A stretch of 63,530 nucleotides of DNA, the filler included, from Craspedostauros australis (taxonomy: Eukaryota): assembly GCA_030167865.1 (NCBI GenBank). It is 9 parts of 9 records of this genome, joined end to end, with 100 filler letters (N's around TTAATTAATTAA, not from the genome) between each part and the next. Parts side by side here need not be neighbours in the genome. Positions count along the whole stretch, not along the records: positions 59,422 to 63,530 come from JALAGF010003933.1; 8 more parts are not named here. One strand, given 5' to 3'. The notes under the pieces are model-generated. The model did not search any database and was not told the DNA's origin. It saw nothing but the letters and a program-made list of their open reading frames with translations. A program made the position numbers and the translations under genes. Positions 1-63,530 of this stretch are shown here, piece by piece. How positions within the stretch are numbered: position 1 is the stretch's first letter; each line of letters starts with the position of its first letter.

Positions 1-1
1 G

Positions 2-52
2 CGCACGGCGCAGATCCTGTTCCAGGATTTTATTCTCGCCGGCCGGAAGTAG
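2..52 (+). CDS. gag: C-terminal tail of Copia gag (…TAQILFQDFILAGRK*), partial
   Basis: Matches the end of the 552-aa gag at 39670-41328; TAG at 50-52. Confidence 0.85.
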   Translation, partial: RTAQILFQDFILAGRK

Positions 53-88
53 AGCGACTCTCCGGTGAACGGCTACTACCCGTTGCTC
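25..88 (+). promoter_or_regulatory. Candidate -1 ribosomal frameshift signal (G_GAT_TTT plus downstream stem-loop/pseudoknot), copy 1
   Basis: Heptamer 25-31 is in the gag frame; the -1 frame is open from 25 into pol; a GC-rich stem starts 6 nt downstream. Confidence 0.75.
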
Positions 89-3000
89 GCTCATGCGGGA
101 TGCAAAAAGGCACGCCCACCAGCGTTGCGTCTCCGCTACAAACTGCCTCAACCCAAGTGCCAATCACGGAGCCGGATCGTTTCATGACGTCAACGACGGT
201 CCCGCTCCGTGCCAATGCACTTGCAGGGTCTCGCGACGGCGAATGGCGCCAACGGATTCATGGACAGTGTGATCTCGGTGCCAACGTTTGCGCGACTCCT
301 CATGCGCGTCTCCTCTGTGACTATGCCGCATTTACTACTCCTTCCAGCCTTGAAGCAGCGGACTCGTCTTCGCCTGCTATGGAGTGCCCGGGAGAAGGGT
401 ACATGCGGCTATCATGTGGCGACGGCGCGCATCTTTTGGTGCACACACTTCTGTGCCCACGGCTGGCTGACACGCTCGTGTCGCCGCAATCCATCATCAG
501 ACAACGTGACAACCCGTACACCAGCTTTGGCATTGAGTCCACCCAGCACAGTGCTCACATCGTCTTCAAGTCTCCGGATGACAATCTTCGAGTGCCGCTG
601 TACATTCGCAACGGTCTGTACTTCTTCGGAGGCGTTCATCCACAAGCCATGACCTTGAGACAGGCATCGCCTACACTCCTGTCGGAACTTTGGCATCTAC
701 GACTTGGACATGTGGGCATGGCGCAGCTGCAGAAGCTTTCTAAGTGCTCCACTGGTATTCCAGCGTCTGTTACTCGACACATTCACCCACTTCGACACTG
801 TGACACGTGCAGCAAGGCAGGATATCAACATGCCACACGCGGCCCCAATGACACGGCCACAGCCAACGTTGCTGGCGCTCGATTCCATGTCGACTTTGGG
901 TTCATGCGAGCCACTGACGATGCGTATGGGCAGCGCAAGAAGTCCCAAGGCGCTCAACGAGTCATCCACTCCGTCGATGGGTTTTGCGCGTACCTTCTTG
1001 TGGTCGATGCATGTACATGCTATGTATGGGTGTTTCTTACCAAGGACAAATCCCCGCCCATCATGGCTGTGCGGCAAACCCTGACTACTTTTGGGCGCCG
1101 CGAAGGCTATCGTGCGGTTCGTGTCGACTTGGGCGGTGAACTGGCCAGGTCCAGTCAGTTTGGCACCATGGTCCAGGAGTGTGGATACAACGTTGAACCT
1201 ACTGGAGCAGATTGCGCATGGATGAATGGGAAAGTGGAACGGTTGAACAAGACCTTCGGCACCATGGTGAGAGCGTTGCTTTACTCATCCGGGCTCACAC
1301 CTGACTTCTGGTCCAAAGCGTTGGCTCATGCGGTGTACCTCAAGAATCGACTTCATCATTCCACACTTGGAAGAACGCCGTATGAGGCTCAACATGGTGT
1401 CGCGCCGGACCTCAGCCATCTCCGTGTGTTTGGTGCACGCGTCACTGTGAAGAAGCCCGGCAAGGCTGCCGCGAAGCTCGACGTTCATACGTACGATGGA
1501 ATCTTCGTTGGTCACACAGCTACGACGTCCGTGCATGAGTACTACGATCTCAACACTGGAAGGTTCAAGCGGGCTGGCAACATTGTCTTTGATGAGGCGC
1601 ACTACATGTCTTCCAACCGACCTCCAGGACCAGCGTTGCTGTACAATCTGGGACTACCCACGCCTGCTGTGGAGCCAACGCCAAGCAAGGTCCTTGCTAA
1701 GCCCATGTACCCCACCATCGTCACAAGGCATGCCAAGATTCCAGCGACAGCGTGTGCAGTGCCACTTCCGTTGGGCGACATTCTCGATCATTCGCATGTT
1801 CATGCTTCTGCTGCAAGGTGCACAGAGACTGGTCAAGTCGATATCGTACATGTTGACACGACCGACGAGCTGTTTGGGTATCCATTCAGCCAGAGTGTGG
1901 ACGTGCGTGGTACGGACGGTTTCCTTGGGTTTGAGTTTCGGTATGATGAACAACGGCATCGACTTCAGCTTCAGCAGTGCAAGTCAGGTCAGCCAGCTGC
2001 GCGTATCACGCGATGGCGGTCCAGGCTGCGCAAGGCGCACCTCATTTCAATTCAAGGCCAACAGGTGCATACCGCCATGGACGCACGGCAAGCCATACAG
2101 GCCTTGCGTGAGCAGCGTGTTACCACTGCGGAGTTTGTGTTTGCATTCGATGACGTTCGCAACAACCTGTCCCAGCACGGAGTCCCGCAAATGTACTTCG
2201 ATCAGATGAAGCATGTCCGAGATATCATCGAGACGTCCACTCCCCAAGCACATGCCACCAGTGTCGCCAATGCGCCAGTCAAACTCACTCGACGAATGCT
2301 TCTACAGCAGGATGACTGGGAGCAGTGGCAGGCCGCAGAATTCAAGCAGCTGGACCAATACGATGCACAACAAATGTTTGGCGATCCTGTTCCAGCTCCC
2401 GCGGACGCTGCCATCTTCAATTGGGTCTGGGTCTATGTGGTCAAGACGCATGAGAATAATCGGAAGAAGGCGCGTGCTGTTTGCGATGGCTCTACCAGAG
2501 GAGGACATGCTCGAATATTCGGACACACCTATGCGGCTACGCCTGATTTGACGGAGTTCAGGATCCTCCTTGGCATTGCTGCAATCCAACAGCTCAAGGT
2601 GTACAGCTCGGACGTCACGAACGCTTTCGCGGAAGCCCCCGCTGGCGAACAACGATACTTCATGAAAGTGGATGAGCCGTATCAAGCGTGGTGGAAGCAG
2701 AAACATGGCACCACTATTCCTCGCGGCCACGTCATCCCGGTCAACAAGAACCTTCAAGGTCATCCTGAAGCGCCTCGCCTCTGGAGCAAGCACATCACTG
2801 GCATCCTACAACAAATCGGGTTCACTTCGACAACCCATGCTCCTTGTTTGTACACTGGGGCCATTGGTCACAACAAGATCTACGTGCTACGTCAAGTGGA
2901 TGATTTTGCAGTCGCTGCTCCATCACAGAGTGTCTTCGATACATTCTGCGACATGCTCGACAAGCGCCTCTTCCAGCCCATCACTCGACAAGGACTCATG

Positions 3001-3229
3001 GTGCACTATAACGGACTCGATGTTGATCAAACTCGGCGATTCGTGCGCATCCATTGCACATCTTACGTGGACAAGATGCTGGAACGCAACAAGTGGCAGA
3101 ACATGCGGCACACTCACAGATTGCCTATGCTGTCGGACAACTCGCATGTCAAGACTTTGGACAATGCTGACGTTCCAAGCGATGACAAGGAGCGAGCCGC
3201 TCTGGCCACAAGGTTCAAGTTTGGGTACC
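25..3229 (+). CDS. pol: Copia pol polyprotein (aspartic protease, integrase, PDZ-like insert, reverse transcriptase), 3' truncated
   Basis: Protease DLGAN (from 271); HHCC finger WHLRLGH…CDTC; integrase D-D-E (HVDFG, RVDLGGE, KVER); RT SDVTNAF and RQVDDF (QVDD 2893-2904); the frame is open upstream of ATG100 back to the slippery site. Confidence 0.93.
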
Positions 3230-3329
3230 NNNNNNNNNNNNNNNNNNNNNNNNNNNNNNNNNNNNNNNNNNNNTTAATTAATTAANNNNNNNNNNNNNNN
3301 NNNNNNNNNNNNNNNNNNNNNNNNNNNNN
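3230..3329. other. Artificial contig linker (44N-TTAATTAATTAA-44N)
   Basis: Six-frame stop spacer, identical at all gaps. Confidence 0.98.
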
Positions 3330-5548
3330 TTTTTTTTACTCCTGGTTGTTGGCTCCTTGGCCCATGGTTGCAATTGGATCGGTGTCCATTGGGTCCGCCA
3401 TTGCGGCGTCTCCCGAGCTGTCCTCCTTGCTCTCGTCCCGACGGTGTCGCTGGAACTGTTTCCCTCTTCTTCTCCTTCACCCGATCGTTGACCCTTCATT
3501 TGGTCGCTCTCGTCGGATTCTTGTTCGTCCTCTTCGGGGATGCTGGTGCCAGGGTCGTCGGGATCGAAGTCGGTCTTGGCGGTTGGGTCCGTTGCGAACT
3601 GTTGTGGTCTCGCCGATTTGTGCTTTGCCGTGTTACCAATAGCAGCGCTGATGTGGGCGGCTTGCTGTGCTACCGTGGCTGTGGCGAACGTCGCGACTGT
3701 TCCGTTGTCGCCGTTCTGGGTGCTGGGATTGGCCGTCATTTCTACTTCGAACTTCAGAAGCGGAACCGGCTTCATGTTCCCGTGTTCGTCCACGTAGCCT
3801 TCCCATCCCACATCCTCTGCCGACAGCCCGACCATCTCATCTTCGTCGAGGTCCAGAAAGTGAGCGTCTGCTTGCGCGAGCTGTCCCATTTCGAGCTCTT
3901 CTTTACTCCGAACCAGTCCAGTCTCCCAGTCTACCTCGTAGAACTCGTTTTGAGACCAGGCCTCTGGGGTGAACCAGCCTTGACACTTGTGATCAAGCTT
4001 CTTGCTGCAAAAGAAGGGCAACTTGGAGATTAGTTCCCTTGCTTCGACCTGTCGTTTGGGGTGAAAGACAAAGAAGGTGCGGTTGCGATCGAACTTGTCC
4101 GTGTCGACGGACACGAACAATGTGTAGTCCGGATTGTCGAACGACCGAAGGTTCATGATGACTTCTCGCAGTGTCAATCTCCAAATTGGGACTTCCACAT
4201 CCAGCTGCATGATGGAGTAGACCCCTTGGGTGACCATTTTCTTTTCGAACGCGATCTGGTGTGCTACCATGGAGCTGAGATTTGCCAACTCGGAAGGAGG
4301 ATGGTGGAATCGCTGGTCGAGGGCATCCGGCATGAACCGCATTTGCTTCCCAAGAAGCCGCACCGTGTCAGCTCGATTGTTGAACATGTCTTTCATCGCA
4401 ACTCTGCATGCCGTGGACTTCAATTCACCACACATGATGTGGGTTGCCCTTGGCCTGTTGCGGAAGTCATCCGACTCAGAGCGCCGTCCTCGTCTCTTCA
4501 CCAGCTGTATCTCGCGGATGCGGAGCTGTACCACACAGTGATTCTTCACGAGTTCGTGATCGTTGATCACCTCGGCCAGATCATCCGTGTTCATGGTGCT
4601 GTGGCTCCCGAAGAGCCAGCCCGCCGCCACGATGTTATGCTCCTGGATATCTGACTTCCTGAAGGAGATTGCGGCCGCTGCGAGTGTCCCATCGTCGTCG
4701 AAGACCTCGAGGTCCCTTTTGTGAGCAACCCAGATTCGGGTGTAGGTCATGAAACCCGTACGCGCGTAGAGGCTATCCACGAATTGCTTCAGGGTCTCCC
4801 GATTGGTCCATGCGACGTCCGCCGCAGTCCATGGGCGTAGCTCCCTGCTTTTCCGCCATGCCAGTATCTGAGCCTTGGAGTCTGCGCGGAAGATGAACGC
4901 TCGCAGGGTGTTGAGTCCTGCAATGACCTGTGTGAGAGGGGTGTCGCTACCTTCCCTTGACATCGGCAGTCGCACGTTGAAGAACGTTTTATGGTACTCG
5001 CTGAGCACATCGTTGACGCTGACCAATTCCCTCGCTTGTGGGTTTTTGCGCGGGTAAGCCTTCACTTTGTGTCTTGGCGTACGCGATTTCTTCTTGGACG
5101 TTGGATTCGGGGAGCTGGCTTGTGGAACTTCTTCGTCGTCGTTGTCGAGGTGGATGCCCTTGACTTCCATGAAGACGGTTCTGGCGGCGATCCATGCTGC
5201 GGTCTCATGGGTGGATCGGATCTGCCCCAGTTTCCACAGCGCTGACAAGAAGATGTTCGAAGTCGCCAACAGTCTCACCATGATTTGGATCATCACCAGG
5301 TTGGACTCCGCAGGGAGCTTGTTATCGTAGGCGTCGCTGAAAAGCTCTTTCCACTGTGGGAAGGATGCTCCGTTCGCCAGGTCGTCCCTCATCTCCTTGA
5401 CAAAGGCGATCGTCTCGTCCAATGCTCCTTCTTCCCCGGTCGCTGCCAGGAACGGCTCGTAGCCTTGTGTCATCAGGTTGCGCTCGCGAAGAACGTCTCC
5501 CCAGCTTCGCTCGTGCTGGTGGCTCCAAATCCAACGGTTCTCGTTTTC
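3330..5548 (-). CDS. ORF1-like protein of a diatom non-LTR retrotransposon; open at both contig ends
   Basis: Colinear motif matches to the ORF1 at 45398-47992 (ILAW/LMAW, GWLFGS/GMLTYT, MRFMPD/NRFVPN, LTLREVI/KTLRTYL, LFVSVD/VFIHVD, WFTPEA/WFTLAE); the frame is open upstream of ATG5473 and has no real stop before the linker. Confidence 0.7.
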
Positions 5549-5550
5549 AG

Positions 5551-5650
5551 NNNNNNNNNNNNNNNNNNNNNNNNNNNNNNNNNNNNNNNNNNNNTTAATT
5601 AATTAANNNNNNNNNNNNNNNNNNNNNNNNNNNNNNNNNNNNNNNNNNNN
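5551..5650. other. Artificial contig linker
   Basis: 44N-TTAATTAATTAA-44N. Confidence 0.98.
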
Positions 5651-5841
5651 TATTCTGTGTACTCTACTCTATTCAAGTCAAATACGTAATCAATATCGGT
5701 GTTTTGTCTCTCAACTCGTAGACAGAGGGAGAGCCATCCAGTAGGCAAACACAGATTCTACTGTCACAATGCAGGTACGGATGCTCGTGCAGGACAGCAA
5801 TCTATCTTTCTCTCCCTTCCCTTCGATGTGTCGGTTCCATT

Positions 5842-7710
5842 TCAGCTCCATGTCTTATTCAGCGCCTCCAGCAGACCATCCCATGTTGTCACACCTTCGA
5901 ACAGTCGGCCCATGTCGACCTCGCAATACTCGCGCTTCACATACGCAGTGCGGTGAAACGCCGAGCGGTGCGCTGCTTCGCCATCGGGAGACACGCGCCG
6001 CTCTGGCATCCATTCCTTCTCAATGGCCAGCGACATGTTCAGGAGCTCCTCCAACTCGTTGTCGGGCGGACAAATCAAAGGGAAGTCTGCCAATTTCTTG
6101 TTCAACGCTTTTCCAAGGTGTTGGTGTAGCCGTCCGTCCAACTTCCGCTTCCTCATTGTGCGTTGCTTCTCTTCGCTGATGACACCACGCGCGGCAGCGG
6201 CAAATACGATATCTTGGCACACAGACGTCAGCATGTCAATGACCATTTGCGGGGGATTCTCATGCTTCTGTTTGATATATTCGCATGATCGAGGGGCATC
6301 TGGGACATGGTCGCACAGGAACTGTTCCGAGACATGACGTTTGCCATGGAAATCCATGATTTGGATGGGAAAGCCAGAGTTTCTCCAGGCTGAGATAACG
6401 CCATCGATGAAGACAAAACTTGCTGCAACGGTCATGGTGTGGGTGCCTGTGCTTGTATTTTGCAGATGATTTTGAATCGGCGCTGAGCTTTCAGTCATCC
6501 ATCCCCATATCTTTTTCCATGCCGGACTGTATCGCTTCCCACGTTGCGTGGGCCAAGCAGAGTATGGGCGGTAGTGCACAGTAGTGTATGCACGGGAGTA
6601 CTTCCAGGCGCTGAGCATCCAGTCAAAGACGTGACGGTAGGTCACGATGACTGTCACATCCCAACCTTCCAGAAGATCCCTCAAGTTCTGAAAGTACATC
6701 GGATTTCCATACAGCCCTTCGGATCTGAACAAGGGACGACTCGAAACTTGTTCTTCGCTGAATATCAGAGAGATGCGCCGCTTTTTTGCAACATCCAGAA
6801 GCTCTGTGATATGTTTCAAATCCTCCGGTACCTCGACTGGCAATTGCGGGGACAAGGGCAGCGAGGATGGTTCCAATGCTGCCATGCCTGGACTATGTGT
6901 GCTGGTTTGATTCCTCGGCAGCAACGATGCTTTCTTGCTTTCCACATACCTTGGATAATGTTCCAACATGACGTTGGCATTGAAAGCTTTGTCCAAGCAA
7001 TCAAGAGAAAATCCAAGCTCTTTGGCTGGTTCGTGAGGGCTGCCTGTTCCATAGTACCAGTAATGATCTTGGATCAGAAGTTCTTTGTTCGCGAGTTCCA
7101 ATAGGTTGGTTTGCAGTGAGGTTGTGGCAGTCTTGGGCGGGCCAACATGCAACACCAGATGAGGCTTCTTCACTTCTTCTGTGGCTGCGGGCGAATCCAA
7201 TGTTGCTGCATGCGTAGGTCCTGCAGAAGTTTCAGGCCGCGGAGTACTTTCTGTGGTGTCGGAATGCATCTTCACAGCCTCCGGAATCGAAGAAGGCCGT
7301 TCATCTTCATCTTCTTCAACAGCATGCAGTGACGAGGATGAATGAGATGAAACAGGCCCCAGCATGCTCCCAATTTGGTTGGCGACCAGGAACTGGGCAA
7401 TAGAGAGGAGGACTGAGATTGCAACGATCGCTGCAATCCCCTTCTTCGCTGCCCTCAGCTTTGTCGTCGTCATGCTCGCAGCTGTCAAGATTGACTTGTT
7501 TCGGTTTGGTGTTTGGCGACTGTTGATTCCGCCATCATGGTTGCCTCGTTTATTGGAGACTGGCGCGCGCTTGCCATGAGAGTCTTCACAAGCGTCCTTG
7601 TTGTGGTGCAGATGATGCTGGTGTGCGAGCACGCTTACGCATCCATCAGACTGCGCTCTACCTCCATTCGACGCTTTCGAAGACCTTGGCGCTTCGGAAT
7701 TAGCATCCAT
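5842..7710 (-). CDS. Type II membrane sulfotransferase-like (PAPS-binding P-loop) protein
   Basis: N-terminal TM (IAAIVAISVLLSIAQFLVA), stem, then LVLHVGPPKTATTSLQ (5'-PSB-like loop) and VTYRHVFDWMLS (3'-PB-like); first ATG 7710; paralogue at 37256-38938. Confidence 0.7.
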   Translation of the reverse strand: MDANSEAPRSSKASNGGRAQSDGCVSVLAHQHHLHHNKDACEDSHGKRAPVSNKRGNHDGGINSRQTPNRNKSILTAASMTTTKLRAAKKGIAAIVAISVLLSIAQFLVANQIGSMLGPVSSHSSSSLHAVEEDEDERPSSIPEAVKMHSDTTESTPRPETSAGPTHAATLDSPAATEEVKKPHLVLHVGPPKTATTSLQTNLLELANKELLIQDHYWYYGTGSPHEPAKELGFSLDCLDKAFNANVMLEHYPRYVESKKASLLPRNQTSTHSPGMAALEPSSLPLSPQLPVEVPEDLKHITELLDVAKKRRISLIFSEEQVSSRPLFRSEGLYGNPMYFQNLRDLLEGWDVTVIVTYRHVFDWMLSAWKYSRAYTTVHYRPYSAWPTQRGKRYSPAWKKIWGWMTESSAPIQNHLQNTSTGTHTMTVAASFVFIDGVISAWRNSGFPIQIMDFHGKRHVSEQFLCDHVPDAPRSCEYIKQKHENPPQMVIDMLTSVCQDIVFAAAARGVISEEKQRTMRKRKLDGRLHQHLGKALNKKLADFPLICPPDNELEELLNMSLAIEKEWMPERRVSPDGEAAHRSAFHRTAYVKREYCEVDMGRLFEGVTTWDGLLEALNKTWS

Positions 7711-7747
7711 CGTTGAAGAGGTGAGCACAGATCTTGGTGGTGTTGAG

Positions 7748-7810
7748 TGCTGTAGTTGAGTGCTGTAGTTGACTCCTGTAGTTGACTGCTGTAGTTGACT
7801 GCTGTGGTTG
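7748..7810. repeat. 13-bp minisatellite (TGCTGTAGTTGAC) x~5
   Basis: Units at 7748, 7761, 7774, 7787, 7800. Confidence 0.9.
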
Positions 7811-8722
7811 TGCTTGTCGTACCAGTGTGCTTGTTCGTCTCTCGTCAGTGTGACAACTTCGATCGCTCTCTCTCTCGTTCGCTCTCTCTGGAGAGTCCTC
7901 GACTGGTGTGTGCCCGCACAAGCTGTGAGTATCCGTAGCTCGAAGTCAACGGTTTTGTCCGTACAACGAAGGATTGTTGAATTGGCGGCGATGTGTGATG
8001 TACTGGTGGAGAAACAGCTCTTGCGTCGGCCTCTACCTGGCCCTGAACCAAAGGATACGCCAGATGCAGTGCTGTGAGATTGTTGTTGGCGTTGTAATCT
8101 GATATATTACACAGGATTTATGGCTGGTTGTTGTCCTCTGTGTGTTTGCTGTCGAGTGTTTTGTGCTGCCCAGCATGATGTTGGTAGTGGCTGCCAGCCG
8201 TTTTATCGAAACGCCGAACGACGGCATTGGTTCTTGCACGTTCCGCGCCATCTGCATCAACACGAACCCTCGAGGGGAGAGGGAACGCTGACCGTGCCAA
8301 GAAGGGGACGAAACCTCGTCGTGATGAATTGTGGCAGCGCCGAACAGTCCACAGATCTTGTGCGCCGCTTTCGTCCCACATCTTGTGACTCGCGCATGTC
8401 CGGAATTGGCGTCATTGCGCAAACGGACATTTCGTCGGAAATGGTTTGGCGCGCTTTGTGCATTCTGAATCAGGGGTGCGCCGTGTTGCGCGCACCTCGT
8501 TTGTCGGCGGACAGAGAATCACTCGACCTCGGCATGCGGCGAGGAAGCAACAACAGCGACAACGATGACAACATCAACCATCACAAGCACATTGAACGGA
8601 GGACAACGAACAACGAACAATGAACGCTGAATGGAGCAGAGGACATATAAGAAGTAGAGGAGCTCCAGCAACCGAATACAACAACTGAATGCAACTACTG
8701 TGCAAGCGCAAGCACGGTGGCC

Positions 8723-10363
8723 ATGACGATGGCGAACGAAAGGAAGAGGTCCAAGCGCAGCGCACGCTCCGCCAGAGCATCAAGATCGGCGTCAGCGCTT
8801 CACAAAGCTGATGACAAAGCCAACCATGGCAAATCCTCACACCCGATGCGATCGGTGGTGATCCCTGCCGTCATCTTCCTGTGCACGATCCAATTGAGAT
8901 TCACGCTGCCATCGGGCCACTCGCTTGCCAGAACACTTGGGGATGACAGACACTCGCCTACGGATCCGCGGATGGCTTTCTCCTCGTTCCTTTCGTCCTT
9001 GTTGTCCGGTGCGCTGCATGCGGAGGACCCGGTTGCAATGACGCGCAGCATTCTGTCGACGGAAACGATAGTTTTCCCACCAGAACCTGATGCCGACATC
9101 ATTCCTCGCCTCAAGAAAAATATTCGGAATCTCAACGTCTACGAGAACCACCTCGAGAGGACCAGCTGCACTCCCACGGTGCAGTTTCAGCTCACTATCC
9201 AAACGATTGGGTACGTGGCGCAGGATGGTGGGAACGGTGGAAACGCCGGACAACCGCAAACTCAACAGCAGCAGCAGCAGGTGCGATACATCCTCCAATC
9301 GCTCGATGAGCACGGTCAGCCGAAGACCATGGGCGGCGACGAGTTCTACCCGGTCTACTTCGATGCGGGGCACGTCGAGAACCAGCCGCAATCGAGCAAC
9401 CCCATCCCGACGGCGGCGGCGCATGTCCAGGACAATGGCGATGGCACATACACGTTGGATTTCGAGCAACCACCGTACGAGGCTCCGATGGGACCCGGGG
9501 CCGGTCACGGATCGATGCAGCTCTACTATGGCTACACCTGCGGCATCGCACGACTCACGCGACCCGACAAGAAGGGCTGGGACGGATCCGCGCACTCCTT
9601 CGCCGTCTACGCTGTTGCCAACATCACGACGCCGCCCGAAATCCAACCCTTCCAGTACCCGCCTGAGATCAGCGGCGATCAGAATCGCACGGGCACGCCC
9701 GTGGATCTATCCTCGTACGACAAGATCGTGTGCTGCGGTGATTCCATGATGCGCAATTTCTGCGGCGTCCATCACAAGCCCGCGCCGGAGTTCCAGTACG
9801 CCAACCTGAAGGCCATTGGCAATTTCGGCCCCTTCTTTCGTCATGATACGTGGCGGGACATCGCTCCCGATGAGATCAACAAAACGTACGGCGAGGATCT
9901 GCTGCCTGACGGTGACAAACGCATCGCGATGCTCCTCGGCAGCGCGACGTGGGACATTGCGGCCTACGAATTTCCACCGCAGGACAACAACTTCACGGAC
10001 AGCATGCAGATGTACCGCGACGTCATCGCCTGGGCGCGCGAGACGTACCCGCATGTCACAGTCATCTGGAAGCTGCCGCAGGCCTTCCACATGCATGTGG
10101 TCGGCTCCATCAAACTCATCAAGATGGCCAAGGATCGATTGCAGTATACCAGCAACGCCAACGCCAAGTATCTGTACGATCGACAGAAGGTCATCATGGC
10201 GGAGCTCGGCATTCCCACGCTCGATATGTGGAACACATCGTACCTCAGCAGCCATCGCCATCGGCGACACGATGTTGCGCACTTTGATGGGGATCAGAAT
10301 CATTACTTCGCTGACATGTACTACATGAACGCATCGATGAAGCAGTTGGGCCCGCACCGGTAG
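8723..10363 (+). CDS. NXPE/PC-esterase-like (Ig-like + SGNH) type II membrane protein, putative glycan O-acyltransferase/esterase
   Basis: TM anchor; Ig/filamin-like GGDEF…VQDNGDGTYTL; GDS motif (CCGDSMMRN) and C-terminal DxxH (DVAH); first ATG at 8723. Confidence 0.72.
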   Translation: MTMANERKRSKRSARSARASRSASALHKADDKANHGKSSHPMRSVVIPAVIFLCTIQLRFTLPSGHSLARTLGDDRHSPTDPRMAFSSFLSSLLSGALHAEDPVAMTRSILSTETIVFPPEPDADIIPRLKKNIRNLNVYENHLERTSCTPTVQFQLTIQTIGYVAQDGGNGGNAGQPQTQQQQQQVRYILQSLDEHGQPKTMGGDEFYPVYFDAGHVENQPQSSNPIPTAAAHVQDNGDGTYTLDFEQPPYEAPMGPGAGHGSMQLYYGYTCGIARLTRPDKKGWDGSAHSFAVYAVANITTPPEIQPFQYPPEISGDQNRTGTPVDLSSYDKIVCCGDSMMRNFCGVHHKPAPEFQYANLKAIGNFGPFFRHDTWRDIAPDEINKTYGEDLLPDGDKRIAMLLGSATWDIAAYEFPPQDNNFTDSMQMYRDVIAWARETYPHVTVIWKLPQAFHMHVVGSIKLIKMAKDRLQYTSNANAKYLYDRQKVIMAELGIPTLDMWNTSYLSSHRHRRHDVAHFDGDQNHYFADMYYMNASMKQLGPHR

Positions 10364-11037
10364 GGAGCGCGAGAGAGAGAGAGAGCACAGGTGGCATAGC
10401 ATAATGCTCGCGGAATAGAGAGGGCAATATGTTGGAAACATTATTGCGATGGCAACGAACTGCTCTCTCTCTCTCTCTGTCTACCTCTCTTTTGGGAGGC
10501 GCAGAGATAGCGACACAGAATAGTAGGTGCTTCTATGCTCTAGTCTGGCTAGTGATGGTTGGCCGCTGCCGGCTCCCTGATTATGCGGGTGTCCGTTTTG
10601 CGGATCTGTCGTGTTCTGGGGCTTGTTGGCAATTTGCCCAAATCAAGCCGGGTGGAACTGATGGCGTCAATGTGAGACACAACGTCGGTGTCTCCAACTG
10701 TCATTTGGTGCCAAAAGAACTGGAGAAACTTGTGATCGACTTGATGACAACCAACAACGGGGTACCGGCTGTGCGCCTCGCAGGAGTTGCGGAACATCGA
10801 CAGAGCACTCTGCGACTACTCCACACAAGGTAGCCTCTAACGCTATGCATCAACATGCAACATACACCTTTGTGACGTACTTGTCGTCGTATGTCTATGA
10901 TATTTAAACTGAGTCCTCTGGAATAGAGTGGTGTGGAGTGTAGCACGAGTTCGTACGTCTTGCGATGATGCTCAACGCACTGTTCTGGCGGTAAATACGA
11001 GGAGCACGTCGAACATCACTGCGCTTCATACCCACAG

Positions 11038-12657
11038 CTACTTCTTGGTCATTCGCATCAAGCGTTCTGCCTCCCGTTTGCCTGTCTCCCATGCGCCATG
11101 CACCGTCGAATGATGGTGCTTGCTGGTGTGCTCACCAGCAAACAGGAGATTGCCACGCTGCTTGCCCACCTGATCGTAATCTCCTTCCGTGCTGCCAGTC
11201 TTGGTGAAGGAATACGATCCGTAGGCATATGGATCCATGTTCCAACGTGATACCTTGTAAGCAATGGGGCGTTCAGGGATGGAGCCAGCTTCCTTTCCAT
11301 CTTCGCCGTTGTCGTCGTCACCACCAGCCTCGAAGATATTGCGCAGCGCCGCCATGATTTCATCAATGACCGCCTCATCGTTTTCAAAATCATCCTCTAA
11401 CCGACGCGCTGCGTCGCCACCTAAAAGCATCCCCAGCACGGGCAGATCACCGTAGTCTTCCGTGCAATCATCGAAGCTGAGAATCTTGGTGGGATCCGAG
11501 TGGACGACACAGAAACGTTCGTACCGCTCTGACCAAAAATCTGTCTCGAACACCATCATGACCTTGTTGAGCAATCCCATACCGATACGGTCGATGGCCT
11601 TCCAATGCCGCGCGTCGAGGTCGGGTTCGAAGCGAATCTTGCGATGCTGCAAGACGCCCAGCGGGATGGTGCAGACGCAGTAGTCGGCCTGGATACGCGT
11701 TTGCGGGTTCTTCGTTTCAATCCAGAGTGGGTGGTATGCGATGTCTTCTTCTTCGTCATCTTTGCCATTGTTGCCTTGCTTTTGCTGCTCCGGTTGTTCG
11801 GTCGTCCCAATATCCGGGCAGTACTGAATCTTCTCAACGTCGCAATTGTATTGAATGGTGCAATCCGAAGCTTCGATGGCTTGCATGATCTTTTGCAAGA
11901 CATTATGGTACCCGCCCACTGGGATTTCGTCTGGTCCACCAAGGCTCTTGTACATGTCGTCCAAGTTGGCCGACAATTCATGCAGCCGTCCACCTTCGTA
12001 ACATTCCTTCCGATGCGTCAAGTAGTTCAGGATTTGTTGGAACAGCGGCGACCTCTTGTGCTCGCTGCCATCCTCGCTGCTGCTGCTGCTTGATGACGAT
12101 GAGGAACTGCTGCTGGATGATGAACTGCTAGAGGAAGACGACGACGATGATGAATCATCGTTTTGGAACCGCGTCGGCGTCGCATGTGGCAGCTGCAACG
12201 CCACATTGAGCATGTCTTGCAACGACGTGTACTTGGTGATGCCGCGATCTTCGTAATCATCGACGGCCTTGTAAAAGAAGCGGCTGGCCGTCTTGTAGAG
12301 TCCCTTTGGCACGACGCTCTTGCCCATATCGTGGAACACCACGTTGGAGGCGGCGTTCGCTTTTTCCTTTCCCTGCGCTTTCGTTGTTTGATACCGCAAG
12401 GGGATCTGAAGCTCGTCGCACAGCTGGACGATGGGATTGCGCTTGGAGGCCTCATGCACCCACTGTCCGCCCATGTCCACGTGTACATCCGGCACTAGTT
12501 CGTGGGGATGGACGCGGCCGCCCACGCGATCGCGCGCTTCGAGAATCTGGATGTCGAAGCAGCGCTCGTCATTGTTTTGGAGGAGATGGTAGGCCACGGA
12601 GAGACCTGAGAACCCGGCGCCGACGATGACAACCTTGGTGGGTGGTTCGGGCTTCAT
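11038..12657 (-). CDS. Flavin-containing amine oxidoreductase (polyamine oxidase/LSD1-like family)
   Basis: VVIVGAGFSGL (GxGxxG), LEARDRVGGR, DMGGQW, GSYS, FAGEHT…TVHGA; start could be upstream (12747 or 12879). Confidence 0.92.
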   Translation of the reverse strand: MKPEPPTKVVIVGAGFSGLSVAYHLLQNNDERCFDIQILEARDRVGGRVHPHELVPDVHVDMGGQWVHEASKRNPIVQLCDELQIPLRYQTTKAQGKEKANAASNVVFHDMGKSVVPKGLYKTASRFFYKAVDDYEDRGITKYTSLQDMLNVALQLPHATPTRFQNDDSSSSSSSSSSSSSSSSSSSSSSSSSSEDGSEHKRSPLFQQILNYLTHRKECYEGGRLHELSANLDDMYKSLGGPDEIPVGGYHNVLQKIMQAIEASDCTIQYNCDVEKIQYCPDIGTTEQPEQQKQGNNGKDDEEEDIAYHPLWIETKNPQTRIQADYCVCTIPLGVLQHRKIRFEPDLDARHWKAIDRIGMGLLNKVMMVFETDFWSERYERFCVVHSDPTKILSFDDCTEDYGDLPVLGMLLGGDAARRLEDDFENDEAVIDEIMAALRNIFEAGGDDDNGEDGKEAGSIPERPIAYKVSRWNMDPYAYGSYSFTKTGSTEGDYDQVGKQRGNLLFAGEHTSKHHHSTVHGAWETGKREAERLMRMTKK

Positions 12658-13218
12658 GGCTGAATTATGAGCACCATGATGAGCGTCATGGTGAGCGCCA
12701 TGATGAGCGAAGAGGACCAGTAATGGGGAAGACGGCAGGATCTTCATGGCGGGTTTCGAAATGTGGGTTTGGGATGTTGGGCCTGCCGCGAACAAAGGCG
12801 CGCGTTCTCCGCACACGACGAGCGACAGACAGACGAATTGTCCAGTCACGCAACAGAGCCACGACAGAGAAAATGGCATGTCTCGGATTTTGGTTGCATC
12901 TTGTGATGTGCATCGCCAACAGATTCAGCGTCACCCGTTTTTCAATCACGAACACGAATAACTTCGATGGTGCAAACTATGTTCACCATTGTGGGTCGAC
13001 GTTCGTGCCCTCTCTGGCGCATCATTACTTCGCATTGCGACTATGGTACGGAAAATGTTACTATCCAGAGATAATTACAGTATTACATCGTTTATCTCAA
13101 CGCCATGTAAATATTGAACGCGTTTGTCCTACCACGGCCTACGTGACGACTAAATCTGTACCATCGTTTAATAGTGCTATCGTTGGAAAGCACTGAATTT
13201 ATGTTTTGCCATACTTCA

Positions 13219-13554
13219 TCACCTTCCATAGTAGATGTCCCAATGTTCTTTGCATAAATGGGCTCCGCACAAGCTGCAGATCCGTTTGACCCTCTTTGGA
13301 GTGATTCTGTCTAGGCCAGTAATTTTATTTGTGGCCTTCAAGTAGCAGCAATGTCGGCAAAGTCGTTGCACTCCATCTTCGTTGATTATCTGTCTGTGGT
13401 CTTCACACACACTCATGAACCTTCCCTTGCTCAACACTGGTTGAGTCCTGCTCATCCTTCTCTTCGTTCTAGGAGATGACAACCTCTGGAAGGGGAAAGC
13501 AATGTATCCCACAAAGCGAAAGACAACGACAGTTTTCGCCAGTTCGATGTGCAA
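13219..13554 (-). mobile_element. Remnant of a DNA transposase C-terminus, piggyBac-like cysteine-rich domain
   Basis: RLCRHC…ICSLCGAHLCKEHW…YY resembles the piggyBac C-terminal Zn-binding domain; lies in a relatively AT-rich patch; no DDD core or TIRs found. Confidence 0.55.
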
Positions 13555-14095
13555 AATCGTGTGATGTCGCCCGCAATCCGCATGTTGCTGAACAATTTCA
13601 CTCCAGTCCTGGAGTCCAGATTTAATTCACGAGTCCTTCAGCTTTGATTAGAGATAAGATGACAGTAAGAAACATAATACTTAAACATGGTCATTGTAAA
13701 GCTGTACTCAAGAGCTTCAGAAAGAAGTATTGAAAGATGTATTGGACAAGTAGATGTTGTCGTCAAAATTAGAATAACTGAAAACGATAAACGATATCTT
13801 ATATCGTCTAGGTCACGAAGGGATGCTGGACTCGGTCGTCATGTGGCAACTGGGGGCTTTCCGTCTGATCAGAGCAAAGCCCCGAGACGAGGAACTGCTC
13901 AATGGCCACGGGAGCGACAACATCCTTGACACGAGTACTACTACTACTAGTCGTACGGTAATGCGCAGAGAGACCATGCTCTCTCTCTTTCTCTACCGCA
14001 AACGAACATCGGACTTGATGAGAATACAAATGTTATCACTTCCCGTGGCGAAAGAGTAATTACCCAACGACCCACTCTGTGTGATGACTTCTTAT

Positions 14096-16105
14096 TTACG
14101 CGGAACAGGAAGAATCGCCGATGCAGCCTCCGTCAGCCACCGGATCAGCATTGGAATAGCATGCCATGGTGCCGAGGCAAGCTCCATTGCCAACATCGCC
14201 GGTGTTGGAGTAGCAAGCTTGGTACATTTTGCACGAATCCACCCCGATCTCGCCGTAGTTGAAGTCGCAAGCTTGTTGTCCTTGACATGACCCTGCACCG
14301 ACAAAACCGTAATTGTCTTCGCAAGCGCCCTCGCCAACGCAGGAACTCTCGCCGACGAAACCGTCATTGTCTTCGCAAGCGCTCTCGCCACGACAGGAGC
14401 CTAGGCCAATGTAACCACCATTCTTGTAACAAGCGCGGGTCCCGTTGCACGCGTACGATGTGACATGCCCAAAATTCTCGCCGCAGGCTCCTTCTCCAAT
14501 GCAAGAGTAGTTGCCAACGCTACCTTCGTTCTTTTCGCATGCCTTGTACAGCTGGCAGGAGCCTTCACCGATGGTTTCAACATTCTCATTGCAAGCACGG
14601 TAGCCGCTGCACGCGTATGATGCGACATTCCCAACGTTGTTGTTGCAGGCTCGCTCTCCAATGCAGGAGTACATACCAACGCTACCTTTATTCTGTTCGC
14701 ATGCCTTGTCCAGCTGGCAGGAGCCTTCACCGATGGTTTCAACATTCTCATAGCAAGCACCGTCGCCGTTGCACGCGTACGATGCGACATGCCCAGCGTT
14801 CTCGCCGCAGGCTTCTTCTCCAATGCAAGAGTAGTTGCCAACGTTACCTTCGTTCTGTTCGCATGCCTTGTCCAGCTGGCAGGAGCCTTGGCCAACGGCG
14901 CCACCATTCGAATTACAAGCGCGGGTACCGTTGCACGCGTTCGATGCGACATCCCCGGAGTTCTCGTAGCATGCGTCCTTGCCCAAGCACGATCCTTCAT
15001 CCACATTGGCTTTATTGTACGTACAGGACCTCCTGCCGATGCAGGAGCCGTCACTGACACTTCCGGAGTTGTAGACACACGCGTCCGCAATGATACATGA
15101 GCCACTACCAACGTCGCCAGCGTTAGCATAGCATGCGAAGATGCCGAGACAGGAACCGGGCTTGACTGCTCCTTCGTTGCGAGGGCACGAGTTGTCTCCG
15201 GAGCAAGAACCCTTGCCGATGGTCCCCTTGTTGGACATGCATGCACGATCACCATTGCAAGCGCCATCGGCGACAGTGCCAGAGTTCCGGAAGCAAGCAT
15301 CCTCGCCATTGCAAGCACGGGTGGGCACGGACACAGCTGTGTACTGGCAGGATCTGTCGCTGTTGCAAGAGTAGGAGGCAATCTGGATGGTCGTCGTGAT
15401 GTTGGGATTGAAGAAGCAAGCTTGCTCGCCGTTGCAGGAGTCGGGGCAGACGGTCACAGAGCTCCCACTGCTCCAAGAGCATGCGGGGGATGTGGCATTG
15501 ACCGACGCTTCGCAACAGCTGGCATTCTTGGCCACGCACTTGGCCGTGACAGCTTCGGCTGTTCCAGTGAAGCACGGCTCGAGTACCTCGGGGGGCTTGG
15601 TCGATTTGGCCGATTTCGAGGACTTGAGCTGACGACTGTTGGCGTCGTGAATCTCGTCTGTCTCCATTCCAACAGACAGAGTGCTATGCTCGTGCGATGC
15701 ATACTCATCCTCGTCATTGGCCGCATCTTGGGCTTGAAGGCGACCGAGATTGGCGTACTTGTCCTTGATGTTGGTGGAGATGGAAGGACGTGGATGGTGG
15801 GTGCTGTCTGCGACTTTGTTTGTTGTGGTCTCGACCTTTCCATCGTGAGAGTGCAGGTGAGAGCGCAAGTGAGAGTGTAGGTGAGAGTGCGATTGCGAGT
15901 ATGGCATGTTGGCATCCTTCCTCTTGTGGTTGGCTGTCAACTCCAGGAGCTTCGCCTTGGCGGCGTTGATATTGGCGTCGACATTGACGTCGATTTTGCC
16001 ATCTGCGGCTGCCTTCTTGTTGGTGTTCAGCACCGCGTCGACACCATTGGAGATGAGGCTCTGGGCCACGACGAGAGCGAGGATGTCTTTCTTGATGATT
16101 GGCAT
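14096..16105 (-). CDS. Secreted Cys-rich repeat protein with RXL + KXXK motifs (putative cell-wall/extracellular beta-solenoid)
   Basis: Signal peptide from ATG16105 (MPIIKKDILALVVAQSLISNGVDA), His-rich pro-region, RQL-KSSKSAKSTK, then ~25 C-x5-C units of ~18 aa. Confidence 0.85.
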   Translation of the reverse strand: MPIIKKDILALVVAQSLISNGVDAVLNTNKKAAADGKIDVNVDANINAAKAKLLELTANHKRKDANMPYSQSHSHLHSHLRSHLHSHDGKVETTTNKVADSTHHPRPSISTNIKDKYANLGRLQAQDAANDEDEYASHEHSTLSVGMETDEIHDANSRQLKSSKSAKSTKPPEVLEPCFTGTAEAVTAKCVAKNASCCEASVNATSPACSWSSGSSVTVCPDSCNGEQACFFNPNITTTIQIASYSCNSDRSCQYTAVSVPTRACNGEDACFRNSGTVADGACNGDRACMSNKGTIGKGSCSGDNSCPRNEGAVKPGSCLGIFACYANAGDVGSGSCIIADACVYNSGSVSDGSCIGRRSCTYNKANVDEGSCLGKDACYENSGDVASNACNGTRACNSNGGAVGQGSCQLDKACEQNEGNVGNYSCIGEEACGENAGHVASYACNGDGACYENVETIGEGSCQLDKACEQNKGSVGMYSCIGERACNNNVGNVASYACSGYRACNENVETIGEGSCQLYKACEKNEGSVGNYSCIGEGACGENFGHVTSYACNGTRACYKNGGYIGLGSCRGESACEDNDGFVGESSCVGEGACEDNYGFVGAGSCQGQQACDFNYGEIGVDSCKMYQACYSNTGDVGNGACLGTMACYSNADPVADGGCIGDSSCSA
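14420..14960 (-). repeat. 162-bp higher-order coding repeat (3 x 18 aa), ~3 copies
   Basis: GCATGCCTTGT(A/C)CAGCTGGCAGGAGCCTT recurs at 14537, 14699, 14861. Confidence 0.9.
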
Positions 16106-16555
16106 GGTTGTTGGTGGGTGTTGGTGCGAATTGGTGTGATACGAATACGTGTCTGTGTCTGTGTTGCTTTGTTGTGCCGAATTATGAGAACAGGAGCATT
16201 CAGGGGATGCAGGGTGCAAGGAAGAGATGGATCCAATTGTGGTTATCCGTGTGTATCAAAACTCGTGCATACGATTCTGCTCCACAGTGGCTGCCTCGTG
16301 TGTTTGTTGCCTTGTTTGCCTGTGTATCGGTGTGCAGAGGCATCGCCAAGTTTCTCTGTTTGTTTCTTGCTGCTCACCACAAGAGAAACGGAGGTTGGGA
16401 AGCAGTTGTCCCTGACACAAGCGCGTGCCTCTTCGACAAAATCACCGTCTTCGTCACCTCCAATTGCGGCCAGCAGGCGCCGAACAGCCAGGGTTGAGCG
16501 GCCAACGGAGAGGTTGGTGGGACTTCGCTGGTCCAACAGGAACTGAAAGTTTGGC

Positions 16556-16619
16556 GTGCAGATCTCCACGTGAACTCTCTGTGCAGATCTACAAGTGAAC
16601 TCTCTGTGCGGATCTCACA
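16556..16619. repeat. 25-bp tandem repeat x~2.5 (GTGAACTCTCTGTGCAGATCT…)
   Basis: Full units 16570-16594 and 16595-16619, plus a partial unit before. Confidence 0.85.
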
Positions 16620-17775
16620 GACATGTTCACCTCACATTTTCAAGGTGTTTGTTGGTCCAGACATCTTCCTCTTCGGGGAATCGCGGAGTACTCTAACACG
16701 CAGTACACGGCATATAATAATAACAATACGCTACTCCAACATCCTCTTTTTCGTTTCTGCTTCCATGCATGCTCAACTCGTATGTATTACACTATCGTAT
16801 TCTATTCGTATACTCGATGTCTGTGTAAGCATTGTCGCCCAGAGCCTTCCTCGCCTGAGGATGGATGTGTCGATACCAATGGAGATCGGACGAGAGGATG
16901 GATGACATGCAAAGTTCTGGCACAGTTTGGCAACATCGTTCGTGCAGGATTCGTTCCGGTGTATTTGACCAATCCCGAGTTGGGTTCTTTCGCGCCGAAA
17001 AGACCCACCGAAGCCCAAAGAACGCGAGAGAATGCGACACAAAATGACGAGAACAATCAGGAGAGCCGATTCCGGAACAACAACACATTCATCGATTGCC
17101 GCCACACAAGATACGCACAGTCCAAGTTAATGGCGCATCCATCGACGAACTAGTCCATGATGTCGATAGTAGTAGTAGCATCGCTGAGCTGCCAACCGCT
17201 CTCCAAAACCGATGTCCCGCAAAGCACCAGCACGAACACTCTTCCAAGCACGAGAGCGTCGTTCGGTCGAAGAACGGCAGAATGGCGCAACAAGACATCT
17301 GTGGATCTCAGCCGTTTGCGCTTCCCAAATTGGATGTCTCCACCATGATCACATCAAGCCTCTCGCCACCATCGGTGCGTAAGTAGAGCGCGCGCACAGT
17401 GCTAATGCGATTGGAGTACTCGCAGAGCAGAGTCCACAATCCCAACGCTTGCAAACTCCACGATCACCATACATCGTTTCTGCGCCGACAACGAAAACCT
17501 CAATCTCAACATTGGGAGAGCGATGCGATCATGACTCGGTCATACTTCTCGCTTGATTGGGTCCGCGCTGATGTTCAATGTGTGTCGTTTATTTTTATCG
17601 TTTGTTGCCCGCCGTCATTCGTCTGTACCACGGTTTTTGCTGCTGCTGCTGTTGCATGTTCTTCGGGCCATTTGTGTTGTTGCATGCATTTGATGTGCGC
17701 GGGTGGCCGTCAACGTGGTCACGTCTACGACTACTTATCCCTTGGCGCACCACCATTTGGTGGCTGTGTTGGCCT

Positions 17776-19592
17776 TCAAAGTTCGGGGCCAATGTTCTTG
17801 GCATTCATCGAAGCGAGGTAACGGGCGACCGCATGATCCTTGCTGTGACTCATCAAGGCGATGTTGTACGGAGACATTCCCTGGTTGCCGTTTGTCACAG
17901 CGTTGATATCCGCGCCATTCTCAACCAGCACAGTCACGGCGTCCACATCTCCAGCACGGACGGCCTCGTGAAGCGGTTGCCAGCCGTTCTCGTCCTTTCG
18001 CGTCAACGCGGCCTTGTCCTTGCCGGCGAGGCGTTTCAATTCCTCTAGGTCACCTGTGGCGGCCGCAACATGTGCGCGTGGACGGGAGACTCCAGCTGCG
18101 GATGGGGAATGCTTGCGCCAGCCACCTGGATTGCGGCGTGCCCAAGTGTCGGTCCATTCGGAGTCGGTCACAAGGTAGGGTGGGAAGAAGTCATCGATGT
18201 CCTCCCATTCCTTGCTGTCGAGATGTTGGCCGGTGGGCTCGAAGTGAATGAAGATGTTGGCAAAGAAGCGTCCCTTCAACGGGTAAGGACGTCCGTGGAC
18301 CAAAGAGCCGGACTCGTACAGCACCATGTCACCTGGCTCCATCGTCACATTCACGGCGCGATCGTGGCGATCGTACACCTCCAAGATCCATGGCTCATCC
18401 ACGTCCTGATCGACGTTGATGATGCAGGAGCTGACGAGAGGAAGGCGGTCAACGTGCGGCGCCAAGACAGCGCCTTCTTGGTACACGCGGATTCCGTAGA
18501 GGGAAGATGGCGACAACTCCATGCCTGTCCACTCCTCGATGGTTGGGCGCGCGGCATCCCAAATCTTCTGCTTGAAGCGAGGACCACCGCCGCGGAGCTT
18601 GGAGTTCTCGACACTGACCATGTACTGCATCCAACATCCAATGATTTATGTTTGTTGCATGAATACGATTGTAGAACCAAGATATGCAGGCACGCACCAA
18701 AAACGAAGTTGGCACAAGGTTGTTTGTAACGCAAAAGAAGAGTAGGGCACAGTGATTCGAGTCAGGTTGGATGTTCGAATAGTGGATGCTGAGGCATGTC
18801 ATGATGCGATTTGGCGACAACCGGCATCGTGGATATTCAAGGCAGAACAAGAGTATACAATTCCCTCGTCGTAGAACTTACGGAGTCTGCCGCCCAGTTG
18901 TTGGTGTAGATGTTGCCAATCCCCCAGTTCTCAACTTGCATCTCGTCTACAATGCATTTGATGCAAACGGAATGTCGAGTGTGCACGTCCATAATTGTTG
19001 GCAGCGTTGTTGACGATCCCAAGCACCAGCATTTCGATGAGTGGGACAGTGAACAAAAGAAACAAACAAGGAGGAAAAGCATGGTGTGAGAAGGTATTCG
19101 ATGTCGCATCATCAGGCATCAATCGTTGGCAGCAGTCTCGTTCACCAGCACTATCAGAACAATGCCGCGCGTGTCTCGTCATTATGGCCCATCCTGAGCA
19201 TCGAAGCCGACATGTGCACACACACATTAATATTCACATGTACACGTACCTCTGTTCTCATTCCAGTAGTTCTGGAGCAAATCGAACAATGGCTTTGGTG
19301 CACGGAGCTTCTTGAAGCCGGTGCTGGTGTAGTTGACCATGCTCTGCGGCTGTCTGCGGCTCATCTCCAGACGATCCTTCTCGGCGCTGTCGCAGCGTTT
19401 GGCGCCCTTCTCGCCCCACTTGGCGCGGCAACCGGCCATGTACTCCTCGTAGACATGGAACCGATCGCCTAGGAGCTCACCGCAGGTGGACTCGGTGCCA
19501 TGGATTGGCCAGGAACAGTCCAGACCGAAGTCTTCGGACGCGGTTGGGCTTGCCGACAAGGCGAGCAGGAGGGCGGAGATCCAGGTCTTCAT
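17776..19592 (-). CDS. Secretory-pathway 2OG-Fe(II) oxygenase with C-terminal ankyrin repeats; 3 exons (19592-19250, 18946-18882, 18624-17776)
   Basis: Signal peptide; phase-consistent GT-AG introns; HxD (APHVDR) … H (HGRP) … R motifs; ankyrin GWQPLHEAVRAG; C-terminal PEL. Confidence 0.85.
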
Positions 19593-20936
19593 GATGTTCA
19601 GATGCGTCGGTTGTTAGTTTGATGTGTTGTTTCGCTTCGCTTCGATGTCGTTGGTGATTGTGATGGCTTTGCTCAGCGACTTGATTTTATGAGCTGAATG
19701 GAAGTGGGACAGCAGGAGGAGGAGTGGAGCAGACAGAGCAAAGAAGAAGAAGGAAACGAAAGAAGAAAGATGGCGAGATAGTGTTGCTGTTGCTGTTGCC
19801 GTGGCCGCCACCGTCGCTGTTGTTGATGTTGCCCATGCGTGAAGCTTCTGTTTTGCCCAATTGTTCCTCGTCGACATAGCGACGAAGCGCCCAATGGCGA
19901 AAGCCTGCGCGATCGTTGCTGGCAACGTCGCAACCCTCATGGCCCCTTCATCACTTCGCCTCGCGCTTCTTCCCTTGTTCCCGTGTCCAATTCAACTGCC
20001 GTGTCGTTTCCTTTTTCGCGGAGTTCGGTTCGGTTTAGTGACGAGAACAGCGTCACCCAAATTTTCTTGTGTCTTGTGTGACATGACCAGACCTGGACAG
20101 ATGTCGTTGACGGACAATACAAACGTCCGGTGGGCAAGATACATTAACGGACTAAAAACGACAACAAGATGTTGGATATCGCTATCGAATAGGACAAAAC
20201 AACATCTAACGGACGTTCTGTAGATCGATGGCCTTTGTCCGTTTGCATTGGATACTATTTTCAAACGAGACGTTCATCTGCGCTTCGGGTTGACATCAAC
20301 GTCTATGGCGATCTGACAAGATCCCGCGCGTTGGATTCAATGACCAATGCCAACAGCGAGATGCCAACGAGAACAGTGAGGCAGAAGGAACCCAGAGAGA
20401 AGAACTCAAGAGTAGTTGTACTTTGATGTGGTCTTGGTTTGTCGGTTGGCTGTTGCGTCGAGACAGAGAACAGAGTGTGGAAGAGGAACTTCCCGCATTG
20501 CGGAATTTGAGACTCCGCCCGTGAGCGCAGCCTTGTTGGTGGAGAGGCAAAGAGGCGAAATGTCGAAGAACACAAGTGCGACCATGACCACAGACAGAGG
20601 CATGGCGTGCATGAGCATTGGCATCGGTACGCGCATCTCCCAAAGGGACAACCAGAACCCATCCCAGGTGGGCAACTGCTCGACCAATGCAAGGCGACCA
20701 TGACCCTCCAAGATGGCCGCTGCCTTCGCTTTCTTCCGTTTCTCACAGCTGCGGACTTCTCGACACAAGTTTCACGAAGAGCACTCTTGCCGAAAATCCA
20801 ATCTTGATGGTGGCTGGGTTGTTGTGGTGATGACCGAAGCCTGGCGTTGGCGAGAAACCAAATCAACTATCCTTTACCTTTATTCAACGTTCAACATTCA
20901 CCTTTTCGCGCTCAACGATTCGCGTTCACCATCCAA

Positions 20937-23009
20937 CTACACCCAAACCACCTTCTCGTCGAGGTCATCCATGGAGATGCCCAGGACACTGAGCAGGAGA
21001 TCAGGGTTGACCTCGAAGTAGCTGTTGATGTTCTCCAATGCCACCGTCATCTGTTCCTGGACCTGCTGCTTTAGGTTGGTGGCGACGATGTCCGTCAACT
21101 TGCCGCCGAACTGAACAAACGCCAAGCCAGAGACGGGATGCGGAGGAAAGCGCAAAGGCAGACGAGAGGGAAGAATCACAAGATGGCGCAATGTCGAGGG
21201 GAGGATGGATGTGTGAGGGGTGCAGGGTTCGTCAAGCGGTTCGTTTCGATCGCCATCAGCATGAACGCAAAGTGCACTTTCACGATCAACTGGGTTCGCG
21301 TGGAGCATGACACCAAAGCTTGGTTGAGATACATCAATGACCGAAGGCAGGTTCTGGACCCCTTCTTCCTTTCATTCTCCACCCAGCACGCATGGCCACA
21401 AAGGATTCTTGCGATTTGCCGTGCTTCCCGTTCTTCATTCTAAACCGACACTGCAGGACATCGCATCGCATCTCGTCACATGGCACCACGGCGTTTCATC
21501 GACTTACATTCTCAACGACCTTGTTGAGCAACCAATCCGCACCCGTGTCTTTCAACTTGAACATGACCTTTTCCAGTCGGACATCCAATTCACGCAGCTG
21601 AAGTACCGGAACAGCAACCTGCGACCCGAACTTCACCACGTGCTCCTTGACGCACGCGATGCGTAGTTTCATGGACACATTCTGCACGATCAGACTGCCG
21701 CTGCCCTGGAACACAGGATCGAAGATGGTTCGTTTGGATTCGTGCTTTTGAATGCAGAATTTGAACTGGTCCAACCGCAACGAGAGGCTCTTCATCTCGA
21801 GGAAGCAAACTGTGGGATCGAAGCGAGGGTTGAAGCGTGTGTGCGAATGGGCCTGGGCTGGGCTGCCGCCATCTGGATTTGGGATCTCCGTGGTGCTACC
21901 GAAGAAGGATGATCTCGACGCCTGTCGTTGCTGGTGCTTCTTGTGCTGCATCTCCAAGAGCTGGCGAGTGTCCGGGGCTGCCTTAGACAACACCGATTCG
22001 GTGGACAATGACGTCCGGTCGTTGCTCTCCTGGTCGAGCGCATTCTGCGCATCAGGATCGACGTCTACACTGTCGACGCCGTCGTTGTCGTCATCGCCAC
22101 TCTTTTCACGTTCCTGCTGCAGCTTGATCTGATACGAAACGTCCCGGATCGCGATTTCCAACAGTTCGTCATCGTCAATTTCCAAATTGCGCCAAAGTTC
22201 GATTGCGCAGTTCAGCACAGATGAGACTGGAAGGCCTCCCAAGACGGAGGCAATGTAACGATCGGTCGGAGGCTGTCCCACCCCACCGACACCTGACTTC
22301 CAGCATCCGAATTGCTGGGCCTGCTCCAGCATTTCGCGGATGTGGTCCAGCACTGAATTCTCAATGTGCCTTTTCTTGTATGGAGTTGAACGTGCTGCTT
22401 TGCTAGACGAAGTCGTCGATGACAAAGATGCTCTCGTTGTTGGCGTTGGTGACTTCGATGCTGTCGCAGTGCTGTCTGGACGGGTCTCCTTTGCATGTGA
22501 CTGTCCATTTACATCCGGCGAAGATAGCGTTGCGGTTGGAGCGGAGCTTGATGTTGTTTTTGGCGACATTGGTGTAGCTGCAGCCTGGTATTGTCTCGAC
22601 TCGTACGTCGTTGCGGATATGATGGATTCTGCATCGTCCTCATCAGCGAGCATGGGGAAGAAGATAGTGTCACCGCCCATGATCTGGCACGTGAGATTCT
22701 CACGTCGGATGTTAACGTCCGACAGCATCAGATCACCGCCATCCGCACCACGGCAAGTGATCACCCATCCTTCTCCCAAGTCTCGTTTCTCGATCGGGAT
22801 GGACATTTTCGGCAGGTAGGCCTGCGAATGTAGCAGACGCAACAAGGATAAAGAGTTATGGAGTGCACACGAGACGCAATGTAATGTTGGTCAACCAGTT
22901 GCTTTCATATGAAACTCACGCGCGCATCAGGATCATAAATTTTGAACGGTCGTAACGTGTGTGGTCTCACGCATTGCCGCCATAGCACAGCATCATGAAA
23001 CACAGTAGC

Positions 23010-23082
<73 letters not shown>

Positions 23083-26000
23083 CCATGCCAAACATGACAT
23101 TGGACTTACCAGGAACCGCTCAATGGCAATTGCCGTTTTTTCTCGGATGAACTGATTGAGTCTATCAGCATCCTCCACGGCGTCCGATGCCTCCTTGAGG
23201 AACATGTCCAGATCCACCTCGTCCATCAGGTTCAGGATATCATCCTCGATGCTGTGAAGAGCGTGTAAAGCAAGAGCGAGTTCACGTAGAGTAGACGAAT
23301 GGTCAATCACAGTTAGATGGAGCTGCATAGAACATGATCACGCAACAACCGAAACAGGCGCATGAACACGCATACATGCACACACACAACAAAAACGTAC
23401 CTCGAATAATATGGCAGCACCGTCATCATGTCTTGGACATCCTTCGAGAAGGATTCCAGCGCCAAAATGAGCTTCATGTCGATGTCATGAATGATGCGCT
23501 CCGCATCTTCCTCCAACAAAAAGTCCAGCCAGTCCTGCGTCATGTCACCGTCGGAAATTTTATGGAATTGGGCGACGCACAAGGAGAACAGGTTGGCCAG
23601 CGGGAGCATGAAATCCTTGGCATTCGCTGGCAATCGAGATGCCGCCCATGACAGTTCGGCATCGGCAGCATCCAGCACCGGGATCCACAATCGACCCGAC
23701 ACAGACAGATCCTTCAGCATGCGCAGATGTCGCAATGACTTGAAGTTGGAGGCGTGCATGGCAAGCATCCACGATGCGCCTTGCTCTTTGCGAAAGACCC
23801 GCACGAAGATGCGTTCCAAAAGGTCAAATAGGTCGTTGTTCAGCAACAGCTTGAGGATGGATCGTCTTGGAGTTGCCATCGATTGGATGAAGTTGGCGAA
23901 TTGAACCAACTTTGCGTTGTTCCGAGCCGCGGCCGCTCCGCCGCCGTTCCTGCCGCCGCCACCGGCAAAGTGCTTGATCAGGAACTGCGCCGTCTTCTTG
24001 ACATGCTCCAGACTCTCATCGTCCAAGATCTTGGAGTCCACCAACGCAGTTTCGATCTGCTCCGCACAACGGAACCAGTCGCCCTGTTCGACGGCCAGCA
24101 GCAAGAAATCATCCTGGACGATAATGTCCACGAAACGCAGCGTGCGGATCTTGGCACGCCGCCCCTGCTTCTCGGCACGTTGGCGAATCCCATCGGCGAT
24201 CTTTTCCAACCGCTCCTTCAGCGGACCGAACGTGGTGACGACTTCATCCCATGCCCGGCGCCAGATCTTCAATGATTTTTCGGACGTGTTCTTTTGCTGC
24301 ACCTTGACGACCGTCTTGGCGAAGAGCAAGAATTCGTAGCAGATCGACATGCCCAGCTTGAATTCTGGATCATCCTTGCAGGAGGCCCGGGCGATGGAGA
24401 CCGTTCGCATCAAAGCGCGAATCAAGACGAAGGTGCGATCGTACGAGGACAGCTTGGCCTTGTGGTCATACTCTGAATGCTCCACCTCGATGCTTTCAAC
24501 CTGCCCAATGTCGCCGTAATCACCCTGCTGCTGATTCACGAAGACGCCACCAAAGAAATCGTTCATGATCCAGAATCCATTCTCATCCTTTTGATGATCC
24601 TCCAATAAGCCCGTGGATACGGAACTCGTGGACGCTGTGATGATGACATCGGAGACGTTGTTGTTGCTGATGTTGCTGCCGTTATTGTGACGATTCTTGC
24701 TCCTGGCAGCAGCAGCCTCGTGCATGTCGTTGCTGGTCTTGTCCAGATTCTCCAAAAAGTTGATGACGGACGCCAGGAAATGATTCATGCCTTCGTCGAA
24801 TTCGTTGTCCTCCTCGATGGCCTTGAGGAAGCTGTCCCACACCAGCCCGGCGTACTTGGCGATGTTCTCCCAGTACGTGACGGTGCGATTACCATCGTTC
24901 TTGTCGTCCTTCCTATGCGAGGCCTCGTTGACGGCAACATTGTAGGTATCTAGCTGAAGCTGGTACTGCGCCGCACCGCGGATGAACTCAATGACGGGCA
25001 TGAACTGCGCGCTGTCGCACCCGCGCACATCGCAGCGATTCAATTCCAGGACGTTGTCCTTGTGCCGACCTTCCTCCTTGATCTTGACGAAGAATCGGCC
25101 CGAACGAAAGTCGCGACCGCCATCGGTGTACGAAAGCACCTCGCCCTTGCCCAGCGCGGTTGTGACCTCGAATCCCACGGCCGCCTCCATCGTAGCCGTG
25201 ATGGCGTCGCGTTGCAGGTAGGCCAGTGCGGATCCTGGGCCACGCCGCTGCCACAGCGATCGCACGATGTGCACGTCATCTTCGACACGCCATCCCACCA
25301 GGACGCCCAACCCGAACATGGTCGCAACGCATGATCCGATGGGCAATTTGGAATGCTTGGGCACGAATCGGGCATCCCAATCATCCATGACACGGTACGT
25401 GAGCTCCGCGAATTCGCCATTGCGCAAATAGGATCGATCCAATTTGACCGTGACGGCGAGGCAATTCGTGCGGCGTCGCCTGATGCGCGATGTTGATTTG
25501 GCGCCGCTGCCGATGTAGATGCGCTTGCTCATGACGACCGTCGCCATTTGGAATTGCGATTCCCTCACGTTGCGATTCGATCGGCATCCCGGTTGAATGG
25601 GGAAAAGCGGCACGGCGACCTTGACACCGGGCAGAAGCAACGGCCGCGGCGGGCTGTTGGGCGTGACACCGTCGTCTGGTTCCTTGTAACACACGACTTC
25701 GATGGATTCTGTCTTCTTTTCGTCGTCGTCCAGCTCCTGTTCTTCGTGCGACACGCTGACCGCCAACTGCAAGTAGTCGCCGTTGTCGGCTTTGGCCGTC
25801 CCACTGATGATGACCTCCTGTCCGTCCAGCTCCACCTCCGTCTCGTCTTCCTCCTCGCGCGGTCGCATGGAGAGGATACCGGACGGCGCCTTGAACTGCT
25901 TGGAAACCTTCTTCCATCGCTTGCGCGCCATGACACGCGACGGCGATTCATTGGCCGTGATGGAACCGTGATGATCCTGGACCTCGACGTGCAGGAAGGA

Positions 26001-28127
26001 TGATTTCTTTCGATCTTGGTGATCTGGCGTGCCCACCGCTTTTGCAGCCGCCGAAGCCGACGTCCACATGTTGTGCACAGGTCTGGGCACGACGTCAATG
26101 GACAAGGCCGGTTTGGACGTCGCTGTGAGGGTGTCGGCGCTGCTCGCGAGGGCATCCCGGCTGATGCTGTCGTCGAGCTTGTCGCCCGCGCTGTGCGCAT
26201 CCTCAATGGAACTTTCGTCACCATCGTACAACGGTGGCGCATCAATCCCAGGGCTTTCTGCCGATTTCCGATGCTTGCGTGCCGTAAGCTGATTGTTGAC
26301 GGATTGCTTGATGTTGAGGATGCGCTCGGCTGTGTCCTGCGAGGCCAAGGTGCGTTGGACATGTGCCGAACCCAGAATCTTCATTCCAATCTCGGCACCG
26401 ACATCCATCCAATTCAAATCGACGTCGGAATTGTTGGAGAGCAGGGTTGTGCTGGGCCCAATCGTGAGCGAGGCGGAGTCCGACATGACGTCGGTATCGG
26501 TATCCGTGTCCGTATCACCACTGTCACGATCACCATCATCGTCATCATCATCCACAGATAGGATTGGATCCAAACGCGCCAAGCTTTGCGTGGCCGGAGA
26601 CTGCTGCTGCCGCGATTTCTGCTGCGGCGATTCATGAATGAGCTCAATGGCTCCGCAGGACTGTGAGCGATCCTTGTCTGGTTGTTGTTCCACAATGACA
26701 GACTGCAAGTGCGGCTCGTTGCGCTGAAGCTTGCGACGTTGCTTGCGATGCGTGGAGTCGTGCACCATGACGGCACAAAAGGTGATGGCGCACAGATGCT
26801 GCGCCGTTTGCGAACTCCATCGATCGTCGCGTGAGACCGTGGGCGGGGGCATGCGCGAGACCGTGGCCTGTGCATTGAAGGTGCGCTGGTACCGCACTTC
26901 GGCCGTGGGTCGTTTGTCAAAGACGAAGCCTTGGGCGTCCCATTCTCGGCCCTGGTAGATACGTCCTGCGAGGAGGATGTCATCGAACCATTGGAAGTGA
27001 TGTATGGCGGCATTTAGGAATCGGGTGTAGAATGGTTGGGGAGCGTCGGGTTGGATGTGCCTTGAGAAAAGAAAGTCCTCCAGTTCTTGGACGTCGACCA
27101 GGCAACGCAGAATGATCATGGAGAGGACGGTGGTGATATGGAATGTGGATGCGGCGATCATACAGGTTTGTATCGTCAAAGTGATACCGCCCAGTATGAT
27201 GAGAATGATGAAGATGAGGAAGCTCTTTTGTAACTTTTGCATTTGCTTCCTTGACATTTTCCACGGCAGTGTTGTTGCTTTTGGTGATATTGACATTGAT
27301 ATTGATGATGACTGTTGTTGTGGTGGTGGTTGCTGCGTTGATATTGGTGGTGTGGATGGTGACACCTGTTGCGAGGTGAGGACATGACGCACGTATTGCA
27401 AGTGTCGCCTCCAATCCAATCGGATGATACCATAACGCAAGCACTGCATCATGTTTTGCAGCAACTGCAAGTTCTTGGAACTGAAGAGAGGTCCGATGGC
27501 GGGCACAGTGGAGTCGTCGTGGATGTGCTGTTGGATGTGCTGTTGCATGGAGGCAGGATCACGATCACCACTGGGATCTGCACTGCGAGATGACGATTGA
27601 TACCGGAATTGCGGCGACGCATTGAGGACATCCGCAAGATGAATGCCGAGATGATCGCGCTGGTCCTTCTTGGCCTCGTCCTGAATGTGAAGGAAGTGAT
27701 CGCCGTTGTTCATGACCTCATCGATGAGCTTCTTCCAGGATGTGGAGACGGGCTTCTTCTTGCGCGTCATGGTGGACTTGCGCAGCAGCGGCGACCGCGG
27801 GATCGGCGACTCAAGCCTGAGCAACCTTCTGTTGGCAGCGCTGCTCGTGGGCGTCGACAAGACGGCATTGCTGTTCATCGGTTTCGGACTCTTCTGTTGC
27901 AGCTGCTGCAGCTGTTGTTGCTGGTGGTGCCGCAGCTGCTGATGCTGGCGTCTGGACGGCGACTGAGACATCCTGAGGGATGGACCGAGCGACGGTCGCT
28001 GCAGAACTGGCTGCGAGACTGGAGAGTACAGACTGTCGGCACTGTGCGATCGTGGACTCGAGCGCTGACTCGAATGCCGGCGCAATGGAGACTCTGTTCC
28101 CAGCGTTCTCTTGCTCGTCGAGATCAT
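20937..28127 (-). CDS. Large (~2118 aa) membrane-anchored protein of unknown function; 4 exons (28127-23401, 23251-23110, 22821-21508, 21110-20937)
   Basis: Phase-consistent GT-AG junctions join four ORFs; two N-terminal hydrophobic helices; TxxGxG beta-barrel-like repeats; beta-rich C-terminus. Confidence 0.82.
23010..23082. repeat. (ATCA)~18 microsatellite in intron 2
   Basis: Perfect tetranucleotide run. Confidence 0.97.
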
Positions 28128-28670
28128 CTTGCTTTCGCGAGTGCGTCTGTTTGGTTGTATGGTTGTTTGATTGTGTAGTTATGTGGTGGTGATGCAGGTG
28201 ATGAAACAACAGACCACTGTGGAGGAGCGTGGAATCGTCTACCACCAATACATGCGATTATAGTCGCCTATCGCAATGCACCGCGTTTCCTTGGAGATTC
28301 GTTTCTCGATCGTTGCTATGCGCTGCACTCTGCAGTACTGCCACAAGTGATCGTCGAGAACAGGGTTGAGCTGTCTTGTGTTGTGTTGAGAGCAGCAACT
28401 GCCAATGTGGACAACACCGTTGATACTCGGCTCCTCCCTCCGAATGAACAGATCACACAGTAGTACCCTGCGCGACCGTTTCGTTGGTTGAATGGTGTTG
28501 CCCGAACACCCACGATCACCAAACACGCCACGCGTACTCGCACCACAGAACGCAAACAAGAAAAGCAACACCGCGAAAAAGCGAGGCAGTTGTCATTCGT
28601 TCACCACAAAACCCAAGTCACGCGTCGTGGCGACCGTTGGCTTTTCTTACAGAAGTCTACAAATTCTAAT

Positions 28671-29767
28671 CTAGACAAACTTGCGTCGGCAACACGGACA
28701 CGGTGCTTCTTTGCCATGCTCCTCGTCCCGATGATCCAAATGATGCAGCACCAAGTAATCCGTGATGCAATCTTCATGAAAGCCGTGCGTGCACTGTTGC
28801 GATGACACGATCAGCACGTCTTCTGCGGCGTACGTGTCCAAGCAGATGGCGCAGATGCCGTCGTACGTTGTGGTTTCGTTGTTCCTCGTGATCTCGATGT
28901 ATTGCGAGGATACTGGGACCGACATGGCCGATAGCTTTTGCGGTTGCAGTTCGATGTCGCCGTCGTCAGCATTTGCGTCATCGGGAAGTTGCTTGGGTTT
29001 GGCCTGTTCTTCCATGGTGTCGTCCTCATCTTGGATGATGTTGCTTTCCGAGAGTTTCTATTAATAGAGTATGTGAGAGGAGGAGAATATTGTGATGGTC
29101 GCGCGATCCACACAAAAAGACATCAGGAATGGAGTGGGATGAAGTGGATGAATGAGGAAGCGATGGTTCTTCTGCGGGAGCACGAGTATGTTGCGTTCTT
29201 TCACATTGTCGTGCATACCCGCACTGCCATGTGATCTGCTTTCACCACAGACACCATCACCAAGCTTCCTTCGTTCCTTCTCAACAAATCACGCCACGAG
29301 ACCGTAATTGAACCATACCACACATCCTTCGCTGCCAATCGATCAAAGCACTAACAGCAGCAACAATGAGCAACAGGCAGACTGCATGAGTACGGAGATA
29401 GAGTACTTACGATACGCATCGCGTGCTCTTCGTACAGCTCCTCCAACTTCTTGCGGTATTCTTCGGCTTCCTTCTGCTGATCGCGCGGCGGAGCCGCCAG
29501 CCGCGATGACGATATCAGAGAGAATCGCGACAGATTCGATCGACGTTGCAGTTCGCGCTGCCGCAGCCGCTGCAGATGGTGCTGTTCCGGTGTGCTGTGC
29601 GGGATGCTGGACGGGATGTACCGATCGCGGCAGAACCAGTACCGCAGCTGGTTCATGAACAGCACGTAAAGCAGGAACACAAGGAAGGCGATGCCCGCCA
29701 CGAGGCCGGCGATCTGACCGGCGTCGAAATTGTCATCGCTGTCGTTGGCGCTGTCATCGCTGTTCAT
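28671..29767 (-). CDS. Transmembrane RING-H2 E3 ubiquitin ligase (ATL-like); exons 29767-29411 and 29057-28671
   Basis: TM IAGLVAGIAFLVFLLYVLF; CAIC…CTHGFHEDC…CPCC RING-H2; phase-0 GTAAGT…TAG intron; start may be 29818. Confidence 0.87.
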
Positions 29768-30636
29768 GTCGCTGAGGGCGTCGCTCAGTTGGAGGCAGCG
29801 AAGGAATTGGTGCGTCATGCGGGTTTCCACCGTCTTGATGGATATCGTTGTTGTTGTTGGCGCTATTGACGCTATTGGCACTGTTTGTTCTTGTTCTGTT
29901 TGGATACGATGCAGACGTCAAGGATGCTGATGTATAATAGTATAATAGAGAAGTATACAATGGAACAGAGGATCTGGCCTCTCTTGGATGCGACAGGCAA
30001 TTCGAGAGTCGCAACAATGTGATTTCTGCGAACTGTTGTGATGTAACCCTTCTTTCGTGTGTTCGCTGTGTTCGAATTGCTTCCTTCTTCAGTTTTGTGA
30101 ACAAACCAGCGATCACCTCTGCAAGCAATCGATCACCTCGAAATCTTGCGGGACTGAACAGAACTTCCCAAGCAACAACGATCACGTGGGAAATCCACGA
30201 TCAAGATTGCACACCTGCGAACGGGTCACTTGTTGTCCTTCGTTGAGCACGACCACAACAGAAGTACGTAATAGAAGAATCGAATGTCATGTGAACCACC
30301 TCCACGACCGACACCGACATTGGCATCGACATCAGTTCGCGTGGATCTCTCTCTCTCTCTTTTCGGTACGAGTATTGCATGCTGTTGATTGCGCGAGTGT
30401 GATGATTGCACCAGACTCTGGCAAGGTCAGAAGCTCTGCGGAGGCAAGCCATTTGGTGGGTTGCCGTACCGTTGTTTCATTGCTTTGTATCGTGTCACGT
30501 TGTGCAAGCACAGACTCAGCGCATCGCCGTCCAGCATCTCCGCTGCACAGTGTTGTATAATATTATGCAATCAATTTGTAGGTAGAGGAGAGGAATTCAA
30601 CTCCACCAAATCAGATTTAAAGTATTCCAACTCTTC

Positions 30637-32556
30637 CTACATCTCCAATGTCATCGTATACTGCGTGATTGCGAATATGCTGACGATCCCCATCATGAGC
30701 GCCGAGAACTTGGCCCACTTGTGCTCGGAATCCTCCCACTCTTCCGGAATGACCTCTGTGGCGCCAACGTAGACGAAGGTTCCAGCCACGATCGCCACCA
30801 TGATGGAATCCACAATGGGCGCTGCAAATTCGTTGACTGCCATGCCGAGCGCCACACCGATGGGTCCCATGGCACTGAAGATGGAGAGGAAGCGGATGAT
30901 CTGCGGTTTCGGCATGCCGGATTTGAGGAAGGCGACCAACAGGGCGATGGACTCGGCAGGCTGTGTTGATTGTGGTATTGGCATAGAAGAACAGTAGTCG
31001 AACGGTTGTCGACAGCAATGCCGGCAGTGTCGTTGCAGGTTCAGGCGTTCGTGTAAGTGAGATTGGTTGATATTCCGAACAAATGAGAGGCATGTGTGAG
31101 AAGGCAGGAACGAATCAGCAAATGGCACCGATGGAGATCCAGTATTGCAAGCAGGCGATCGTCGCCTCCCACGACCAAAGAAACCATCCAGGTAATTTCA
31201 TTCATGCAATTTCAGCCAAGCATTTCTGTACTCGTAGTATGCCCAATCCCAAGCACACCCCCGTTGTCATCCACTCAGCACACTCACCTGATGCAACGCA
31301 ATGGATAACGTCAAGATGGCAGAATCTCCAAAGGTATCCGCCAAACCCAAGGCCACCATTTCCAGCACGGAATGCACGGCCAACGCGCCCAGCAAGATTA
31401 CCGCGCTGCGACCACTCGTGACCACGGCGTCTTCCTCGCTGGCCTCTTTGTTCTTCTTGTGATCTTGCGCATGCTCCATCTCGTGCAAGATATCGTGCGC
31501 ATCGAAGGCGACCTTCTCAAAGAAGAAGATGAGGAGATACCCGCCCAACACGAGCATGTAGGGCATGACCTCGGTGAAGGAGGCGGGCAGGTTGGTGAAG
31601 GCGGACGCTGCCTCGTGCTGAAAGCCATGGACGCATTCCGGGATGAGATGGCCGAACGCCAAACTGAGAAAGACGCCACCCGAGAAGGCGTTGGCCATGC
31701 TGAGTGCGAATTTGTTTTCGGAGATCTTCTTGCTGCGCAGCGGCAGCAACCAGCACAGGACGTTGATGGTGGTGAGGATGGCCTGGAATATGACCTTCCA
31801 CCCATTGAGCGGGATACCGTACGGCATGGCCTTAGTGGCGGCCGCGGTCGCGGCATCCGTCGCCACGGAGGCAGCTGCAGCATGGGAATGACCTCCGCGC
31901 AGTTCCATCCACGAACCAAGGACCTCTCTCTTTGCAGTTTGGTACTGATCGTTCACTTTTTGATTTGCATCATCATTGGCATCCTGCGTCCCTATCTGAA
32001 GCTGCGCATGCGCCTGGCACATTCTGTAGACACTCTGGACGGTCTTCTGATCTCCATGCAGGCATGGATAGCAGTTGGTGCAGCAGTCCTCCGGATCATG
32101 GACAACGCGAGACGAGTGCAGGTGCGACATTGACGTGGACTTGCCACGTCCGGACGAACCGAAGGCCTTGCCGACGGCGTCCGGCAGAGAACGGATGGAA
32201 GACAGAACACGTTTCTGCTTGCGGGGGCCGCTGCTGTGCGACCCGCACGTGCCATCTCCCTTGAAAGCGGAGCACTGCGACGATGCGGCTGGAGCAGCCT
32301 CCACGAAGATGGAAGACGAAGCCGAGCAAGCAAAGATGCCCTCCTTCTTATCGCCTTTCGCAGTCCGTGGTTTTCCAGTGGTGAATTCCGCATGAAAACC
32401 GCCGCCGCCATGCTGCCTGTGGAAGTGCTTCCACACTTCAGCGGCCTTGCAGAAGGCGACACGCTGCGCAATCAGCACCAAGCACAGCGTCATCATCCCT
32501 TTTGCGTGCAGAGCGGAGACGCGGGCACGGCCACAGTGGCCGCTGTACTGAATCAT
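30637..32556 (-). CDS. ZIP-family (Zn/Fe) metal transporter; exons 32556-31288 and 30960-30637
   Basis: ANAFSGGVFLSLAFGHLIPE, HSVLEMVALG and spliced LHQ|PAESIA signature; multiple TMs; start codon uncertain. Confidence 0.9.
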
Positions 32557-33393
32557 CGTCTCAATCTGTCGACTCAATCTGTCTGCTGACCCTTTCTGCT
32601 CGTTGGGCGGTGCTAAAGCCCCTCGTTCTATTGTGTCTCTTTCTGTCTCGAACCACCTCGGCGTGGATTCCCTCTTGCCTTTTGGCTTCAATGAGCAGCA
32701 GACCTCGATGATGCCGGTGCGAGTTGTGACGAAGTCTCCGCGTATTGATAATGAGGCACCCTCGCTTCCTCTGTTTGTGTTGAAACCTCCCAATTCGGCC
32801 CATGCCCAAGTCCGCCAACAGACCACACGAAAGAAACAGAACGTGGAAGATCGTGAGATTTTCGCTGATTGATTGGTCTTGTTGTTGATGTCCACAAATT
32901 TCACGTGGCGATCTTGTTCTTTCCCTCTGTGTTGCCAACGCGTGATGGACGACGTTGCCAAACGTACACGAGCCAAGCACTTACTTAGATGTTATTAAGG
33001 GCCTAACATACCTCGTGCAACATCGCCGAAGCGAAATGACGTCATGTCGACACGATCGAACCACTCGACCAAATACAGCTTCTCTCCTCATCTGCGTACG
33101 TTGACTTTCTACCACAAAAGGTGTCAAGGCTCAAAAAGATACCAAACCACCACCAACTGCAACACGCTGTGCACTCGTGGAACTGCGCAGGGCACGCGCC
33201 GGCGAACCTCGTTCCGCAACTCGTTTTGTCTCTCACCTCGACCGCCATTCCACTTCTCTGTTTGTCGCTGTCGTCATCTCATTCCAATCCACTTCGTTGC
33301 TTGTTGCATTTCATTTCATTGATTACAACAGCCACAATTCACACCTTGAACCAAGTATTCTATCAGAATATCCAACACAACCTCAATAGCAAG

Positions 33394-34470
33394 ATGAAGT
33401 TCACGACAGCCGCAATCACAGTCGCCACAGTCCTGGCCATGGTGGATGTCTCGACGGCATTCACGCCAGCTCATTTGTCTGCAGCAACCACCAAGAGCAA
33501 GGCCAACGCTGGATCATTCTTCGTGTTGCATGCGGATGCCGTGGCACAGCAGAGCGAAGCTGCCACAACCGAGGCGCATACGACCAAGCCCGTGGAGACA
33601 GCCGTCCTCCAGGACCTCAGCCTGGATCCGGAGCTGAAGCAGCGCGCCATCCTCATCAATCAAATGGAACAGCGCGAAAAGACGCGAACCGATCGTCAAG
33701 CGGCGACCGCGTTCGTTGCCAAGCAGGAGGCTGACCTGAACCAGCGTGGTCTCTTTGCCAACCAGATGCAGCAGCTCAGAAAGATCCGTGCTGAGAATCA
33801 AGCTGCCGCTGCATTCGCCGCCAAGCAATCTGCGGAACTGGCTCAGCGCGCATTGCTGACACAACGTGTCACAGATGAGCAACAGGTACGTGAGAATGCC
33901 GAGGCTGCCACTGCCGCACTCGTTGCGAAACAGGAGGCTGATAGCAGCCAGCGTGCTCTCTTTGCCAACCAGATGCAGCAGCTTGGCAAGACACGCGCCG
34001 ACAATCAAGCGGCCGCTGCCTTCGCCGCCAAACAATCTGCGGAACTCAACCAACGCGCCTTGCTTGCGGAACGTGTCGCAATCGAGCAGCGGATTCAGGC
34101 CGAGCTCGAGGCCCTGGCTGCGGTGCTTCTGGCCAAGCAGGAGGTTGACCGCAACCAGCGCGCACTTTTTGCCAATCAGGTTCAGCAAGAACAGGCCGCG
34201 CGTCACCAACGCAAGGAGGCAGCTGAACTGAAGGCCAAGCAACAAGCCGAGTGGAAGCAACGCGGGGTTCTGATCAATCGTTTGGAGCGTCAGCAGCAAG
34301 CCTACGAAGAGCTTGTGGAACAACGCGCCGCGCTGCAGGCCATGCAAGAGGCACGTCAGCAACCCAAGACTGCGGAGAAGGAGCAGGAGCTGTCGCAGAA
34401 GTACTCAAGCATCGAGGACACTTCGCTACGTGCCTACCAAATCTTGTTGGACTTGGGCATTGTCGGATAG
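33394..34470 (+). CDS. Putative plastid-targeted alpha-helical repeat protein
   Basis: Signal peptide ending STA-F-TP (ASAF-type) followed by a Ser/Thr/Ala-rich transit-like stretch; 7-8 repeats of 34/35 aa (AKQxxELxQRAL); 207-bp higher-order repeat (33751 vs 33958). Confidence 0.8.
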   Translation: MKFTTAAITVATVLAMVDVSTAFTPAHLSAATTKSKANAGSFFVLHADAVAQQSEAATTEAHTTKPVETAVLQDLSLDPELKQRAILINQMEQREKTRTDRQAATAFVAKQEADLNQRGLFANQMQQLRKIRAENQAAAAFAAKQSAELAQRALLTQRVTDEQQVRENAEAATAALVAKQEADSSQRALFANQMQQLGKTRADNQAAAAFAAKQSAELNQRALLAERVAIEQRIQAELEALAAVLLAKQEVDRNQRALFANQVQQEQAARHQRKEAAELKAKQQAEWKQRGVLINRLERQQQAYEELVEQRAALQAMQEARQQPKTAEKEQELSQKYSSIEDTSLRAYQILLDLGIVG

Positions 34471-35478
34471 AGTGAAATACTCCACCACCAGTTTCTCGTG
34501 AAATATAATGGTGAGGAATTCATGGCACGGTGCTGCCATCTGGTCCGAATAGGTCGTAGATGCCAAAAAGAAACGAAACCGAGATTGTCATCATAATTTC
34601 AACAGAAATTCAGTTGCTCCGATTCGATTATGTTCTTTGTTTGCAGCTTTGCGCATCTCGAGTATGGCTAGTGATAGCTGCAGTGTCTTCTCCGTCACAG
34701 CACCACATGCAAAGTGCTGTGCAGTTGAGAAAGGGATGTTGACTGAGCAGCGCAGCGCAGCATTTCGGCAACAATTTCGAAACAAGGAAGAGTGCTACTT
34801 GTATCGGTTCGTGATGGAAGGGCATGACGGGCATCATGTCTCTTGTGTTCTTTCGCATCGGTCCCTGCTGCCAATCCCTCCTCACGATGCGGGAACAATC
34901 ACGAGAGCCCTCTCGCCGTTGCAGTTCGTAGATGATCATCCAAGCCAACAGGATCGGAAGTTCTCAGAGGTCCACAAGTGACCAACCCTGCCCGTTTTCG
35001 CGATGTGGACTTTTGCGTTCGCAAACACAGAGTCATTGATGAACTTAATTATGCCACCAGTCACGGTATTCGTTGGATTGGTTTGGATCGTCAGGACGCT
35101 CCATGGTACAAGATCCAAGGGTTCACAACGCCAACAGGACGTGACTGCAAAGATCTCGACAGCTGGCGGTGTCGGCGCTTCGGGGACGAAAGTTCGCCTC
35201 TCTTTCGGGCACAACACAATGTTCTCCGCTGTGTTGGCAACATCCCGCCCGAGGAACATCACGCACCACCACAGAGAGGATCACTTGCTCCGCTTCCTCA
35301 TGCTCCTCCTTGATGCAGATCACGTTGGGCCAACAAAAATGCCGAAAAGCGCGGACTTGATCAGACCATCTCAAGGAGGCGAAGGCAACTTGTTTGAACA
35401 CAAATCGTGGACACCCGCACTCCAGTGCAATCGATAAAGCATTGGCCGTTCTTCTCTTCCCTCAATCACAACGCTGGC

Positions 35479-36900
35479 ATGTTGATCATGAAGGCACTGT
35501 GGCAACTCGGCGCTGCTGCGCTATTTGTGGCGATGATCGCTGCGAGTGCAGTCCCAGCAGCAAGTGCCATGGGGAATACAACGGTGAGTCACATGGATCA
35601 TCGCACTCATTGCCCTCTGGTGGCCTTCACTGACGTCTTCCATGTTGGGTTCTTCGCCTGCTGAATCCGTACCATACGTCCATTCGTTCGTATGCATGTG
35701 TGTAGCATGTATGTATGCTCGCACTCACCCCGGACTATTCCGTCAAATCTTCTCTCTCTCGCTCGCTCGCTGTGTTCACGCTGCCTGTACTTGCGATCAT
35801 CACAACAAATCGGACGGAACGAATTCGCTCAATCGACTTGAACTCCAACGACTGTGCCCCTTACAACAACTACGATATCACGCTGCAGCATCCCACACCG
35901 GCACCGCTTTGCGATGAATGGAGATTCGCAGCCATTGACGGAGATCTCTTGAATCAAACCTCTCAATCTCTCAGATTCGATGTAGCGATTTTTGAAGACG
36001 TTCAAATCAACTCCATCAAAGTGTTTCTGGCTCCTGGATTTTCCAACATGCCATACAAGATCTTCTTTCATCCCGACATCTGGCAGGTGGAGACCGGGAA
36101 TTGGACTCAGATCGCCTCAGGCAACAATGGAGAAGTCGACTCTGATGGATTCACGGCCTCTCTTCCATTTGATTCGCCTCTGTCCTTTTCAGCGGATACT
36201 GGCTTGATTTCCTTTCGCATCGACATGGCAAACCGGCTGGTGAACTTCCGCGCGGACTTCCCGACTTTCCTCGGGCCGCCCATTGCAGACTGCCCGAATT
36301 GCCCGTTCGGAGTATCTGTGGGACTTGCCAGCGCGGAAGTTGATGGCAATCTATCCAGCATCGTTCCAGATGTTCTATTCGCCTTTCCGGGGGTGCTCGA
36401 ATTCTGTCGCGGCCTCGCCAGTGCGACGCCAACCGAATCCCTCTCCATCACAGCATCGCCGACAGCCTTGGCATCTGTCGCTCCGACCGTGGCGCCGACA
36501 GCTACTTGTCGAAGCGGGGAGGCAGTGGGCCTGCCTCGGCCGTTCTTTATCGACCAAGTGGAATCGCAGCGATTCGATATTGAGGTGCTGGACACGGTCG
36601 AGATCACTGGCATGGGACTTGCTCTATCCACCGTGGGTAATCAACCATATTCCATCTTCTACCGTCTCAGTCCATGGGATGCGCCTGGTGTCTGGACGAA
36701 GATTGCATCCGGAACCATCGAGGCGAGAGGCATCGACGAGTTCACAGATGTGATCACGTTTGATCCACCACTGTCTTTTTCAGCAAGCGATGGCGTGGTC
36801 GCCATCCGCATCGACACTCGCACAAACCAATTGGGGGATATTGCGACCAGCATTGAGCCAATCCCGTCAGATTGGTTCGACTGCCAGAACTGCCCATTCA
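35479..36900 (+). CDS. Secreted protein with tandem beta-sandwich-like domains and PT/AP-rich linkers; exons 35479-35583 and 35889->36900 (truncated)
   Basis: Signal peptide; GTGAGT donor; first AG after a long AG-free tract at 35887-35888, in phase; two homologous domains (RFD…PY.IF…WT.IASG…FD.PLSFSA…DC.NCPF). Confidence 0.72.
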
Positions 36901-37000
36901 NNNNNNNNNNNNNNNNNNNNNNNNNNNNNNNNNNNNNNNNNNNNTTAATTAATTAANNNNNNNNNNNNNNNNNNNNNNNNNNNNNNNNNNNNNNNNNNNN
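36901..37000. other. Artificial contig linker
   Basis: 44N-TTAATTAATTAA-44N. Confidence 0.98.
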
Positions 37001-37255
37001 CCCGAAAAGATGGCACCAGCTTGTGCAGCATCATCGCATGCATGCCTGTCTGCGTCTTGTGTCTGCCAGTCTGTATTTGACTGTCTGTGTTTCTATGCGC
37101 CAGTCTCTTCTTTTTCGTCGGGAGGCATCAGCAGACACACGACACGACAGGGCATTTCACGCATGCTGCCTTCGTTGCGCGAGGGCGAGGCGGGGGCTCT
37201 GGCTGACCTATTGACTGCTCGTCTTTGATGGTTCGTGAGCCGAAGTGAACAATCT

Positions 37256-38938
37256 TCAATCCCATTCTTGCTTCAGCTTCTCCAACAGCTCATCCCACGA
37301 CTTCACTTCGTCAAACAACCGATCCATGTCAACACTGCAAAATTCGCGCTTTTCGTACGCGATGCGTTGGAACGATGCTCGATGCGCCGCTTCGCCATCA
37401 GGCGAGGCGTACAACTCTGGCATCCATTTCTTCTCGATGGCAAGTGACATGTCGAGAAAGTCTTGAAGTTCAGTTTTCGTCGGGCATTTGAGCGGAAGAT
37501 GAACCCTGGTCTTGTTGAGCGTTTCTCCGAAGTATTTTGCCAAATCGGTGGCCACCCCTGAGCGGATCTTGTTGGCCTGCATCTCCGCACTTATGATGCT
37601 GCGATTGGCAGCTTCGAACACAATTCCGTTGAAGGTGTACCATTCCATGTCGCGAACGTTCTGGTGACGATCCCGCTCCTTGTTTTGCTTAGTTTTGCAG
37701 GCCTTGGGAGCATCTGGGATAGCGTCACAGAGCAGCTGCTCGCTCAGATCGCGTTGGGAATAAAGATTCATGACGTGGACGGGGAAGCCTGCATTCCTCC
37801 ACATCTGAATGGCGCCATCCATGAAGATAAAGATGCCAGCAATCGTCACCTTCTCGTGCTGGCCGTTGGGAACCGTTGTATTGGATTCGACCCATTCCTG
37901 AATCATCTTCCAGGTGTCATCGTACGATTCCCCGCCATCAGAAGGCCATCGGCGGCACAGGGCGTCTCCCATCTGCGTCTTCATCCCGTTGTACTGCTTC
38001 ATGCTGCTGAGCATCCATTCGAAGGTACGCCTGTAAGTCACGACAAAGGACACGTTCCAATCTTGCAGCACGTGCTTGAAGACCCGAAAATAGAGCGGAT
38101 GAGTAAAGACCCCGCCTGCCTCCAAGAGCATCTTGTGAGACCACCGTTCGTCGCTGAGAATCAGAGACAAGCCGTCGTTTTTCAATGCGCGCAGCACCAT
38201 TCTCGTGTTTTTCATGCATCGCGGGAGCGCCGGCGAATACAAGAAAGCGGAAACATCCGTGTTGCTTGAGTTCGTGGATAGTATCCGATTCTCTTCCTCT
38301 TGCAGGACGGTGGCCGAACGGGACATGCAGCTTTCGTCGAATAGATTGTTGGCGTTCCGCATCTCGAGGCCTTGGTACAATTCTCTCGCGTGGCCTTTTC
38401 CAACGTAGGTGTAATTATCTTTGGCAAGGTCGTGGAAGGTTTGCAGATACTGCATGCGACGTTGGAGAGTCGTGGAGGCCGTCTTGGATGGTCCGACGTG
38501 GACGATGAGACGTGGCATCGTGCTCGCTGGTGCGGATGTCGCTCGTGGATGAGTAGGAGCAGCAGTGGCCGGTGCCGGTTCCATCGTGTTCATCGCCGAG
38601 ACTTCGTGCACCTCAATGGGCATCCCCGCCTCCATCTCCGCGATGGGATCTTCCGGAGGAATGGAGTCGGGGCCCCAGTACAGAATGGATGACATGAAAA
38701 ACATGGATATTTGGAACAGCACGAGGAGGACGAGGAGCTTCGTCGTCGGCCGAGTCCGCTGCGGCGTGCCTTCGTTTCCATTGCTTGGGCGATGTCCACC
38801 GACCGTTGTATTCGTTCGAATGGGATTGATTTTGTTGTTGGTGCTGATGCTGCTGCTTGTTCTGATTTTGTTGCTGTTGTTGCCACTGTCGCTCCCGATG
38901 CTGCCGCGAGCGTCGGCTTTCGTCGCAGCATGATTCAT
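37256..38938 (-). CDS. Type II membrane sulfotransferase-like protein, paralogue of 5842-7710
   Basis: TM, LIVHVGPSKTASTTLQ, VTYRRTFEWMLS; C-terminus closely similar to the paralogue (WMPE…SPDGEAAHR…KRE.C.VDM.RLF). Confidence 0.7.
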   Translation of the reverse strand: MNHAATKADARGSIGSDSGNNSNKIRTSSSISTNNKINPIRTNTTVGGHRPSNGNEGTPQRTRPTTKLLVLLVLFQISMFFMSSILYWGPDSIPPEDPIAEMEAGMPIEVHEVSAMNTMEPAPATAAPTHPRATSAPASTMPRLIVHVGPSKTASTTLQRRMQYLQTFHDLAKDNYTYVGKGHARELYQGLEMRNANNLFDESCMSRSATVLQEEENRILSTNSSNTDVSAFLYSPALPRCMKNTRMVLRALKNDGLSLILSDERWSHKMLLEAGGVFTHPLYFRVFKHVLQDWNVSFVVTYRRTFEWMLSSMKQYNGMKTQMGDALCRRWPSDGGESYDDTWKMIQEWVESNTTVPNGQHEKVTIAGIFIFMDGAIQMWRNAGFPVHVMNLYSQRDLSEQLLCDAIPDAPKACKTKQNKERDRHQNVRDMEWYTFNGIVFEAANRSIISAEMQANKIRSGVATDLAKYFGETLNKTRVHLPLKCPTKTELQDFLDMSLAIEKKWMPELYASPDGEAAHRASFQRIAYEKREFCSVDMDRLFDEVKSWDELLEKLKQEWD

Positions 38939-39388
38939 GCTCTCTGCCACCCTTCTCGCTTTCGTTCACTGCGCGAATACCAGTGCGTCGGGGTGCTTCA
39001 GGGTGGGCGCGGATGGATGATCGCCTGCTTCACAATTCTTCACTTCACCTTGCGTCGCGTGGATCTGCTCTGCTCTGTGTTACATGCATATGTGGTGGGA
39101 GATGCCAACGGCAGAAGTCACGAAGGGATTGAACACGCGATGATCGGCGTCTGGGTGGGTGGAGAAGTTTGTATAATACTCAATGATACAATACTATATG
39201 CTTGTACAATGCCAAGAACGAGATGAAGGCGACAGACAAAGCACAATGACATCGTGTGGATTGCTTGTGGTGGGCTTTGTCTGTGGTGGGTTGGTTGGGT
39301 GGAGCGAGTTGGGCAGGATCTTGTTTTGTCCGTTCAACAGCTCTCTATGTTATCAACATCACGCATTCCGCCTGTCGCGCGTTGTATC

Positions 39389-39530
39389 TGTTGGTATACG
39401 GTCGAAGGCCAGACGGAGCAGCAAATGAACCCCTGTTCACAGCCTCAGCAGAGACAACAGAGACGAGTCATAATAACTTCACATCACACACACACACACA
39501 CACTACTCGTATCGTCTCCCGATCATCACA
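39389..39530 (+). repeat. Putative 5' LTR (~142 bp, TGTTGG…ATCACA)
   Basis: TG…CA ends directly before a PBS-like motif; no second LTR available to confirm. Confidence 0.45.
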
Positions 39531-39539
39531 GGTTATGAG
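39531..39539 (+). promoter_or_regulatory. Putative primer-binding site GGTTATGAG (complementary to the initiator tRNA-Met anticodon arm)
   Basis: Directly follows CA; same type as the internal-tRNAiMet PBS of Ty5/copia; only a 9-nt match. Confidence 0.6.
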
Positions 39540-39669
39540 GAAATACGCTTGTACTATATAAGACAATCCCCATTGCTTCGTCACCCTCTCTGTATTTTGG
39601 AAATCCCCATCCAAACGCAGCTCATCTCATCTCTCTCTTTGCTCAACGCCTCGTTCCGTCATCGCCATC

Positions 39670-41328
39670 ATGCCCACGAGTGACAACCCCAACAAAACTC
39701 CATTCCACGACACAGAGGAACTCTTCCGTCGCCTCAATTGGACATGGCTCGCTGACTTCTCCAAGCATTCCAAAATCGCCTCTGACGGTGAATTCGCTGA
39801 CTTCCTCAATACCTCTGAAGAGGAGTTCGAGACTGTCTTGGACGGCTGGAAGTCTGGATCCATCACTCGTTGTTTTGGACTCCGCAATCTTCGCGCATAC
39901 GCGGAAGCAAACCCTGATTTCAACGCGTGGTTCACCACACTGGAACGCCCTGTACTCCGCACATTCGGCAAGGCCAAAAAGCCTCCTGCAGTTCGCGACA
40001 AGACTTCCCCTGAAGACCATGGTGCCTCTGGTACCCTTGCATCTGGCGGTGCCGCCGACGATGCCCATCCCTCCGAACATGGTGATGCCTCTACACCCTG
40101 CAGTGACACGCCCGTCGCAACCGCAGGCCGTGGTGTTGGCACCAGCGATGCTCCTCTTGATGTTGGTGAAGAACCAGCGCACACCGTCGACTTCATCACC
40201 GGCTCTGGCCTTACCTACGCCATGGCACGCAACAACCCTGCCACTCTCCCTCATTTTCACTTCGAGGAGGTTCCCATGGTCACGGAGCCTTCGTATGCCG
40301 CCATTGGCTACTGGCAACGCTGGGAACTGAAGCTTGCTGGGGACGCGCCTGCTGGAGTACTCAAGTGGTACACACAACTCCAAGCCGAGGCTGCTGGTGT
40401 GGACATCCACATCTGTCCACTTTCCGCGTTCAGTCCTCAGTGCTCCATCATTCCGCGCAACGCTTCACACGAGCGTGTCATCCGCGCCGGCGAGTGGCTG
40501 AACAAGAAGTTACAGCAGAAGGACATCCTCGATCTGAGCGACCCTGCCATCTCCCTATTCTATTCTGGGACTTTTGGCATGTCGCCACATCACTTGTCGT
40601 CCTTCCTTTTCCTTCATCAAGTGCTCTCCGACGCGTACATGCATGTCGCCAACACCGTCAGCCAAGCACCTGAGTATGGCGATTCACAGGATGTCATCAA
40701 GTTCGCCATGGCGTTATTGGAGTTCCAACAAACTGAGAGCGTCATTCACTGTTGCACGATCACTGATGTGGAGCTCTCCCGCCGGTTCCTTGAAGGTCTT
40801 CGCTCTCACCACATGCCTGTGGAACACCATATCACGTCTCTGTCCCTGGTACCAGGCAACAAGCGCGTGCCACCTCACCTCCACGTGTCGGCCCTTGCCC
40901 GTACCATCCAAGGAGATCCCACTGCCGCGACGTCCAATGTTGGCCACCATGTGCAAACACGTTCGTCTGGGAAGTCTGGTGGTGACGGTAAGCGCGGCGA
41001 GTGCAAGCGATCCAAGTTCTATCAACCAGACAAGGATGCGTTCTGTTCTGCATGCCACCGCAAGGGACATCATGCGCGCAGCTGCCTTCCATGGGCACGT
41101 GATCTGCATTTCGCGGAGCTCCGTGAGTCAGAACCTGACCTTGCTGCGAAGGTTCTCAAGACATACAAGGAGGTATACTCCAGCGAGCGTGCAAGCACAG
41201 TTGCCAGGGCTATCGCTCTTGTCCATCATGGGCGTGACTCAGCGAGTGAGGACGGCGACAGTGGCAGCGATGACGAGCGCACGGCGCAGATCCTGTTCCA
41301 GGATTTTGTTCTTGCCGGCCGGAAGTAG
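39670..41328 (+). CDS. gag: Copia gag
   Basis: 552-aa ORF upstream of pol; CX2CX4HX4C knuckle CSACHRKGHHARSC. Confidence 0.88.
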   Translation: MPTSDNPNKTPFHDTEELFRRLNWTWLADFSKHSKIASDGEFADFLNTSEEEFETVLDGWKSGSITRCFGLRNLRAYAEANPDFNAWFTTLERPVLRTFGKAKKPPAVRDKTSPEDHGASGTLASGGAADDAHPSEHGDASTPCSDTPVATAGRGVGTSDAPLDVGEEPAHTVDFITGSGLTYAMARNNPATLPHFHFEEVPMVTEPSYAAIGYWQRWELKLAGDAPAGVLKWYTQLQAEAAGVDIHICPLSAFSPQCSIIPRNASHERVIRAGEWLNKKLQQKDILDLSDPAISLFYSGTFGMSPHHLSSFLFLHQVLSDAYMHVANTVSQAPEYGDSQDVIKFAMALLEFQQTESVIHCCTITDVELSRRFLEGLRSHHMPVEHHITSLSLVPGNKRVPPHLHVSALARTIQGDPTAATSNVGHHVQTRSSGKSGGDGKRGECKRSKFYQPDKDAFCSACHRKGHHARSCLPWARDLHFAELRESEPDLAAKVLKTYKEVYSSERASTVARAIALVHHGRDSASEDGDSGSDDERTAQILFQDFVLAGRK

Positions 41329-41364
41329 AGCGACTCTCCGGTGAACGGCTACTACCCGTTGCTT
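41301..41364 (+). promoter_or_regulatory. Candidate -1 frameshift signal (G_GAT_TTT + stem/pseudoknot), copy 2
   Basis: Heptamer 41301-41307 in the gag frame, shortly before the gag stop; structure conserved with copy 1. Confidence 0.75.
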
Positions 41365-44300
41365 GCCCATGCGGGATGCAAAAAGGCACGCCCACCAGCG
41401 TTGCATCTCCGCTGCAAACTGTCTCACCCCAAGTGCAAATCACGGGACCGGATCGTTTCATGACGTCAACGACAGTCCCGCTCTGTGCAAATGCACTTGC
41501 AGGGTCTCACAACGGCGAATGGCGCCACTGAATCCATGGTCAGTGTGATCTTGGTGCCAACGTTTGCGCGACTCCACATGCGCGTCTCCTATGTGGCTAT
41601 ACCACATTTACTACTCCTTCCAGCCTTGAAGCAGCGGACTCATCTTCGCCTGCTATGGAGTGCCCGGGAGAAGGGTACATGCGGCTATCCTGTGGCGACG
41701 GCGCGCATATTTCGGTGCACACTCTTCTGTGCCCACGACTGGCTGATACGCTTGTGTCGCCACAGTCCATCATCAGACAGCGTGACAACCCATACACCAG
41801 CTTTGGCATCGAATCCACCCAGCACAGTGCTCACATCGTCTTCAAGTCTCCGGATAACAATCTTCGAGTGCCGCTGTACATTCGCAACGGTCTGTACTTC
41901 TTTGGAGGCGTTTGTCCACAAGCCATGACCTTGAGGCAGGCCTCACCTACACTCCTGTCGGAACTTTGGCATCTACGACTTGGGCATGTGGGCATGGCAC
42001 AGCTGCAAAAGCTTTCCAAGTGCTCCACTGGTATTCCGGCGTCTGTTACAAAGCACATTCACCCACTTCGACACTGTGACACGTGCAGCAAGGCAAGATA
42101 TCAACATGCCACACGCGGCCCCAATGACACGGCCACAGCCAACGTTGCTGGCGCTAGATTCCATGTCGATTTTGGGTTCATGAGAGCCACTGACGATGCG
42201 TACGGCCAACGCAAGAAGTCCCAAGGCGCTCAACGAGTCATCCACTCCGTCGATGGATTCTGCGCATACCTTCTTGTGGTCGATGCATGTACATGCTATG
42301 TATGGGTGTTTCTTACCAAGGACAAATCACCGCCCATCATGGCTGTACGGCAAACCCTGACTACTTTTGGGCGCCGTGAAGGGTATCGTGCGGTTCGTGT
42401 CGACTTGGGCGGTGAGCTGGCCAGGTCCAGTCAGTTTGGTACCATGGTCTAGGAGTGTGGATACAACGTTGAACCTACTGGAGCAGATTGCGCATGGATG
42501 AATGGGAAAGTGGAACGGTTGAACAAGACCTTTGGCACCATGGTGAGGGCGTTACTTTACTCGTCCGGGCTCACGCCTGACTTCTGGTCCAAGGCATTGA
42601 CTCATGCGGTGTACCTCAAGAATTGACTTCATCACTCCACACTTGGACGAACGCCGTATGAGGCTCAACATGGTGTCGCACCAGACCTCAGCCACCTCCG
42701 TGTGTTTGGTGCACGAGTCACTGTGAAGAAGCCCGGCAAGGCAGCCGCAAAGCTCGACATTCATACATACGATGGCATCTTCGTTGGTCACACAGCTACG
42801 ACGTCAGTGCATGAGTACTACGATCTCAACACTGGAAGATTCAAGCGGGCTGGCAACATTGTCTTTGATGAGGCGCACTACATGTCGTCCAACCGACCTC
42901 CAGGGCCAGCGTTGCTGTACGATCTGGGACTTCCAACGCCTGCTGTGGAGCCAACGCCAAACAAGATCCTTACTAAGCCCGTGTACCCCACCATCGTCAC
43001 AAGGAATGCCAAGATTCCGGCAACAGCGTGTGCAATACCCCTTCCGTTGGGAGACATTCTCGATCATTCGCATGTCCATGCTTCTGCTGCAAGGTGCGCA
43101 GAGACTGGTCAAGTCGATATCGTGCATGTTGACATGACCGACGAGCCGTTTGGGTATCCCTTCAGCCAGAGTGTGGACGTGCGTGGTACGGACGGCTTCC
43201 TTGGGTTTGAGTTTCGGTACGATGAGCAACGGCATCGACTTCAGCTTCAGCAGTGCAAGTCAGGTCAACCAGCTGCGCGTATCACGCGATGGCGGTCCAG
43301 GCTGCGCAAGGCACACCTCATTTCAATTCAAGGCCAACAGGTGCATACAGCCATGGATGCGCGGCAGGCCATACAGACCCTGCGTGATCAGCGTGTTACC
43401 ACTGCGGAGTTTGTGTTCGCATTCAATGACGTTCGCAACAACCTGTCTCAACATGGGGTTCCGCAGATGTACTTCGATCAGATGAAGCATGTACGAGATA
43501 TCATCGACACGTCCGTTCCCAAGGCACATGCCACCAGTGTCACCAATGCACCAGTCAAGCTCACTCGGCAAATGCTTCTACAGCAAGATGACTGGGAGCA
43601 GTGGCAGGCCGCAGAATTCAAGCAGCTGGACCAATACGACGCACAACAAATGTTTGGTGATCCTGTTCCAGCTCCTGCGGATGCCGCCGTCTTCAATTGG
43701 GTATGGGTCTATGTGATCAAGGCGCATGAGAATAATCGGAAGAAGGTGCGTGCTGTTTGTGATGGCTCTACCAGGGGAGGACATGCTCGCATATTTGGAC
43801 ACACCTATGCAGCTACGCCTGATTTGACGGAGTTCAGGATTCTCCTTGGCATCGCTGCAATACAACAGCTCAAGGTGTACAGCTCGGATGTCACGAACGC
43901 TTTTGCGGAAGCCCCTGCTGGCGAACAACAGTACTTCATGAAGGTGGATGAACCGTATCAAGCATGGTGGAAGCATAAACATGGCACCACTATTCCTCGC
44001 GGCCATGTCATCCCAGTCAACAAGAACCTTCAAGGTCATCCTGAAGCGCCTCGCCTCTGGAGCAAGCACATCACTGGCATCCTCCAACAAATCGGGTTCA
44101 CTTCGACAACCCATGCTCCTTGTTTGTACACTGGGGCCATTGGCCACAACAAGATCTACGTCCTACGTCAAGTGGATGACTTTGCGGTCACTGCTCCATC
44201 ACAGAGTGTCTTCGATACATTCTGCGACATGCTCGACAAGAACCTTTTCCAGCCCGTCACTCGACAGGGGCTTATGGTGCACTACAATGGACTCGACGTT

Positions 44301-45239
44301 GATCAAGCTCGACGGTTCGTGTGCATCTATTGCACATCCTACGTGGACAAGATGCTGGAACGCAACCAGTGGCAGAACATGCGGCACACCCACAGATTGC
44401 CTATGCTATCGGACAACTCGTATGTCAAGACTTTGGACAATGCTGACGTTCCAAATGATGACAAGGAGCGAGCCGCTCTGGCCACAAAGTTCAAGTTTGG
44501 GTACCACCAAGCCATCGGAGAACTCATATGGGCTATGATATCATGCCGTCCTGACATTTCTTTTCCCGTTGTCAAACTCTCTCAATTCTCAAACAATCCA
44601 GGTGAGGCTCACTTCGAAGCTGTCAAGTTCCTCATGCGGTATGTCGCAAGCACCAGAGACTATGGCATTACATACTGGCGACAAGCATCACTCGTCGATC
44701 TTCCCGATGTGCCGGCCCCAGCCAAGCTGTCACCTCCTGGCGATTCTACGCACGACGTCGATACCACGCGCCGGCTCGAGGCTTCTACGCTGTATGGGTA
44801 CGTCGACGCCGATTGGGGTGTTGATATACGTCACCGCCGGTCCGTGTCAGGCATCGTCATGATGTTTGCAGGTGGTGCCATCGCATGGAAGACCAGGGTT
44901 CAACCCACGGTCTCCATGAGCAGCACAGAGGCGGATTTTGTTGCAGCCAGTGATGCCGGCAAGATGGCTCTTTGGCTGCGATCGATTCTCCATGAAGTTG
45001 GCGTGACGCAACCGTTCGCAACCCCCATCTTCGAGGATAATCGCGGTGCCCGGCTGATGGCCAGTGCCAGTCAGCCCACTCGGAACTCAAGACACATAGC
45101 CATCCGAGAATTCGCGGTCCTCGATTGGGTCGAGACAGACCTTGTTGCCTACCCCGAGGTCTCCTCAGAGATGAACGCATCTGATATCTGCACGAAACAG
45201 ACACCCGTGGTCCTGTTCTTTCGGCACGTTGACCTAGTT
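41301..45239 (+). pseudogene. pol: Copia pol with three in-frame stops
   Basis: TGA 41529-31, TAG 42450-52 and TGA 42624-26 where copy 1 has CGG, CAG and CGA; RT RQVDDF; RNase H YVDADW…TEA…EDN…SDICTK. Confidence 0.9.
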
Positions 45240-45339
45240 NNNNNNNNNNNNNNNNNNNNNNNNNNNNNNNNNNNNNNNNNNNNTTAATTAATTAANNNNN
45301 NNNNNNNNNNNNNNNNNNNNNNNNNNNNNNNNNNNNNNN
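45240..45339. other. Artificial contig linker
   Basis: 44N-TTAATTAATTAA-44N. Confidence 0.98.
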
Positions 45340-45397
45340 TATAAAAACGAGGACCAGCAAAACAAAACAAGTAGAAACACGTAAAGATAGTACAAAG

Positions 45398-47992
45398 ATG
45401 AACCAGAACACCGATGTGGTAGTGAAGCCTACGGGTGTCAATCGTAGAAAAGATACGATGATGACGGAGACAGCAGCGACGAAACTGAACAAGGTGATCA
45501 CAAATCAGAGGAAGACAGCCATCGGCATAGGCGGAAGCAAGGAGCATCAGGCAAGGGAGAACAAGCAGATATCGGAGAGCACCGGTGGCAAGAAACCAGG
45601 CAAGATGCCGACCCTTGTGGAAGGAGAAAACGATGAAGGAGTGTCGACAGCGCGAAAGACAACAACGAGCACGTGGAAGTCGCTACCAGGAGAGATACGC
45701 AAGGCAGCAGCCTCGTTCGCGTACGCCGAAGTCTTGGCAGAAGAAGGAAGGTCCGTACACAACCTAGTGAAAGGCATGATGTCCCTACGAACACAGTGGA
45801 CAGGCAAGGCAGCAGCACAGACCGGCAAAGTGATTCCAGTTCAAGACGTCCAAGCGTTCATCAGCATGGCGATCGACGGGCGCAAGGAGAAATTCGGGGT
45901 GGCACAGGTCCCAAAAGCAGACGAACGCAGACAGCGAATCAAGAAACTCGCAGCAGATCTGAGCATGACAGACCCCAACGTGGTGTTCAAGGACATGATG
46001 ATACCAGACTCAGGAGGGCTCCTACGCAAAACCGAAATCACCATCGCATGGCGGGCAGCAGTAAACGCACTGGGATCCAGATATCCGGACGTGGTACTGG
46101 TACCGCAAGGCGAGGATGTAGTCATGGGAGTAGCCGAAACGACGAAGGACACAGCAACAGCAGGACTAGCCAGCTCGGTTGCACAGCCTAAAGTGGTCAC
46201 AAGCAAGAAAAGACTCAAACAACGCAAAATCAAATTCTCCATCAGCAACACCGATGCACGCGAAAAAGAAGCGGCGAGGCTCGCGAAGGCGCTCCAACAC
46301 AACACGAGCAGCGAAAGCGAAGATGACGAGGACGAAGACTCCAGCGAAGAGGACGAAGCACACAGCAGCGAAGAGTCAGTGGAAGCAGACAGCGACAGTG
46401 ACACCAGTACAGTCGAGAGCACCACCACACACACAGTGAAAGAAGGCATGGTGGCCAAGAGGTTTGACTTGACCGTACCGACGAAACAAGGAAGCCACAC
46501 ATTGAAGAGATACCTGAAGGCGCTCAGGCGTTGGCTCAAGGCACTGAAGGAGCACGACAACACGATCTTCCTGATGGCCTGGATGGAAAAAGACACGAAG
46601 GAAGTCATCAGCAACGAGAAACAGTTCCCGAAGACAGAGAGAGAGCTCATGGTGTACACAAGCAGGATGAGAATGACAGCCAACGGCAGGACAGTGACCG
46701 CCCAAGTCAGAATCGCCATGACATGCGATCCGCGAGACATCGTGTCCAAAATGGGGTCGCAGATGAACTTCTACTACCAGTCGTCAGGGCAAACGCTTTA
46801 CAAGCGCCCCCTCGACGAAGCGGAGTACACCAAACAGATCGGCATGCTCACGTACACCAGCAATTTCGCCAACGCTCAAGCCATCTGTGACATCATCAAC
46901 AAAAGACTGAAGGCCGACGGAATGAAAGGGGAAGTGGGGGGAAGGATCAGAGCTGACGGACTCGTGAGTCAGGAGCGACGCGACGCGCACAAAGCAGCAG
47001 GCAAAAGTTTCAAAGTGCAGCCGTGGCAAGCCCTCAGACTAGAGGCCGACATCAGGTACCATGTACCCATCACGAAGGCACTGTGTGTGATGTTCAACGA
47101 CATGCTCAAAGTGGGACCAGGAGGACTCCGAAACAGATTCGTGCCGAACCCACTGGCAATGACGCTCGGACCAGACGGAGTGCTCGCGACAAAGAGGCTG
47201 AAAGGCAAGCACGAAGCAGTGCTGGACATGATGCAAGAAGTGAGGATCAGAGGAGTGGACGAGCTCGACGAACCGGATACAGATCATCCACGCAAGACAC
47301 TGAGGACATACCTGGCGAACCAAGTACATCCAGTGACGAAGCGGCCAGTCTTCATCCACGTGGACAAACAGGAAGTCCCATGGAACGGGGAGACAGACGT
47401 GGCGTACGCGTACGTCTTTCCGGAGCATCTTCAGCACGCAGAGGTGATCGTCAATACCCTGGCGGCAAGATGCAGGAGAGAGATTGGGCACTCCACAGCA
47501 CGGTGGTTCACACTGGCAGAGCAAGCGGAGGCCAACCAAGTGCAGTTTGACAAAGTGACTGGGAAGTACAAGGTACCCCAGGTGGAGTCCATGCTACTGG
47601 TTGCAGACGAATTCCCCAACATTGTTCTGGAAGGACTTGACGTGGTTGACGGGACGCCATACAGGCCAATTGCGCTGGACGACAAAAGTGCCTTCTCTTT
47701 CACCAATCGAACCAGCAGAAAAGGATCGGCGTTGGAACAACCAATCAAGTCAGCCATGAAGCGGCGCAAGACAGACGACGCGCAGTCGGAGGCAAGTGAG
47801 TCTGCAGGATCCGAGATGTCCGTCAACACGGGAATTTCGGAGCTGTCGGCTTTTGACAGTGTGGCAACCAACACCCTTGAGAACCAGTCGGAAGACGCTC
47901 TCGTCAAACGCATCGCGAAGATTCAGGCGGCGCTCGACAGGAAGAGAGCAAAAGAGCCAGGAGGGGACGGGGAGACCGACATGCAAGAATGA
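45398..47992 (+). CDS. LINE ORF1 protein (864 aa)
   Basis: Intact ORF upstream of the endonuclease ORF; homologous to 3330-5548; acidic Ser-rich tract. Confidence 0.8.
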   Translation: MNQNTDVVVKPTGVNRRKDTMMTETAATKLNKVITNQRKTAIGIGGSKEHQARENKQISESTGGKKPGKMPTLVEGENDEGVSTARKTTTSTWKSLPGEIRKAAASFAYAEVLAEEGRSVHNLVKGMMSLRTQWTGKAAAQTGKVIPVQDVQAFISMAIDGRKEKFGVAQVPKADERRQRIKKLAADLSMTDPNVVFKDMMIPDSGGLLRKTEITIAWRAAVNALGSRYPDVVLVPQGEDVVMGVAETTKDTATAGLASSVAQPKVVTSKKRLKQRKIKFSISNTDAREKEAARLAKALQHNTSSESEDDEDEDSSEEDEAHSSEESVEADSDSDTSTVESTTTHTVKEGMVAKRFDLTVPTKQGSHTLKRYLKALRRWLKALKEHDNTIFLMAWMEKDTKEVISNEKQFPKTERELMVYTSRMRMTANGRTVTAQVRIAMTCDPRDIVSKMGSQMNFYYQSSGQTLYKRPLDEAEYTKQIGMLTYTSNFANAQAICDIINKRLKADGMKGEVGGRIRADGLVSQERRDAHKAAGKSFKVQPWQALRLEADIRYHVPITKALCVMFNDMLKVGPGGLRNRFVPNPLAMTLGPDGVLATKRLKGKHEAVLDMMQEVRIRGVDELDEPDTDHPRKTLRTYLANQVHPVTKRPVFIHVDKQEVPWNGETDVAYAYVFPEHLQHAEVIVNTLAARCRREIGHSTARWFTLAEQAEANQVQFDKVTGKYKVPQVESMLLVADEFPNIVLEGLDVVDGTPYRPIALDDKSAFSFTNRTSRKGSALEQPIKSAMKRRKTDDAQSEASESAGSEMSVNTGISELSAFDSVATNTLENQSEDALVKRIAKIQAALDRKRAKEPGGDGETDMQE

Positions 47993-49857
47993 TAAGGGGC
48001 AAGGTAGCTCTGGGAAAGCCAAGCCCGGGGCGAACCAAGCGGCAAGGAATGAGGACGGCTGTTGGGACGGATGTGCAACGAGCAAGTCAAAGGTGGGGGG
48101 AGGATGAAAGGAGGAAAGGCGACAACACAATTCGGATAGCGACACTCAACGTCGGAAGACTTCCGAAGGATCCAACATCGCACAAACAACAGGAGCTGTG
48201 GTACTGGATCAGGCAGAACAAAATAGACGTGTGCCTACTGACGGAGGTGGGGATCAACTGGGACAAAGCTGGAACTCACGGCAGCTGGCAGGCACGAGTA
48301 CAGCACCAGTTCAGCAAGTCGAAGGAGGCACGAGCATGGAACAAGGAGGAGACGATAGGTGGGATGGTGCAATGGGGAGGAACAGCGGTGGTAGTAACAG
48401 GACACACAGCAAGCAGAGTCCTCGGGAAAGACAACGACAACCTCGGACGATGGGCGAGTATGCTCCTACAAGGAAAAGACGGCATCAAAGTGAGAATGGT
48501 GAGCGTCTACGTGCCAGTCAAAAGTAACAACGGACCCAGGTCGGTGTACATGCAGCAATTGGCAGCAACAAGCCAAGAGGGAGAGGTCGCGACCAACGAT
48601 CCAATCAAGCAACTGATAGCAGATCTTCGAACACGAATCATCGAATGGCGAGGGCGAGGAGAAGAACTCGTCGTTGGAGGGGATGTGAACATGGACGTAC
48701 AAGGATCAGAATTCGCGAGGATGATGAGAGAGGAGGAGTTAAACGAACTGGTGCTATCCAGCCAACAAGAGCAGCCAGTGGACACTCATCGGTCAGGAAA
48801 CACGGGGAGAGTCATCGACGGTCTGTGGGGTTCAGCATCGTTAGCAACAGAACGAGCAGGCATGACGGATTTCCACGAATGGGACCACAGAACCGTGTGG
48901 GCGGACGTAAGGGAGGAGAGGGTTTTTGGGAGAAAGAAACAGAGGGATGTCAAATTCACCGGGCGCCGACTGAGGCTGGGGCTGAAGCAGTCAGTGCAAA
49001 AGTACACCAACGACGTACGAAAACACATGAAGCAGCAGGGCATCCAGGAACGAGTTCAGGCACTCGAGAGGGAAGTCCACTCCAACATGAATGAAGCCCA
49101 ACGAGCAGAGCTCGAAGCCATCGACAGAGCCAGGACAGAGATCATGGCCAAGGCGGAACGCAACTGCCGAAAAGTGAGGGTGGGGAAGGTCCCGTTCAGT
49201 CCTCAAGTGGACAAGGCACGGAAGGTGAAACAGTTCTGGGACGCAGCGGCCAAACGAAGGAAGGGAAAGGTCGTGAAGTCCAGACACATGGACAGACTGA
49301 AGAAGAAGGCCAAGCTAACAATCAACACCAGATACATGACACTGAGGGACATCGAAAAGGAGAGACAGAAAGCGTGGACAAAATGGAAGCAGGTAAAAGG
49401 GGATGCAATCCGGTACCGAAGAGACTTTCTGGAGGAGGAGGTCCAACAGAAGACGGCGTCGGGGAAGACAGTGGAGAGCCAGCACAGGAAACAAGTGCTG
49501 AAGCGTGAGGAAACCAAAGAAGCGTGGAGGAAGATTCAATGGGCTACGGGGAAGTCGAAAGGAGCCGGAGTCGGCATGGTGACAGGGGAAGTAAGAGGCT
49601 CCGAGCGGAAAACGTGGACAGAGCCTGAGCAGATAGCACAATGCTTTTGCGCCGAAAACGGCAAAAAGTACCAGAAGGCTCTGGCGGCACCGGTGTTTCA
49701 ATACGGTCTACCTGAGGGTATGTGGAAAGGGCAAGGCGAGTGGCTAACTACCCTCACATCTTCAACAAGAGGTCCCGACGAGTATACCAACTGGCTACTT
49801 CAATGCCTGAGTCAGAGGCAAGGGCCAGAATGGGCGGAACAGTTGTGCAGGGTGGAG
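47989..49857 (+). CDS. LINE ORF2, apurinic-like endonuclease domain, 3' truncated
   Basis: APE motifs IATLNV, LTEVG, SVYVP, GGDVN, IDGLW, WDHR; ATG overlaps the ORF1 stop (ATGA). Confidence 0.88.
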
Positions 49858-49957
49858 NNNNNNNNNNNNNNNNNNNNNNNNNNNNNNNNNNNNNNNNNNN
49901 NTTAATTAATTAANNNNNNNNNNNNNNNNNNNNNNNNNNNNNNNNNNNNNNNNNNNN
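49858..49957. other. Artificial contig linker
   Basis: 44N-TTAATTAATTAA-44N. Confidence 0.98.
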
Positions 49958-51603
49958 TGTACCCACGAATTTCACAGGGATTTGCCTCCACGTCGCTCGG
50001 AGTTTGCCGCCTCCAAGATCTGCAGATCTCCGAGACGATACCTGTCGGTTCTGTGCCAGGCGTTGGAATGCTGATGGAGCGCCAACCAATCTCGAACGTC
50101 GCGTATATCCAATGAGATGGCCAACGTGGTGGGCAGAGACAAAAAGTGTCTGCACCTCAAGGCGCATGACCCCATCCCGTGTGTTGTGAGACGCGAAAAT
50201 CTTCGTAGGAGGACGTACGATCTATGTGACGCACAATCGGGGTAAACGACATGGCGAACTGCTTGTGAGTCCCGCACACTTTCATGTCCACCAACGTGCA
50301 TTAGATAGCGATGAGAACCGGTTGCCGGAGTTGAAATCGGAAGAGGCGAGAATGTCGACGATGATGTTGATGTTGATGTCGTGGTTAATTTTTGTCAACA
50401 GTTCGCTTTCGATGTAAAATGCGAAGCAAGTCGTGCTCGTCGGAATCATCCTTGTTGATCTGCGCCTGTACTTTAGTGCCGTCTGCGCCTGTACTTTGGT
50501 ACCCATCTGCGCCTACACTTTGATGTTCATCTGCGCCTCCACTTTGGTGATCAAGTTTTGAGCGATAGCACAAGGAACATCCATCAGAGCTCATTCTCTG
50601 CTTTCTTGTTCCCACTGGCGTTCTCGTTGTGTCCTGTTGCGTTGTGTCCGGACCAGCATGCTGTTAGGGACGAGATGGTGACGACGAAGATGGCAACCGC
50701 GAAGACATGGCGCATTCGCTACCTTGACCCCTGTGCAGCCGGATCGTTGCATATCCATACATCTGTCATGATTATTCTTCTTTGATCCTTGAGGAGAGAG
50801 AGAGAGGGAGAGAGACCATCTGGGCCCCTCCACCGTGCGCTGTGGGTGGCGTAGGAGGCAGATGGAAGATCTGTTTGCCGGTCATGGAGTCTTGCTCCTG
50901 GGTGAAGAGGATCTGTCTGAGGAAATGTGCACGAACCTGCGTCGCGCATAGTGGAGCACAAGCTGCACCAAGCCGGATCATCATGCACACCAAGCACTCA
51001 GCGCAGGTACTTGCATCAGTACCGACAAGAACGCATACTCACGCTCAGGCTCACACTCAGACTCGTGGTGGTATGTCTGAAGAGAGGATCCTCACATCCA
51101 GATCTCACAAAAACATTCAGGCTCCAAAGTTGAACCCAAACCCAACCCAAACCCAACTCCAAGAAACAACCAAGAAGACCCACCGTCATGATCCACGGTG
51201 TCGAAGTCCAGGCTGATCCGCCTGTCGTTTCCAACGAAGAAACGGCTTACGGAGAGGATGGTGACAACAACAACAAGAACGACGACAACGACGACAACGA
51301 CAACAGCAACGAGAAGATCTGGCAACGTGTGGCACGACGAGTCGCCAGCAGGCCGCGAAGCTACCTTCTTTGGGGTCTCGCCGCTTCGCTGGTGCTCTCC
51401 GTCATCGGCATGGTCGCCGGCAAGTTCAGCGTCGGCGCTGAGACCGGTGGATGGCAATCGCGTGGAACCTCCATCGCTGATCGCAGTGCGCAAGTGCTGC
51501 TCGTCGAGATGAACCGAGAGTACATCTACGACGGAGGAGAGGCGGCATGGACCGATCTCATCAACAACATCCAACCAGGATATGATGCTGAAAGCGATGA
51601 CAG
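49958..51603. repeat. 1646-bp segment repeated in reverse complement at 52367-54012 (overlapping contigs)
   Basis: Mirror ORFs with identical translations; position p maps to 103970-p. Confidence 0.95.
50458..50545. repeat. ~24-bp minisatellite x4 (mirror of 53425-53512)
   Basis: TCTGCGCCT…ACTTT units. Confidence 0.88.
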
Positions 51604-52266
51604 CAACGACAACAAGAGGAAGACAAACACCGGAGATAGCAGCAACCGTCGACTGGCCTCATCCTTTGGCTCAACTCCGATTTCATCCCTCCTCTCTCAG
51701 GCTTCCACCAGCGTTGGTAGCAACGCTCTCGGACATGGAAACCACCGCACTCGCACGATGCCCTTCACCATGACAAGCGACCTTCGCCGTCGCCTCGAGG
51801 AGAAAAGCCATCTCATGCCAGGCTGCGACTTCGGATGGTACAATTCGGAATCGATGACCAACTCATCCCGCCTCTGGCCCATCTGGGAGGTCAAGAGCTC
51901 CAAGTCAGCCCTTGATGCAGATATCATCTACGAACTTTGCGTTGCTGAGGAGGACACCCAGAGCATTTTGGAGGAGAAAGGCCACTGCTTTGGATGCGAT
52001 GAAGGATGTCTCCCACCCTTGTCCATCGTGCTCTACGCTCGACTCGCCCTGACCTCCGACGACGGTCTCTCCATGTCCTGCGCAGCCCTTCGAGATGCAT
52101 GGGGGCCATACGAGGCCAAGACGAAGCAAGAATGGATCACCTGCGTCACCGACTTCGATACCGACTACGACCCAGAAACCAAGACCATCCCCGCATCTTG
52201 CCCTGACCATTTCTCCTCCGCCATGGTGAACTTCGACTACGACGAGACTGGCGTGGTGTCTTACAC
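51188..52266 (+). CDS. N-terminal part of a membrane protein, probably Patched/Dispatched (SSD/RND) family; truncated
   Basis: Amphipathic helix + TM (ARRVASRPRSYLLWGLAASLVLSVIGMV), GWQSRGT motif, Cys-containing luminal domain; SSD itself not visible. Confidence 0.55.
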
Positions 52267-52366
52267 NNNNNNNNNNNNNNNNNNNNNNNNNNNNNNNNNN
52301 NNNNNNNNNNTTAATTAATTAANNNNNNNNNNNNNNNNNNNNNNNNNNNNNNNNNNNNNNNNNNNN
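52267..52366. other. Artificial contig linker
   Basis: 44N-TTAATTAATTAA-44N. Confidence 0.98.
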
Positions 52367-52782
52367 CTGTCATCGCTTTCAGCATCATATCCTGGTTGGA
52401 TGTTGTTGATGAGATCGGTCCATGCCGCCTCTCCTCCGTCGTAGATGTACTCTCGGTTCATCTCGACGAGCAGCACTTGCGCACTGCGATCAGCGATGGA
52501 GGTTCCACGCGATTGCCATCCACCGGTCTCAGCGCCGACGCTGAACTTGCCGGCGACCATGCCGATGACGGAGAGCACCAGCGAAGCGGCGAGACCCCAA
52601 AGAAGGTAGCTTCGCGGCCTGCTGGCGACTCGTCGTGCCACACGTTGCCAGATCTTCTCGTTGCTGTTGTCGTTGTCGTCGTTGTCGTCGTTCTTGTTGT
52701 TGTTGTCACCATCCTCTCCGTAAGCCGTTTCTTCGTTGGAAACGACAGGCGGATCAGCCTGGACTTCGACACCGTGGATCAT
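52367..52782 (-). CDS. Redundant copy of the 5' end of the 51188 gene
   Basis: Identical translation; lies inside the contig overlap. Confidence 0.6.
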
Positions 52783-53424
52783 GACGGTGGGTCTTCTTGG
52801 TTGTTTCTTGGAGTTGGGTTTGGGTTGGGTTTGGGTTCAACTTTGGAGCCTGAATGTTTTTGTGAGATCTGGATGTGAGGATCCTCTCTTCAGACATACC
52901 ACCACGAGTCTGAGTGTGAGCCTGAGCGTGAGTATGCGTTCTTGTCGGTACTGATGCAAGTACCTGCGCTGAGTGCTTGGTGTGCATGATGATCCGGCTT
53001 GGTGCAGCTTGTGCTCCACTATGCGCGACGCAGGTTCGTGCACATTTCCTCAGACAGATCCTCTTCACCCAGGAGCAAGACTCCATGACCGGCAAACAGA
53101 TCTTCCATCTGCCTCCTACGCCACCCACAGCGCACGGTGGAGGGGCCCAGATGGTCTCTCTCCCTCTCTCTCTCTCCTCAAGGATCAAAGAAGAATAATC
53201 ATGACAGATGTATGGATATGCAACGATCCGGCTGCACAGGGGTCAAGGTAGCGAATGCGCCATGTCTTCGCGGTTGCCATCTTCGTCGTCACCATCTCGT
53301 CCCTAACAGCATGCTGGTCCGGACACAACGCAACAGGACACAACGAGAACGCCAGTGGGAACAAGAAAGCAGAGAATGAGCTCTGATGGATGTTCCTTGT
53401 GCTATCGCTCAAAACTTGATCACC

Positions 53425-53512
53425 AAAGTGGAGGCGCAGATGAACATCAAAGTGTAGGCGCAGATGGGTACCAAAGTACAGGCGCAGACGGCACTAAAGT
53501 ACAGGCGCAGAT
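53425..53512. repeat. ~24-bp minisatellite x4 (AAAGTNNAGGCGCAGA core)
   Basis: Units at 53425, 53449, 53473, 53496. Confidence 0.88.
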
Positions 53513-54104
53513 CAACAAGGATGATTCCGACGAGCACGACTTGCTTCGCATTTTACATCGAAAGCGAACTGTTGACAAAAATTAACCACGACATCAACAT
53601 CAACATCATCGTCGACATTCTCGCCTCTTCCGATTTCAACTCCGGCAACCGGTTCTCATCGCTATCTAATGCACGTTGGTGGACATGAAAGTGTGCGGGA
53701 CTCACAAGCAGTTCGCCATGTCGTTTACCCCGATTGTGCGTCACATAGATCGTACGTCCTCCTACGAAGATTTTCGCGTCTCACAACACACGGGATGGGG
53801 TCATGCGCCTTGAGGTGCAGACACTTTTTGTCTCTGCCCACCACGTTGGCCATCTCATTGGATATACGCGACGTTCGAGATTGGTTGGCGCTCCATCAGC
53901 ATTCCAACGCCTGGCACAGAACCGACAGGTATCGTCTCGGAGATCTGCAGATCTTGGAGGCGGCAAACTCCGAGCGACGTGGAGGCAAATCCCTGTGAAA
54001 TTCGTGGGTACAAGAGTGTGCGGGGGGAGCCGTAGTACAAGATTTAGTTGCTGGTATTCGTGTGAAAGTGACAACGTGTGTGACCACCAAGAGATCGCAT
54101 TCAG

Positions 54105-54150
54105 ACTTGTACTTGCACTTGCACTTGTACTCGTATTTGTACTTGTACTC
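54105..54150. repeat. Hexamer repeat (ACTTGT/ACTTGC-like)
   Basis: Degenerate 6-bp tandem run. Confidence 0.8.
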
Positions 54151-54556
54151 GCGTCTGCTTCATACCAACACAACTCAACAGCGACACCCGCATGATTGAC
54201 GGTGATGGAGTCCCTGTTGAGCCACAGTGTGATGTATGAAGGACGACCATGAGATTCTGCGATCAGGTTCTGATGCTATACATGACTAGAATTAGAGACA
54301 TGTCGTGTGACATGCAACGCGACGTCGTTGAGAGATAACCTTTTCTGACTATAATTCACCGCAACCCCCAAATCCATCAGCAACAAAAAGCAAAGATCTG
54401 CGACAATTCGCGAAGTCGTCACAAGCACTTTGCAACGAGCCCCTTTTCGACGATTCGCGAAGGCGTACAATTGTACTCGCACCTTGCAAAACAGCATCAG
54501 CATAAAACGCAAACTGCACATTCGGATAGAGCAGCAAAAGACACTGAAAATCCACC

Positions 54557-55521
54557 ATGGTGGCCCACAGTAACCGACCAGCTCTGTTGTGGGCGCGCAA
54601 AGCAACAGCCTGGACCCTCGGGGCCCTGCTTGCTGTCACATCTGTCAGCGCTGGAAATCCGTTCTCATCCAACATGGTCGCATTGATGCATGAAAACTGG
54701 AGAAAGTAGGTGGTCGAGTCACCCCATGCGGTGTTTGTGAACATCTGTCGACAAGGATGAGGATACTGCCAACGTCTCACTCCTGAGTGGGAACAGCTGG
54801 CAAAGGCTGCCAAGGGGATCGTCAAGATCGCCTATTGGGACACGGAGGGGGACCGCAGCCGTCCTTCACCGCGTTTGTTGGGGGAAATCCAGGGAACGCC
54901 CACTATTCGTCTCTTCAAGCCCAAGAAGAAGCAGCGCAAGCCCGAGAGCAACTCGGACAAGACCGTCGTGGACTACAACTTCGAGCGCAAGGCGAAAGAC
55001 ATGAAGCAGTTCATCGAGAATGAGATGACGAACTACAGCCAGCGCATCACATTTGGTCAGTCCGACCTGGACAAGGCCATTGCCAAGGCGAAGAAGTTCG
55101 GTTTGCCACTGGCCATCCTGTTCACCCACGGACGGCGCCCATGACGAAGTTTCTTTCAACCGAGTTCCGTCGTCGCATCCTAATTGCGGAAGTGCCACCA
55201 ACGAAGAACAACCAAGAGATCATGAAACAGTTCGGCATCTCACAATCGTCCAAAGATGGGCTGCCGCTGTTGATTGTGATCCCACCGGGCGAACTTGTGG
55301 ATCTTGTCAACAACAACGATGCTTTTGTCCGCTACGACGGCGCAGAATTCACAAAGCGGAAGCTCCACAGCTTCTTGTCCCAACACGCGCTGTCGTCTCC
55401 AGTTTACAACGCCAAGGAGGTTCCAATGGCAAGTGAGAGCGGCAGCGAAGATCAAGCTACAACTTCCACCGAAACTTCAACACAGCAATCTCAAGCCTCC
55501 CCCAAGCATGTCGAATTGTAG
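54557..55521 (+). pseudogene. ER PDI/thioredoxin-like selenoprotein (UGYC active site), apparently disrupted
   Basis: Signal peptide from ATG54557; thioredoxin fold VFVNICRQG-TGA(54758)-GYC-QRLTPEW…GTPTI; extra TAG at 54707 and frame change near 55130-55141; C-terminal HVEL. Confidence 0.8.
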
Positions 55522-55744
55522 CCTTGAGAACATGGGATGTGGACTGTGGAGTGGAATATTCTATTTTATTATACATTCACCGGACACATTGCCAGACCTG
55601 ACTCTCCTCCACTCCACTGTATTCAACTCTACATTTGGTACACTACTCGAAGTACACTCCTGTCGCAACACCGCGCCTTTGCTTGCTTGGCTAAGGCATG
55701 TACACATCGCCATCTGCAACTGCGGCATGGCAAACGTGACGTTT

Positions 55745-55844
55745 NNNNNNNNNNNNNNNNNNNNNNNNNNNNNNNNNNNNNNNNNNNNTTAATTAATTAA
55801 NNNNNNNNNNNNNNNNNNNNNNNNNNNNNNNNNNNNNNNNNNNN
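55745..55844. other. Artificial contig linker
   Basis: 44N-TTAATTAATTAA-44N. Confidence 0.98.
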
Positions 55845-55930
55845 GCGGATCTCCCGACAACACTGAAACGGGAAGACTGCAAACGAATTGAGATCAGCTG
55901 GATTTGTCACGCACGGCCATTGCCGTCAGG

Positions 55931-57597
55931 ATGAAAGAGGTCAGGAAACAGTCAAAGAAGCGGCGGCCGACGTCCCGCGAAAGTGGTCGTCCGACTGCTC
56001 AGGTCGCAGCAAGAACGAAGCAGAACGCTACGTTGCTGCATATTTTCATGGCCATCTCATTCTTCGCCAACATGCTCCTTCTCAGGTCAACCAACAGACA
56101 GCTGGCGGTTCCATTCATCGAAGTCCAGGATATGCCTTCCTTCAGCAAGGTTGTGACTGCTGAGCAGCCAGAAACATCTGCCGCGCTCAATGGGACTGAA
56201 ACAAACATCACTAACAGCATCAACTACACCAGAGCCAATGGCTCTCATCACATCGACTCCAACAAACGACGTCCACGAATCGCATTGCTGTCTTCCTTCG
56301 TGCCGTCCCTCGGAGCAGATACAAGGCTCAAGGAATTGAAGCACATGGTCAACAAGGCATGCTACGCCTATCTGTGGGATTATGACTTGATCGTTAACCA
56401 AACCGAATCATTCACGCAGCAACAGAAAGATGCATCGCCATGGCTGAATTTCGGGCATTGGAACCGCGTGCCCCACCTGCAGGCGATCATCGACGACTAC
56501 GACTGGGTCATGTACGCTGACGCCGATCATTACTTCCGCGACTTATCGTTCCCACTGGAGTCCTTCCTCCGAGAATTCAAGGTTTACAACCAAACGCCCA
56601 GCGTGTTCGTTCCGACAGACGATATCAATACATTCCACTTCTCCAGTTTTGCGGTTCTCGTGAAGAATTCACCCTTCGGTAAGCGCATGTTGGACAATTG
56701 GATGAAGTTTGGCAACGGGCTCTGTCGTCGGGGGAACAAACGCGTGAGGATTCAGCGGAATGGACCATTGTACAAATGGCAGCACAGTGGTAAGTGCTGC
56801 CCCCTCTGTTCTAGGTGACTGTGGCGCGCTTGACAGTGTCCCCTTGGATACGCAGTCAGCGCTGCTAGCGCACTTTCAGCGTCTGCTTTTGATGATGGTG
56901 CCGTTCACGACGATCCAAATTCGCAGCCATCAAAACTGTAGCGTCGTACCAGTAGCACACCCCACTCTTCGCTTCATCATTCTTGGTCCTCATCACCTCA
57001 TGCCGTGCCAAATTTGAAACGTGTCGTGCTTACGTACATACCCCCATTACACTCTGTAATGGGTACTCGACACTCTGCTTCATCTATATCCAATCATTGT
57101 TTGCTTCTCGTACGCATTGCACACATTATGACACAGATCAACCTGGGTTGTGGTTCAGCCTTGTACAGACGTATGAAGATTTTTACCAAACCGGCAACAT
57201 GCAACCGATTTGCAACAAGAAGACAGGCTTCATGAACTCGCCGAATGCATACATTGACGAGATCAACGAATACTTCAAGCAAGCGGGCTTGATATACGGA
57301 CACCACGGCGATGCCCTCGCCCAAATGAACAACCAACCGATTGTTTGGTCGACGGTCGGAGGCGCAATCACGTCACATTCCTGGAGCGGTCTCGGCTTGC
57401 AACTGAACACTGACCGCAAAACGTCGTTCGCGTTCCGTGATCAGGCAGTTGCGGTACACAGAAAGGAATTTGAGGGCACCGACGTGGAACGTGAATTGGA
57501 GTATTGCCAAAGAGCTCATGGTTGCTATGCGCGATACAATGCGGAGGATATGCTGGAGATTGGTTGCAACGACAGAGTGTTCACAGTCGCCAAGTGA
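55931..57597 (+). CDS. GT34 (GMA12/MNN10-like) glycosyltransferase; exons 55931-56789 and 57137-57597
   Basis: Type II TM; NKACYA…YD, W.RV, YDWVMYADAD (DxD); splicing recreates HS-DQPG; GTAAGT…CAG intron. Confidence 0.82.
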
Positions 57598-58291
57598 GGG
57601 CGTCGATCGGCGCGTGCGTGTGCGCGAAGGCATTGGGGCAGGATGGAGCCGAAAGGTGGCCTGCATCCATACGAGTAATGCGTATGAGTACAGTGGTTTC
57701 CATTCCGAGAGTACGCGCGTTGACGACGAAGAAACATGTTGTTGATCCACACAGCTGCATCGTATAGAGTAGCCCGTTGAGTAGAGTTAAACGCCAGCAC
57801 CGCCAAGGAAGTGGCAATAACACGATTACTGCCATTGGTGGAGATGGAGAGACGAGCGTGTCCGTGTGGCATCGTCGTGGACGGTCAAGTATTCTTGTTC
57901 GTGTACGATACGCAACTCGGTCGCAGAGCTGGAAGAGTGGATGCAATACTTGGGCTGAATTTGGTTCTGTTGCGACAGCGTACCGACTTCGTCGTCAACT
58001 TCATTGTATGGTGTGAGCAGACCCTCCTTGACATCAATCCGTGTGATGGTGGTGATACCACACAACCAGTCTGCTCCGCTGTACGGGTACGAGTGGATCA
58101 TTGTAGTCGTACGAGTAATACAACTTGAGCAGAATGAGGACTCCATCAGATCAACAGGAGGCGTGATGAAGAGGAAGTGCCACCACTGTTGCCTTTCTTC
58201 GTCCTCTTGCGTGTGTGTGGGTATCAGTGCAAGGTTATGAATTCAAGGAGATGGGAACATCATCCAGCCATGTCTACAGGCATGTGTGAGT

Positions 58292-58319
58292 GTTGGTTGG
58301 TTGGTTGGTTGGTTGGTTG
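58292..58319. repeat. (GTTG)7 microsatellite
   Basis: Perfect run. Confidence 0.93.
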
Positions 58320-59321
58320 CTCGTCTGGAGTGTTGCGTTTGGGTTCGACTTGAGTTGGCATAGTTGACGTCAGTGGCTTGGTTAATTCGTTGATGATTCT
58401 CCGAGAGCGGATCAATCACGCGTGGTTGGCATACGCCCGTCGCCATGGGCAAGGCGAAAAGGACTGCGCCAGCGTTTGTGCGTGCGTCTGAAGGCACATA
58501 CAATAAATGTGGATTCTGTCGGTCGTGAATGAGACAAGAAAGGACCTGCCATCACGAAGGAACGAAAATGAGGCGTCGCGGTGTTGGCGGAAACACGGAA
58601 CTCGAAGATCGTGAACAGAAGTTGGAGAGAGATGCGAGGATAGTTGTGCGTTGATGAAGCGATTGCAGGGTTGAGCAAAGCATGTGCGTTGCGTGTTCCA
58701 GAGCGGAGAGCCTGGTAGATGCAAGGAATGACTCCGAATGGGAGCTAATAGGTGTTTGGCAGGTCTGGACCACGATCTGACGAGGCAACAAAACGCAAGG
58801 CCAACCAAGATGAGACGAGGTGAGTGGAACGAACAAGAGCGAGTGGGCATGGTCTTTGTGTGACGGTGAGGCTGAGAGAGAGAGAGAGGGGGGGAGAGCG
58901 GCAGAGCGAGCGAGTCAGTTCGTCCGTGGGATCCAGATAGCAGAAGCATCGGAGAAACCATCGACGGGATGGAGAGGGCCAGCTTCGTTGAGAATGAATT
59001 TGCTTCGCATTCATGTATGAGGCTGCTGCGCATTCTTCATCATACACACTTTACTCACGAAAGGAAAGGAAAGAACGTATCAATGCAATACCAGTGAGCG
59101 CGTTGCTCTTCGAAGATTGGCCAAACAGGACATCCCAACAATAATAGTTCTTCTGTTTGGTTCGTTGTCTCGACAGCAACCAGCATCCAGCACTTCTCAT
59201 TCATGCTGATAGGCTATTCCACGGGCTACAGAGAGTGGAGCATGTTGCTTCTCAACTGCCAATGTTACCGTCTATCAGTGCATTTGGTTCCGGTGTGATG
59301 AAATGGTGTGCGGTGTATAGT

Positions 59322-59421
59322 NNNNNNNNNNNNNNNNNNNNNNNNNNNNNNNNNNNNNNNNNNNNTTAATTAATTAANNNNNNNNNNNNNNNNNNNNNNN
59401 NNNNNNNNNNNNNNNNNNNNN
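59322..59421. other. Artificial contig linker
   Basis: 44N-TTAATTAATTAA-44N. Confidence 0.98.
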
Positions 59422-60621
59422 TGACGAGGTGCGGAAGGCGATGACGACGTCGGCTTGCCGACTGCGATCGGACTTCGTCTGCATGGCCAGGCGTAGCAGT
59501 ACTGCGCCCGTGTTTGGTGGGAGGTCGTTGTTGCTGGCGTCTCGTGGGTCGAGAATGGTGACATCCGACCACGAGATACCGAAGGTTTCCGCCGCCCGTA
59601 GCCATCCCAGCCAGCCCATGAGGTTGATGACGCCCGCCATTGCTGCTGTCCGCCGCTGTTGTGGTGTGACTGCATGTTGGTATTGGTGGAGGAAGCTTCG
59701 GTCCATGAAGTGGACGTGACGAGAGAGCAAGGCGACCGAAGGTCGTGAGTCTTCGCCGAGTCGCGTGCGCATGCCCTGTGTCAGCATCGAATACCCGAGA
59801 TGGTCCGTCGGGAGGCATGTGTCGACGGTGATGGGTCGCTGCTTGGCGTCGAGCATGGCGCGTTCGGGATGCGCGATGCACATATTCCACATGCCAAAGG
59901 CCGATGCCGCGCTGCGTAGCCCACGTACGGTGCTGAACTTGATGGCCTGGGCGTCGAGTGCGTTCTTGCAAGAGGGCGTCTGCGTGGCGTAGTGCTCCTG
60001 CACCCACATGATCGGGATCGTGTCGGAGCAGGGTGGCGATTGGATGTCGGGCGGTTGCATAGTCGGGATGCCATATTGCAGACCGAACTTGCGCAACACT
60101 TGAATCTTGCTGCTGTATGTGGTGAGTGTGCCGGCTGCCCAGTTGTGTGCCATGTCGATGATGCGCATGCGTTCTAAGCGGAGGAGGTGATAGTCGGTGG
60201 GGCTGGAGACCAGTTCCCGCTGGAGGTGCACTTGGACCGTGCATGCCTCACAGACAAAGAGACCCAGTATGCTGAGGTTGGGTGGCAGCACCAGGCCTTT
60301 ATGATTGCGGAGGCGCGTGCGGAAGGGAGGTCCGACTCGACAGCACAGCTTGTGGTATCGGGTGTGACATGGCTGGTAGGAGATACCGCCGTGAGTGAAC
60401 CCAATGTCGGCGAAGTGACACTGGTGTGCGGCGGTGCGCCGATTGATACTCCTAGCACAACCCGTGCAAACGCTCGGCGATCCGTTGGTGATGCCGCCGA
60501 TTCCGGGAGCGGGGAGCAAAGTCCAATCTGGGCGGCGTGAGGGAACGAGTGTGTGGAGAGACACGGAGGAGGAGGTTAGGAATGTTGAGAGGAGAAGAAG
60601 AGGAGAGAGACAGGTCGTCAT
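59422..60621 (-). CDS. Tyrosine recombinase with N-terminal Cys/His finger; 3' truncated
   Basis: WAAGTLTTY core-binding start, catalytic WLRAAE and TKSDR motifs; true start uncertain. Confidence 0.8.
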
Positions 60622-63382
60622 TGGTGAACACTCCGACCCGGATGAGATGACGTGAGAGTCGGACGAAAGTGCGTTGGAGCACTCTGGGGACGAGGATGAC
60701 GAATCCAGTATCCGATGGCTGCTCCGCCCAGCATCCCAGCAGGAAGTAGATCAGCTGATAGGCCAGTTCTGGCGGCGGCGCCCACAGGGTGATGCAGTTC
60801 ATGCAGCTCTCTGGGTTCCATGGGCGGTCCCATCGACGTAGTAGTACAGTCGTGGGAGTGTCAGGGAAGGCGAGGGACGCGATCCGGGAGACATGCCGTT
60901 GTTGGAGTGGTGCCGGGGCCAGACATGCGGATAAGATCCGCGATGACGTCGGTCTCTGATGGGCCGCATTGATCCAGATCCCACGGCTGAGTCCGTCAGT
61001 CCCTTCGGTGATGATGGCGGTGCCAGGGATGTGGATGACTTGGAGGTGGCACGACAGGCGAAGCTCGAGCTGCTTGATCTTTCGAACCATCTTGTGCAGT
61101 TCCGGTGATGTGGAAGTGCCTCCATCGACAACACAGTAGGTGCACATGTTGTTGGTGAAGTAGAAGAAGGTGGCGCCGAAGACGTCAGTGGCGGATGCCG
61201 GGTTGTTGGCGACCTGCTGCAGAGTGCTGAGTAGGGTGCGCAGCTCCTTCCAGTTGGATGAGTGGCGTGTGGCCACAAGGGAGGACCATGTGCCCATCCA
61301 CATGCATGAGGGTTGACTGGGGAAGAGGATGGTGCCACCGGTGCCTGTGCCACTGCCGTCTCCAAAGCTGCTGACGAGAATGCCGGTGCGGGTCGCGCGA
61401 CCGCTTCGTGCGGTATCGTTGGTGAGCGCTGATCGCCACCATTGGAGGTCTTGTGTGACTGCGAGGGTGATGGCTGTGTAGCTGAAGTATGGTAAATCAG
61501 GTTGGTCCCATTCGCTGGGATGGATGAGTGCGTAGAGATCCCGCAGGTAGTTGCGACCGAGGTACGATGGTGTGGCCTCGGCTACGCTCTCCAACATGCC
61601 CGCCAGAACCGCGAGGGCGAGTCGGGAGACTCTTGTGGGTGTGGCTTCGATGTAGTCCAACACCGCGATGATCTTGTCCCGTTTCAGCGGAGGGATGCGT
61701 AGGCGTGGTGTGCTCGTGGTGTCAAAAATCAGTCCAGTGTACTTGACGACCTGGCTGGGTGGCGTGAGCTTGCCAGGGTGACAGAGTAGGCCACAGTCCA
61801 CCGACAGGTCGAGGAAGGCCGACAATGCCGCTGCGGTCTTGTGGCGTGTGGGTCCATGGATGATGAAGTCATCACAGTGGGCCCACACGAGAGCGGCGGG
61901 CAATCCGTCGGATCCGACGGCCACAAGTCCCTGTCCTCTGGTATGGTCATAGTCCAGGCCTTGGTCGAATGCGGTCCACCACATATTAGAGCGTTGAGTG
62001 CCTTGGTATATCGGAGAATGCTCGCGTAGTCGTCGGAGGAAAGCGGTTCCTAGTCTGCATGCGATAGCCGGTGATTGGCTGGATCCCATTGGCAGCCCAG
62101 CATACTGGTACATTTCTCCCGAAATCGGATGTTGGATGCCAAGAAATCGCCTTTCGTCAGGACGCGTTCGAAATTGGTAAAAATACTTCGAAGCATCCAC
62201 CACCGCCGACCATCCACCGTGATACATTTGTTTCAAAATGTCGCGGCTTTTTGGAAAAATGGTCGGATCGGCCCCAATGAACTCGTTGGTGCGGTTTTCC
62301 CGCATGTTGGCGATGATGCGCCATTGATCGGGCTGCATGGGTTTCGGTAGAGCAAAGAGTGGAGCATTGACAACCACTGGATGAAGTGGGTCTTGCGGCT
62401 CGACGACGCCGAGGCTGAGTAGCTCGTCGACGAAGTCTGCTGCCACCTGTTGTTGTTCAGCGGTCATGTCGGTGTTATCATGGTGTCCTGATTCCGGAGT
62501 GCCTAGAAAATTCATCGGGCTCCCTTCTCGCAGATGGCCCCAGTGCTGTTGAGGGAATTCCCACCAGAGTACTCGTAGCTGTTTGGGGTCGGGGTGTGTG
62601 TCCGTGTAGTTGGTGCGGTGAACGCGTAGGTCGTCGAGTCCGTCCTCGAGTAGCGAAGCGGATCGTTCTCCGTAACGCCCACAAGCCTGCCGCAGGTTGC
62701 CCACACGGCGCCGATGCCAATCGCTGCCAGGAGAGAGGTCGGGTGGGGACCATTGATATCGGGAGTCGCCGTTGTTGTCCTCGGTGATGGTTGGCTGGGT
62801 CTGTCTTCGTCGTCTTCGTCGTCGTCGTCGTTCTGTCGTTGGTGTCGTAGGTTGGGAGGGTTCGGAGTGCTGATGTACTTGGCGGGCCAAGTCCATCAAC
62901 GGTGTGGAGAGGTACTCCAGCAGATGTTGTGACGGAGTGTGGAAAAGCACTCGCCACTTCGCCTGCTTCAGCACCTCTCCAGGGAGCGAGCTGCCCAGGG
63001 CTTTCCCTAACTCGTCTGGAAAGAGGCGTCTGACGCCTCTATCCGTCTGAATGAGGGCAAGCCGGTCCATTGGCATCGCAGATGTTGCGCTGTCGACGAC
63101 CGACTGGGCGTTACTCTTCGTTATGTAGCATCTTCGCGGAACTCCGCAGTGACGAAGACAGTTCGCCATGCTTCGTTCAGATGCGGGTTGGAGGTCTGGC
63201 CAGTCGATGCCAGATGCCGTCCACGTTGTTGCCGCCCTCACCACCACCGTATAAATCACCGATACCGCTCCACCCATTCGTTGGTTGGGGAGGGCCTTGA
63301 TCTGTGTTCCGTAACCGAGGTCCGTCCAGAGCTTGCACTCCCGTTTGGAGGCCGCATGTTGTATCCACCCCAGGTGGGGTCC
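60452..63382 (-). CDS. DIRS-type polyprotein: C5-MTase-like segment, RT, RNase H, N6-MTase-like tail
   Basis: RT: WRIIANMR, VVDASKYFYQF, LPMGSSQSP, HCDD (61868-79); RNase H: GDGSGTG, SNWKEL, TNN, DGLSRG; frame open upstream of ATG63277 to a TGA at 63395-97. Confidence 0.88.
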   Translation of the reverse strand, partial: GPHLGWIQHAASKRECKLWTDLGYGTQIKALPNQRMGGAVSVIYTVVVRAATTWTASGIDWPDLQPASERSMANCLRHCGVPRRCYITKSNAQSVVDSATSAMPMDRLALIQTDRGVRRLFPDELGKALGSSLPGEVLKQAKWRVLFHTPSQHLLEYLSTPLMDLARQVHQHSEPSQPTTPTTERRRRRRRRRQTQPTITEDNNGDSRYQWSPPDLSPGSDWHRRRVGNLRQACGRYGERSASLLEDGLDDLRVHRTNYTDTHPDPKQLRVLWWEFPQQHWGHLREGSPMNFLGTPESGHHDNTDMTAEQQQVAADFVDELLSLGVVEPQDPLHPVVVNAPLFALPKPMQPDQWRIIANMRENRTNEFIGADPTIFPKSRDILKQMYHGGWSAVVDASKYFYQFRTRPDERRFLGIQHPISGEMYQYAGLPMGSSQSPAIACRLGTAFLRRLREHSPIYQGTQRSNMWWTAFDQGLDYDHTRGQGLVAVGSDGLPAALVWAHCDDFIIHGPTRHKTAAALSAFLDLSVDCGLLCHPGKLTPPSQVVKYTGLIFDTTSTPRLRIPPLKRDKIIAVLDYIEATPTRVSRLALAVLAGMLESVAEATPSYLGRNYLRDLYALIHPSEWDQPDLPYFSYTAITLAVTQDLQWWRSALTNDTARSGRATRTGILVSSFGDGSGTGTGGTILFPSQPSCMWMGTWSSLVATRHSSNWKELRTLLSTLQQVANNPASATDVFGATFFYFTNNMCTYCVVDGGTSTSPELHKMVRKIKQLELRLSCHLQVIHIPGTAIITEGTDGLSRGIWINAAHQRPTSSRILSACLAPAPLQQRHVSRIASLAFPDTPTTVLLRRWDRPWNPESCMNCITLWAPPPELAYQLIYFLLGCWAEQPSDTGFVILVPRVLQRTFVRLSRHLIRVGVFTNDDLSLSSSSPLNIPNLLLRVSPHTRSLTPPRLDFAPRSRNRRHHQRIAERLHGLC

Positions 63383-63530
63383 TGTCCTATTAGCTCAAAC
63401 TAGTATTCCTATTAGTCGTGTTAAGATTTAGTCGAGTTAATCAAATGACCAACTGCTCAGAGTTTGAGCGGGATTGAAGCGTGACTCGATGTCGGTGGGA
63501 TGGGGTCCCACCCTCGAATCGTGCTCTACT

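Follow-up and report, generated by a model that had tools for sequence, protein, structure and literature searches.

A probable pseudo-methyltransferase fold ahead of the reverse transcriptase in a DIRS-like retrotransposon of Craspedostauros australis

Introduction

Does the protein segment that precedes the reverse transcriptase (RT) in a retrotransposon of Craspedostauros australis belong to a C5-cytosine methyltransferase (C5-MTase), and, if so, could it still methylate? The discovery of retrotransposons with working cytosine methyltransferases is recent and has been much discussed. The question arose in the window, the whole stretch of 63,530 nucleotides analyzed here (nine joined parts of assembly GCA_030167865.1), where an initial annotation had proposed that a DIRS-like element carries a captured, divergent cytosine methyltransferase, perhaps for marking or binding its own DNA. 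C5-MTases are defined by motifs I (FxGxG(G), the SAM-binding loop), IV (the Pro-Cys nucleophile), VI (ENV, with the catalytic Glu), VIII (QxRxR), IX (R.L..RE...G.P) and X (GN). Judging from predicted structures, we think it probable that the segment running from 63367 to 62888 is part of a C5-MTase fold, within a conserved, non-methylating Pol module that is kept for binding.

Results

The segment lies in one frame with the RT

The strings quoted in the initial annotation were all found in a single minus-strand frame continuous with the RT, and the region that it had outlined (62890-63382) is close to the homologous part, about 63367 to 62888. In the translation of 63529 to 60452, an open stretch of 980 codons extends from 63394 to 60455 and takes in the RT; its first ATG (63277) falls in the middle of the methyltransferase-like domain. 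There is only one copy within the window, and its parts are as follows:

60452..63394, minus strand: the complete open frame of Pol, 980 codons and a stop (translation)
62888..63367, minus strand: C-terminal ~60% of a domain with a predicted C5-cytosine-methyltransferase fold, frame residues 10-169 (phmmer relatives, AF2 model, Foldseek)
63236..63319, minus strand: motif VII-VIII equivalent, LGY ... GG ... R (HMMER family profile against M.HhaI 106-165, and column table)
63053..63235, minus strand: small-domain part, like a target-recognition domain (near-invariant columns of family alignment A1 kept)
62993..63052, minus strand: motif IX equivalent, I.T..G.RRL..DE....LG (profile positions 223-265 against M.HhaI 271-315)
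62888..62938, minus strand: final helix at the place of motif X, without GN (helix 156-176 in the model)
62264..62887, minus strand: linker between domain and RT, an Arg run and then conserved pre-RT blocks common to relatives (BLASTP to ORF2 of related locus L001)
61727..62263, minus strand: RT core (Pfam RVT_1, residues 378-556, E 7.6e-6, 26.2 bits)

The segment thus delimited spans the last two strands of the large domain through to the final helix. Searched as a single sequence, it finds nothing relevant in Pfam, where the sole match is REV (E 0.16), or in the PDB, where the sole match is a coronavirus nsp9 chain (E 0.11), and a word-index homologue search with frame residues 1-180 gave no match among proteins of 539-1715 residues. 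When an exhaustive phmmer search compared residues 1-180 with 1.84 billion cluster representatives, 82 proteins matched at E<=1e-3, seven of them at E<=1e-10 (best E 5.7e-16), and the resemblance of the segment to these relatives is greater than chance. The most conserved family blocks of the small-domain part are W.WP, R.M.N.L...G and ..MP, and the near-invariant columns M199, N201, L203, G207, M230 and P231 of alignment A1 are all retained in the window copy. Of the 18 columns conserved to at least 90% in A1, this copy retains 17 in the MAFFT alignment, one of them (P118) by a gapped placement; the family residues P136, Q168 and R170 are substituted.

The element is probably DIRS-like

RVT_1 is the only relevant Pfam match in the 980-residue Pol at E<=1, its score in the window being below the 29.6-bit cut-off, whereas relatives score 35-38 bits. 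Pfam shows no DDE integrase (rve) or protease in Pol, which matches the DIRS-like expectation of a Pol with RT and RNase H. Overlapping the end of Pol is a further frame:

59422..60621, minus strand: overlapping downstream recombinase-like ORF, ended by the contig end at the N-linker 59322-59421 (ORF scan, ESM-atlas)

This ORF stops at the contig edge before its catalytic part and has no Pfam or PDB sequence match; ESM-atlas gives weak leads (0.84-0.86) to NDC10_II, DUF3435, DUF3504, Phage_int_SAM and Phage_integrase clusters, which we take to be recombinase-related. The contig runs from 59422 to the end of the window, and both element termini lie outside it.

The placement of the segment upstream of the RT, as first annotated, recurs among relatives: the domain is N-terminal to RVT_1 in all ten relatives that have both. 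A related-locus search with a 12-row family alignment gave two loci, L001 and L002. At L001, ORF1 is followed by a Pol (ORF2) that begins ~55 residues ahead of the domain and is collinear with the window Pol in BLASTP (48% identity over 610 residues). In full-length relatives the domain is the N-terminal Pol module of what is probably a DIRS-like retrotransposon family, with the order methyltransferase-like domain, linker, RT and RNase H, a gag-like ORF upstream of Pol and a recombinase-like ORF downstream. The Dam-like and PHD-like modules that had also been proposed are not supported by sequence searches of Pfam and the PDB. A diatom host, also proposed, fits an amine oxidase on another contig of the joined window, whose four best named relatives are in Seminavis, Thalassiosira and Nitzschia.

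The 5' side of this copy

Three in-frame stops (63439-63437, 63430-63428 and 63397-63395) stand immediately upstream of the open frame, within the first of two further features:

63387..63449, minus strand: 63-nt AT-rich stretch, GC 0.32, starting with GT and ending with AG, that holds all three stops (sequence)
63450..63529, minus strand: 27 open codons in the same frame, at the window edge (translation, tblastn)

Removal of the 63-nt stretch preserves the frame and raises the family-profile score from 169.6 to 176.2 bits (+6.6); it is possibly a short intron, or an insertion or breakpoint. One tblastn alignment sets an 'ILV' in it against the beta-5 strand of the family, and a reading of the stretch as decayed coding sequence was judged less likely because it is AT-rich and has GT..AG ends. 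The 27 codons beyond it weakly resemble the 'IESW' block of the family with a spacing that misfits, and tblastn gives no significant HSP to relatives there. There are two ways to account for the missing N-terminal half, which no open frame within the window covers: splicing of a 63-nt intron-like stretch, with the remainder past the edge of the window, or a 5' break in the copy.

The second of these leads to the most serious alternative to our reading, in which the domain is functional in the family but the window copy comes from an element damaged on its 5' side, leaving the segment as a truncated relic without a proper start. Besides the stops, the internal first ATG, the unmatched upstream codons and the three substituted family residues are consistent with damage, as are L001 and L002, which are uninterrupted at the equivalent position. 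However, the 980 codons downstream are open, nearly all of the near-invariant columns are retained, and a frame-preserving stretch of 63 nt with exact GT/AG bounds and low GC resembles an intron more than decay. We consider damage possible but unlikely, and continue with the segment as part of a conserved Pol module.

Predicted structures place the domain among C5-MTases

Sequence profiles alone point only faintly to a methyltransferase. Pfam PF00145 matches one of the 82 relatives, scoring 17.3 bits where the gathering cut-off is 22, and has no match in the window at E<=1. The family profile searched against PDB sequences yields 11 matches, all to M.HhaI (best E 0.12), in two collinear stretches that cover motifs VI-VIII and IX-X in the proper order. 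An hhalign comparison of the family with 13 close Dcm orthologues, a low-diversity set of at least 74% identity, was not significant (probability 0.69, E 0.082). Because this evidence is marginal, it is the structural case that decides the identity of the domain.

An AF2 model of the full-length relative P0057, built from 52 aligned rows, has a pLDDT of 89.9 and a pTM of 0.88. Foldseek against the PDB places M.HhaI at the top (E 2.4e-12, TMq 0.71), followed by Dnmt2, Dcm, HaeIII, MpeI, DNMT3, MET1, DNMT5 and DNMT1, with 168 matches at E<=1e-3. VIA-align superposes the model on M.HhaI with Z 23.4 and an rmsd of 2.7 A over 266 of 295 residues, covering HhaI 2-324 and both lobes; all 50 VIA rows listed and all Foldseek rows listed are C5-MTases. 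The window's own residues 1-180, modeled with an alignment of relatives, give a pLDDT of 89.5 and a best Foldseek match to M.MpeI (E 1.8e-5, TMq 0.63); among the matches listed there are only C5-MTases, 22 of them at E<=1e-3. With ESM features, 29 of 30 matches fall within the PF00145 set. These models show the domain as a predicted two-lobed C5-MTase fold, with a Rossmann-type catalytic lobe and a small recognition lobe. The C5-MTase-like identity first proposed is thereby upheld, since the structural similarity whose absence had been named beforehand as the refuting test is seen both in this copy and in the full-length relative.

DNMT3L and DNMT3B3 have a DNMT fold without catalytic activity and serve as regulators of active enzymes, and their complexes (e.g., 6pa7 and 6kdt) are among the structural matches. 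By analogy, a dead fold in Pol might act through protein contacts, docking on a host methyltransferase and either recruiting it to new copies or blocking it. The likeness would be a methyltransferase fold that persists after the loss of catalysis; the differences are that DNMT3L and DNMT3B3 belong to the host as regulators, have a fold of DNMT3 type and lack a large recognition lobe, whereas the domain described here is transposon-borne and its small lobe is conserved. DNMT3-type chains match the P0057 model (E about 4e-7, TMq 0.56) less well than do bacterial-type enzymes and Dnmt2, and the most conserved residues of the family lie in the lobe that touches DNA in real enzymes. Such docking therefore seems improbable to us next to binding of nucleic acid by the retained fold.

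Catalytic and cofactor motifs are degenerate

The regions of motifs I, IV and VI, which the initial annotation had reported as not visible here, lie beyond the open frame of the window, and the absence of motifs I and IV and the E.W at the place of motif VI are read from relatives. Judged by their alignment, the relatives appear to carry equivalents of these three motifs only in degenerate form. The Pro-Cys of motif IV is in none of the 42 relatives in which the beta-4 block ahead of it can be recognized, and the loop after beta-4 has no conserved Cys, with at most two Cys per column in 45 rows. FxGxGG of motif I occurs in 0 of 82 relatives, 19 of which have a shorter block, [FY]G[TS]...G.[ED], in its place. 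The place of motif VI has E in 43 of the 48 rows and W in 45 of them; HMMER sets this Glu one position off the HhaI Glu, and hhalign, with a gap, pairs it with the Dcm Glu.

The remaining motifs can be followed in the window itself. Motif VIII is not intact, with V46 and Y48 at family columns Q168 and R170 (its QxRxR positions being of V..V..Y type); across the 52 rows of the family, Q is found in only 34 and R in only 29. Motif IX is present, retaining R122, L124, E128 and G134 in the part that the profile aligns to HhaI 271-315. At the place of motif X, both window and family have a T-T/P-S ... E helix, and GN[AS]V is found in none of the 82 relatives. The earlier remark that QxRxR and GN are not intact thus holds, and the aligned relatives indicate that the family has lost the Pro-Cys of motif IV, the Gly-rich loop of motif I and the Gly-Asn of motif X.

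These losses bear on whether the domain could be a still-active, highly divergent cytosine methyltransferase acting on the cDNA or RNA of the element, as proposed for SymbioDIRS-Dnmt3. There is precedent in those DIRS-like elements of Symbiodinium, whose Pol carries catalytically intact, Pfam-detectable Dnmt3-type domains reported to be capable of de novo CG methylation (de Mendoza et al. 2018, PMC5890265), and activity would also fit the full two-lobed predicted fold, the frequent Glu at the motif-VI place and the conserved Arg residues in motifs VIII and IX. Nonetheless, a nucleophile loop without a conserved Cys, the missing Gly-rich SAM loop and GN, and a domain that Pfam does not recognize leave this reading with little credence. 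The least credible explanation is motif pareidolia, with an unrelated lineage-specific N-terminal domain, which the empty single-sequence searches and the nonsignificant Dcm comparison would fit, but which is very hard to reconcile with a superposition over both lobes at Z 23.4, C5-MTases in every listed structural row, and PDB profile matches that are M.HhaI in 11 of 11 cases with the motifs correctly ordered.

Discussion

We infer that the domain is a conserved pseudo-methyltransferase. Since the fold is retained without its catalytic and cofactor-binding motifs, it probably binds rather than methylates, and a binding module is the most likely description of it. Of the two functions first suggested, marking the element's own DNA by methylation is unlikely because the relatives have neither a catalytic Cys nor a Gly-rich SAM loop, and binding is the better guess. 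In our proposed mechanism, the domain would be a pseudo-enzyme that no longer methylates cytosine and would be kept because something is bound. Our first guess at the ligand would be nucleic acid of the element itself (cDNA or DNA), because the best-conserved residues lie in the part that in real enzymes recognizes DNA and in scaffold motifs that keep the two lobes together.

The closest known system is SymbioDIRS-Dnmt3 (PMC5890265), which is likewise DIRS-like, with a C5-MTase-fold domain and RT in the Pol ORF and a separate recombinase ORF. It differs in that the domain described here is invisible to Pfam and without PC, FxGxG and GN motifs, is closer in structure to bacterial-type enzymes and Dnmt2 than to DNMT3, and is in a diatom-type assembly rather than in Symbiodinium. 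M.HhaI, M.MpeI and Dcm share with it a predicted two-lobed fold over nearly the full chain and the order of motifs VI-VIII and IX-X; however, identity is only 10-15%, the catalytic Cys, SAM loop and GN are absent here, and the domain is fused to a retrotransposon Pol. Another DNA-methyltransferase-derived module in retrotransposon Pol is the Dam-like adenine methyltransferase of DIRS elements and EpiLTRs, which is reported to lie after RNase H with its catalytic pocket preserved (bioRxiv 10.64898/2026.05.21.726589); it has an unrelated fold and a different position, the domain described here being ahead of the RT. In the main-text passages covered by a full-text literature search, diatom DIRS elements were not described as carrying any methyltransferase-like domain.

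More tentatively, and with real doubt, we suggest that diatom-type DIRS-like elements captured a cytosine methyltransferase that became a conserved dead module, gripping DNA at the old target site and either guiding or protecting new cDNA or acting as a decoy for host silencing. If true, this would be a transposon counter-defense made from the fold of the host's own silencing enzyme, with the new copy shielded from methylation-based silencing.

After retrotransposons with working cytosine methyltransferases, this family would be the next step, an enzyme fold kept in at least 82 diverged lineages after its chemistry was lost, which would imply a noncatalytic job in retrotransposition or in evasion of silencing. 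Standard domain scans miss such modules, and surveys of 'epigenetic' transposon domains may therefore undercount them.

Element and open frames

The window comprises nine contigs separated by eight N44-TTAATTAATTAA-N44 linkers (3230-3329, 5551-5650, 36901-37000, 45240-45339, 49858-49957, 52267-52366, 55745-55844, and 59322-59421), so that sequences on either side of a linker are not physically linked. The methyltransferase-like segment and Pol both lie on the final contig, which runs from 59422 to the window end and has two overlapping open frames:

63394 to 60455, minus strand: Pol frame, open, 980 codons
60621 to 59422, minus strand: recombinase-like open reading frame (ORF), overlapping the Pol frame and ending at the contig edge

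The initial annotation had described a C5-cytosine-methyltransferase-like segment upstream of the reverse transcriptase, and the protein strings that it quoted are identical in the minus-strand translation of the 63394-60455 frame. The sole Pfam domain in this frame is the reverse transcriptase RVT_1 (Pol residues 378-556; E = 7.6e-6), whose 26.2 bits fall under the 29.6 cut-off. A Dam-like module had also been mentioned, and it finds no support here: the Pol C terminus past the RNase H region (60455-61300, minus strand) has no match in Pfam (E ≤ 0.1) or among PDB sequences. What had been called PHD-like is a Cys/His-rich stretch at the start of the recombinase-like ORF, for which Pfam gives no match at E ≤ 1. 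ESM-atlas leads for this ORF (0.84-0.86) point towards recombinase-related clusters.

Elsewhere in the window are the following:

11041-12924, minus strand: amine (polyamine) oxidase ORF, intron-free
14099-16255, minus strand: ORF of 719 residues, in which five stretches match DUF7640 (E = 5.3e-67)
41532-45239, plus strand: Copia-type retrotransposon pieces (gag_pre-integrs, SH3_retrovirus, RVT_2)
47881-49857, plus strand: LINE-like ORF with an Exo_endo_phos endonuclease domain

The four best named relatives of the amine oxidase are from the diatoms Seminavis, Thalassiosira, and Nitzschia (40-44% identity). The LINE-like ORF is preceded by an ORF at 45341-47989 that has no Pfam match, and the region shows strong AT and GC skew.

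Relatives of the methyltransferase-like domain

The homologous part of the window lies at about 63367 to 62888 (minus strand). A word-index homologue search with the first 180 Pol residues gave no match among proteins of 539-1715 residues. Exhaustive phmmer searching against 1.84 billion cluster representatives returned 82 proteins at E ≤ 1e-3, seven of them at E ≤ 1e-10 (best, 5.7e-16), with matches spanning query residues ∼10 to 168. RVT_1 (E ≤ 0.01) is present in 10 of these relatives, and in all 10 the methyltransferase-like domain lies upstream of it; those without RVT_1 are mostly short gene calls from short contigs.

The gene order is seen in L001, a related metagenome element, where ORF1 is followed by a Pol frame that begins ∼55 residues ahead of the methyltransferase-like domain and continues through a linker to the reverse transcriptase. 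The window and L001 Pol proteins align collinearly over 610 residues at 48% identity. The linker that joins the methyltransferase-like domain to the conserved blocks preceding the reverse transcriptase has, in the window Pol, a run of eight Arg codons (62795-62840, minus strand), which is absent from L001. In L001 ORF1 (L001:336-2564, plus strand; 743 residues), the hybrid-binding domain of the RNase H1 N terminus (Cauli_VI; E = 1e-10) scores above the cut-off; such a domain is an unusual partner for a gag-like ORF.

The 5′ side of the window copy

Three stops occur within 66 nt upstream of 63394, followed by 27 open codons to the window edge, and homology begins a few codons from the stop at 63397-63395. 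L001 and a second related locus, L002, are uninterrupted at this point, whereas the window copy has a stop-bearing stretch of 63 nt (63449 to 63387, minus strand). As to the N-terminal half of the domain in this copy, damage at the 5′ side has about an even chance of being the explanation, and the 27 upstream codons have no significant match to the relatives. That the stretch is an intron is less probable, if still a serious contender: it starts with GT, ends with AG, has a GC content of 0.32, and its removal leaves the frame intact. The family-profile score then rises only from 169.6 to 176.2 bits, of which only the difference is meaningful because the profile contains the window's own row. 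It is unlikely that neither applies.

Comparison with C5-methyltransferases

The likeness is thin when judged from sequence alone. Single-sequence searching with the first 200 Pol residues gave no relevant match, either in Pfam or in the sequences of the PDB, and just one of the 82 relatives matched Pfam PF00145, its 17.3 bits falling short of the 22-bit cut-off. A profile of the 52-row family alignment (A1), searched against all PDB sequences at E ≤ 10, gave 11 matches, every one an M.HhaI variant, although the best E was only 0.12; each consists of two collinear stretches (profile 88-147 with HhaI 106-165, and 223-265 with 271-315). Aligning A1 with 13 close Dcm orthologues by hhalign was not significant (probability 0.69, E = 0.082), despite being collinear from motif VI through motif IX.

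Predicted structure settles the question. An AlphaFold2 model of P0057, a full-length relative, built with A1 (pLDDT 89.9, pTM 0.88), has 168 Foldseek matches in the PDB at E ≤ 1e-3, with M.HhaI at the top (E = 2.4e-12, TMq 0.71), followed by Dnmt2, Shigella Dcm, M.HaeIII, M.MpeI, DNMT3A/B, MET1, DNMT5, and DNMT1. VIA-align superimposes the model on HhaI with Z = 23.4 and an rmsd of 2.7 Å over 266 residues spanning HhaI 2-324, and all 50 of the VIA-align rows listed are C5-methyltransferases. Protein-language-model features of P0057 place 29 of 30 matches in the PF00145 set (top score 0.92). The window's own 180 residues, modeled with 72 aligned rows (pLDDT 89.5), match C5-methyltransferases throughout among the Foldseek matches listed, 22 of them at E ≤ 1e-3 and M.MpeI first (E = 1.8e-5, TMq 0.63). 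The domain's fold and its position in Pol are thus both shown, and at the level of fold the methyltransferase-like reading is supported.

Motif state and conserved columns

Genuine C5-methyltransferases carry Pro-Cys in the loop after the beta-4 block. Counting family columns against the canonical motif definitions, we found this pair in none of the 42 relatives showing the block, and at most two Cys in any column of the loop (45 rows). Neither FxGxGG nor GN[AS]V occurs in any of the 82 relatives; in 19, the position of FxGxGG is taken by [FY]G[TS]...G.[ED], which is shorter. At the ENV position, Glu is present in 43 of 48 rows and is followed by Trp in 45 of 48, with a register relative to the catalytic Glu that is ambiguous. 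Because the nucleophile and cofactor motifs are missing, we infer that the domain no longer methylates and is most likely a pseudo-enzyme.

The A1 columns conserved at 90% or more differ in kind from the catalytic motifs. They include P118, Y150, G163, and G164 in the motif VI-VIII scaffold; W186, M199, N201, L203, G207, M230, and P231 in the small lobe; and I238, G243, E251, and G257 in motif IX. As aligned, the window copy retains 17 of 18 such columns; the family residues Q168 and R170 are lost from it.

Place among known elements and proposed role

DIRS-like elements of Symbiodinium are described as having a working Dnmt3 domain in Pol (PMC5890265). The window element is a variant of an already known kind, the DNMT-bearing retrotransposons. 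Full-text searches, and passages of diatom and DNMT papers, brought up no account of such a methyltransferase-like domain in DIRS elements from diatoms. The retention of the domain across 82 lineages more than 50% apart in sequence, together with its well-conserved recognition lobe, suggests that it may bind something; nucleic acid would be the first choice, and a host methyltransferase the second.
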